Shown here: positions 1-64,000 of the stretch, piece by piece | Layout: every line of letters begins with the position of its first letter | How positions within the stretch are numbered: the first letter of the stretch is position 1 | Origin: Vicugna vicugna | Lineage: Eukaryota | DNA length: 64,000 nt | Direction: 5' to 3' | NCBI GenBank assembly: GCA_013265495.1 | Contig: MU058198.1 | Location: forward strand, 2,554,419 to 2,618,418 | Notes under the pieces: model-generated | What the model was told of the DNA's origin: nothing | What the model saw: the letters and a program-made list of their open reading frames with translations, nothing else | Databases searched by the model: none | Position numbers and translations under genes: made by a program

Positions 1-2055
1 ACTGTAAACAAACAGTGGTAGGATAGTCTGATAAGAAACATGACAAAGTAGTCTGGGTTTAGAGAAGGAATGATCCGTTAGTTGCTGGAGGAGTTAAGGA
101 AGTGTTCAGGTGGGATGTGACATTTGAACTGTGTTTGTATCTGTGGGGCATTTTACCAGGCAGGGGGAACAACATAAGCAAAAGCATGAAGGTGTCAACA
201 AGGGGAGGTTCCCAGGCAAGGATAAGTTCAGTGAAACCCAAGGATAGCATGCAAAAGAGGCCTTTGATTATATAACGGTATAGCTCTCAATAAATATTGT
301 TGGCTGGACGGATGAATAAAAGAATGAATATTATATATACATCAGGCACTCATATATAACCTGAGGGAATATAACTACTTGGGAGAGTGTATTCCAAGTT
401 TCAGCTTAAAAATCAGTCTTTGAAACAGAGTCCTTGATTGTATTGGGAGAGGTTTATTTTGAATCAAATATGAGTTTATCTTAGGGATTTTGTTTCCTTG
501 TTAGCTACACAAAGAGCAGTATATTTTCAGCCCTGGAAGTACCAAAATGAAGCAATTCTCAGAAATGAAGAGGGAATGAGCAAAGCCGACACTTCTATTC
601 ACCTGGATGCTGTTAAGTGCTTTATCTTGTTTTGCCATGTGGTTTAGAAGTTCTTTGATTTCAGCCAGGCCAGTGGTCTGGAAGTGGAGGGAGTACACCA
701 GACAATTTGTTTTGGGATACAGAAAGAAAATGGTAGCAGTTTTATTCCTTTTTATGCCAATTGTTTAATGTCTGTTTTTGTGTATACACATATACTCACA
801 TACATATATGCATACACTATGCAAAACACACACATATGCATGTGCACTCAAACATACATACATCATACACGCAAATAAAATGAGGTTAGTGCTCCCCCCA
901 CTTCCCTTCCCATTTTTCCTGGTACATGTGATTAGAAAGATTAGAGATCACTGATTTAAACCGTCAGTACAAAAGACTTTCAAAGGGATCTTAAAATATT
1001 TTAAATTTGATCTGGCTTTTAAAAATAAGAATACACCTCATTTTATACTGGTATAAGAGAAACGCTTTAATGAAATAAACATAGTAGATTTAATAATGAA
1101 CGTATACTTGTGGCACTTTAAATAGATTTTTTTTTACACAGAAGTAATTTTCAGAGAACAGTCCATAACATGTTTTCTTAGTGAAGGGTAATGAATTCCA
1201 TAAACATTCTTGCTGTACCCAGCCCTTAACTGTTATTTCCCTCCTAAGTTGGTTAAAAATCAGTATTGCAAAGGCATTGTCAAGTACAGTGCATTGCTGA
1301 ATCCTTCCCTGGTGCTGTTATTTGGCACAAGACTGACACCTAGGGTCTGTTGTGGCTTATTTGTTCTGAGGTTTTCTCTGTTTAACCTTCTGCGTTGGAT
1401 TTTCTATACTTCAGTCATTGTATTCTGACTCTAGTCTCGAGTCTCTTCTAGTCTCACTTTTTTTGGCAGCATGATGTAAGTTATTTTGCATATCCTCGCA
1501 GGAAAATGTGCTTTAAACCATTGCCCCAGTGCAGTACCCGACGAAAGAAGTTTGCTCCAAAATACTTTTCAAGATGATTTCTCTCTAACTCAAATTCTGG
1601 CACTTTCCTTTCTCCCTCCATTCCTCCTTCCTTTCCAACTTAGTCTAATTGGCCTATCCCTTCTACAAACAATGAAGACAGTTCTTCCACTTAAGACTGA
1701 GGCACACAGTATGACTTCAGATCTTCTTCAGGTATCAGGCATCAAGTGATGCATCTCGTATGTTGAATGAAACAAATCTAGGACATATGACATAAATTAA
1801 AAGTTTTTGAAGATGTTTGCTTAGAATTCTCTTAGCAAATTAGGAAAATACTTTTCAGTTACATTCGGCTTTAAAGTATTTTGGTGATTATTGTCACCAA
1901 TAGTTTCCTATATTATGGCATCCTTCTTTTAGCCATTGGTCTTTTCCATTTACCTTAAATTGTTTTTTTAAAGCCCTGATGGGTGTATGTCCATTAACGC
2001 TTCCATAACTTCTGGAGTTGGATTTTCAGTGACTTAATTGAAAATTAAAAGATTT

Positions 2056-2112
2056 CTATGGTATCTCATAGTTAGAAAGTCCTCTTCTGTTTTCGTAAGT
2101 ATTGTCTTTCTC
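2056..2112 (-). CDS. IGSF6: IGSF6 exon 6 coding part EKDNTYENRRGLSNYEIP*
   Basis: Acceptor tattgcag|GAG, TAG stop at 2058-2056; two Tyr motifs as in recalled human C-terminus. Confidence 0.92.
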   Translation of the reverse strand, partial: EKDNTYENRRGLSNYEIP

Positions 2113-3300
2113 CTGCAATAGTAAATAACAAGCCATATTTAAGGTTACATAACCAATGACACCATGCTGCAAGCAATGTACAAACCACAGCGCCATCTTG
2201 TGTCCTGGGTTGTAAGTCCCCTTCCTTTACCTTAAAGGTCCAGTTGCCGTTTTCTCTTTATTTGGAGTAAGATTTGGGAACTGAAAAATAATTTTCTTGT
2301 TCAGATGCCATTGTCAAAGCCCTGACTTAGAACTTTAAAATTCCCACCTCCAGCCCTTTCTTCAGACCTTAACTTGGCCTCCTTGCTGAAAAAGATGCCC
2401 CAGCGTCAATATGAATAGAGTATGAGCAGGCACTTCTAATTATTCAGAGTGGCGTCTTAGGTAATTAAACCACTTGCTTATGTGTTGTATATACATTGAA
2501 AGATGAAGTGGCTACTTAAGACAATATTCTTTCCAGGAAGAAAATCCTTTTTAAAAATTGGATTTTAAAGAACACCTCATATCAGAATTCTGTTTCATCT
2601 GGCCTCGTGGCTGCTTTTTAATAGAAAAATATCTCTACTAGTATGTAAGTTCATTATTTTGTATACATTTTAATTTAAATCTGAGCAGTTTGATCATGTG
2701 TTATGGAAACCATCTGCACTTCTAGCTCTAAAACAACATCTTCTTTGAAAAACCTGTTTCTATAGGACTTTAAAGAAACACCATCAGAACATGTTATAGT
2801 CAATATTAAATTATTTCCCCCATCATTCCAACCCCAAAGACTGAAGAAATGCTCATTTTAAATTTTCATTAGTTGCATCTTTTCTAATGTGAATTTTTCT
2901 GCCTTATTAGCAACAAGTGGTTTTTCTGTATAATTTGATCCACAAATGTTTGCAGCATCTCCTTAATACTTAGTACTGCATGCAAGATACTGTGCAAAGT
3001 AGCTTTCAATCCACAAAAGCATCCTTGTCTGTATTAAAAACACAGCCTGTATCCAGTGTTTCTGAAAGATTCCATGTCACTAAGATGCCAGCCTGGTGTC
3101 TACTTAATGCATCAGATAACCTCTGTTATGTAGTTATCAAAGCAGGTTCTATATAAAAATGCCTTTGTGAAAGTCCTCTTTCAGACTCTTCTAAAGGAAA
3201 ATTTGACTTATCGACAGCTTATTGGCAGCTTAGGTTTTTTTTTTTTAAGTTAAACATGCTTTATATCTGTATTACATCTTTTGGATATTTTTACACTTAC

Positions 3301-3381
3301 AGGCTGTTGGCTTCTTTCCGCGTGTCTCTTATTGTATAGTTCTTGAGCAATTTCCTGAAAAATACGCCGAGCACTCTTTTT
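3301..3381 (-). CDS. IGSF6: IGSF6 exon 5 KKSARRIFQEIAQELYNKRHAERSQQP
   Basis: Acceptor tttacag|AAA, donor CCT|gtaagt; conserved IGSF6 cytoplasmic motif. Confidence 0.95.
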
Positions 3382-3736
3382 CTGTAAATACAAATAAGGA
3401 AAAAATGTGTCTCTCTCAGGACTAAAAGCAGCTGATTCCTGCACATCATCTGAGACCTCTTCTTTCTTTACTACCACCAGTTACAGAAACTAGCCCCCAG
3501 CCAGCACATCTGTACCTGCAGTTAACTCTTGTATTTTGAGTATATCAAGTAGAATTTATGATTGGAAACTGTTTACATCATATTTTACCACTTGAGTTGA
3601 TCATTTTTCTCAACAGTAGGAAACAGTATCTATGGTTGAAAGTGACCATGATGTTCGATGTTTCTTAAGTTATTTTGGATTTGAAATAGTTACAGTGAAC
3701 CAGTTTGAAAGATATTTTACAAATATTAGTCTGTAC

Positions 3737-3784
3737 CTTTTGTGAATTCTCTGTTTCTTTCTTTCTTAGAGTGTTAGATTTTGA
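3737..3784 (-). CDS. IGSF6: IGSF6 exon 4 SKSNTLRKKETENSQK
   Basis: Acceptor ttcctgacag|TCA, donor AAG|gtacag; 48 nt, phase 0-0. Confidence 0.9.
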
Positions 3785-4448
3785 CTGTCAGGAAGAAAAA
3801 AAAAGTCTTATAAGACATATTATACACTCACAAACATTATGGCAGGTATCACATAGCATAATAAGGTAAAACTAACTTAATATTTAAATAATATTCATTA
3901 ATAGTTAATTTTTGTGTCATTTCTGAGATGCTTTTATTAATAAAATTGTTCAAACTGTTACTGATTGTAGGATTCATAGTAATCCTAATATAACATATAG
4001 CATGCCCCCTCTCATAGCATGTGAACAGCCACAAGATATTCTTTTTCAAGACCTTTAGGCCTTTTAAAAATCTTTTAAGGCAGTTTCTGACCTCTTTGTT
4101 AACCACTTTTTCTCTTAAAGACTGTCCTTAGGCCTTTCATGGATGACAGTAACCCTCCTCCCCTTCCAGCAGAAAGATACCATGGAAGATGGTTATTAAG
4201 AAGGATCTCTTATTCTCATATTACTGGGTTTTGAAAAGAAAACCCTGTGAATCATGTACTCTGGTTAATAATAATCTCAGTGAAGAAAATTTGTGCTTTC
4301 TTCTGTAGACCTCTTCTGCAGATGCAAAGGAGGGTGTTAATTAGGTGAGCTCATTTCCAAGACTCCCAGTGTGTGGAGGGATGGAAATTATTTCCTTATG
4401 ATAATATTCAAGGCCATAGGGACACCCAGTGCAAGCAATTTGACTTAC

Positions 4449-4552
4449 TTTGGCGAGGACGATGAAGACCCCGAATACACCAGTGACGTAGACACACAGC
4501 AGCGATAAGAGAACCGTCGGTGCTAAGAGTTCCTTGCTGAGAACCTTTGTAT
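4449..4552 (-). CDS. IGSF6: IGSF6 exon 3 (transmembrane) DTKVLSKELLAPTVLLSLLCVYVTGVFGVFIVLAK
   Basis: Acceptor aacaaag|AT, donor AAA|gtaagt; hydrophobic TM segment. Confidence 0.93.
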
Positions 4553-6592
4553 CTTTGTTAATTACAGGCACAGAAAGAGCCACAGTCAATATTGAAACGT
4601 ACTATTGCAAATAACACATGTAAAGTATAACTGAAACTACATGTTAGAGGAGAAACATAAACTTACTCTATGTGGCTATTCATGTAAAAATTTACCCAGG
4701 GTCTGTTAATTCAGAAAACACTCAAGTATATGATATGGTTAAAGCCAGTTCCTTAAGCCTTTAAATGTATTATGCCAAAAATGTTGTTTGTTTTTAAAAC
4801 TAAAAATTTTTAACAATTGAGTTAATTATTTGTCATAACGCTAAGAATCCTTTTTTATATAAGGTGTTGCTTAAAGTTAAACAGTTCAAGACAGTTTGTT
4901 CAAGAGTGTTTAAAATTTCTTTGAGTAGATATGATGTACAAATGTCACCAAGAGTCTCTTTATGGAGTTAAGATCCTCTCCCACGTGAATCTCTAACCTT
5001 GAACTGTTTCGTACACGTGGCTGAATGGTGCCGTCTGTGAAAGAACCTGAGAAGGTGCGCGCTGAGGATCTTAGTGCTCGCTGCACACTTACAGGGCAGG
5101 CATTGCTACATGTGCCCCTTCTTTCTAAGGAGGTTCTGGAAGTGGCATTATTGAATCCACTTGCACGTTCTGAATTTCCCCCTCCTTGCAGGGAGTGTCC
5201 TGCGCTCCATGTAGGGATGAAGTAACACCGCGTTTTCAAGTACCTGATTATTTGAAGTACAAATTCCAATTAGATTTGTAATTATTATCTGAATAATTTG
5301 TACTTTTCAACTAAATATCCCATAGGTGCTTATCCTGTGAGCTCAATTTATACAACATACACTTTTGTTGTGAAACCAACAAAAATGTATTTGTAAAACT
5401 AAAAAAAAAAGTTTCAAGTGTGAAATTAGGAGCTCTGTAGAAAAGGCAGGAAATTACCTTGTCTTTTTAGCAGTGAGCTCATTTCCACTCCTGGAGTAGA
5501 ATGTCTGTTCATGTGAGCTTGCAGGTTAGAGACCGTCTTCTCTTTACCGAAAATTTTTTCTTTTGGCTAATATTTTTTATAGAAGACTAATGCATACTAA
5601 TCTCCAGAGTTGTCATGTGTTTGTTTTAATGTCTGTGGCTAACATTTATTGAGTACTTGCTGTAAGCCAGGCACCATTAAAAGTGCTTTATGTGCATTAG
5701 GTCATTTATAATGTACCTTACAGGTAAGAATAAACTAAGGTTAAATGACAATGGAGTATCAAAAGCCCATTAGAACACTAAAATAAGGATTACAAGACAG
5801 GACGAGCCAGGCTCCTTAAAATCCTATTTTAAAACCAAAAGGTGGTTAACTTGAGTTTATGTTTTAATGATCTCAGGGCTTATCATACTGGAGTTTTTTT
5901 TTTTTTAAAAGAAAAGAGATCCAAACAAAGCACGGAGTACTGCCCTTCTCATCTTTCTCCCAAAATCATGTGAAGCTTTTTTTCTTGAAATTTGTTAATT
6001 TCTTACTTTATAGAACTTAGCTGAAGTTCAGTATCCTCATGAAAGTGTCATGGATTTTAGTAAATCTCAAGAAGCCAGAGCCACACCGACCCCCTTTTTG
6101 TTCTCCGTCCATGCGGAGGGAGTAGGGTCAGGGATCCCCCAGTGGCTTCTCCTAAAATTTGTGTTTATTCTCCCGAATGCATATTTATTTCTGGGTCCAG
6201 TTGACGGATAACTTACGCCTCTCAACTGCTCTGTTCTAGATGGCGCAGTGCCAGATCAGTTCCTGGCAAGGCTGATAGTTAATCATCACATTTCAATCAG
6301 TGTGATAAACAGAAAGGAGGATATAGTTGGTCAGCCTTCAGTACTAAAGTCTGGGCGTTGCAAGAGAATATAGCACCTGCCTTAACCCTGACTCTGTGTC
6401 TGTGGAGGCTGGGAGATGGGGTCGGAGTAGCTCTTTAATCCAAATTTCATGTTGGCTTGTGTGCAGATCACGTGCTTCACTGACTCCGGTATTAAGGTTA
6501 GCAAATTGATCTCATCATCTCTGCATTAGAAGCAGGTAATGCGTTTGAGGGCTGAGCAGAATGCTGTGTACGGGAGTAAAACCTTGACTGAC

Positions 6593-6949
6593 CTCTTACC
6601 ACCAGCACCGTCCCTCCTCCGGTCCCCTTAGCTCTTGGTCCCGCTGAGCTGGGAAACGCTACTCCGCAGATGTAGATGGCACTGTCATCGAAAGCCACCC
6701 TGTTTATAGTGAGGGAAACCTTGTCCTGTGCCAAATTCACAACTGTGAATTTGTCTGTCTCCTTTGTGCATCCATCCAAGCACAGGTTCTCAGGCTGGTG
6801 AGCGCCTTAGCGAAACCACAGGATTGTTGGTTGCTCTGCAGGGCACCCCGCTGTGGAGAAGGAGCACTGCATGGTCACGGGCTTTTGGGTGTAGTTCACG
6901 TCCAGGTAAGGCGGTTGGTAGATTGAGACGATACAGTCGCCTGCAGCAC
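6593..6949 (-). CDS. IGSF6: IGSF6 exon 2 (Ig V-type domain), interrupted by in-frame TAA at 6809-6807
   Basis: Acceptor cccacag|GT, donor AGAG|gtcagt; reads [18 protein letters not shown]...QCSFS...[17 protein letters not shown]...[11 protein letters not shown]...[12 protein letters not shown]-track entries 6807..7031 and 6498..6779 are the same frame split by the stop. Confidence 0.95.
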
Positions 6950-7088
6950 CTGTGGGAGGAAGCGGATGATCCATGTCAAGTGGCTTCTGCTTTATCACCG
7001 TTTTGGAGCAGAGGAACCTATTGAAACCCATTGCTTGCTTTTTTTTTTCACCTCACTCCCAGCACAAACAAGACTGTAAAAGTAGACA

Positions 7089-7218
7089 ATGGTGCCAGTG
7101 TTTTATATTAACCATAAATGGAGTATAACCTTAAAAAATTACGAATCACTATATTGTACACCTAAAACTTGTGTTGTACATCAACTTTACTTCAATAAAA
7201 AAAAATTTGTATAGAAAG
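7089..7218 (+). mobile_element. Short 5'-truncated LINE-1 3' end
   Basis: L1 3'UTR-like sequence ending cttcaataaaaaaaaa; flanked by direct repeat aagtagaca (7080-7088 / 7219-7227). Confidence 0.65.
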
Positions 7219-10200
7219 AAGTAGACACTTGTGTTCCTCACTTTTCCTGACCGCAGCCTGCTGGTGTGCTGTGATGTCTGGTCCTTGAAGGCAGCCCCAG
7301 AGAGGTCCTGGGAATCAGCATCGTCACGAGCAGAGTTGGCAGCAGATCCAGAGTCAGCAGTTCGGGGTCCATGTGTGCACTTTGATGTACTTACGGGCTT
7401 TCCTTTGATCTCCCTGTGCAGATCACTTGCCCTGTCAGAGCCTGTTTCCTCATCTGTACCCCTGGCCTCATAGGAGTGTTGTATTTGATGTGGTAACAGG
7501 TACCAGAGCCCCTCATGCAGATGTCATGGCAGGTGATTGAGCACGTGAGCAGCAGAGGTTTTTTTGTTTTGCTTTTTATGCCTTGTGGAGATTGTGATTG
7601 TTAGGGACTCATGGCAGTTCACAATTGTTCCTTTGTGGTTGTCCCAGTGGGAAGCATTGTAAAAGGCAAGGTGTATATCTGGGAAAAGACAGCCCTGGCT
7701 TAACCTACAGCATCTTCGGTTGCTGGTTACTGAGCAGAGGCCTAAAGGTGGTGGTGCTGGGGCCCAGCAGTCTGGATTTCTTCCTGGCATTTGCACACTA
7801 CTTTGTAGTCACTTGTAGGTTTCATCTTACTTGATAAGCAGTATTGTGAGCATGAAAACACACTTGAGTTTAAATCTTAACTCTGCCAGTTCCTAGTTCC
7901 CTGGTCTGTAGCAAAATGGGCATAGTGTTGGGCACCTCGTTGGTTTAGCAAGAAGTTTAAGTGAGACCATCGATGCATATGAAGCATTTACTTACCTGAA
8001 TCTTAGTATTTAATAAAAGTTAGCTGTTTCTGCTCCCACCACTATTCCTGTTCCCACTGTGCCACATGCCCATTTTAGAGATAAGTGTGGGCATCTCAGC
8101 AAGGTGTTGGCAGGGCTGGAACTAGACACTCAAGCCAGTGCTCTCTCCACTACATGCTGCGTCCATGTCATAGCGGTGGGTCCCCACCTTGGCCTTCTGA
8201 TTCCAGGCATGTGAAGCTGGAAAGCCATTCAGGTGTTTATAAATTGAAAGGCCTGCCCTCAGCCCTCTTTGGGGCAAGGGAAGCTCTATGTGAAATAGAA
8301 TTGCTTGAGACAAATCAGAATTTTTGCATGTTTTCAGTCTGACTCTGCCTAGTTATATGTTTCCAAGTGGTCTTATTTGTCTGAGTTTGTCCTTTGCTCC
8401 TGTAAGTGAAATTGAAAAGTAGTGCCAGGGGTCTGATGCTTAAGTTTCAGATGGGCTTTTTGTCGCTTAACATTTTTCTTACCTATCCAGAGGAGAAGAA
8501 AAGTTAAAACTAGAATCATAGCATTTGTAGTGCAAATTTGTTCCCACCGTGTTTTAATTTTAATATTTGTACAATTGAAGATGAGCTGGGAGCTGTTTGG
8601 TGACCTGATAAATATCAACCAGATGAGAGGATAGAGGCCCCTGAAGACCAGGCTTCTCACTCCTAAGTCTGATAAATACAGCTGCATGTCTCCTACCCAG
8701 ACTCAGTCACCTTAGAAGCAGAGAAGCACTTTAAAGGTGTAGTGATCACTGTGCATGGGAAATGTGAAATGGAGGTGGGCCTGCCAAGAACGTCACAGTT
8801 GACCAGCAGTGTCCCCCGTCCCAGGTTCTCTGTCAGAGCCTTTAAGAGGCAGTGTTAAACTGCCTTTAACTCTTCTCTTGGAGAACTAACGCTCCGGCGG
8901 GTAAAATCCGTATTTGCAACTTAGGAGTTTCACATTCCGCTCATTTCCGACTTCCCCTCCGTTAGCCCCAGTAGGAGAAAACCAGTTGCAGTGGTTTCCT
9001 GTGATAGCCAGGCTGAGGACACTGTGAGCCAAACCTCCCGCCCCCAGCCACTTTCGCAATGTCTTAGCGGAAAAAGAGGTGTAGATAACATGTCACACCA
9101 CAGCCCACTCCCCTGAAAAGTTTCTCTTAAAGAATCACATTCCGTAGGATTGTTTTTTTGTTTTTGTTTTTAAAGCACAGCACCTTCTGAAAACCTTCAA
9201 AGTTTATCTTGTTGCTGGAGGGAATAAAAAAAGATTACTATTGTTGAAGACCAAGGTAGAAAATATGTAGAAAACTAATTTTTGATACTTAAAAAAATCT
9301 TTATGGAAAATTCTGAACATATGTTGAAGCAGCCGCCAGCACAGCAAGTTCCCCGCGGTCACCCGGCTGCCGCCCAGTCTGGTTCCAGCCCTCTGCCCTG
9401 CTTGTTCCTTCACTCCCAGACTATTTGGAGCAAATTCCGGCTACATTATCTGCACATCTTTTAGAATATATCTTTCAAAGATAATGATTCTTCTTTAAAA
9501 TCATATTAATTCAAACAGTCTATAAGAGTAATATGTACTTATTGGGGAAAAAATTGACTATTACTGAAAGTAGGACAAAAAATATCACCCATAGTTTTTT
9601 CGCACCGCCCCCATCACTGTTAACATTTTGATCTATTTCTTTACAGATGGGAAAAAATAATTTTAAGAGCTCTTGCTCCCTTTCCTGCCCTATGACCCAA
9701 ACTTTGTGAGCAAATCTGAAATTGTTAAATTTATGAGAACTGTGATGAACTGTGATGTAGGAAACATTTTCTCTTTCATAGAGGAAAAACAAGTATAGGC
9801 AGAATTTAAAAAATAGGTATGTTATGGAATGGTTATTCTCCAAGGAGGGAGCCATTGCAGTTTTTTTTTTTTTAATGACAAGCACTTTAATTTGTAGAAA
9901 TTCCGCTTTTCAGAAATGCTGTGCTTTAAAAATATTCATCAAGTATTATTTTGTACAGAGCGAATCTGTCTGAACGGGCTCTAAATTGTTGATGACTAGC
10001 ACGTGATTTTATGAATATTTTCAGCCCTTTGTTTAGTGAGATGCTCTTCTCCAAAGCAGCATAATAGCAAAGAGAATTTTCAATGTTCATCTGAAATTTT
10101 TCTCAGTTATTTATTACCTCTTTGTCTGAGGAAAAAGGAAATTTATCACCTTAGACAATGTCTAAATGTTATACATTTAAAAATTAATCCACTGGGGCTT

Positions 10201-10271
10201 AAAATATAAATGAATCAGGCAAAAAATAGCAATTGATTTAAATAAAATGGAGGAGAAAAAAAGAACCTTAC

Positions 10272-10338
10272 CGACAGAAAATAGAATCAGATTGATTCCC
10301 AGGCTGAGAATGATCTTGCCTCCGTTCACAGCCTCCAT
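10272..10338 (-). CDS. IGSF6: IGSF6 exon 1 (signal peptide) MEAVNGGKIILSLGINLILFSV-G
   Basis: ATG at 10338-10336, hydrophobic signal-like peptide, donor G|gtaagg, phase 1. Confidence 0.9.
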
Positions 10339-10650
10339 TTCTGTGTGTATGTGTGACGTGGGGGGAGTGTGCGTTTGAAAAGAGTTGGCTTTTTTTTTTC
10401 CCCTTTTTTTAGAAAGGAAGAACTAAAGAGAGGAACTCTTATTAAGGAACCATAATCGAGAACGTTTTGAAATTGTGTAAAGATTGTTTGTAACCCAGTT
10501 TCACCATTTAAAGTTGAGATTTTTAACCTAGAGCACATTTCTAAATGTTCATATGATACATTTTTCTTGGATTTTACAAATCCTCAAAGATCTTAGATGT
10601 TTTGATGTTGATTTACATGTGGTGCATATTCTCAGGAAGTGTTTTTTCTA
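10339..10650 (-). promoter_or_regulatory. Probable IGSF6 proximal promoter/5'UTR with PU.1/ETS-type sites
   Basis: Immediately upstream of IGSF6 ATG; AAAGAGAGGAACT (10425-10437) and CAGGAAGTG (10633-10641); no obvious TATA box; IGSF6 is a myeloid gene. Confidence 0.5.
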
Positions 10651-10689
10651 GTTGTCCTTGAAACTGCATTCCTTCCCCGCCCCCCCCCA

Positions 10690-11290
10690 TTTTCTTTATT
10701 GACGTATAGTCAGCTTACAATGTTGTGTAATTTCTGGTGTTTGTCATACATACATACATACATATATTCCTTTTCATATTCTTTTTCATTATAGACTACT
10801 ACAAGATACTGAATATAGTTCCCTGTGCTGTACAGAGTAAATTTGTTGTTCATCTATTTTATATAGAGTAGTTAGTATCTGCTGACTAGTAGTTCAGATC
10901 AGGAACTTCCAATTTATCCCTTCCCACCCCTTTTCCTCCCTGGTAACCACAAGTTTGTTTTCCGTGTCTGTGAGTCTATTTCTGTTTTGTAAGTAAGTTT
11001 TTTTGTGTGTCTTTTTTTAAGATTCCACATATAAGTGATATACGTATTTTTTTTCTCTTTCTGACCTATCTCACTTAGAATGATGATCTCCAAGTCCATC
11101 CGTGTTGCTGCAAATGGTATTATTTTTTATGGCTGAGTAGTGTTCCATTGTATATGTATACCACAATGTCTTTATCCAGTCATCTGTCAATGGGCATTTA
11201 GATTGTTTCCATGTTTAGGTTGTCTTGGCTATTGTAAATAGGGCTGCAGTAAACACTGGGGTTACATATATCTTTTCCAATTAGAGTTCC
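10690..11290 (-). mobile_element. LINE-1 3' fragment (ORF2 C-terminus + 3'UTR)
   Basis: Minus-strand MDLEIIILSEI... is the L1 ORF2 C-terminal motif; typical artiodactyl L1 3'UTR. Confidence 0.85.
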
Positions 11291-12964
11291 CCCAGGAAGT
11301 ACTGTTTGACAGATAATTCATACTTTAAATTTCCAGAGCAGTTCAGTCGCTGGTCTTGGGGCACCTACTGTGTGCTTAGTGCTGAGCCAGTAACTGCTGG
11401 AGATTGAGAAGCAGAAGGAAGGGTCATCAAATAGAGACGAGAGTAATTTGTGAACAGTACATCATGGTGCAATGAAGAAATAAGTTGTGTGTCATTAACT
11501 AGTTGTGCCCCAGTTTTGTGTGACCTCTTTTATTTTATTGTGCTGTGAAACAAATGTGTGGAATCTGTCATCCCCAGTCCCTCACCCCAGCCCTGGCTCC
11601 CTCTGCTCTTGGAGGCTTCATCTTCATTCTTTGTAAGCAGCGGAAACTGACTCCGCCTGACTTAAGCAAAAAGGGAATTTATTGAAAGGATTTTGGGGTA
11701 GCTGAAGAGAGTCACTGGGAGGACTGGGGAATCGTGTATCAGGTCTACAGCCAAGAAAAATGCCCCCAGACACACTGTAAAACCGATCTGAAGATCACAC
11801 TGCCACCGCCAAGCACTAGCTGTGCCCTGGACCAAAGTCTGTCCTTAGTACCGCTCAACACTGCCCCTGCCGCTTGGTCTCACGCCTCCCCAGAGAACAA
11901 GCCTCACGTCCTCACTTCTCTGGGTCACTAGCTCCGCATTCCAGGTCTCAAGGTAGTGTGTCTGAGCGTAGGTCATGTGCCCGTGCCTTAGCTTCAAGAA
12001 AGGCGGGAAAGCTGCTTCCCCAGGCTTTGCCTCCCACCTGGACTCTTATCTAGGAAGAGGGGTGCTGGACCCCCAAAAAGAATGAAAAATCTTTCCACTG
12101 TAGTGTTTGTACTCTTGACACCTGTTGATTATATATTTTCTCATTTGCAGAAAGTTACTCTCAATCTGAATTTAGTAACACTTTTAATCTTATTGTGTAA
12201 TTTTTTTTACATCACCATAACATCTAAAAGCACCCCCAAATTTACATATACCATTATGTATGTGTGTTTGTCTGTAGTCGATTCTTGATGTTTCTATATG
12301 AACTTGAAGACCTTATCTAGCCCCCCAGTTCCTGGGCATCTGATGCTCATGGATTTGGAAATGACTAACATAGACCTGAGTTACTGTTGCAAGAAATGCT
12401 AGGTTGACTCTCCATTCTAGTGTTGTAACCCCCCTCTGGTTCTGGCGTTTGACTTTTATGAAATTGTTCTGAAAAGTTAGTGAGTACGTTAACCTCCCTT
12501 GAAAAACAGTGAATGGTCTGTTTTTAGAAGTTGAAATCCTTCATATCCTGTTTTTATTTTCAGCCTGGTAAGCCTCTCCAGTTAATATGGTGCCTAACTT
12601 TACTATATTAGTGGCATTTTCTTGCATTTATCCAAAACTCTCTTTCAGTTTTTATGTTTCTCTCTGCTTCAGTATTCCAGTAGTTAATGAGCAGTCTTCC
12701 AAATCTATTAATCATTCCACCTCAGTCAGTACAAGGGAGGGGGATATCTGAATGACAGTTTTAAAGAAAAGTGTAGTGTGGGCTTTGGATCCAGTTAAAC
12801 CAAGGATTACATTGTGCTCCGATGTTCATTAACCTTGCAAGCTCCGGCCCGTTCTTCAGCCCTGCTAAGTCTGTACTCCTCTCTTTGCCCTCCAGCCTCT
12901 AGAGTATCTGGGAGCTGGTTCATCAAGGCACCCAGTGCTTGGCACGTACCAAGTCCTTGGCTAA

Positions 12965-13243
<279 letters not shown>

Positions 13244-14420
13244 GCACGAGGAGGTTGAAGTCCTCGGAGTCCACCCCAAGAATGTATGCTCTGGAAGAGG
13301 GTCTGCGTTCGCGATTATGTGAAGGGAGGACCTTTGGGGACTGCCATTCTCAATATCATGTAGGAATTTAAAAAGCCAAAATACTAATTATTTCTTTGTA
13401 GTGTGTAAAGGGATGTTTTTAAAAAACAAAAACCCCACTCTTTGAGGATTTTTATCAACTCTACCCGGCAATGCAGGTCACACTCCAATTATGGAAGATA
13501 TTTTTTATACTTAATTGCAGTAGGGACTCATTCCCGGTCAAAGCAATAGTCATGACTTCACATGGAACCAGTAAATACGGATTGTTTTTAATAAAATGAA
13601 GAGACTGGCAATAAAACTGTCCATGCAATCGCAAATATTGGTTATAAGATGTAGCCTCTGATACTCTCTCATGTTTAGGAATTCTGTCATTATTCAAGAA
13701 AATGTTTTTAATCACGCTAATAAACTTTTTTGGAGATGACTTTGGCATTGTGTTTGAGTTACTGTAAGGCTCCCCTAGCATCTTTCACTGCTTTAGCTTC
13801 AGGAGTAACCAAGTATGGTAGCATCATGTGAAAGATGCAGTCGACTTGAGTATGTGGTGAAGGAAGGCTTTAGACTGGGGGTGGGGGCGTTATTGTAAAT
13901 TGTGGTGAACACTGAGGCAATCTGGACCACCCTCAAAAGAATAACCTCATTCAGCTATAGTACTTCAGGGACCACCTCTACTTCCCCAATTCATGTTGTT
14001 TTGGGAAACACAGGACCCTGGGTTCTGACTTTGTGATAGGGTGCATGCTACACTCAGAATTTTGCTGTCCTGGACAGTCTCAGGTTCTCAGAATTGAAAC
14101 ACCCAGTTTTGTCTGCTGACAAAATGCAACTTAAAGATGTTTTAATTCAACTTCTTACTCTACACTTGTATACCTCTTTCCCAGAACTTGGCTCTTCTCG
14201 AAATCCTTCACTGAGTTTATTATTTGCCAAGAACATGGTTTGAGGAAACCATGTCAGACTCATGCATCCTAGAATCCACGAGTGCCTCCAACCGTGCATC
14301 CAGAAATGTTGCTGTGAGGAACTCATTAGCAAGATCAATAGCCATTGTGAATGTTCCAAAGAGCAGAGCACTTAACCCAGAATCTAAAATCTGAGTAATA
14401 AAAGAGATGCCAATTCGAGA
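13244..14420 (+). other. METTL9: METTL9 3'UTR region with candidate polyadenylation signals (3' end uncertain)
   Basis: AATAAA at 13590, 13610, 13719 and 14397 downstream of the stop in AT-rich, non-repetitive sequence. Confidence 0.6.
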
Positions 14421-15158
14421 TTGTGGCTATTAACAATATGTTATTCTCACAACTTTATTTCTTTTTTCAGCCAGGTGTTTCATTAAATATTCTCATTTAT
14501 GTGCTCGTAGAAGTCATCAAATCAACACATTTACTGCAACACCTGGGTATAAAGGAGAATTAAAGCCTTGAGAAGAATGACTTTATTATTCATTAAGAAC
14601 AGCATTCCCATATCCTCACACCAATATCTTCCACTGTTATTGTGTAGTCATGATAAGAGTTGGGTTATGTGATTTATGCAAAAGTGTTAACTGATGCGTT
14701 CTAATGCTTTTTGCCAGGAATTCAAGTAAGTGAAGCGCAATACTTAGCACCTTAGATTGTAAAAATAGAGGAAATGAGTAAACTTGATGTAGTTCTTGTA
14801 CAGTTGAGTTTTGCTTCTTTATAAACTGTCATAATCAGGGGTTGCTGTTTTAGATTGTCCAACAAGAGTGCAAGAATGATGGGTGTTCAAAGAGGCGGGT
14901 TGTTCCAAAATGTTTCATAACTTTGAAATCAAGAATGGATTTCATGGTCTGTTAAAAAAAAAACCTCATTCTTTACCCCCCCCAAATCAGAAAAAGCACA
15001 TTCATTTATGCATTTCAAAGATAAAAACAGTTTCTCCAAATCTGAGATTCTCTGAAAACCAAATTCTTAAAAGTGCCGGCTTTTGGTGAAAATTTAAACC
15101 AGCAAATCCACTCACATTTCCTTCCTGGTCTTGAAAGTCTTGGTGGTGTGTCACAATT

Positions 15159-15174
15159 CCACTAGATGGCAGTG
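15159..15174 (+). promoter_or_regulatory. CTCF motif between METTL9 and OTOA
   Basis: CCACTAGATGGCAGTG matches the CTCF core CCASYAGRKGGCRS. Confidence 0.6.
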
Positions 15175-16338
15175 TTGCTGAGTGTCAATGGCTCTTTTTT
15201 TTTTTTTTTCCCTAAATGGAATCATGTTTTTCCCCTCCAAAGTACAATAAACTGCCTTCTTGTCTGCACCATTTCTTGTGTTTAAGTGCTTCATATCAAG
15301 TTAAGGTTGTGCTGGAGAAATTAAGAAGAGCTGTATTTGTGGTCAAAGCAAGCGAACCATTTGACCTGAAAGGTCACAGAGAAAGGAAATGCAAGCTGCA
15401 CCTGTGATTCAGGGCGTTTTGCACCTGCAGTTGTCAGCCCCTCAAGTGCTTAGACCACTGATTTCAGAGAAGGGAAGGGAAGAAGACACAATGGCCTCAG
15501 TCATTTCTCCCTTGTGCAGAATAGGTAAGAGGGACTGTGTATTTTCTACCCTTCTCAATGTCATATCAGGTATTACATAAAAGTTGACCTTTAACAGAAA
15601 AAGAAGCTGGACTGGGAAAATAAAGTAAAACTTAGTTGTTTCAAGTCATCTTTCTGTGTAGAGCTTTGTTTTCACTGAGTTCCGAGGATAGTGTTTAAAT
15701 CGACTTGTAATGAAGCAAGATGTTTTCATTAACTGTTTCCCACTGCGTGGTTACTGATAAAAGTATTTCATGATCCTTTTTCTCAAACAGCTATAGCATC
15801 TTCAACACGGGCTTCCAGTAGCTAAAGTGACTTACCACGTTTGTGCAGATGCCTAAGTGCCCCACAAAGAAGCTTTTATCCAGTGCACCCATGTTGCAGC
15901 TGGAAGATAGTGTGCTGAACCAGGGCTGTCTGGGCTGAGCTGTGCTGCCTAGGAGTGCCCTGAGCACAAACTGGGCTCATAATTGACTTGAAACAAGCAG
16001 GATCCTCCATAACTCACAACCAGCTTATCAGAGACACACAATCATGAACTGGTAGAAGGAAGTTCACCCTGTATCCATGCTAAGATCTAAGTGAAAAGAT
16101 GCACCCAGAATCATTTAGGAGATATTACCACGATACAAAATTAAACAGCCTGCCTTTTTGCAGTTAGTAGATGGTGAGACAATAGCTAGACAGCAGTGAA
16201 CAGTGCAATAAAAAATTTCATATCCCCTGTAGCTATTGGTATAGGTGCTTGTATTTTGCTGATTACTTTATCAGTTTTGATTGTGTTGTGTTTGTCTTCT
16301 ATGAGGAATTGATTCTTTTTAGCTGTCACTTGCTTTTT

Positions 16339-17190
16339 AATTTAATTTTATTTTTTAAACAGTTTTTTACTGAGTTATAGTCATTTTACAATGTTGTGTC
16401 AAATTCCAGTGTAGAGCACTATTTTTCAGTTATACATGAACATACATATGTTCATTGTCACTTTTTTTATTTTCGCTGTGAGCTACCACAAGATCTTGTA
16501 TATATTTACCTGTGCTATACAGTATAATCTTGTTTGTCTATTCCACATTTTGAAATCCCAGTCTGTCCCTTTCCCACCCCCTGCCCCCTTGGCAACCACA
16601 AGTTTGTATTCTATGTCTATGAGTCTGTTTCTGTTTTGTATTTATGTTTTTTTTCCTCTTTTTTTAGATTCCACATATGAGTGATCTCATATGGTATTTT
16701 TCTTTCTCTTTCTGGCTTACTTCACTTAGAATGACATTCTCCAGGAACATCCATGTTGCTGTAAATGGTGTTATGTTGTCGGTTTTTATGGCTGAGTAGT
16801 ATTCCATTGTATAAGTATACCACATCTTCTTTATCCAGTTATCTGTGGATGGACATTTGGGCTGTTTCCATGTCTTAGCTATTGTAAATAGTGCTGCTAT
16901 GAACATTGGGGTGCAGGTGTCTTTTTGAAGTAGGGTTCCTTCTGGATATATGCCCAGGAGCGGGATTCCTGGGTCATATGGTAAGTCTATTCCTAGTCTT
17001 TTGAGGAATCTCCATACTGTTTTCCACAGTGGCTGCACCAAACTGCATTCCCACCAGCATTGTAGGAGGGTTCCCTTTTCTCCACAGCCTCTCCAGCATT
17101 TGCCATTTGTGGGCTTTTGAATGATGGCCATTCTGGCTGGTGTGAGGTGATACCTCATTGTAGTTTTGATTTGCATTTCTCTGATAATTA
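16339..17190 (-). mobile_element. Young 5'-truncated LINE-1 with uninterrupted ORF2 C-terminus
   Basis: ORF 16664..17221 ([15 protein letters not shown]...[11 protein letters not shown]...WKQPKCP...) is the L1 ORF2 cysteine-rich end; T-rich tail; TSD tgtcacttgcttttt (16324-16338) / tgtcatttgcttttt (17191-17205). Confidence 0.93.
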
Positions 17191-17214
17191 TGTCATTTGC
17201 TTTTTTAAAATTTA

Positions 17215-18280
17215 CTTTCAAATAAATTTTATTTTGGAATAATGTTAGATTTGGAGAGATCTTGCAAAGATAGCGCAGAGAGTTCCCGTGTACCCTTTAC
17301 CCCTCAACATTATCTTACATAACTGTGGTATATCTGTCAAAACTGAGAAATTAACATCGATACATTAATGTTAAATCAACTACAGACTACTGGAATTTTG
17401 CCCGTTTTTCCATTAATGACTTTTTTCTGTTCTAGGAATCAATTCAGCATACCACATCCCATTTAGTTGCTTATGTTTAAACTTGTTAGTGTTCCCTGAC
17501 ACAGTATGATTATTTATCTCTTTCTTCCAATTTTTAAATTGTAAAATCACATAAAATTTACCATCTTAGCCATTTTTAGGTCTACAGTTCAGTGGTATTT
17601 AGTACATTCATATTGTGCAACCATCACTGCCATCAATTTTTACTCTTTTTATCTTGCAAAACTGAAACTCTGTACCTATTAAACACTAACTCCCCATTCC
17701 CTCTCCCCACCTTGCCCCCCAGCCCCTGGCAATCCCTGTTACTACTTTCTATGAATTTGGCTATTCTACCTCATCATATAAGTGGAATCATACAGTATTT
17801 GTCTTTTTTGTGGCTGACTTATTTCACTTAGCATAATGTTCTCAAGATCCATCCATGTTGTAGCATATGTCAGAATTTCTTCCCTTTTTATGGCTGAATA
17901 ATATTCCATTTTATGTTTTCTTGCTTATCATTCATCTGTCAATGGACACGGGTTACTTCCACCTTTTTGTCCTTGAGAATAATGCTGCTGGGAACATGGG
18001 GGTACAAATATGTTTGAGTTGCTGTTTTCGCTTTGGGTATACACTCAGAAGTGGGACTGCTGGATCATATGGTAGTTTTATGTTTAATTTTTTGAGGAAT
18101 TGCCAAATTGGTTTCCACACTGGCTGCACCATTTTATATTCCCACTAACAATGTACAAATATTCCAATTTCTCCACATTCTCCCTAATAACTTGATATTT
18201 TGCATTTTTCTTAATAGTAGCCATTCTGATGGATGAGAAGTGGTATCTCCTGGTTTTGATTTGCATTTCCCTAATGATTT
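17215..18280 (-). mobile_element. Older L1M-type fragments (3' ends)
   Basis: Degenerate ORF2 remnant MQIKTRRYHFSSIRMATIKK and L1M 3'UTR motifs. Confidence 0.75.
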
Positions 18281-19271
18281 GTTTTTAAAGTATGACTTGT
18301 ATGGTATTGAGTTTCACTTACTAGTAATTTATACTTTGTGGCTTGCTATCTATATTGATATCAATGAATTGGAAACAGTGTTCAGTGACACCAAAGTACT
18401 TCTTTTAGCTATGAAATTGTATACTTTTGGAGAATTAGGGGAATATTATTACATAACTAGAACTTAAGATTTCCCCCTGGATTTTAGAGTCAATATGCTG
18501 TATTCACATGAATTAGATACTGGTGTATTTTTGTTACAAGTCCATTTAAAAATTACTTTCAGTACATGTAGAATGAAAAGTAAAGATCCCCTCCCCCACC
18601 CCCAAATAAATGACCATGTGAAGTTGGAATGTCTTGTACACCTGCACTTCTTAAGTTCTGGAAAATAATTAAAAACACAATGCCTGAACGCTGTTTTCTT
18701 ATATCCTATTCAAGAGTCAACACAGAATATTAGTTTTGCCTTTGAACCCTCAACACTTTTCAAATGGTAGAGTTGAGGTGTTTGAGAATAGATTGACAGT
18801 GCTTTTTATACTCAACAGAACAAAAATCTTTGCCTGCACTTGATTTTGCCACCTTGTTTTTATTATTGGTTATTTATAAAGTGGCTGTGACTGACCATAA
18901 AGCCCTAGTGGTTTTTGCATTATAAGTAGCACATTTGTTACAGAAAATGTAGAAAAATTACAAACAGGTGTAAGAAAAAAATGCAAATAAACTTTACCCA
19001 TCCCATAACCCTGAGAGCACCACTATTAACATTTTGGTATATACCCTTCTGAACTTTTTTCTATGCATATATGTGCCCACACATACACATTTACAAATTT
19101 TCAACATCAAAAATTTTGAAAATAAAAAGATACTTTTATTCTTCCAAGATGAATCATGTGAGACTTGAAGACATCTATTTTCAAAATCAAAAATTGACAA
19201 AGGATGGTAGACATTTCCCATCATTAAGGGCTTGAGGGTAAGCTTCTAATTTAAAGGATAAGTTTGTTTAA

Positions 19272-19348
19272 AGCTTAGCGGTAGAGTGCATGCTTAACAT
19301 GCACAAGATCCTGGGTTCAATCCCCAGTACCTCCATTAAAAGAATTAA
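19272..19348 (+). mobile_element. tRNA-derived SINE (camelid vic-1-like), 5'-truncated
   Basis: agcttagcggtagagtgcatgcttaacatgcacaagatcctgggttcaatccccagtacctcc with A/B box remnants. Confidence 0.8.
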
Positions 19349-20429
19349 ACCAAGAGCCTAGGGACAGACAGGTGTTTTTGAGAATGCTGATAAATGTTAT
19401 AACTATTTATAAATAATATAAATATTGTATAAATAACTACCAGAACAGTACAGTTGGCCATTTCTGAAGAGAATGTGTAATTTTGCCATTGACAAAATAA
19501 TGTCAGCATTAGGCATTTCAGTGGTTACTTTAGAATTTTTCAGATCTTGAGATGTGTTTCAATAATGTAAAGGGTTGTAAGGAAATCTCCAGAGTTCACA
19601 ATTATGTTTTCAACAGAAAGGACGTAGAACAGTTATGCATATTTCCACCATGCAAACCTTACACTTCAATATATTCCTTTCTGTTTTAATAAAAAATGCA
19701 TATACATTTATTACTTAATATTCGGCCTTTTCGCATATAAAATAATTTCCTTGTATTTCTATTACACACTCTTTGTTAATGCCCATTTAAATAGCTGTAT
19801 CAACTATGAAGTTATATACCCACGAAGCTGATGGAGTATAGTTTATGTAACCATTTCCTTAATGGTGGACAGAAGTTGGTTTTTTTCCTACCACCTCTCC
19901 CTCTTTCTTAATATTTATATGTAACGCTGCTGCAGTAAATATTTTGGTGCACAAGCCTGCTTAACCTCTAAGGATTTTTTTTCCCGTTAGATACATGTGG
20001 TCACATTTACTAATCAAGGGGATCTGAATATCTTTACAATTCTTATTATTTTACAAAAAAGTTTTATTATGGAAAATTCTAAGCACATAAAAAAGATGAA
20101 ACTAGGTAATACTGGTCCTTGCTCAGGCTGCCCCAAGTACCATCATATGGCCAGCTTTGTTTCACCCAGGCTCCTGCCACTCCTTGGTCCCTGTTATTTC
20201 CAAACCCCAGACATCATATTTGAGTTTTGTAAATACATATGTGAAAGATAAGAACTCTTAAAAGACACCACATTGCAATCGTCACACCTAAAAATAACCC
20301 CTAACTATTCAACATCCAGCGACCACATCGCTCCAATTGTCCTATCATTTTTTAAATAGTTTGAATCCGGATCCAAAGAGAGTCCCTACATTGCAATTGG
20401 TGGATGTGTCTGTAAAGCCCTTCAGCCTC

Positions 20430-20900
20430 TTCGTCCGCCGCTTGTCTGGGAGAGGGGAGAGGGGCGAGGGAGAGCGCGTTTTGTCTTGCGCGCTTCGGGA
20501 CTGTGACCCCCGCGGCGCTCGGAGCCCGGGTGTCCCCTCCGCAGGTGCCACCGCAGGGAGGTGGGAGCCGTTCCCACCGCCCGCCCGCCCGCCGGACTCA
20601 GAGCAGCAGAGCCGGGCACCGCAGGTGAGGTGCGGGCAGCCGGGGAGGAGGACCCGGCGGGGCCAGGCGCACGGGACGCGGGCGGGAGCAGCTGGTGGCG
20701 CTGGGGTCGCCTGGGGGCCGGGGGTTGGTGGTTGGAGAGGGGGGTCGCCGCGGGGCCTCCCCAGGGAAGAGGCACAAGGTGGAGTGGGGCAGCTGGTGAC
20801 AGAGAATGGAAGATCGGCGAAGGTTTTTAAGGGCCCATGGGCCGGGGGTGTCCGTGGGGTGGAGAGGGGAGGAGGTGATGAAATTTCCAAGAAACGGATC
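20430..20900 (+). promoter_or_regulatory. OTOA: CpG island; probable OTOA promoter and non-coding first exon ending at donor 20624
   Basis: Sharp rise in GC and CpG density, GC boxes (ccgcccgcccgcc ~20577-20593), donor GCAG|gtgagg at 20624/20625; the first coding exon has its own acceptor only 4 nt before the ATG, so an upstream non-coding exon is implied. Confidence 0.7.
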
Positions 20901-23687
20901 CGAACCCACTGGATGACAGTAATAAGAACAGCAGTGGTGACAACTTTGTAAGGATGTCAGCAGCAAAAACAACAGCGTCAGGACTAATAACAGCTCCTGT
21001 TCATTGAGTGTTTACATGTGCCAGTGCTGGGCTCAGTGTTTACATATTCTACATATAAGGAAAGCTCTTTATACATTTTACGTGTTTTATCTCATAGCTG
21101 TTGTGAGGAAGAAATGGGAATATACAGGTAGAGCAAATTGCACCAGCTATGCATCGGATAAATCGATGAACTTTACAAATGTTTGCAGCCTGTGTGAAGG
21201 AGGGGCCATGGCTGTCCCTCATGGTGCAGGAGAGGAAATGCAGGTGGTGCAGGTGGAGGAACTTGTTCAGGCGCTTGCAGCCAGTATGGGGTGCTTTAAA
21301 TTAAACCCGGGGCTTCAATCCCCAACGTTGCCCTGACCACCTAGAGTTTTAGGTTCAGGGCTGCGGAGCAGAGGCTGGAGAGCAGAGCTGGTAAGTGTGT
21401 GGAGTCATTTATCTCTGCATTTGTGATTCACCTACTAGCTGTGTGACCTTGGGCAGTTCACTTGACCTTTTAGAACTTGTTTCCTAGTCTGTGAAAAAGA
21501 AATAATGGTAATGCTTGCCTCAAAGTTTCTGCAAGGACTGAGCAGGGCAATGCGTGTAGCAGGCATGTGCTTTGTTCTCTCTCATTCAACGGTTGCTACT
21601 GCCTCGGGTCCCCCTCTCTGCCATTTGCTTGCTCTGAGACCTCTGCATGTCCACTGAACTCATCTGTGACACTTAAGGGAAGTAGACCTTCAGGGCCGGT
21701 GGATCAGGTGAGTAAATGAAATGATCCAGTAGATGGAAGATGCTCAGTGAGACCAGTGTCCTCCTCTCGGAGTCTCCCCCTTTCATCACGGAATCCCAAG
21801 GCTTCCATTTTGCTCTTCTGAGATGAAAAGAGAGGAAGGGGGATGACTGTCCAGGGTCGCTCACTATCAGGGGAAGAGCTGGAACCAGTGCTCAGGCCTC
21901 CATGTGTCTGTTCCAGAAAGCACCCATTCCCTGAGTTCTACAGCACTTGTGAGCCGGGCTGTTCCAACACCACGGTTTGAAATGAAATCCAAACCCAGAT
22001 CAGTCAGCCTGGTATCTACAAACCAGACAAGTTAGCCCAGTTTGCATTAATAGTAATGAAAATGGTCTTGTGTTTTTTTTTTTTTTGGTAAAAAATCTCC
22101 AAGTTAGTATCTATAGACCCGTATCCATATGTATGTATCCATAATACAGGCTTTTAATAGAGCTGCTCTGCAGACAGTAAAACTCCATGTAATTGTGAAT
22201 TGTTGGTGTATGTCGGGCATGGCAATGCCCCAGCATCTTTGCAAGTTTCATAGAAGATGCTATGTTTCTCATCCTTTGGGTGACCAAATCGGTATCCTGG
22301 TTTGCCTGCAACTTTCCAGGTTTTAAAGCTGAACCCCTCAGTCCCAGAAACTGGGATGACTGGTCTCTCTGCTTATCCAAAAGCGTGAAGTTTTTCAGAA
22401 AAACATGTTCATTTCAAGATTGTGGTTATTGTTGCTGTTTTCATTCTAAGTTTCTTCAAAGTAATCCTTGCCTGCCTAATTTTCGCCCATCTGCAGGGAG
22501 AAGGCCTTTCGGTGAGGAAGGGGTGGGGTGCATGGAGAAAGCTATCCACCGCCAGATCGCCTTTGCCACAGCTCAGCCCTTTCAATCCTCTTGGCCAGTC
22601 TCCTGGAAGAGAGTGACCCGAAGGGCTTTTAATTAAAACCAAATCCCATCCTGGCAATTTCGTTGGAACGAAGACTTTGTGGGCAGCAGAAAGCAGGGCT
22701 TCTGTTTCAGTAATTGTAAACCTCTCGCAGAGTTAATAGGGAGGCTGCAGCGACAGGCACAAGAAGCCTCATTGTCTGGGAAACTGGAGAGTTGTGAATG
22801 AGACCAATGCCCCAGGGCAGCTGACCAAAGGGAAGGGAGGAAAAAGGGCCAGAGGTTCCCCAAAGCCCCAAAGCCAGTGAGCATTATTATGAGAGCTGAC
22901 CGCACCAGCCTGCCGGGGTAGGACTGATGGAGCAGAACGCGTCTACAAAGTGCTTTGGGACCACGTTCGCTCGAAATCTGTTAGAATGCGCCAGTTTTGG
23001 TGTCTGGAGGTTTCAAAAGTTTCATTGGTTTTTGCCCTTGGGCAGTGAAATGAGCAAGTACAACTCTTTTCAAGGCTGGTTGTGAAAGTCCCCTGGGAGA
23101 TAAAGAATCCGTTTGCATGACAAGCCAGACAATACCAGGGAACTCTGTATTAGAGGATGCTGGGGCACCCAGAAGGGAATCTCAAGAAACCCATGGCCTG
23201 CATTATGGGGTCCCTTCAAGTTTCTGTTAAGAGGGTGGCATTCTGTAACTGGGGTGTGGGCGGCCTGGGAGTCAGGGGATGCAAAGCGCAATCCCCAGTC
23301 TTCCCCTGACTTGACCCAGGAGCAGCGCTTAAGTGGTCCTCCCCTTTCTGCCTGTGACCTCCAGGACACCATCCACACCTGCTTTCCTCCCAGCTCTCTG
23401 GCCACCCCTCTCAGCCCCTTTTCCTGGTTCCTCCTCATCTCTCCACCCTCTTTTATGAAAAACACCGCCTCTGTTGTTTTGCTTTTTCTTTTTAAAAGTC
23501 AGTTGTGTGGAAAATTTCAAGCCCATGTAAAGGTAGACACTTGAATATAATGGACCTCGTGTACCTGTCACCCAGCTTCGGTGGTCAACTTGTTTCATCC
23601 ATGTCTGTTTCCTCCCCTTAGATTATTTTGAAGCCATCTCAGACATCTCATTTCTTCTGTAAATATAAAAGAATGGAGTTCTAAAAG

Positions 23688-24025
23688 CAGGCTTGGCACA
23701 CTTTTTCAGTAAAGGAGCAGAGAGTAAATATTTTCGCTTGGTGGACCACACTTCCTTAGTCACAACTTCCCAGCTCTGCCGTTGTAGCATGGAAACAGCC
23801 ACAGACGATACTTAAATGAATGGAATGGCCGTATTCCAATAAAACTATATTTATGGACACTAACATTTAAATTTCATATGCAAAATTTTCATGTGTCAAG
23901 AAATATTGTTCTTTTGATTTTTAAAAACTGTTAAAAAGTATAAAAAACCATGTTTAGCTCATGAGCCACACAAAACCAGGCAGCCTTTGAATTTGGCCCT
24001 TGGGTTGTCGATTGCTAGCACCCTT
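23688..24025. mobile_element. MER58-type hAT-Charlie DNA transposon
   Basis: Recognised MER58 motifs (ctctgccgttgtagcatggaaacagccacagac; ttccaataaaactatatttatggacact). Confidence 0.7.
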
Positions 24026-24044
24026 GGAGAGGTCATTGAGAGGA

Positions 24045-24513
24045 TGTGACCGCTGATTGACCCTCAAGCTGGACTTGGGGATCAGAGGCTCCTTACCTGC
24101 TCCTTACCCACTCCCCTGTCCTTGGAACGTACACTCTGCCCACCAGTCCCACAGTGGGAGCCCTTTTCAAGGACGCAGCCTTGAAAAGGCTGTGTTGGCC
24201 AACCTGGAAGCCCTCTGGGTCTCCTACTGTTGGGACTTTATGGAGGCTTCCTCACATAGGCATAATTTGTTATTAATTCCATTTTCAGCCCCTACCTTCT
24301 CCGGGAGATGGGAGGAGGGCTGAAGATTCCAAGTTTCTAATCATGGCTTCGTCTCTCTGGTGACCAGTCTCCCTTCAGGAGCCCCCCCGAGAGCTGCCTC
24401 AATAGAACCAAAAGTGCTCCTAGTGCTCTTATTATTTAGGAAATTATAAGGATTTTAGGAGCCGTGTGCCAGGAACTGGGGGCAAAATTAAATATGTATT
24501 TTCTCTTATCTCA
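24045..24513. mobile_element. LTR fragment, MER21-like
   Basis: Motifs tttatggaggcttc...cataggcat and ggaaattataaggattttaggagc...gccaggaac typical of MER21-family LTRs (recalled). Confidence 0.55.
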
Positions 24514-24669
24514 GATTTTCCCTTCTTTCAGGGATCTCAGTCTTGTGCTATCCATTGACCAATGTCTGAAAACTTTTATTTTGTATATTTTGTTTGTTTT
24601 CTATTGTTTAAGGCAGGAGAGTTTATCTACCGCCGATTACTCCATCGCAGCTGGAAGCAGAAGTTCAAC

Positions 24670-25215
24670 TCATTCCTTATTTACTGGTGAGTGATAGTCC
24701 ATTGAATGGATAGTCCATATTTGTTTAATCTTGCGTCTATAGTTGAACATTTGCGTTGTTTCCAACTTTTGGCTATTATGAATGAAACTGTGCAAATCTT
24801 TGTATGGAAATATATTTTAATTTCTCTTGGGTAAATGCCCAGGGATAGAATTCCCGGATCATAGTGTATCCTTAACTTCGTAAGACACCACCAAACAGTA
24901 TTCCAAAGGGGCTGTATCAGCAGGTGTAAGAGTTCATGTTGCTCCACATCATCGTCAACACTTGGTATTGTCTGTCTTGTAAACTTTTAGCCATTCTGGT
25001 GCGTATGTCGTGGTATATCTCATATGTGTTTAATGTACATGTTCCTGATAACTAATAACGTTGATAATCTTTTATGTACTACTGGTCATTTGCTTTTATT
25101 TTTTTAATGAAGTTTAAGTTTATATGTTTTTCCCATTGGCTTGTTTATCTTCTACTTACTGAATTGTAAGAGTTCTTTTTATATTCTAGATATAAGTCCC
25201 TTGTCAGATATGACA
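24670..25215 (-). mobile_element. Old L1M fragment
   Basis: Degenerate ORF2 remnant (LWNTVW...YDPGILSLGIYPREIK...KSWKQRKC). Confidence 0.75.
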
Positions 25216-25489
25216 GAGTTCATGCTTTTAACCACCCGTCTTTGCTGGATTGAGGGGAATGGGTGGCGGATATAAGAATATAAGCAGGCTATTGTAGATT
25301 GAGGAGAGAGAGAATTGTGTCTTAGACTAGCATAAGTTTTTAGATGGAGCAAAGGAATTTAAAATTTAAGAAAAACCCTCAAGTGATTCTGGGTCTATCT
25401 GCTCCTCCCTTTTGTCTTCTGAATGTTCTTAAATATACTTAAAATGTACAAACCTGAATCACTTCTGTGCTTGAATTATCCACAGGAGA

Positions 25490-25580
25490 ATGTCTCAGGA
25501 ACCTAGGACACACTGTCTTTTGCTGTTCCTTTTTCTGAGCCATGGAGTGGCAAGTCGTAGAATTCAGGATTCCCAGCAGG
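25490..25580 (+). CDS. OTOA: OTOA coding exon 1 (signal peptide) MSQEPRTHCLLLFLFLSHGVASRRIQDSQQ
   Basis: cacag|gagaATG; donor G|gtaagt; 91 nt. Confidence 0.95.
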
Positions 25581-25902
25581 GTAAGTCCTGGGGAAGGAAT
25601 CATCTGTCATGGTTTCCACACATCTTAGGGAATGGAGTGGGGTTAGATCAACTTAGGCATGTGTTGCCGTAAAGAGTTTTAGGATGTGTGCCTGCCTGTG
25701 TGCGTGTGTACCCACGTATATGTAGAATTTTCAGGATTCCAAACCAAGGTTTTCTCACACTGGTACATACAGGCACAAATATCATTAAAATTTACTAAAA
25801 TTATTTCCTTCATGAATGGCCTTTCTGGGGGGGGAGGGGAATCTTTTCCTAAGCCATATTTGTATTTTTTTTCTATTGATACACTTAATGGCTTTGTTGC
25901 AG

Positions 25903-25931
25903 ATTTGCATCCACTGTTGAAAAAAATGGCG
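25903..25931 (+). CDS. OTOA: OTOA coding exon 2 DLHPLLKKMA
   Basis: ttgcag|AT ... GCG|gtgagt; 29 nt. Confidence 0.92.
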
Positions 25932-26023
25932 GTGAGTATTACATTTTCTTTTAAACAACATCCCCTCTGCTCCAACGGCCAGCTTTTGGCTGCTATACTT
26001 GGTGTAATCTCTTTGCCTTTCAG

Positions 26024-26054
26024 GAAGAAATAATAGATGGAAGTTACCTGAATG
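26024..26054 (+). CDS. OTOA: OTOA coding exon 3 EEIIDGSYLN
   Basis: tttcag|GAA ... AATG|gtaatg; 31 nt. Confidence 0.92.
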
Positions 26055-26170
26055 GTAATGTCCCCACTGTCCCTCCCTTGTTGCTTCTAAGAATTTCAAG
26101 CAGAATGCACATATGATCCCTCTGGAATGATTCCTTTTTAAGTTGTCTTTTCATTTTATTTCCATTGTAG

Positions 26171-26198
26171 CATTGCTGGATCTCATACAGTTTCAAAG
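26171..26198 (+). CDS. OTOA: OTOA coding exon 4 ALLDLIQFQS
   Basis: ttgtag|CA ... AAG|gtaacc; 28 nt. Confidence 0.92.
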
Positions 26199-26429
26199 GT
26201 AACCCACCCTAAAGGGGAGGGGAAGGGATGGCATAGATTGAAAAAAAAAAGTTCCTAATGGAAGTCTCTTAATCATAAGAAGTAATATGTACTCATTATG
26301 AAAAATATCACCCAAAGCACAAGTGTTTTAAAATAGATACGTTTGTTCCACAAAAGTTCAGCCCTCTCTGCTCTAGCACAAGAGCTAACATTTACTGAGT
26401 ACTTACTACATAGCAGGTGCCATTCTCTT

Positions 26430-26526
26430 ATTTTTAGTTATTTATTTTTAGTGGAGGTACCGAGGATTGAACCCAGGACCTTGTGTGTGCTAAGCACATG
26501 CTCCACCACTGAGCTGTACCCTCCCC
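26430..26526 (-). mobile_element. tRNA-derived SINE (vic-1-like)
   Basis: Reverse complement ggggagggtacagctcagtggtggagcatgtgcttagcacacacaaggtcctgggttcaatcc with A-rich tail. Confidence 0.85.
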
Positions 26527-27764
26527 ACATAGATACCATTCTAAGTGCTTTGTGCATAGAAACACATGTAATCCTCACACCGTCCTCTTGTTATCACACT
26601 AGACAGAAGGAAACAGAAGCCTGGGGAGGTGAATTAAGGTCACACAGCTGGGAAGTGGTGGAGCCCAGAGTGTGTATCCAGCAGCCTGGCTCCAGGGCTC
26701 ACTGTCACTCTATACGCTGCATACAGGCTGGCGTTAGATACTGAGGGTCTGGGGCACAGCACTAGACAGTGTTGTGGAAAGACAAATATTAACAGATAAT
26801 TCGTATAGGACAAGGACTGTGAAGGAGAAATAGGAGCCTTGAAGCCCCACTGACAGGAGCGCTCAATTATTAAATTGAAAGACCCCAATAAACACTCTTC
26901 TCCCCCGGGTAACTCCAGTTGATAGTATTGGATATATTCTTTTAGGCTAAAATTTTTATCTATCTATTTATTTAGAACAGAAATGGAATTATAGAAGGCC
27001 TTCTAACTGTTTAAGGCAGGAGGATTTATCTGGAGCCAATTACTCCATCACAGCTAGAAGCGAAAGTCCAACTCATTCCTTTTTCCTTGGTGAGCGGCGT
27101 TCCATCGAATGGACAGAGCATCTGTTTATCCTCTCACCTGTTGTTGGACGTTTGAGTTGTTTCCAATTTTTGGCTGTTATGAGGGAAAAATGCGCATTTT
27201 CTATGTGTTGGGCACTGTTGTAAGCACTTTACACGTGTGAAGAAATTTAATTCTCACAATTGTTAGCTGTACTGCATAGAAAGGGAAACCAAGGCACAGG
27301 AACATTCAGTTAACTGCCTCAGGCCACACAGTTAAGTGGTGGTGGAGCCAGGTCTCAAGTCCCGGCTTTGAGCCCACACTCTTGACTCTGCTATTCTGGC
27401 CTCTTATGGTTAAAAAAACAGCATCTGTTTTTTAAACTCAGTAGAGTAAGTACGCCTTTCCAAGCCAACCTGGATTGATTGCAGTTAATCTGAGAGGATT
27501 GTTGTGGGAATTAGACTGTAGGTCACAGCTCCAAAAGCGATCATTGTCTTTGAGACGATGGTGTTCAGGCAGACTCCTCGAGTTGGAAACTCCCCCACAC
27601 TGTGCAAGGCAATAAATCTCCTACCCTTAATTACAAAGTTCTTAGCATCCTGCCCGTTCCCACTACCCTCTTTGAACTTCGGTCCTCTGAGCACTCAGCT
27701 AGTCGGGGAACCACTCACCATCGGGGACCCTATCATCACGACCTTCTTCTGTCTTCTGCTGAAG

Positions 27765-27852
27765 CTCCCACATGTGGACGGCAGACCTTTCCCACAGAGT
27801 CCTGGCCTATCTGAACTCACGGAATGTTCCCTTCACCATCCTCAGCCTGCAG
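27765..27852 (+). CDS. OTOA: OTOA coding exon 5 SHMWTADLSHRVLAYLNSRNVPFTILSLQ
   Basis: ctgaag|C ... CAG|gtgtgt; 88 nt. Confidence 0.93.
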
Positions 27853-29438
27853 GTGTGTATCTGAGACCCAAGCCTATGTTTCCCCTCTCAGGGCACAGGG
27901 ACTGCAAAGCCAGGGGCCAGGTAAGATGGAGAAGTGGGCTGGGTAGAGAGCTAGTCTTCACTTCCACAAAGAAACATGTTCTGTCCAGTTTTTCTTGCAA
28001 CAGGATACAAGCTCTTTGGTCTGTCTTTCATTTTCCCACCTTGGATGGAGATGTGGTATATCAGGGTACAGGCTGAGCTGCTGTAACAAAGAGGCCCCAA
28101 ATTACAGCAGCTCAAACAATTTAGTTTATTTTTATCTCATGTAATAGTCCAGAGCCAGGTGGGAGATCCAGAGAGTTAGTTAGTGGTAGCTGTATTTCAA
28201 AAGGCCACTGAGGGGCCCTGGTTCCTTCTATCTTGTTGCTTTGTCATCGTCTAGGGACGTTGTGCACATAGCTGAGACAGCACAGCCATTCTCCAACCCA
28301 GGGGAGGGTGCGGTGGGAAAGGGGAAGTGAAGGGCGAGCAGCTTCTCTTGAAGGCTGTGACCTGCAAGTTGCACATTTCCTCCTGTTTGTGTTTCGTTGG
28401 CTCGCAGTCCACAGTCACGGACTTTCCGAGAGGCCATGTACCTGGCTAAAACCTGGGAGATTCTATTGCTAAAAGGAATTACAGGAGAGTGGATTTTGGG
28501 GTATAATTATCAGTCTCTCAATCATGGCCCACCCCTAAATATTGCTCTTTCTTCCCTTTGAACTCTACTATAAGAAAAAAAGTAGCACAAGCATGTAAAT
28601 AGATGGCAATGGCTATTTGCCATAGGGAGCAACAGGGCATGGTGGGGACTGCGGCAAACTGGGCGGCACGTGCCTCATCAGCATGCTTATCAGCCCCAAG
28701 TGCTATGTTGTGCCTTTACCAAGATGCTGTGAATAGCACAGAAAGCGGAGAGAATATTCTTTCAGAATTCAAAGACCATTATCTAATGCAGCAAAGAAAT
28801 CATGTCAATGATGAGTGAAGTTCTGACATACATCTCTGTTATTTCAGTTTTTATTTACTTTATAATGAAAATGAAAGTGTCAGCCAACACTCAGGCTGAG
28901 AACTGCACTCGGATTGCTGATTGTTAACCATTTACCAGGACACCCACTAGCTGGAGGTGGCTGTTGGCCTCACGGCATCTGCCTTCTTTGTCCTGTTCAT
29001 CGGTCTGTGCAGCTTAGAAAGAAGTGAGGCTTGCTCCTTCTCTCGCGAGCTGTGGGGTTTCTCATGAAATGTGTATATTTTAACCTGATCAGAAGCTATA
29101 CTACCTCTCTTTTTATTTGCATATTTATTTATTTAGTCAATATCTACTTATCCAGCCTCTATTCTCTGCTAGGCACAGTTCTAGACACTGGAGACTCAGA
29201 AGAGCAAGGCAGGTACCCACGTGGACCATTCATTCTAGGGGGAGAGACATTGAGTAAACAACTGTTCAACTCAGGACAGAGAATAATGGTTGGCACTTAC
29301 TGACCACCTGCTGTGAGCTAGGCGCTGTTGAGAACGCCTTACTCATTCACTACTCACGACCCAGAATTCATCCTTACTTACCGAGTGAGTTTAATTATTG
29401 TTCTTATCTTTCAGCTGAGAAAACTAAGGCCCAGAGGT

Positions 29439-29630
29439 AGAGTTGTCCATTTAGCAAATGAAAATACAGGATGCCCAGTTAAATTTGACTTGCAGATGAA
29501 CAACACATACTTTTTTTTCAGTGTAAGTATGTCCCACGCAATATTTGAGATGTACTTATGCTAAAAATTATCCATTGTTTATCTGCAATTCAAGTTTAAC
29601 TGGGCATCCTGTGTTCTATCTAGCAATCCT
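29439..29630. mobile_element. MER53 palindromic MITE inserted into a MIR
   Basis: Self-complementary arms (acaggatgcccagttaaa / tttaactgggcatcctgt); MIR sequence resumes on both sides. Confidence 0.85.
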
Positions 29631-30263
29631 AGTTAAGGGACTTGTCTTAGCCTGCACAGCTAGTAAGTGTCAAGGCGGGGATTTGCACATGGGTTGTCTC
29701 GCTCTAGAGCTCACCTTTTGTCCACAATGTCATGCTATTCTGCCTTTCTCGAGCACCTCTATTTAAGGAAGGTTTAGAAAAAGATCCCGCCAGAAGCAGA
29801 GGAAATCTCTCCTAGGAGAGGCTGCTGGCCTCTGCTCCTCACCCTGGAGCAGATGCCACGAGTTCATGCTGCCTAAGTTTTGGTCCTGTGATGGTGGTCT
29901 GGGGCATGGGAGAGGGTTTTTAAGCCGTGTGCATCTGAGTGTAGTAAACTTTCTGGGTAGAGCCCAGCTGCTCAGGACTTAAAACCTCAATCACCTGCAA
30001 GGATTATTACAAGGAAGGGGATGTGTGCTCAGTGGTGCCATGTCTTTGTGTTTTCCAAGAGAAGTTGGAAATCTGGATTTTTGGGAGGAATCCCCTGAAT
30101 TATAAATGTTGACAGCAAATAAAAAACTCTGGAGCCAACTCAACCAAACAGGTGTGAAGGCTGCCAGCTTGCGGTCTCCACAGAGAATTGCTTGGCTGGG
30201 CTGCTGGCCGTGGTGCTGACCGCGTGCTCCTGTCCTCACTGACACCCAACATTCCATATCCAG

Positions 30264-30395
30264 GCAGCCATGGAAAATCACCTGAAGCAGCGTTTGTATG
30301 AGCCCCAGAAGCTACTGGAGGACCTGAGGCAAACAGATGCTCAGCAATTCCACACCGCCATGAAGTGCCTGTTAGAAGACAAGAAGGACCGCATG
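30264..30395 (+). CDS. OTOA: OTOA coding exon 6 AAMENHLKQRLYEPQKLLEDL...KKDRM
   Basis: atccag|GCA ... ATG|gtgagg; 132 nt. Confidence 0.95.
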
Positions 30396-31102
30396 GTGAG
30401 GCAGTCTTGGCATCCCGGGAGTAGGGGGAGTCCAGGGCCACTTGGTGTTTGTTGAGTTGAATGGAACTGAGCCTGACTCAGGCCTGGGCGCTTCCTTATC
30501 TCTTCCTCCCTCCTTCGTCCTCTGCAAAGTCCCTGGGAGTTTTGGGACTTAGGTTTTCTCTCCTACTTTCTCCAAAGTTCAGTTGAACAGCCTTATTCTT
30601 GTGCGTACCAAGAAATGAGGGATGCTGCGGAGCTCCAATATTTGATTTGCTAAACATCCATAAGTGATTATTGTGCACCAGAGACACAAGACTGCCCCTG
30701 CCCTCGGGGATCTTATGGTCCAGAGGAGACAAAAAGCAGAAACAGGTAATTTCCACAAAATGAGGTTGATGATGTAAGAACAGAGTAAGGCCTCTGAGAC
30801 CCGGAGAATCCTTGGAACCCATGCAGTTGAACCATTTAAATACTTTAATAATCACAGACTTATTTTAATGTCTGTTATTAAAATACACATCAAATCTGTG
30901 AGCTTGGTGGAGACGTAATGTTTCCTTTTGAAATGGATTTTTTTTTTAAAAAAAGGGGTTAGTTTAAAGTAAAAACATGAACTAAATAATCATAAAGGCA
31001 ATGCAAAAATATGGCAAAAATGAGGATGATGGTCTATGAAAATGATACTGATTAATGTTTATTGAGGGTTTATTATGTGTCAGGTATTATTCTAAGGGAA
31101 TA

Positions 31103-31320
31103 ATCAGCAAGTGATTTCTGTAAAGGGCCCAACAGCAAATATTTGAGGCTTTGCAGGCCATACGATCTCTCATAGCTACTCTACTTGGCCATTGTAACGT
31201 CAAAGCAGCCATAGATGACTGGTAAATGAAAGAGTGTGGATGTGTTCCAATAAAACTTTATTCACAAAAACAGGCAGTGGGCCAGATTTGGCCTGTGGGT
31301 TAGATCTGCCAACTGTCCTA
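31103..31320. mobile_element. MER58A-type DNA transposon
   Basis: tttctgtaaagggcc...ggctttgcaggccatac...gttccaataaaactttatt...gggccagatttggcc. Confidence 0.75.
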
Positions 31321-33231
31321 GGGTTTTAACATGCCAGGACATATCGGATTGTCTCCAGGACCTTCTGGAATAAGGATAATTAGAATCTTACCATTTCAAC
31401 GTTCAGATGAGGAAACGGGCTTGGAGAGGCTGAGTGCATAACCTCGGGTTACACAGCTTGAAAGTGGCAAACCTGAGGGGGGAACCTAGGAGGAACCAGC
31501 TGTGAGCCCTCTGGCATCTTTGTGATGCCCATGGGCTCCTCAGAATAATGTTAAAATCTATTAAAATGAAATACAAAAGATGACAAAAGAAGCTGATTCT
31601 ATTGGAAGACATTTATCAAAATACATAAGACAAAGTTGGGGTACAGTAATTTCTGTTTCTGTAACACATCCAATAACAAAATTTAGCAGTGGGTCTAATA
31701 ACTTCTGTATTTCTGAGGAAGTGTTGAGTGTGATTTCAAGACATTTGCAAGAACCGTAGTGTGTTATGAAAGTGCGTGATTTCTGGTGGCAACACATCAA
31801 AGGTTCTTCTGCCACCTGGCCAGCTTGCTGCCTATGTACGTTCATCCCTGAAGGAGATGCCAGGGGGCAGCTCCACAGCAGTGGGAAGGAGGATGCAGCT
31901 TCTCCCCAGTGCTCACAGATGCTCTAATGCTATTCATTGAGCCCCTAAGTTACACTTTTAGCCCCTGCGCTGTTGAGCCCTGAACGGAAATGGCTGAAGT
32001 CAGGAAACAGTTGGTCACGGCTGGAGGTGTGGGCTTGGACTTGTCAGACCCCAGCTCCGTGCAGGTCTGGGCAGGTTGCCATTCTCTCTCTTGTTCTCGT
32101 CCCCTGTGGCACTGAGTTAATTACACCATACGATGCTTGCTGAGTGTTCACTTGGTACCAGGCACTCTCCATTCATGACCTCATTCAATTCTGATAGAAA
32201 TCTAAGAGGTAGGCACTGATTTGATCTCCATTCGAGAGGAAGAAACTGAGACTTAAAAAAGATGATTTACTCAAGGACCCACACATGTATAAGTGGAGGA
32301 CCTGGGATTTGAACCTGGGGATGTCTGACCCTCCAGCTTACAGGGCTTAACCTATAGGACTGTTGTGACAATTATAGGAGTCGGTGCGTGTTCCCTCCAT
32401 GCCTGGCACAGTGGCTCATGTGTAGTCCACACTCAGTAAATTGTGACTGTTATTTTCAAAGGATGTGTTGCTTGAAGGATGGAGTGTGTCAAGTCAGATT
32501 GTGCCTAAACCCTGTCAGCATTTGGGAATCTGTGGTTCACAGGATTCATTCATTCATTCATTCATTCATTCATTCTAACAGGCTATTTCTCAGTGTCTTC
32601 TAGGTACCAGGCATCCTCCTAGCACATGGCTTGGGCCTCAGGACTTTCCTGGCTCAACCCCAGCTGCACACTGTACTCACCAGAGACCAATTAAATCAGA
32701 CTCTAAATGGTGGTGCAGGGGATCACCTCCTTAGCGGTTCTGATGTGCAGCCAGGGTCGAGATCCATTGGCTTGGAGGAAAGATAGGCCCATAAGCATCT
32801 CTAACGCATCATGGAGTTTGGTTCAAGATGCTCTTGGGAGCCCAGAGGGGAGGGAGATTTGACCTGACCAAAGTAAGAGGAATCAAAGAAGACCTCACCA
32901 ATTAAAAGACAACTGAGCTTGGCCTTAAAAGGATCAGCTGGATTTTGCTGGGAGAAGGAGGTGGGGAGGGGACTCCAGCTAGGGCAAGGGCCTGAGGTGT
33001 GGTGGTCATGGTGTATCTGGAGAGAGAGAGAAGGTGCCTAGTGTGGGTGAAGCAGGTGGAGGCCTTGACTTTGTTCTGGAGGTGGTGGAAAGTTCTAGAA
33101 GTTTTGACATCACAGCATGGTATTTAATAGTGGTCCTGAATTTCACCACTGCTGCTAAGTGTGGTCCCTCCCAGGGCTTCCAAATCGAGAGGCAGCTCTC
33201 TAGACAACCCTAACTCCTATCCTCCCCTTAG

Positions 33232-33467
33232 GAGCTGGACGACATCGTTATTGACTTGGCAGAGGTTCAGAAACAAGCTTTGCAGAGCCCGGGGGTGAAC
33301 CGCAGCCTATTTCTCATCACGCTGGAGAGGTGTTTCCAGGAGCTGAACCCCCTGGAGTGTGTGGAGATCCTGGGTAGGGTGCTGAGGGGGTCCTCAGGCT
33401 GCTTGCTGCAGCCGGACATCGTGGAGAGGCTCCCCCGAGACCTGCGTGAGGACGCCTTCAAGAACCT
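33232..33467 (+). CDS. OTOA: OTOA coding exon 7 ELDDIVIDL...REDAFKNL
   Basis: ccttag|GAG ... CCT|gtgagt; 236 nt. Confidence 0.95.
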
Positions 33468-33756
33468 GTGAGTACCCGCCCCTGCCTCCCCCGCTTGGAG
33501 ACATCATACCAATTGGAAGAGGCCAGGCACAAAGGTGACATACTATATGATGGCATTTATCTGAGCTATCCAGAAGAGGCAAATCCACGGAGATAGAAAG
33601 TAGATTAGTGGTTTCTAGGAGTTGGGGTGACAAGAAGTTCAGGGGTGATAGCTAAAAGGTATGGGTTTTTTTGAGGTACTGAAAGTGTTCTACAATTGAT
33701 TGTGGTAATGGCTGCACACTTCTGTCATTATACTGAAAAGCATTGAATTGTACACT

Positions 33757-33857
33757 ATTTTATTTTTATTTTTTTGGCTCCCAGGTCTTTAATAAGGGGC
33801 TTGGGAGGGGGCAGGCTGTCCACTGGAGGTGGCTGGGAGGAGAGGTCTCTGCAGCAG
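33757..33857 (-). pseudogene. Tiny 5'-truncated retrocopy of an unidentified mRNA 3' end
   Basis: 82 nt of unique GC-rich sequence with ATTAAA (33793-33788) 12 nt before an A-rich tail; flanked by TSD tgtacact (33749-33756 / 33858-33865). Confidence 0.6.
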
Positions 33858-33867
33858 TGTACACTTC

Positions 33868-34006
33868 ATTTTTATTTATTTAAAATTATTTTTTGGGGGA
33901 GGTAATTAGATTTATTTATTCACTTATTGTAATGGAGGTACTGGGGTTTGCACCCAGGACCTTTGCATGTGAAGCATGCACTCCACCACTGAACTATACC
34001 CTCCCC
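33868..34006 (-). mobile_element. tRNA-derived SINE (vic-1-like)
   Basis: ggggagggtatagttcagtggtggagtgcatgc...aggtcctgggtgcaaaccccagtacctcc on the minus strand plus A-rich tail. Confidence 0.85.
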
Positions 34007-34304
34007 TCAAACTGTATGCCTTAATTGGGCAAATTTTATGGTATATGAATTATATCTGAATAAAGCTGTTACCAAAAAATAATAAAATAAAAAACTGACC
34101 AAGTGGTGAGGAGTGGGGATCACTCTTTGGAAGGTATTTAACCGTAATGAGAAGAGGAGAAATGGGAAAACAGATATATCCAGCAAGAGAGTGGGAAGGG
34201 CTTTTAACCGAAGACAGCTTTGTGTACCTTGGCTGTTTTGACCCAGCCTTGAGGCAGCTGTCATCTGTTCGTTCCCTAACTGATGCCATGTTTGTGTCAT
34301 TCAG

Positions 34305-34408
34305 ATCTGCGGTATTCAAAGATCTCTACGACCAAACCTCAGCCCATTCCCAGAAAGCTCTCTATTCCTGGATGACTGGGGTCTTGCAGACATCCTCCAA
34401 CGTCACTG
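34305..34408 (+). CDS. OTOA: OTOA coding exon 8 SAVFKDLYDQTSAHSQKALYSWMTGVLQTSSNVT
   Basis: attcag|A ... CTG|gtgagc; 104 nt. Confidence 0.95.
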
Positions 34409-34986
34409 GTGAGCCCATGCTTTGAGTGGGGGACCCTTCTGAGGGGGAGTCCATCCTTCAGAGAGGTGCTTCATCTCAGAAGATACGGATTTGATTTAAT
34501 TGTCCCTCATAATTTTTACCTCCCTCAACGTCTGAAAAGGATTTGATGTGGCTTGTGGAGTCAAACACACACCCCATTTCATCGATGCGTTTTTCATGCG
34601 CTGAAGTCTCTGCAGGAAGGATCATCTGTATCTCACCATCAATGTCCTAGTTTCTTAGTGGAAGGTAAATCATGACAGCATTCCTTCCAGGCAGAGGAAG
34701 CAGCAAATACAAAGGCCCTGAGGTGGGAATGAGCTTGGTGTGTGTGTGAAACTTAGAAAATGCCAGTGGGATTGGAGTGTAGCAGGTGCCAATCAATCCT
34801 TTTCCTGGAATTAAGCTCTGAGATTTGTATAGGAGAGGCATTAAACAACGGAATAATCAATGTCTTCAATGCCCAGCAGAACTCCCTCTGCCTGATGAAT
34901 AATTAGGGCCTCCAGGAATCTGAATCTCACACTGTGTAACCCTGAGAAAGTCACCCAACCTCTAGAAGTCCTTACTGCCAGAATTT

Positions 34987-35229
34987 TTTTTTTTGGTGAA
35001 GGGGAGGTAGTTAGATTTATTTATTTACTTTAATGGAGGTATTAGGGATTGAACCCACACCCCCTGGAACCTCCTGCATGCTAAGTATGAGCTCTACCAC
35101 TGAGCTATACCCTGCTCCCTTTTTAAAATAAAAAAGAAAAATTTCCCCCCTTAATGGAGGCACTGAAGATTGAACCCAGGACCTCCTGCATGCTAGACAT
35201 GCATTCAACCACTGAGCTACACCCTCCCC
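34987..35229 (-). mobile_element. Head-to-tail dimer of vic-1-like SINEs within one TSD
   Basis: Two tRNA-like heads (starting 35229 and ~35119); TSD actgccagaattt at 34974-34986 and 35230-35242. Confidence 0.85.
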
Positions 35230-36281
35230 ACTGCCAGAATTTGGAGACAGATGCTCCTAAAATTCTTGTATGTTTCATTATTAAATCAAAGTGAATAAAG
35301 ATAAATTTGGGCTTTAAACTTTTTTTTTTTCATGAAGTTCCTTGAGGTAGCTGGAAATACTTCGGACGTCAAAACTATCCCAAGTTTGAGGATGGTTGGT
35401 GACTACACCACAGGGTGACTGGGTCGCTGAACTCTACAGACGCTCCCCTGCTTCCTTCATTTTTCCAAAAATGCCACCAACACAGTGCTGTTGTGTGTAA
35501 AAGTCTTACTGAAGGATTGGGAGGTCATGGCTGCCAATTCTAGCTCAATGAAACTTGAAGTTGGATCCTGGTCATGACTGTTCTTGAAGCCCTGCTGACA
35601 TTCACTGAATGGGAGTTTCAGATTTCCCAGAGAGCCCTCTGGGAATTCAGATAAGGGAGGCAGTCCTGCGGGCTAAAGAGATGAGAGAAGACTTTAGGGA
35701 AGAGAAAATATTTGAGCTCAATCTTTTTTTTTGAGCTCAATTTTTAAGGTAGGGTTTAGAAGCAGAAGGGTTAGGGGAAAGGCATCCAAGCTGATGAGAA
35801 GGACCCAGCCAAGAGAGCAAAGATTTGTACAACATCTGGGATGCCTACCAGGAAAGACGAATGGTTTGGTTTGGCTCATGTACAGACAGGAACATGGTGA
35901 TAATCAATAAGGAAGATAATAATTGTTACTGGTAGTAATAAAAGAGTCCAATATATTTCAAGTTGGTAACTAAATAAACTAAAAATGAAACTACATTTAA
36001 GTATTAAAAATAATCTGAATTTCTAACAAGTTCCCAGGAGGCGCTGAGGCTGCCAGTCTAAGGGTCACGCCATGGAGTAACAAAGCGGTGGGCACCTGTC
36101 ATTGCCTGTGTATAGCATAGCATCTCATAGGGAGAGGTTCTCAAAAAGTGGTTGTTGAATGAATTAATGAATGCAAAAAGGAGGTCCTGACGTCAAAGAT
36201 GCTTTTGACTATCACATACCAGTGCACAAACTTTTATTTAATTATTTACTCATTTATCCATTCATTAATTTTTTTTTGCAG

Positions 36282-36382
36282 ATGACTCTGTTTCATGGGT
36301 CAGTGCAGAAAACTTATGGATTCTGGGCAGATATATGGTTCACCTATCACTTGAAGAAATTAAGAAAATTTGTCCCAGAGAA
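36282..36382 (+). CDS. OTOA: OTOA coding exon 9 DDSVSWVSAENLWILGRYMVHLSLEEIKKICPRE
   Basis: tttgcag|AT ... GAA|gtaagt; 101 nt. Confidence 0.95.
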
Positions 36383-37274
36383 GTAAGTTGGAAAAGTACA
36401 TTTACATGTTCCCATCACAAATACATCTGGGGTAAGATGGGTTCTCTCATGTTCATCCAGCCAGTCAAGGTGCCCTGGAAATTGGACACCCCGCCTCAGC
36501 TAAATATATCTTGAACATCTAAAGGAAACACTTGGAATAAAGTCTCAAGCAGTCAGTCATCGGACTGCGTTCTAGTGTAGAAGAGCTAAGAAAAGAGAAA
36601 GAATTATGGACAACTAAGATAGCTCTGATGTGAAAAAACATGATCCAAAGAGAATGCTGGCTGTGAACGAAAAATCGTTTAAGGGTAATTTTGTGCTTCA
36701 GAAAGGGCTAGGACACTAGTTACAGAGTTTCTGGTCCTCGGAAGCTCGAACCCAAATGAGAAGCAACATGGATGAATAGCTACTCCTATTTATGGTTATG
36801 TTTATTGATAGCTACTTCAGCATGAGCAGTGATTGGATTTCAACTCGAGTTTACAGTGGAGAAATGTACATATTCAAGGTTACTGTCTCTCTCCTACTGA
36901 CGCTGGCCCGGCGACACTAAAATCCCTTGAGTAGCATGGTTCTGGAATGCAGCCTCCTAAGAGTGTTGCCAACAGGGAGGCATTCATTAAGAGTTTGGGG
37001 CTTGCCTCCAGTTTTTATCATATGTGCCCTGACTTCCTCCTGGCCAGCTTGTGCGAGGACCGGTTGACCCAACAGTATCTGGCTGTTACGAAACCACAGA
37101 GGCAGACCTGGATTCCTCTTTTCACCTAGGAGGCTGGGACTGTTTCAGACGTCTCTCAATTTTATAATCCTCAATCATAAAATGGCTTAAACTTCCACTT
37201 TACTCTCCCAAAGTTGGGTGAATTTTAGGAAGTCAATAGAGTTTCAAATTTATTTTTAATAGTTTTAGACCAGT

Positions 37275-37403
37275 GTTTTTTTTGGGGGGTGGGGTGGGGG
37301 TAATTAAGTTCATTTATGTATTCACTTACGGAGGCAGTGGGGATTGAACCCAGGACCTTGTGCATGCTAGGCAAGCGCTCTACCACTGAGCTATACCCTC
37401 CCC
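37275..37403 (-). mobile_element. tRNA-derived SINE (vic-1-like)
   Basis: ggggagggtatagctcagtggtagagcgcttgcctagcatgcacaaggtcctgggttcaatcccc on the minus strand. Confidence 0.88.
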
Positions 37404-37499
37404 TACATAGAGGTTCAATTCTTAGGAAACTGGGCCCCTTGTGGGGAATTTCTGAGATCAAGAGGCCATTAGCAACATTTCTTCATCTTCTAAAAATGT

Positions 37500-38050
37500 A
37501 GAGAAAGGAGGTAAAGCCACAGAGAACCAACACTAAGAGGGAATTTTATATTTATATGGACGAAGAGTACACTCCACGAGGGAGAGACAACTTTATGAGT
37601 CCTTTAAGCACAGAATACCAGTGCGTTGGAATACAGGAGACCTCGGTGTGACACTTTTGGACACACAGGCAAAAAGTGAAGAAGAGTAGAAAGAATTTGA
37701 ATAGCATATTATATATGTTTACATAACCTAGGCATGTTATATATTATGTAAATATATTTCCATATATATTATATACATATATGCAATTTTGTTGTCTTAC
37801 AAAGAGAACACACACTTTTTTTTTTATTACCTGAGGGTCATTTGTAAACTGATTCATCTATGAAAAAATTCTGATTCCCCAAAGCAAACAATTTGTGGGT
37901 CACATTCTCTGACCTCAATAAGACAAATCTAGAAATAAATGTACATATATTAGCTTTAAAAAAGTACAATTGCTCAGATACTAAAAAAAAAAAAAAACTT
38001 TTCTAAATAACAGTTGGATCGAAGAAGAAACCCAAGCAGCAGTTAGAGGC
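37500..38050 (+). mobile_element. Highly degraded L1 ORF2 (endonuclease region) remnant
   Basis: A-rich; cacattctctgacctcaataagacaaatctagaaataaat resembles the L1 EN-region FSDHN..KLEIN coding sequence. Confidence 0.5.
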
Positions 38051-38196
38051 TGTTAAGAAACCAATGGCGAGGAGAAATGGGCATCTCCAAGTGTCGGGGG
38101 CGGGGCAGCACAGGACCCCCCCCACCCCACCCCAGGGTGGAGTGGCAAGGGGCCACTGCAGCCTTCCTCACTGCTCTTCCTGTCCCTGTCCCCCAG

Positions 38197-38336
38197 ATTG
38201 GGCTATTTATCAGCTATGACAACGCCACCAAGCAGCTGGACACAGTTTATGACATCACTCCTGAACTGGCCCAGGCGTTTCTGGAGAAAATCAGCTCCTC
38301 CAGCTTTGACATGAGGAACACCTCTACCATCCACAG
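38197..38336 (+). CDS. OTOA: OTOA coding exon 10 IGLFISYDNATKQLD...NTSTIHR (GC donor)
   Basis: ccccag|ATT ... CAG|gcaagg; 140 nt; the frame of the next exon requires this junction. Confidence 0.92.
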
Positions 38337-39064
38337 GCAAGGAGCAGGGATCTCTAGGCCTTCGGAGCTGTTCCCCAAGATGTGATCTAAGCATCGGCTT
38401 CCTCTGAGCAGCAGGGGAAGGAGGTGGCTGGTCCACGTCCTATGTCTCTGTGTATGTGAGGGAGGTGTTTCCCCAAAGAGACCCCTTTAAAGAGGTTATG
38501 AAGTGAGGAAGAAAACAAATGCTTTTTTAAGCATCTCCTATGTGCCAGACACTTATGCAGTCTTAGCAAGTGCTAAGATTCTAGCTCTGAGCATGGAAAT
38601 GGAGCGTTTTTAACACTCCTCCTTTCCAAGGTAAATGTGTAATTTCCATTGGGTTGGGTTGAGTATTGGAAATAGCTTGGGGGTCCCCGTATTTGTGAAC
38701 CTCTTTTTATCTAGACTCTAGGTGGGGAACCCCGGGATGGGATCAGCTCTAGAATTTAGTGATTGTAACTTGATCCCCCTGGAACCGTTTTCAGCAGGGG
38801 AGGTGACCCCAGAAAGGGCTTGAATGTCAGAAGTTGGGATGTGCAGTAAGGAGGGGTGGTGAGCACTATTCACACACCTTCTCTCCATCTCCCAGGGCTT
38901 TATTGTCAAGGTGCTTCCTCTGATATCACCATATTACCTTACATTTTTTCAAAGTCATTTGCAGAGAATATTCTTATATAAAATGATTCCACCTTCCTCC
39001 TCCATCCTTAGTAATTTTCACCCATTAGCATGGGTCCCATTTTTTTACGGTTACACAAAAAATA

Positions 39065-39290
39065 GATCCGTGGTTAAGAACAGGTGACCTGGAGCCAGAC
39101 TTCATTGGTCTAATCCTGGCTCTGCCACTTACAAGCTGTGTGATCTTGGCCGTGTTACTGCTCTTCTCTGTGCCTCCATTTCCCCATCTGTAAAATGGGA
39201 GATAATAAGGTGCCTACCTCATTAAGATCCTCGTAAAGATTAAGCACAACTGCAAGTAGCAAGTGCTTAAGAAATACTAGTTACTCTTAA
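39065..39290. mobile_element. MIR SINE
   Basis: MIR core ctctgccactt...gctgtgtgatcttgg...tctgtgcctccatttccccatctgtaaaatggg; many other MIR/L2 relics are present but not listed. Confidence 0.8.
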
Positions 39291-40338
39291 CATGGTTATT
39301 AACATTCAGTCTTTACTTCCTCCGAGTCTTCTTTTCTTATCAGACATGCTTTCAAAGTCTTTTCCAGACCTGGTTGCTCTCCTGTGGTCATGTCTGAGTG
39401 TGTCAGTGTCTGATCATGGTCAACCAGGGGGTCCAGCCTTGCTAAGTCAATTAGATTTCATGCCAATGCTAAGAGCATCCACTGATGAGTAAGTGCTTAG
39501 TATCCACCAAGAAGTATGCTAAACAGTTGTGTCTCTTCTCATTTAACCCTCACAGTACTCCTCATCCCTTCATTCATCGTATTAATTATGATGCGCTATG
39601 ATGAACAAAGAAAATCTCCCCATTAAAAGCTTAGAGAGGCAGGGTGACCCTGTACAGTAGTACAGAGTGTGCACTGCACAACTGTGTGCCGCAAACTTGC
39701 AGAGAAATTAATAACTTGCTGGAGGTCAGACATCTCATAGAGCTGGGCTTCAAACTCCAGTTGGCCTGAAGCTATATTCTTAGCCATTAGGTGTTGTGCT
39801 TCCAGCTAGATCCAGGGTTCAAATCCCATCTCTGCTCCTACATTGTTTTGCCTCCTGTCTATGTTTTTTCCCTTTTGAAGTCATCATTACCTAGGGATAT
39901 TGGTTGTAAAGCATCCTGGAAATAAATCTCTGCCTCAGAGAATCCATCAGGGTGGACAAACTCTTTATCTCTGTATGAAAAATGGAGGTTTTTCTCTGGC
40001 TAAGTGGGCAACATGCTTTCCTTGTGCCCCTTAATGGCCCAGGAAGAGATGGCATAGTTGGTTGGATCTAGATTTAAGGCCCAGCATCACTACGTGCCTT
40101 GGACAAGTCACCCTTGATCTCTTTGAGTCTCAGTTTGCCATTCTGTGAAATGGGGCTAATGAGAGCATCTACCTTGCAGGGTTGTTGTGATGAGATAATG
40201 CAGGTAAAGGGCTCAGCACAGTACCTGGTACGAGGCAGCTGCTTTGACTGTGACTCTCTTGGGTCTAACTGGGGTGGGGCTGTGGTTGTGGCCTCTGGGT
40301 CTGCGCCCTCCACCAGCATCCCTTATCTTCTCACACAG

Positions 40339-40462
40339 GCTGGGGCTGCTGGTGTGTTTCTACGATGATCTGGAGTTGCTGGACGCTGCCTTGGCCCAGG
40401 TCCTCCTTCACCAGATGATCAAGTGCAGCCACCTGAGGGGCTTCCAGGCTGGTGTTCAGAAG
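40339..40462 (+). CDS. OTOA: OTOA coding exon 11 [14 protein letters not shown]...GFQAGVQK
   Basis: cacacag|G ... AAG|gtgcag; 124 nt. Confidence 0.94.
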
Positions 40463-41139
40463 GTGCAGAAGGGCCCATAGCCTCGGCCTCAGTTTCACTA
40501 GCCGGAGAAATGGAGAGAACCATCCTGCCTGGCCTTTGAGAGGAAACACGCAGGGTTAATCAGGATCTAGGTCCAGCCACAGTAGATGGTATCCCAAATA
40601 CTGGGATGAGCTTAAAATGGGAAGAAACAAGAAACTGTAGAAAAAAAAAACTTGCATAGATCAAAATTCAGTGAGATCAGCCACCTCAAACTTAAATGTG
40701 CATACGGTTGCTTGGGTCCAGATTTAAAGTCTGGTTGGGGCCCGAGACTCTGCATTTCTAGCAAGCTTCCAGGTGATACTGAGGCTGCTGGTCTGGTGAC
40801 CATGCTTAGCATAGCAAGGAGTTAAAACAGTGGTTCTCAAACCTGGTTCTATGTGAGTAACACGCCCCTTCTCCCAGGCTCCAACCCTAGAGATTCTCGT
40901 GTTATTGGTCTGGGGTGTGGCCTGGGTGTAGTATGTTTTAAAAGCTCCTCTGATGATTCTAATGCAGTCAGAGTGGAGACTCCTGGATTAGGGTGTATTT
41001 ATTGAGTTCCTGGACCAAAGGTTTGGACAAGTTGGTACATGTGAACTCTCATTTCCTTCCGCCATCCATCTCTCTCTCCTTTCTTCCCTTAAAGTCTTAA
41101 TTCTGCCTGGCTTCTCTCATTTCGTTTTGTCTTTCTCAA

Positions 41140-41197
41140 TTTTTGGCATGGGGTGGGGGTGGGAGAGGTGATTAGGTTTGTTTGTTTGTTTGTTTGT

Positions 41198-41241
<44 letters not shown>

Positions 41242-41314
41242 TGGAGGGACTGGGGATCGAACCCAGGAGCTCAGCTAAGCACCTGCTCTACCACTGAGCT
41301 ATCCCCTGCTCCCC
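41140..41314 (-). mobile_element. vic-1-like SINE with expanded (TTTG)n(TTTA)n microsatellite in its tail
   Basis: tRNA-like head at 41314; tetranucleotide run ~41177-41240. Confidence 0.82.
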
Positions 41315-41630
41315 ATCTTTCTAATTTTTTTTTAAAATTAAGAAGATGACATGCAAGCAGTATTCAAGAACAATTTTGGTAACTCCATCAATAATTTCAC
41401 TGCAGTTTTTCACACATAACCATAAAGTCGCCGGCCCCATTTGGCATTTGACATAATAATCATTGTTTTGGTCAGTGCATGTTTTTGTTTTCCAGGAAAA
41501 GAATCCCCTCCAAGCAAGCTCAAGCAAAAATAAGAAAATAAATGTATTTTTAAGGCCACAAGGGTAGCTGTGACCAACAAAAAAGCCAGATACAATTAGA
41601 TATGAGAGAACCCTTTGGAATCATCTAGGT

Positions 41631-41819
41631 CAGTGTTTCTTGAACCTGAGGGTGCATCAGAATCGCCTGGAGGGCTTGTTAGAAGCAGCTTGGCAAAACA
41701 CCCATGTCCTGAGTCTCTGATTCTGGAGGGCCAGGGTGGAGCCTGAGAACCTGCATTGCTAACAGCGTCCCAAGTGATGCTGATACTACTGGTGGAGGAC
41801 CACACTTTGAGAACCACTG
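41631..41819. mobile_element. MER5A hAT-Charlie MITE
   Basis: TIRs cagtgtttct / agaaccactg; internal catcagaatcgcctggagggcttgtta; further MER5 relics at ~40690-40985 and ~54840-55020. Confidence 0.85.
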
Positions 41820-41901
41820 CTCTAGGCCTTTCGCAGATGTGGAAGGCGATCTCTACGGGAGAAACCCAGGAGCGGTGACAGCTGTTTCTTTCACTTTACT
41901 C

Positions 41902-41920
41902 TGCTGCCCCCCAGTGGCCA
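41902..41920 (-). promoter_or_regulatory. CTCF motif (reverse orientation) in OTOA intron
   Basis: Reverse complement TGGCCACTGGGGGGCAGCA is close to consensus TGGCCACYAGGGGGCRS. Confidence 0.5.
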
Positions 41921-42762
41921 TTTTGGTATCGTCTGGAACGCTTGCGTGTGCTGGTCTGACGTGAATGTGTATTGTTCATACAAATTCAGGTGTTTAAACG
42001 TGAACCGTTCTCGTATTTTTGGACAGAGGTTTTGTTACAACAAATGAGTTTATCACCTTTTTTTTTTACTGGTAGCAGTTGGGAAACTCACTTGACTGTA
42101 ACTGGACAGGAATATTATAAAAAAATAATTGAGGGGATCAACGATGTGTGAAAACGTGTCTGACATAATTTCAAATGAAAAATACAGAGCAAACAATTGC
42201 ACTTCTGCTCATATCACAACTATGGAAATCTACATACTGTAGTTTATTTATAAAGTACATATTTATAAAGGCATAAGAAGTCTTAGAAACATACACACCC
42301 AATTACTAATCATAGTAATTTTTTTGAGGCAGGATTTTCAGGAGGCCTTCACTTTCTTGTTACTGTTGAGAATGATGTTTACACAGATTATATATTATTA
42401 TGAACCCCCCTGGATATTTCAGGAAAGAAAAATAGCCATAAAGGCAGGATATAGAGTTCACGGTCACTGAAAGAAAGTAGATGCTCTGGGAGGGTGGTGG
42501 AGTCATGGGTGAAGAGGACACAGTTTCCTTCTGCCATGCTTTAAGGTTGATTTAATAACAAATTAATATTTAAATGAAGCACAAAGTGAATTCGTGTCCC
42601 ATGAAGATCAAGGCTAGAGGAGGTGGCATTCTCAGTGGGGCGACTCATGGTCTGGGCTCGGCAGGAGTCCCTCTCCCTTTAATGGGGCGGGGTGGGGTGA
42701 GGGGGCACCCCAGGGTATAGCCTGCTTGCTGCAGACCCTCATCCCAGCTTGCTCCCTCCTAG

Positions 42763-42978
42763 CTCAAAGCTGACCTCCTGGAAATCGCCACGGAGAACCA
42801 CACCCTCAACGAGACTCTGGGCTCTTTGTCGGATGCAGTCGTGGGCTTGACCCACAGTCAGCTGGACTCCCTCTCCCCCGAGGCTGTGCACAGCGCCATC
42901 TCCACCCTCAACCAGGTCTCGGGCTGGGCCAGGAGCCAGGTCATCATCTTGTCTGCCAAATACCTGGCCCAGGAGAAG
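42763..42978 (+). CDS. OTOA: OTOA coding exon 12 [22 protein letters not shown]...KYLAQEK
   Basis: tcctag|CTC ... AAG|gtcagt; 216 nt. Confidence 0.95.
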
Positions 42979-44267
42979 GTCAGTTGGAGCTTTGAGCTCT
43001 ATTTTAATGCCCTGAGACCCACGGGCCAGTTATACACACACACAGCGGGGGCTGCCAATCAGTAAGAGCACAGTGCCAAGGAGGTGGACCTAGATTCGAG
43101 CCCTTGGTCTGCCAGTGACTAGCTGTGCGATACTGGAGAACTGACCTAACTTCTCTTTGCCTCAGTCCCCCTATTTGTAAGATGGGGATAACAGTAGCAC
43201 CTATTTCCTAGGATTATGTGAATCAGGACACAGGAAAAGATTGGAGCAGCCCGACCACCCATGGCGCAGATTACGCGCTCCGTGAGGGTTAGCTGTCGCT
43301 GAGTTAATCATTCCGTCTTCCCCCAGCAACCCTGTAGATCATTTTCCAGGTCATTCATGTGAGACACAGAGCACATAAGGGGATTATCAAGGCCACAAGA
43401 AAGGGTCAGAGCTGGGATTGAACCCGGGGCATCTGGCTTCAGAGCCTGCTTGCTTAACTCCCATGCTAACTACCTCCGTGACGGTGCAGTATCACTGCCC
43501 ACCCATTCTTACTTTCTATCTCAAAGCCAAAGGAAGACCTTTCATCCTGTCCTTTCCAGACTTACGGTGACTTTATTTTGAAGGCTTTGCAGACCTTCTG
43601 TTTTGACTGGGGCCACCTGGGGCCACCCGGACATTTCTCTGTGAATTTGATTTTAGGGAGCTGTCTCGTTTCTCCCAGCCCTGGGCCACGTGGCTCCTTC
43701 CTAGTGTCCCAACTCTTTCTACAAAGGGGTGGGGTGACTTTTACTAAGAAGCCAGAGCTCAAAAGGTCTTGCCTTCTTTGGGGACAGTAACAGACTGTCC
43801 ATTCTACAGAGAATAACTAAAGGAAACTACTCAACTGTTTTTTTTGTAGAACCAAAGAATGTCCCTGATTATATTACGTTTAGCATCTTCACTCCAGAGG
43901 CTGGCTGTCAGGGCTGATATCTGTTAGGGTGGCCAGCTGCAGTCATATTTATCATAAACTATCAGGCTCACATCCTGAAACACTTTATTTCAACTCAACG
44001 CTTCCGCATGAAGATAGATGAGTGTGGGGCTTTGCTATGTCAGATGCCTGTCAGGTGACCTACTGAGGAAAGTGGGCTGTTTCAAGGCCCCGTGAGAGGG
44101 GGTGGGCTGGGTAAGCTGAGAGCCCCATGACCTACTCGAAGGTTCTTGCCTGTTGTTGCCAACGTGGGCCTGATGTGATGTTCAGGTTTTTTTTTTCAAT
44201 AAAGCAGAAACTCTAACCTGGATTTTTGTGGGATTCCTCCAATATTTAAAAAAATAATTTTTCCAGC

Positions 44268-44346
44268 TTTTTTTTTTTTTTAAATTAATGGAGGTACTGG
44301 GGATTGAATGCAGGACCTCGTGCATGCTGAGCCATTTCCCTCCCCC
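44268..44346 (-). mobile_element. vic-1-like SINE with internal deletion
   Basis: cagcatgcacgaggtcctgcattcaatccccagtacctccattaa plus poly-A on the minus strand. Confidence 0.75.
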
Positions 44347-44697
44347 GCAGAGGTTCCTTCCATTTTCAAATGTTGTCAGCTAGTTCAAATTAAACACAGA
44401 ATAGCCCACTGCCTCGTCAGCTGTGGCGCATGGGTCACCACTTTGGGATAGTTGTACTGTGGCCTCGGATAGCATGGTAATTCCCCCAGCGGAGCAGTTA
44501 CTCAGTGTCTCATGTTTTGATACTTAACTCTCTTTCCTGATAGAGGGAGAAGGGGTCTGGGAGGGCAGCATGTGCCTTGCTCACTGCGGTGCCCCAGCAC
44601 CCATCCCAACACCCGGCATGCAGTGGGGCCTCGTAAATGTCCCAGAGGTGGAAGGCGGGAGCCAGGCCTCACCGTCTTCTCGGCCGGCGGCCCCCAG

Positions 44698-44865
44698 GTG
44701 CTGTCCTTCTACAACGTCAGCCAGATGGGCGTGCTGCTGGCCGGGGTCGGCACCCAGGCCTTCCACGCCATGGACCGCAGGGACCTCTCGCAGCTCCTGA
44801 GAAGCACCGTCTCCCTGCACGTGTCCGACCTGTCGCCTGCCCAGCGGCAGGGTGTCCTGAGCAAG
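44698..44865 (+). CDS. OTOA: OTOA coding exon 13 [16 protein letters not shown]...QGVLSK
   Basis: ccccag|GTG ... AAG|gtgaga; 168 nt. Confidence 0.95.
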
Positions 44866-45629
44866 GTGAGAGGAAGACGTTTGGTCCTCAGCCACGTGGC
44901 TCACCCTGTGTGTGCTTTTGGGGTTTTGTGTGGGCTGTGACTGTGGGTGGGGTTGTTCTGAGCCTGGAGAACGCCTTCTCCTGATGCCCACCTTCCCTCC
45001 TGTCCCGAGAAAGCACCGCGGGTCACGCTGTAGTTTTCCCAGACCCTAGTGCTCTCTTATCTCCCCAGCCAGTCGAATCTGGAAACCATTTTTTTTCAGT
45101 TAGGTTTCTTGCTATAATAATATTTTAGAAGTTTTGTTTTTCAAATGTTAAAGTGAATCCTGAAGTCCCCACAGGGCTTGTGAAAGCCCCTCCATCCATT
45201 CTCCAAAGCCATGTCCATGCTCTTCTTTCTCTCTTGGCAGTGGTCTTCTGGGCATCCTACTCTATCATACTCACCCTGTCCAACGGCAAAATCTGTTAAG
45301 AAACCAAACCTAGAGGGTTTGGCCTAAAATACCAACACCTTGCGGTTAGCTGTAGCACCTACGGTTAGATGAAAGAGTGTGGCTTTTGGAACAAGACACA
45401 CTTGAGCTTGAATCTTGCGTATCAGCTCTCAGCCCATTACTCATTAAGCCTCAGTTTTCTTACCTATAAATTGGGAATAAGAAGAGCCCCACCCCCACCT
45501 CCCTGGGTTGCTGAGCAGACCCGGTGGATTTCATTGCCCATGAAGCACAGGACACAGTGCTCGGCTCTGGCCCCCAGCTCAGTGCACCTTCTCCAAGGTC
45601 GTTGCTGTGTTTCTTCTCATTCTTGGCAG

Positions 45630-45770
45630 ATGATTGAAGCGGGAGATACCGCCTCAGGTGTTGCGGAAATACAAGGGGCTTTCTTCAAGGAAGTATCTCT
45701 CTTCGATTTAGGGCGGGAACCCCAATTCAACTCCACAGTCCTGAAGGAAAAGCAGCTTCGGAGGAGTCAG
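45630..45770 (+). CDS. OTOA: OTOA coding exon 14 [27 protein letters not shown]...RRSQ
   Basis: tggcag|ATG ... CAG|gtacga; 141 nt. Confidence 0.95.
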
Positions 45771-46302
45771 GTACGACCTCAATGCCCGGAGATGGTGCCT
45801 GGATTTCTGACTGTCTTGTGGGAAAGGTCTGCTCTAAGGTTAATTTGGTAAAAAATCAGTATTTGTGTGTGATTAAACCCAAGAGGCAGAATTGTGCAGT
45901 GTTAAGTTAGATGAAATCTGAGTGTGAATTCAGGGTCTGCCGTCTACTAACTGTGGGCTCACGGCTTCTCTTCCTGCGACCTCAGTTCTCTCATGTGCAG
46001 AATGGGGACCACGTCTCACGAGAACCACACGTAAGGGCAGTTGTGACCCGGGTTATAAAATGCGGCCAGTGCTGGGGCCGCGTGGGAAGAGTTGCGCTGT
46101 GGACACCAGTGCGTGGCCTTGGAACTTGCCCCGAATTGCTTCTCCTTCGTTCACTCATCAGTGGGGCAGCTGCCCACCAGGTGCCTGGTGCTGCGTGTGG
46201 TGCTGGTAGCGTAGAAGTGAACCAAACAGCGGGAAACCCCTGCCCTCGGGGAGCTTCCATCCTAGCGAGGAAGACAGACAGCACGAAATTAGTGCTCTCT
46301 TA

Positions 46303-46533
46303 GACAGTAGATGACCCCTCCAGCCTGATCCACCCGCCTGCGCCTACCCTGACCCCATTTAAGGGACCAGCTCACCGCCCTGCCCCACCATGAGAGCTAG
46401 CAAGGGAACCTGTCACTTGTTTGAGCTCCCTTGTGCTGCATCACGAGTCCCAGCACAGCGCTGCCTGAATTTCTCATCTGGACTCTTATCAATTTCTATT
46501 GACTAAAGAGTCCAAGAACCCAGGTCAGTAACA
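46303..46533 (+). mobile_element. ERV LTR 3' portion
   Basis: Ends ...ctattgactaaagagtccaagaacccaggtcagtaaca (CA terminus), resembling ERV1-type LTR ends in cetartiodactyls. Confidence 0.5.
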
Positions 46534-47420
46534 CAATTTGCCCCAACTGCGCATGCATGTAGTTATTTTTAGCTCTTTTTAGTTTTATTGTATTCTGTTG
46601 CTTGAGGAAGCATTTGTCGAGGCGTAAGCACTCCAGTAGAGGGTCCCAGGTCCCAGGTCCCAGTCTGTCCTCAGATCCTGTGCCCAAGGAAATCTCTGGG
46701 GCCACACAGAGAGCACCTGGAACTTGCCTCCCCTGCTGCTCCTTTCGTCTGGGCTCAGCTGCCACGTCACAGATGCCTCCGCCCAATGCCAGCTCGTAAT
46801 CTATTCTGTTTGGGGAATTACGTTCGAAGTTTCAGAGTCTACATAAATAGATGAATGTTGTGCTTGATCACGTTTGCAAGTTAGGTGTTCTGTAAAGCTA
46901 CATTCCTTGAAACAAACGACCCGCCTTCTTACCAAGTCTTGGTCTCCTGGAGTGCCCGCCTGCGAAGGCTGGAAGGGAGGCTGCTGTGAGCAGGAGTTAC
47001 TTTACTGGTAGAACTTTCTAGCCCGTCCTGGTCTATTCATCCCTCTATTTTGCTTCGTGGGATGCTGTGTGTTCAAGGAACCAGCAGGTGGGCATGTAAA
47101 TAGGGGCTATGGGGGGTCCTCAACTGAGCAGAGGGCTTCTTAGAGTGCAGGAAGTGGACCTCCAGCCCTGCTGGCCTGGCTTTGTTCCTTATCCACCTCC
47201 TGGAGCACTGGGATCACGTAGGGTGTGAGCCTGTGGGCTCTGCAAATACTGGACACCAGTTCAAATCCTAGCTCTGCCGCCTAGCAATTGTGTGGTCCTG
47301 GGGAAGTATCAAAGCCTCCATTTTTCCATCTGTAAAGTGGGAGCATGGTGTGCCTTCCCCACGGGACTCGTCTCGATGAGTCAGCGCTCCCTCAACGTGG
47401 CAATCATCCTCTTCCCTCAG

Positions 47421-47479
47421 GCCTTGTTCCTGTATGAGCTTCTGTCAAAGACGACCAGGAGGCCAGCGGAGCTCCTGAG
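47421..47479 (+). CDS. OTOA: OTOA coding exon 15 [20 protein letters not shown]
   Basis: cctcag|GCC ... GAG|gtagga; 59 nt. Confidence 0.94.
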
Positions 47480-47646
47480 GTAGGAGCCTGGGGCTGGCGA
47501 GCCCTTCGGAGTCTCCCTCCCAAGGAGCCTGATTTCCCTGGAGGGAGAGTTGGACGGTGGTCCTGCCTGCAGCCCGGGTCAGGCCAGATCTGCCTTCTCT
47601 TGCTCCTCCTTGCCTCCCCCTTCCCTGCCCTCGTTTTGTTTTCCAG

Positions 47647-47764
47647 TTCAGGGCAGCTGGTCAAAGGCGTGACGTGCTCCCACGTGGATGCCATGAGCGC
47701 AGACTCCTTTCTGGCTCATTTCCAGTATTTTGAGAACAACTTCTCTCTGCTCTCACCATATCAG
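47647..47764 (+). CDS. OTOA: OTOA coding exon 16 [16 protein letters not shown]...LLSPYQ
   Basis: ttccag|T ... CAG|gtacca; 118 nt. Confidence 0.94.
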
Positions 47765-48383
47765 GTACCATCGGAGCACTTCCCTGCTTCTAATCCTTTC
47801 TCCCTACCCCAGTTGCCGGGTGGATTAACTGCAGCGTCTTAAGAGATTCGAGCCAGGATTATCCCAATGCAAGTGATGACATGGGGCCAAAGATTGAGCC
47901 AGGTTTTCTCCAATTTCTTTTTTAAAAGCTCCACAACCCCACATCTCTGCAGACAGAGTTTCAGCAGATTGGTTATTCCGTATGCAGCTTTGAACCTCCA
48001 AATACGGTTGGAAGGTATACCATTTGCATGTTCACAATTATGCTCGCCTGGGACTGCAGGTCATACCGTCACCTAAACTTTCTGTCCTTCCCAGGCGTAG
48101 CTTGGAATGGAAGCAATTCTCTAGGAGCATTTGCTTTTCCATTTAAAACTTCATTTCTCAAACAGTGAAGGAGACTCTTTAACCCTGTGGGGAGACCAGG
48201 GGCAGTAAATGACTTTCACTGTATCTAAGTGAGTAAAAGCAGGCCTTGGAAATAGCGTTCGGACTACAGAGAAAGTCTGCTATCGACTTGGGGAGTTTTT
48301 GGTATAGATAAAACATCTACATGTAATTTAAAAAACACAAATGAGCTCACACTGTACACAGTATTCTGTTTAAATTTATGTCT

Positions 48384-48407
48384 CACACACACACACACAC
48401 ACACACA
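48384..48407. repeat. (CA)12 microsatellite
   Basis: Perfect dinucleotide run. Confidence 0.95.
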
Positions 48408-48742
48408 GAGTAAATCTTTCTTATGGAAACAAGATAGTTGCATAGTACTCAGTTGTATGAATATACCACGATTTACTTAACCAGTCCCCGAAGGAGGGCC
48501 GTTGACTTTCTTGCAGTTATGAATAAGCCTTCTCAGACTTAGATTTGTGTGTGCATTTTGTTATTGCCTCAGTTTCCTCATCCATAAACTGGGTGCAGTA
48601 GTGGTACTTACATCGTAGGGTGTTCTCTTTAAGTGAACATATGTAAAGCACTCAGAACAGTGTCTGACACACAGCAAAGCACAATCTGTGTTTGCTCTTA
48701 TTATTATTGGGCTAAATTCCTAGAACTGCTTTAATCTTTCAG

Positions 48743-48816
48743 ATTAACTGTTTGGCGTGGAAATACTGGGAAGTTTCCAGGTCCTCTATGCCGCCCTTCC
48801 TCTTGGCTGCACTCCC
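48743..48816 (+). CDS. OTOA: OTOA coding exon 17 [25 protein letters not shown]
   Basis: tttcag|ATT ... CCC|gtaagt; 74 nt. Confidence 0.94.
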
Positions 48817-50092
48817 GTAAGTGAATGTCAGTCCCCCTTTCTGGCTCAGCAATAAGATCAGCGAGTGTCACTGAAGCCAAAGTGACTCTCTCCACCTGGC
48901 TTTTGATGAAGAACCAGAGGCAGAGTGGAGCGTGCCTTCAACAGTTCAGTCCTTGAGAACCAGGATTTAAATTCTGAGCCCCACATCGATATTTCAGACA
49001 GATTTTTCTGGCTTTTTCTTGTTATTTAAAAGCCAAAGCCAAAGCCAAAGTAACCCCAGCCTGAATGAGCGAGTGCTGGTGAAGCAGGTCACATCTGGGC
49101 TCGCCTCACAGCTGTGCCCAGGCTCCAGGGGCATCAGAGCTGATGCGAGCAGTGAGGATTTCTTCTAGTGTGGGTTGGTGTCCAGCCCTGGGGGACAACC
49201 CTGCTTTTAAAATATGGTCTGGATACTGTTTTTCTCTTTTCCTCTTTATTTCCCTCTCCCTTCTCTTGCTGCCATTGTCTTCATTCAATTAAAAAATTAT
49301 TTATTGAGCACTTACTATGTACTAAGTTCTTCAAGTTAAGTAAATTTTCCCCTTATGAGAACTTACAATCTAATGGAGGGAAAATAGACAAGCATGAAGC
49401 CACTTACAATATCAAGTAGATATTTGGTTGAAAGTGACAGAAACTTAGCCTCAAACTAGCTTAGGCTCTAAAAGGTAATTCTGCGTTTGGGTAACTGGAA
49501 AGTTCAGGGATGGACTTCAGGCATGTCTGGATCCAGGGGCTCAAATGAGAAGGCCAGAGACTTAAGGGATGGTCAGATCAGGGAGGGCTTGTGTGATGCC
49601 CTGGGGGTGTTTTGCTTGTATTCTGGGGACAGATTTTTTTTGTTTCAGAGAGATCATCATTATTACCTCCCAAAGGAGAAAAATTTAATTTCTCCCCAAG
49701 GAGAGAAATTACATGGAGTAAGATTTTGTTGAGTAGGATTGAGCTTTGGTGGATCACAAATCATTGTAATAACTCAGATGTTTTCCCTACTTTCTCCCTC
49801 TCCCTGAACCAAGTTTCTTCCCCTTGGGGGCGATGTTGCCCCTGCGGAGAATTTACAGTCAAGAGCTGAGAGGAGAGTTCTGGGCTGGAGTTGACGGAAT
49901 TAAGAGTCATTTCTCTTGCTCTCTCCACTCTCTCCTTATTTTTTCCCTCCCACTTTCAATTTTATTCTCTCTCTTTGTCTCTTTCTTCTTCTACTTTTTT
50001 ATTTCCTTTCTCCTCATCTCCGCTCAATCTGTCCATCAGTCAACTTCCGTTTATGGAGATCCTAGTCTCTGATCAGGCTGCTGGGGCAGAGA

Positions 50093-50258
50093 AGAGGAGC
50101 ATGATGGGAAGTTTGTTTCCCACTAGTAGGAGAGGAGCATGATGGGAAGTTTGTTTCCCACTTGTAGGAGAGGAGCATGATGGGAAGTTTATTTCCCACT
50201 TGTAGAAGAGCATGGTGGGAAGTTTGTTTCCTGCCCTTAAAAGAGGAAAATGATGGGT
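50093..50258. repeat. 38-bp minisatellite, ~4.5 copies
   Basis: Unit gagaggagcatgatgggaagtttgtttcccact(a/t)gtag; the 'catg' anchor recurs at 50100, 50138, 50176, 50211. Confidence 0.92.
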
Positions 50259-50358
50259 AGGAGGTTTGCTACTTGCCCAAAGAAGCCAGAACATCCCAGG
50301 GGAGAACAGACATATAAGGAACACCCCTGTGATAAGCCCGTGGGCATGCATACCCTGA

Positions 50359-50733
<375 letters not shown>

Positions 50734-51549
50734 TGACCATTGGTTCTAGAGATTGCCATTCCGGGACCTGAATGAGGGGAGTCTGCTCTGGAGGGCTGGA
50801 ATGAGCACAGTACACAGAGTCGGGGTTCTAGACGCATCTCTGGCAGTGATTGCTTATGTGGCTTTGGGCAAGTCACTTCCCCTCCCCAGGCCTCAGGCTC
50901 CTCAGCTGTAAGATGGGTGCAGTAGCACTTCCTTCATAGAATTATTGGGGACATGAAATAGGTCATCTATTGTTTAGTGACAGGGCCCGAAGGGCAGGCT
51001 GCCTTGGCATTAGCTGGCAGTCTCTTTATCTCGAAAAAGTGGATGTTATTAGTTCTTACCTCTTATAGTCACTTTGAAGGTGAATGGATTGAGGCCTGGG
51101 AACCCTTAGAACAGTGCCTGGCACATAGCAAGCATCCAATAAATGTTAGCTATCTGTGTCATTTTGAGAAAGAGCTTTGAAGGCTTTCAAGTGCCATACA
51201 AACTTTGAAGTGCTGTTTCTATCACTGCTGTACTAGTATTATAATGGCCACTGAACTCTGGGGTATCCTCAGAGCAACAACAGTGAGACCACAGCCTCAG
51301 TGACTGAGCGATCACGATGCACCAAATCTTCCATCCCCCCTCCCCGCCTGCTGCCTTGGGGTCTCCCAGACTTCAGAGGCCGATGTCCCTGGGGTACAGT
51401 CTGGCCCTGCACTGTCTGTATGAATCCGTGGCAGGGTAGGTGATTCAGATCCTGGAACTTTTACAAGATTTGGGGTCAGGAAGTGTTTTAAGGGATCACG
51501 ATCTTGAGCCCTGCGGGATCCTTCCGTCAGCTCCGTATATTGGTTTCAG

Positions 51550-51740
51550 AACCACTCCGTTGCTGACGAATACACTGTGGACATCCTGGGGAACTTGCTC
51601 TGTCACCTGCCGGCCGCCGTCATCCACCGTGGGGTGTCCCCCAGGGCCTGGGCCACCGCCCTGCATGGCCTCAGAGACTGCCCAGACCTCAGTCCCAAGC
51701 AGAAGGCCGCGGTGAGGATCAGGCTCCTGGAAGAGCACGG
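51550..51740 (+). CDS. OTOA: OTOA coding exon 19 [23 protein letters not shown]...RLLEEHG
   Basis: tttcag|AAC ... CGG|gtgagg; 191 nt. Confidence 0.95.
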
Positions 51741-53348
51741 GTGAGGTGGCCGGGGCTCGGCTCCGCGCGCTGGGTGGGCGGGTGTGCTGGCGAGGAGACC
51801 CAGCCCTGGCCCTCCTGCCTCAAAGCAGACAGTGTCTCCCACTTACGATGAAGTTAGACACTTCCGTTTATTCTGGAAACGTGACCTTTCTTCTTTTGGC
51901 CTCAAATTCCCCGTCAAATGAGAACAGCCGCTGCTCTGCAGGCCTCACGCGGTTGTGACCAGTACATCTTGGCATGTGGAAAGGGAAAGAGGCGTGAAAA
52001 AATGGTGCTTTGCAAATGCAAGGAGATACTATTTTTTGTTGTGAAACAGCACCGCCAATAATAATAATGCAAATAATCGCGGCACTGTCAGCTCTGGGCG
52101 AGTGAGAGCTCTCTGGGGGGAAAACAGAGCTGTTCTTTCCCGTGCAGAGTTTTCTAGAGTTAAGTCAGATATTTGAATAGGGTTTAGCCATCAGTCAACA
52201 GTTAGCCAACAAACGATTTGGGGGTAATTAATGTCCCAGGCACTTTCTATCACACAGAGTTGAAGAGCTGGGACTTGGGAGCCTGACTCTTTGGGTTAAA
52301 ATTTTGTTTCTATCATCTGCTGTCTGTGTGATCTGGAAAAGCTACTCAGTCTTTTGCTCTTAACATTTGCATGTGTAGGAAGGGGGCAGTGACAGCCGGT
52401 AGGGCTGTTGTGAAGATCAGCTGAATTCATGCAGGCAGAGGACTTACAACAGTGCCCGGGACAGAAGTTCTGAGTACGTGACAACTGCTTTACGACCAGG
52501 AGGGAAGATGCAGTGGCTGTTGTTAAGTGTGACTCCTGCCCTCACAGAATTTAGAGTCTAGTGGGATAAACTGTTAATCAAAGAGATAAAGGGAGGCTTT
52601 TTGGCCAGGAGTGACTTGCCTTGGTCCTAGGAGAAGGGTTATCACTGCTAATTGGGCAGACCTCCTCTAGAGCTGTCACCAAACATAGTGTGACCACTTC
52701 CCAGTAGACACTTATGGTCCCTATGAAAACAACAGTGGATGCAGGGTGAGTGCTTTTATTATCCTGCCAAGTTCAAGAGGAAATTTCATCTTGCCGTAAG
52801 AGAAGACTGTTACAGTAATTCAAAAGGAACAAATACATCATCACCATTCTGTTGAGAAAAGGGAAGAAGGAAACACTCTGATGCAAATGACAGAAATTCA
52901 ATAGTTCAATTCACACTAAAAAATGGGAGTTTACTGAGGTTAGAAATGGAACGTAATGGAAAATCCTGGTTCAGACTTCAGGCATGGCTAGATCCAGGTG
53001 CTCAAATGATGCTATCAGGAATATGTTCCTCCCATCCCTCAGCTCTGTGTTCTTGGGTGTGGCCTTTCGTTTTCTCCATTTGGTGATAGGAATGGCCTCC
53101 AATATCCTTTTTACTGCGAGAGATACCAGAAGAAAGAGAGAGCTTCTCTAGTCGGTCCATCAGAGTTCCCAGAGATGACTCTGGTTGGTCAGCCTGCATC
53201 ACAGGCCTATTTGCTTGGTTTGGGAAGTGGGACCATGTGATTGGCAGCTACTACAGGTAGAAATATAGTCTTTTCGAAAAGAAAAAGAAGCTGGGGGACA
53301 AAGGCAACAGCACTGTGTTTCAGTTTACTGCTTGCTATCTCTTCTTAG

Positions 53349-53442
53349 GCTCCCCCAGAACTGGACAGCCGAGACTACAAAAGACTTGGGATCCTTCCTG
53401 GCACTTTTCTCAGCAGATGAATTAAGCTCTGTTGTCACCAAG
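53349..53442 (+). CDS. OTOA: OTOA coding exon 20 [31 protein letters not shown]
   Basis: tcttag|G ... AAG|gtacct; 94 nt. Confidence 0.94.
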
Positions 53443-54691
53443 GTACCTCTGTGTTCCGTCTTTAGAATACTGAGGGAGTTTGGAGGGGAGAGAAGGTGTG
53501 GTTAGTGATATCCCCTTGGGTTTGCTGCCAGTTTGTTTTTCTGGAAACTTCCTCCCTATCTCAAAGAGCTCAGATGTTTCCAGGTCCGCTCCAAGATGTC
53601 CAAGGTTCAGGAAAAGGAAGTAAGGCAGAAGCTTAAAGTACTCTGGGCCTTTCCAGGCAGCTGTGCACAGCCTGGGAGCCGTCATTTAGCTGCCGCTCTG
53701 CTGTGTGCTTCCCACATGCGTGCCCGTTCGAGGGGTCCCACCCACCAGCACCACTGCGCGTGGCCATGTGATCACATGGGCAAACGTATTCAATCCAAAA
53801 CCAGATCTTTACTGAGCATTGCCTTTAGGTCTAACATTCTACTTGGAGTAACTGTTCAAGAGTTAGACAAGGCCAAGGGGCACGCCAACTGAGCACGGGC
53901 TAGTCATCTTCTGCTGTGTGACAAAGCCACACGATCTCCCTGGCATGCAGCAGAAAGCACTTATTTTTTGCTGACTGGTCTCTGGGTCACTGGGACACCT
54001 CTGTTTCCTGAGTCTGCCTCTGGGGCCCAAGCTACCTGGAGCTTGTTCTTCTTACCATTAAAGTCTGAAACTCCATAAGAGGGAGCACAAAGGGCAGCCC
54101 TCCTTAAGACCTGGGCTGGAGAATGGCCAGCTGTCACTTTCTAGTGGCCAAAGCAAGTCACATGACGAAGCCCATCTCAGTGGGGCAGGGGTCTCCTTCA
54201 TGCAGGCAGAGGGTCAGGTAGGAGGTGGTGATGTTTGCTGAACAAGAGTCAGGTTGACCGCAAAGCACATCCACACACGCTCACCCCTGTACTCACACAT
54301 GCAAGGACAGAGGCCAAGGGTGAGGGAAGGGGCTGTCAATTATATTTGTGATGCTTTATTTCGTAAGCTGGGTGGTGGGCACATGGGTGTTTTGTTGTGT
54401 TATTCTCTCAACTTGTTGTTTTAATGACTGAAATGTTCAATAGACCAAGTAATACATGCTCCTGGTTAGAAAAATCCCAATTATACCAAAGACCGTAGGA
54501 GGAAGAGAAGTGTCCACCCACGCCACTAGGTCCTGAGATCCCCTAGGTCTCTCCTCAGGGGCGGTTGCTGTTCCCAGATTCTTCTGCATCCTTTCTGAAA
54601 AACCTTCCTCCTGCTTTACGTGTTCTCCCTTTAAAAATACAAAATGGAAAGTACTCTTCTGTGCAGTTTGCTCTTTAAGTTAACTATTGCT

Positions 54692-54821
54692 GGTGGGGTA
54701 TGGCTTAAGTAGTAGAGCACATTCTTAGCGCGCACGAGGTCCTGGGCTCAATCCCCAGTACCTCCATTAAAAAATTAAATAAATGAACTTAATTACTCCC
54801 CTCACCAAAACAAACAAAAAA
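54692..54821 (+). mobile_element. vic-1-like SINE
   Basis: tRNA-like head, A-rich tail, flanking aagttaact repeat (54677 / 54822). Confidence 0.82.
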
Positions 54822-55319
54822 AAGTTAACTTTTTATCTGAGAGCAGTTGCTTGTGACCTTAGCTGCACATGAGAATCACTGGGGAGATTCTAAAATGGAC
54901 GGATACACGGCCCCCACCCAAGACCAACTGGTCTCAGGATTTCTAGAACGAGGCCTGGGTATCTGTGGATTTCCTGGGTGCTTCTCACCTGCAGCCAGGC
55001 CTGGAAATGACTGGTTTCAACTGTGACTCTGATTCTGAAGATTAGAAGTATATATCCTGGGTGACTCTGGGGACATGCTCTTTGGGCAACTGGGACACAG
55101 TGACCCATAGTTGTAGGGGAGACTTTGATGAATTCTCTGGACTCATGGACAGATCTACCTTAAATATCCTGAGTCTTGACAAAGTGTATCAGTTCTGGAT
55201 GAGAGATGGCACCTTCTCCAGGGCCACCAGAAGCCACCACATTGTTGGAACCCAGAGATAACTCTCTCCTCCTCCTTTTTATAATACATATAAATTAAAT
55301 AAAAATTTAAAAGCAATAT

Positions 55320-55455
55320 GGAGGGATAGGGTATAGCTCAGTGGTAGAGTGTGTGCTTAGCATGCACGAGGTCCTGGGTTCAGTCCCTGGTACCTCCATT
55401 AAATGAATAAATACATAAATACATAAATAAACTTAATTATCTCCTTCCACCACCA
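55320..55455 (+). mobile_element. vic-1-like SINE
   Basis: agggtatagctcagtggtagagtgtgtgcttagcatgcacgaggtcctgggttcagtccc; TSD aaaaatttaaaa(g/a)ca(a/c)tat on both sides. Confidence 0.88.
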
Positions 55456-55777
55456 AAAAATTTAAAAACACTATCAAACCAGAAAGGGGTAGGCACACCT
55501 ACAATTACAATAGATATTACCAGATTGCCCTGGAAATGATGCACCATCTAACTAACATTCCCACAGAGAAACAAGTATGCCTGTCTGCTACATCTTGGCC
55601 AGCATTAGGTGTTATTATTTTATTTTATTTTTGACAGTCTGGTGGGTGAAAAATAATATGTTTTTATGTTACTGAAGATATATTGGATTGTTATTGAGGT
55701 TGGGTATCATTTTATATGATTCTTTGTAGTGGCTAGGTTAGTTGGGCTGGGGATTAAATTTATATGAGAAGCTGCTA

Positions 55778-55926
55778 CAGGCATACCTCGGAGATATTGT
55801 GGGTTGAGTTCCAGACCATTGCAATAAAGCGACTATTACAATAAAGCAATCACATGAATCTTTCTGGTCTCTCAGTGTGTATAAAAGTTATATTTACACT
55901 ATACTATATAGTCTGTTAAGTGTGTA
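55778..55926 (+). mobile_element. Tigger1 5' terminal fragment
   Basis: ta|caggcatacctcggagatattgtgggttgagttccagaccattgcaataaagcga matches the recalled Tigger1 terminus. Confidence 0.8.
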
Positions 55927-55971
55927 TTAATGATTGTTCATTCCTCCTCTTTTGCCTTCTTTGCCCTGCAG

Positions 55972-56101
55972 TTCCCTGACATCCTTCAACAAATAGCTTC
56001 CAAGATGGCTGGGACCTTGCCCCCCAAAGAGTTCCTCTGGGCTGTCTTTGAATCTGTTCAGAACAGGAGTGGGGAGAGCCCCAGCTCTGACCCCAGCCCT
56101 G
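55972..56101 (+). CDS. OTOA: OTOA coding exon 21 FPDILQQIASKMAGTLPPKEFLWAVF...SDPSP
   Basis: ctgcag|TTC ... CTG|gtgagt; 130 nt. Confidence 0.95.
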
Positions 56102-57841
56102 GTGAGTGTTTTGGGGGTATCTGGTCCCCTGACCTGGGCAGGGCTTTGGCCGAGTCCCTGGTATCAAGAGGACACTGGATGTAGTGTTTGCAAAGCAACA
56201 GAATGGCAAAAATCCACAGGCCGTAGAGTTACATCTTTGTAAAGTGATTTGGAATCGCAAAATGCACTCCTTACCCAGGCCAAGAGGTTAAATGGGTGAA
56301 TATGTACAATAGACATTTCAAAGCGATTGATTTAAGGGCCAAAATGGCTAAGTGTCTATGAATGGTGGTGTGGGGGCCAGGCTGGTCGGATATGAGTCCT
56401 GGGGTTACTGCTGGCGGACTGTGTGACTTTGGGTAAGCTCTTTAACCTCTCTGTGCCTTAGTTTTCATCCTCTGTAAAATGGGATAATGAAAGTCCCTAC
56501 CTCACTAGATTATTGTGAAGATTAGTGGGTTTAAACCTATAAGCGTGTCCCCAGCAGTGCCTGGCATGCAGGAACTTCTCAGCAAGCATTAGCTATTATT
56601 GCAGTGATAGATGTGTACTTACTAAGTGCGGACTTGTGCCAGACAGGAGACAAAGTTAAGCAGACCCCAGAATAATTGTAGTCATAGGAGTTGACAGTCT
56701 GTGCGTACTTTCTTTCTTGCAACAAACAATTTCTGAGCACTGACTACGTGAGCCAAACGAAAATCCCTGCCCTCAAGGAGCTTTCTTTCAGATGGGGTGA
56801 AGGGTAGCTAGACAATAAATTACAGACATAAGTGGGGTCCAGTTTTGCCTCTTGATTGGAGTCCAGTGAATTTGCATTGAAGGTGCAGTGAGAGGGGCGT
56901 GGCCACAGGGTTTGGGAAATGCCCCACCCAGGTGTTGGCTGGCGAGTCTGTCAGCATCAGGGCTCATCAGCTGCTACACAAGAAATCCAGGATTGCTCTT
57001 AAGACAAAAAGCCTTGGGTTTTCTCTCAGGTTGGGCACATCTGGGCTGGCAAAGACAATATTTCGAGTGTGAGTTGGTCAGTAAGTTGTTTGACTAGTAA
57101 CTAGGTTCAGCTTATTCAGGACTGAAATGGATGGGTCTCTCCCGTTGCCAAGGAAGGTGTAACCCATTTCTCCTCTTTCCTAGATGGGAAGACCACAGCA
57201 TCCCCAAGATTTTCTTGGGAGGCAAATCACCTTCCTTTTAGATGGAAGTGACCTTTCCTCATAATTCAGGAAGCCTTAACTCTGGGTTGTAAACTCAAAT
57301 GCATGGGGTGGCGGCGGCAGGTAGCATAAGTAATAAAAATGGCCAACGTGAATGTGAAGTAACATTCATAAATGAGTCCTTGCTGTATACCTGGCATTGT
57401 TCTAAGTGCTTTATATGTAACAATATATGTAGTCCTTATACAAATTCTAGGAGATAATTTTATCCTCATTCTATAGACTAGGAATTGAGGCACAGATGGG
57501 TTAAATGGCTTTGGACTTGAATCTAAAGCCAGAACAGAATTGTTCGCCACCAGCTCCTGCTGCCCTTAAGGCAATTTGGAGTCCAGTCATAATGTTGCAA
57601 AGCTCCTACTGTGTGCTTGTGGCTGTGCCAAAAGTTGGCATTTCCACGATTTTGTTGGCAAGAAATGGCAGAAGTGGGATTCATACTGGTCCCTGGGTCC
57701 CTGAGTCCCTAAACTCAGTTTCTACCCTACACTGCTTCCTGCGGATACATCCGACTGGAGAGGAATATTTCTCATTTCAATAAAGAAACAGACTAAACTG
57801 TCCTGAAATTCCCTGTCCCTTCCTTCGGCTCCATTCTTCAG

Positions 57842-58029
57842 GTTGCCATGGAGTCGCCGCTCCCTCTTCAGATGACATTATTAAGTTGGCTGAAGCCAAT
57901 GCCTGCTGGGCTCCCGAGAGCCTGCTCTGCCTGGAGGAGGATGTGTTCAGCAGGAACGTGGAGCTGCTGGGGGCCGTCAGGGGCTTCAGCCCCACTCAGC
58001 TGAGGACCCTGAAGGAGAAGGCGGTACAG
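57842..58029 (+). CDS. OTOA: OTOA coding exon 22 [23 protein letters not shown]...KEKAVQ
   Basis: cttcag|GT ... CAG|gtaagc; 188 nt. Confidence 0.95.
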
Positions 58030-59423
58030 GTAAGCCTGCCTCAGGGAGGAAGCACTCAACAGAGGGAAAACCCAACACACGGTCCCAGCCCTGCGGTGCG
58101 TGGACCCCCTCCCTACCGAGGACCTTCCCCCTGGGTCATCTTGTTGAAATCCTACACCATCAGTTCAGAGTTATAGTCATTATCTCCGCAACGGAGAAAT
58201 GTCTAGTTTCTGCCTCCCTTAGGGCTGTTTTGGCATCTAAGGGATGCTCAGCAGATCAGACTGTGGCTGTTCTGGTGCTTCTGACTGAGGTAGTTTCCAG
58301 GAGCTGGGCCTTTTCTTTCCCCACTCGGAGAACCCCACTACCGCGTGCAGGAGGTTTTCTCAGAATCTGTTGCAAATCCATCTGAAAACCTGACAGAAAA
58401 GGGACAGGGAGAACTGGAAGTAATTTGCCATCTTTACAAAGATCCCTTTGAGTGGCTAGTTTCAGCTGTTAGGATAGTTGTGGACTATGTAGTTACATTT
58501 GTGGAGTTTAGATATTAAATTCCTTAAAGTTAAAATTCTGATTTTATACGAGCAATCCAAGATTGTTGTAGGAGAGTCAAAAATAATAAAGAAGAAAATC
58601 GGTCATAATCTTTGACCCAGAGATACACCCTGTTAATATTTTGGTACGTTCACCCGAGGCTTCCCAGACTTCTGTATGTGTGTGTAAAATATATTTATAT
58701 ATTTCATATGTGTATTTCACATATACATGTTACAAAAATAGTGTCATATCCACTTACTATTCAATAACTTGCTGTCCACACCAACACTGTACAGTACATA
58801 TTTTTTCCATATCAGAAATATAAATCTGTACTGGTATTTTAAATAGCTATATAATATTTCATTTTATGGCTGGTCCTTATTTACTGAGCTAGTTGTAGAC
58901 TTTCAGATTGTTTATATTTGTTAAATGCCTCAAGGAACATATTTGTACATATTTCCTTGGGCACTTGTCTCATTATTTACTTAGGCTAAATGCCCAGAGA
59001 TGAAATTTCTGAGTCAAACAGTATAAATATTTTAAAAGCTTTTGATACATATAGTCAAATTTCCCTCTGAAAAGCGTGTACCAGTTTACATTCTTAGCAT
59101 CAACAAATGAGGGTATCCTTTACCCCTTATCTTTCCACTATCATTCTTTTTTACTCCTTGTCAATATGATCAGCCAGCTTAGTATTCTCTGATTGTTGTT
59201 AATGGACATTTCTTTAGTTATAACCAAGGCTGAACTTTCCTTGTATGTTTATTTCTTCTTTTGTGAATCTCCTGTTCATATCTTTTGTCTATTAAAAAAA
59301 AAGTAGTCATCTTTTTCTTATTGATTTTTAAGAGCACGTTATATATTAAAGAAACTTACCCTATGTCTGTTTTAAACACTGTTAGTAAGGGTCAGTCTAA
59401 TCTGACTTTTTCTTCACCTGAAG

Positions 59424-59579
59424 GTTTGGGACTTGCCTTCTTACTGGAAAGGGTACCATATTGTCTCCCTGGGGCACATTGCTCTGGCTCTTAATGAGAG
59501 TGAATTGGAGCAGCTGGATCTCAGCTCCATCGACACTGTGGCTTCCCTCAGCCAGCAGACAGGATGGACCCCAGGGCAG
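59424..59579 (+). CDS. OTOA: OTOA coding exon 23 [42 protein letters not shown]...WTPGQ
   Basis: ctgaag|GTT ... CAG|gtaatc; 156 nt. Confidence 0.95.
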
Positions 59580-60859
59580 GTAATCAGATGTTTCTGGATA
59601 TTTTAAATATAGTCTATTTCTGTCTCAATTTTGTATACATTTTCCTTTAGATCCTAAAATGTACTTACGCGATTTATAATAGCAGCTTTAAAAATCTTTG
59701 CTGCTAATTCCATCATCACTGTCTGAGTCTGTTTCTGTTAGCTAATTTTTCTCCTAGTTATGGGCCATATTTTCTTATTTGCAAGCTTAGTAATTTAGCC
59801 TGGCTGACGGGCATCGTGACTTTTACATCTTTGAGCGCTTGATTTAGTTGTACTCCCTCGAAGAGTGTTGGGCTTTGTTCTGGCATGCACTTAAATTACT
59901 TTCCAATCAATTTGATCCCTTTGAGACTGCCCTTTGAGCCTTATAAGGGTGAGTCTGGAGTGACCTTTATTCTGTAGTAACTTTATCCCCATTACTGAGT
60001 CATGATTCTCCTGAGGACTCTATTGAATGCATTGTGCTTTGCAAGACCTCTCCTCTCTGGCTGGTGGGAAGGTGACCTCTTTCCAGCTCCATGTGAGCTC
60101 TGGGGATTGTTCAGCCTATGCTTTCCGATGCCTTTTCTGATATTCATGTGGCATTCTGCTCCTTGCACGTGGAGATCAGTAGTCAGCCAGATCTGAGAAG
60201 ACCTCTCTGTAGATTTCTGGAACTCTCTTTGTCTCTGTGCAGTTTTTTCCTCTCCAGGAATTTGCCCCCCAAATTTGCCCCTGGCCTCTCTGAACCTGGA
60301 TCCTCTGTATCCCCAGGCCTGGACACTGGGCTTATTTAGGTGCCCTTCCCTCCTCCATGGCTTGGAAACTGCCTCTGGGCAGTGAATGTGGGTAATTTGG
60401 GGGCTCACCTTACTAGCTTTCCTTCTTCCAGGATTATAGTTCTGTGCTCCCGGTGGTCCAATATATTTTGTTCAGTTTGCTCATTGTTTATGGTGAGAGA
60501 GGGATTCTGGTGTCAGTTAAACTTTCATGGGATAAAGAAGAAGTTCTCTCCAGAATTTAATTGTTTCAATTGGGAGGTAAGTGAACCCACCATACTGTTA
60601 GCTGAAAATGACACCTGAGGGAAGGCTGCCCGAGAATGAAGTTAACACAGAGCAGCTAAGACTCCCCTTTCTAGCAACCCCAGAAAAGAGTGCCCCTTTC
60701 TCATTAATTTTTGAACCAGTCCCAGCATTGACTCCAATCATGAAAGTGCCCACTCCTAACTGTCTGGTCAGGGGTAGGATATGTGGGTTGGCCCCGCACG
60801 CATCAGGGAGCAGAGCCCGTCTCACCATGACCATGTGGACCGAGAACGGGGAGTGCGTG

Positions 60860-61722
60860 CGTGGTAGGCTACACAAAGCCCCCAAAGATGTCCACATCCT
60901 AATCCCTGGAACCTGTGAGTTTGTTACCTGATGTGGCAAAAGGGGCTTTGCAGATGCGATTAAGGTAAACATCTTGAGATGAGGAGAGATCCTCTTGACC
61001 CATTTTAGGACTGGCAGGTGCAATGTAATAACAAAGGTCCTTAGAAGGGGGAGGAGGAAAAATATCATATAATATCACTTATATGTGGAATCTAAAAAAA
61101 AGGACACAAATGAACTTATTTACAAAACAGAAACAGACTCACAAACGTAGAGAACAGACTTATGGTTACCAGGGGGCAAAGGGGGTGGGAAGGAATAAAT
61201 TGGGATTTCGAGACTTGCAAATACTAACTACTATATATAAAATAGATAAATAACAAGTTTATAACCCTATATTCAATCTCTTGTAGCAATCTATAATGAA
61301 AAAGAATATGAAAATGAATGTATGTATATGTATGACTGAAACACTATGCTGTACACCAGAAATTGACACATTGTAAATTGATTTACTTCAATAAAAAAGA
61401 ATGAAAAAAAGAAGAGGGAGGCAGGAGGGCCACAGATACGGAAGGCAACATTACCATGGGAGCAGAGGACACATAGAGAGATCTGAAGGTGCAGTGTTGC
61501 TGGTTTTGATGCAGGATGGGGCTCCGGTCAAGGAATGCAGGCAGTCTTTAGAAGCTAAAACAGGCAAGGAAATGAATTCTCTCTAGAGCCTCCAGAAGGA
61601 AGATATCTTCTTGACCCATTTTATGACTTCAGACATCCAAAACTGTAAGAGAATAAATCTGTATTGTTTTAAGCCACTCAGTTTGTGGAAATTTGTTACA
61701 GCAGCAAGAGGAAGTGAATACA
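60860..61722 (+). mobile_element. MLT1D-like MaLR solo LTR interrupted by an L1 3' end (~61059-61410)
   Basis: cccccaaagatgtccacatcctaatccctggaacctgtga ... tgttttaagccact...tttgttacagcagca...aataca; the L1 insert carries a poly-A tail and an agaag(g/a)gggagg flanking repeat. Confidence 0.85.
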
Positions 61723-62929
61723 GGTGGTTCACCAAAGGAAAAGCATGGTGTTATCAACTAAAGGGAGAATGGGTGCTGGGCAGGGAAAATCAAGTCATGT
61801 CCCCTACTCTCGTGAGCGTCTCGTAATCAGGATTGCTGTATTACATAACTCAGAGTGGCACCATTCAAGTAGAACAGGGTGTGAATTGTGCCCCCGTGGA
61901 GCTGGGCGACATGGAGGTCCTGGCCATAAGGATTAAATGACTTAATATATGTAAAACATTTTGAACAATGCCATACAGGCAATGCCCATAGAAACAATGG
62001 GATGTAGGAGTCAAAAATTAGTTGTTTTCATTGTTGTTGTCATCGCTGTCATCATATCACCATCCTCTCTCTGGCAGTTTAATACTTTCCTCATTTGCAA
62101 GATGAGAGGATTAGACGCCCCCCTCCCCCGCCCCAATCTACAGTTCTTTCCACCCTGACATTCTGTAATCCTGGGCTTCTGTGACTCTAAAGCTGGGTTT
62201 GACTGATTTGAGAAGTGCGACAGCACACTTCCAATATTCAAATCATTCTATTCTCAGTCTGGAAGAAAACAGAAAAATATATCCAACTTAGAAACTAGGG
62301 TATCTCTTTCCCTTTGTACCATTTTTAATTCCCATGGGTGGCAGTGAGATTTATCAACATGTTTGAAGAGGATATGAAAACCTAACATTTGCATGTATCA
62401 TTTGCAGTCAGTTCCTCAACTTCAGCTCCCAATCAAACCCTTAAATGCATGTTTCTAGATTAACAGTCAGACCTGGCGGAGCTACAATAACAGATAGTTC
62501 AGCTTAAAAACCAATATAAAGGAAAGAAAAAACTGTTATGGAAGCCAGAGGGATGAACAGAGAGATTGAAATCTTACAGCTATTCACTTTTCAGTGGTTA
62601 ATACTGCCTAAAAGTGTTGGTATTAATTGTCTTGAGATCATTACAGATACGCCGGTCCAGTCATTCGAGGAAATATATTTTGGCTTATCACCTTGCAGGC
62701 TGAGCTTGCATTTTTTTCCAGGTTCCAGTGGCAAGGACAATTTAATGTCGCATCTTCAAAGTCATTTTATTTGAATTGTAGTTTTGCGCTTTCATTTTAA
62801 AATGGGCATGCCTGATGGTGGGGGAGCACAGATTGCTATGAGTCAATGAGTGAAACCTGACTGTGAAAACTTAATAAGAAAAGTTCAAAAGCTAACTTGA
62901 GTCTCCATCTGCAAACATCTTCACCAGCT

Positions 62930-63165
62930 AAGAGTGGAAACTCTGGAGTCAGATTGCCTGGGTTTTAATCCTAGAACCATTATCCACTAGCTGTGTAACC
63001 TTGGCAGAGTTACTTACCCTCTCTGTGCCTCAGTTTCCTCATCTGTGACAAAGAGATAATATTAATATTTACTTCCTAGGGTTGTTGTGAGGATCAGATG
63101 AGACAGTATGTGTAAAATGGTCAACACAGTGTAGGCATACAGTAAGCATTCAATAAATATTATTA
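62930..63165. mobile_element. MIR SINE
   Basis: ctctggagtcagattgcctggg...ctctgtgcctcagtttcctcatctgt...gggttgttgtgaggat. Confidence 0.8.
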
Positions 63166-64000
63166 TTATATTAAAAATTATCGTATAATTATTTTGGATA
63201 CACATTCACATTCAGTCAAAGATGTTTAAATCTAAACATGTTGCTACTGAAATTCCCTTATAGTACCTGTGAGCTTTGTAATCATTGAGGGAAACTTCAT
63301 GAAGATACCGACCGGTCCGATGTGCAAGTTCCTCTGAAGCCAATCCATCATGCGATGGCGGTAATCTGATGTCATTTCAAAAGAGTACATATTGCCTACA
63401 ATGTCTATAGATCACTCAGTCAGCTGTTCATTCATTCATTCATTTTTTTTCAAAAAGTACTTCCTGAACCCATGGGCCAGGCATTGTGCCAGGTGCCCGG
63501 GATAGAGTAGTAAACTAACTGGGTATGGTCATTGTCTTCGGAGATTCTGCTTGGTGATACAGATGAAAAAGTGAGCAATCAAGGGGAAGAATGTAAAACA
63601 TTGTGATAAGCGATAAGCAGAAAATGGACAAGGTGCTCATGGAAATAATGGGGAGGGAGGTTACTTGAGATGGGGGGAAATCTAAGAAGTCTTCTCTGAA
63701 GAGGTAGCATTTAAACAGACCTGAGGGATAGAAAGGCAACAGCTGTGTGAAAAGTGGAATCCCAGTGCAACATTTCACAATCTTTGCCATCATTTTCATT
63801 CGACACTGGAGTGATCCATGCTGTGCCATGGGATGGGCTACGATGAAAGGGAGATGGGAAGAGTCATTGTATCCCTGTGATCCTCATTTCCACTCCGGAG
63901 CTGTTCATCCTTGGATGTCTCTCCCCCGTCTTTGCCTCATGAGCTCTTGTCCTTCTGTAATCTTCTGCATCTGACCCCCTCAGCACTGAGGGTCCAGACT

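Follow-up and report, generated by a model that had tools for sequence, protein, structure and literature searches.

IGSF6 and its genomic setting

The stretch of DNA analysed here (64,000 nucleotides, referred to below as the window) contains the whole of IGSF6 on the minus strand together with the last coding exon of METTL9 on the plus strand. The exons of IGSF6, a gene also called DORA and expressed in myeloid cells, were mapped by tblastn of the IGSF6 protein of alpaca (Vicugna pacos; P0002, 237 residues), with their borders set on canonical splice sites, and the METTL9 exon was located by Pfam search.

10272..10338, minus strand: IGSF6 exon 1, with the ATG at 10338..10336, the signal peptide and a GT donor, ending in phase 1 (tblastn and splice sites)
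6593..6949, minus strand: IGSF6 exon 2, 357 nt, phase 1 to phase 1, encoding the V-set Ig domain (PF07686, E = 8.6e-09) and holding the stop described below
4449..4552, minus strand: IGSF6 exon 3, stalk and transmembrane segment
3737..3784, minus strand: IGSF6 exon 4, juxtamembrane basic stretch
3301..3381, minus strand: IGSF6 exon 5, conserved cytoplasmic KKSARRIFQEIAQELY stretch
2056..2112, minus strand: IGSF6 exon 6, C-terminal TYENR and SNYEIP, with the normal TAG at 2058..2056
13037..13237, plus strand: METTL9 last coding exon, corresponding to positions 199–265 of the 265 of the DREV profile (Pfam search)

In this six-exon model each of the five introns begins with a GT donor and ends with an AG acceptor, and the spliced coding sequence comes to 714 nt, that is 237 codons plus the TAG. 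The six exons map one to one on alpaca P0002, with the same start and stop, and the encoded protein is identical to it at 236 of 237 residues, the only difference being at residue 70, which is Tyr in alpaca and a TAA codon in the window. The window encodes all of the landmarks that in P0002 numbering are Cys51, Cys117, the hydrophobic segment 153–175 and the tail tyrosines 208, 225 and 234, and the cytoplasmic tail is conserved in the alignment of homologues. The 116-residue piece specified by exon 2 finds 41 protein matches at E ≤ 0.001, nearly all of them named immunoglobulin superfamily member 6, the best being the IGSF6 proteins of alpaca (P0002, 99%) and dromedary (P0003, 97%), and its V-set domain scores 36 bits (cut-off 26). 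Searched in its own genome (2.03 Gb in 12,405 contigs), exon 2 together with the flanks gives one match, so IGSF6 is present as a single copy. The window thus holds the orthologous and sole IGSF6 locus, with no spare copy, and this locus is the true single-copy IGSF6 of a South American camelid, closest to that of alpaca.

Dromedary P0003 begins 12 residues earlier (MHTPPTSHIHTE...) than the alpaca protein, and positions 10339–10374 of the window (minus strand) encode the same peptide in frame, with Thr where dromedary has the upstream Met. Because of this replacement the annotated alpaca start, MEAVN, corresponds to the first ATG available here.

A Pfam search of the genome for the DREV profile (METTL9) identifies four exons on the plus strand of the contig that contains the window, and the exon preceding the last one (profile positions 138–200) lies 6.2 kb upstream of the window start. 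With METTL9 exons on either side of it, IGSF6 lies whole and antisense inside the last METTL9 intron, a nesting on the opposite strand that it shares with human IGSF6, which the legend to Fig. 5 of a 2026 review of METTL9 places in the last intron of that gene (PMC13027442). The exon 2 protein itself is about 66% identical to that of the great-ape representative, orangutan P0020. The first DREV-matching METTL9 stretch, which is outside the window (G000:C1614:2541551-2541772), has one TAA inside the matched frame that may belong to intron or UTR sequence at the exon edge.

There are 412 frames of at least 55 aa in the window. When the 150 longest stop-to-stop frames were scanned against Pfam, leaving out the 7 that overlap IGSF6 exons, the METTL9 exon was the one hit among the remaining 143, apart from three chance matches below threshold. 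At 20298–21333 the DNA is GC-rich (GC of 0.515 over 20001–22000, against 0.33–0.41 in the bins just before), and both of its strands contain long open frames, of 217 and 203 aa, with no Pfam match; this stretch is possibly a CpG island, or else the next gene begins here with its first exon. Within intron 1, just upstream of exon 2, there is a short interspersed repeat of about 115 bases (7088–7210), for which the 40 candidates scored, of 1,607 in its own genome, match at 81–87% identity.

An in-frame stop at codon 70

6807..6809, minus strand: in-frame TAA at IGSF6 codon 70, which is Tyr in relatives (sequence, and comparison with other sequencing runs)

The relevant part of exon 2 reads, on the minus strand, TGG TTT CGC TAA GGC GCT CAC CAG CCT GAG AAC CTG TGC, with CTG as the codon directly before TGG TTT CGC TAA and with the TAA at 6809..6807. 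A T on the plus strand at 6807 makes codon 70 TAA; the other camelid runs described below have G at this position and hence TAC, or Tyr. Translated with the TAA as X, the exon runs from AAGDCIVS to GTVLV (AAGDCIVS...GTVLV) and the frame resumes past the X, codon 70 being the sole internal stop in the 237-codon spliced coding sequence. Because of this TAA, IGSF6 has no open frame from ATG to stop in the assembly. The stop is 214 nt upstream of the exon 2 donor and is followed by four introns, and position 6807 lies outside any homopolymer.

The preliminary description of this DNA had recognised the gene as IGSF6 and had reported a single nonsense codon (Y70*) at 6807..6809, caused by one base (T at 6807 of the plus strand), in an otherwise intact gene with its six exons, ten splice sites, Ig cysteines, transmembrane segment and tail tyrosines preserved. 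We recover the same sequence and gene model and each of these features, and the 41 homologues, headed by the IGSF6 proteins of alpaca and dromedary, bear out the identification. That one base makes the stop agrees with the contigs from four camelid organisms, which read G and hence TAC, and the geometry given for nonsense-mediated decay (214 nt to the exon 2 junction and four introns after it) came out the same when recomputed.

Codon 70 in other camelids and mammals

As only one codon is concerned no test against chance is needed; it stands out by the conservation of its column in the homologue alignment, which is Tyr in 38 of the 41 sequences, His in one, Leu in one and a gap in one (a pig isoform), with no stop in any. 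The alpaca protein P0002, with Tyr70, comes from an independent assembly and not from that of the window, its contig measuring 47.4 Mb and that of the window 7.9 Mb.

Contigs of four public DNA runs, one for each coded camelid organism (X6, X3, X10 and X14), were compared with the window over positions 4400–7080 (2,681 bases). All four have G at plus-strand position 6807, each in a contig that runs on for at least 165 letters past the site, which shows that the Tyr allele is present in these animals and would still be compatible with a rare or heterozygous T alongside it. The exons of these other runs contain synonymous variants and one non-synonymous variant, and no other disabling change. 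The non-synonymous change Arg69His is found in X14 (coded organism D) alone, where a plus-strand T at 6811 turns codon 69 on the minus strand from CGC to CAC; it is a CpG transition, and the residue concerned belongs to the Trp-Phe-Arg motif, nearly invariant, that immediately precedes Tyr70.

A wider set of runs was queried through a run index. The query had the site at its centre and consisted of 201 exonic bases, corresponding to 21 sampled words. The index listed 24 runs, 20 of them with all or part of the query. All 14 DNA-labelled runs (the four coded organisms, 10 samples and 5 studies; the label 'DNA' is the guess of the index) contain 17 of the 21 words, a share of 0.81, and none contains more. 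Since position 6807 falls in 31 of the 171 possible words (18%), which would be missing from any run lacking the T, this is the share expected if none of the 14 runs carries it. The RNA-labelled runs contain 0.67, 0.43, 0.43, 0.14, 0.10 and 0.10 of the words, shares that bear on neither expression nor allele. An exact 31-nt pattern adjoining the site was found in no stretch of metagenome contigs.

The stop is thus private to this assembly. A comparison of IGSF6 from other camelids, which the preliminary description had proposed as a check, gives TAC at codon 70 in all four organisms, and its suggestion of an incipient lineage-specific gene loss is not upheld: four of four runs have TAC, the 14 DNA-labelled runs reach at most 17 of the 21 words, and the independent alpaca assembly has Tyr70. 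There is accordingly no disabling change common to other individuals or species (4/4 runs have TAC), and no further lesion or sign of relaxed constraint, as IGSF6 of the window has no other difference from that of alpaca and its splice sites are intact. A literature search found no work treating IGSF6 in alpaca; among the matches listed, as judged by their titles and the beginnings of their abstracts, it found no loss of IGSF6 in any lineage and, on IGSF6 together with knockouts and macrophages, no paper with IGSF6 as its subject.

Sequence differences surrounding the stop

Within the 2,681 bases compared, 28 places differ in at least one run, and the window differs from all four runs at three places only, 6450, 6636 and 6807. 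The two that accompany the stop are as follows.

6636..6636, minus strand: private difference in codon 127, CCA in the window and CCG in all four runs, synonymous (Pro), a CpG-to-CpA transition
6450..6450, minus strand: private difference in intron 2, CpG in the other runs and CpA in the window, a transition

All three positions are CpG in the other runs, and CpG makes up 106 of the 2,681 bases (4%) of the stretch; by rough arithmetic, random placing would put three of three private differences in CpG about 6 times in 100,000. The differences at 6450 and 6636 are CpG-to-CpA transitions, a change more frequent in the germline than any other type, and we take these two to mean that the assembled haplotype has genuine private mutations no more than 360 bases away from the stop. 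The number of private differences in the window is in the range of those of the runs (one in X6, two in X3, one in X10, and four plus one insertion in X14), and the window has no private indel in the bases compared. A paper on camelid genomes (PMC7331169) offered nothing from which the number of private variants to be expected could be gauged.

The nearest run is X3, with eight letters different from the window over about 2.5 kb covered with holes, followed by X6 with 12 differences, X10 with about 20 and two gaps, and X14 with 22 and four gaps. In our judgement the eight differences in about 2.5 kb make it likely that none of the four runs is from the source animal. Some variants unite X6 with X3 and others X10 with X14, the window having some in common with either pair. 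There is in addition a small divergent haplotype patch in intron 2 (6355–6392). Here five substitutions and a 2-base deletion, all inside 40 bases, are common to X10 and X14, and X6, X3 and the window agree with one another, so that the patch splits the coded organisms into two groups.

Two origins of a wrong base were considered and rejected. Polishing cannot have been led astray by a paralogue or retrocopy in the assembly, as exon 2 and its flanks have a single match in the genome, and a gap-filled patch is excluded by the absence of any N from the 64-kb window, the 200 kb of flanks having one run of 21 N about 96 kb past the window end.

Discussion

The TAA at codon 70 of IGSF6 is either a nonsense allele of one animal or an assembly error, and is not gene loss. 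We consider it probable that the sequenced animal really has this nonsense allele, perhaps in the heterozygous state, and that the allele is rare and fixed in none of the four organisms sampled, and we also lean, if with some reserve, towards its being a true germline null allele of IGSF6 that segregates in a domesticated South American camelid. This leaning is based on the surroundings of the stop, as the private differences all lie in CpG, two of them are typical transitions, they are not in excess, no private indel is among them, and there is neither a paralogue nor a nearby gap from which a wrong base might have come. From these we infer that the T allele exists in the animal. What counts against a real allele is that the T was seen in no read or contig outside this assembly among those compared.

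A possible, if doubtful, explanation is that the animal has TAC, that the T at 6807 was introduced by base-calling, consensus building or polishing, and that IGSF6 is simply intact. The T is indeed found nowhere else, with G in the four runs, the same word share of 0.81 in all 14 DNA-labelled runs and Tyr70 in the independent alpaca assembly, and the rest of the gene is without sign of decay. The type of change is also of some concern, as G-to-T is a transversion, and so a rarer germline change than a transition, and is a known oxidative-damage artefact of sequencing libraries. Furthermore, unpolished nanopore assemblies are known for consensus errors at CpG, linked to the effect of methylation on base-calling, and all three of the private CpG changes could have arisen in this way, although the absence of private indels speaks against it. 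An error of consensus would also have to be reconciled with a region where private substitutions are not in excess and no gap lies near, with a site outside any homopolymer and without a second genomic copy to mislead polishing, and with two neighbouring private differences that bear the CpG-transition signature of true mutations.

The remaining readings both accept the stop as real. That it represents a lineage-specific loss of IGSF6 that has become fixed, or is spreading, in the source species or population is very improbable: what speaks for it is the stop itself, and that the organism of the window might lie outside the four compared, but the contigs of all four coded camelid organisms have TAC, ten samples from five studies give the same word share, the closest run (X3) has only eight differences from the window in about 2.5 kb, and there is no second lesion in a protein otherwise identical to that of alpaca, nor any other disabling change in the exons of the other runs. 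For the organisms sampled, a fixed or incipient lineage-specific loss is rejected. Still harder to credit is a stop that is bypassed by skipping of exon 2 or by translational readthrough so that the protein is still made, as exon 2, with its 357 nt (a multiple of three) and phase 1 at both ends, would permit skipping without this implying that it occurs, but skipping would delete the whole Ig domain, which is the sole extracellular module, and TAA followed by G is a strong terminator.

If the TAA is, as we favour, a real allele, translation would end after 69 residues, directly behind the conserved Trp-Phe-Arg. This truncation precedes the second Ig cysteine, the membrane anchor and the tail, and would be expected to leave a null protein, and re-initiation is not to be expected, there being no in-frame Met codon downstream of the stop. 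Premature stops more than about 50–55 nt upstream of the last exon-exon junction generally subject an mRNA to nonsense-mediated decay. At 214 nt before the exon 2 donor and with four introns after it the codon 70 stop is in such a position, so that by this geometry the IGSF6 mRNA with the T allele should be degraded. The T allele, if real, would accordingly be a null allele. In that case a conserved myeloid receptor of the Ig superfamily would be naturally knocked out in homozygotes, and heterozygotes would provide a clean in vivo read-out of nonsense-mediated decay on the IGSF6 transcript. To our knowledge the ligand and function of IGSF6 are still poorly defined.

The situation has something in common with that of unitary pseudogenes, in which a disabling change is also found at the orthologous single-copy locus, but differs from it in that the window has one lesion, which is unshared, in a coding sequence without drift. 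A closer likeness is to the rare protein-truncating variants of healthy humans, which likewise consist of a single nonsense change in a conserved and otherwise unbroken gene and are absent from other sampled individuals, with the difference that the allele in the window is known from the assembly alone.

The biological weight of the stop is small. Both a truncating variant private to one animal and a wrong base are of a wholly familiar kind: some such variants are present in any mammal, and some such errors in draft assemblies. Llama- and alpaca-type camelids are not losing IGSF6, and to annotate it as a pseudogene from this assembly would mislead comparative screens for gene loss.
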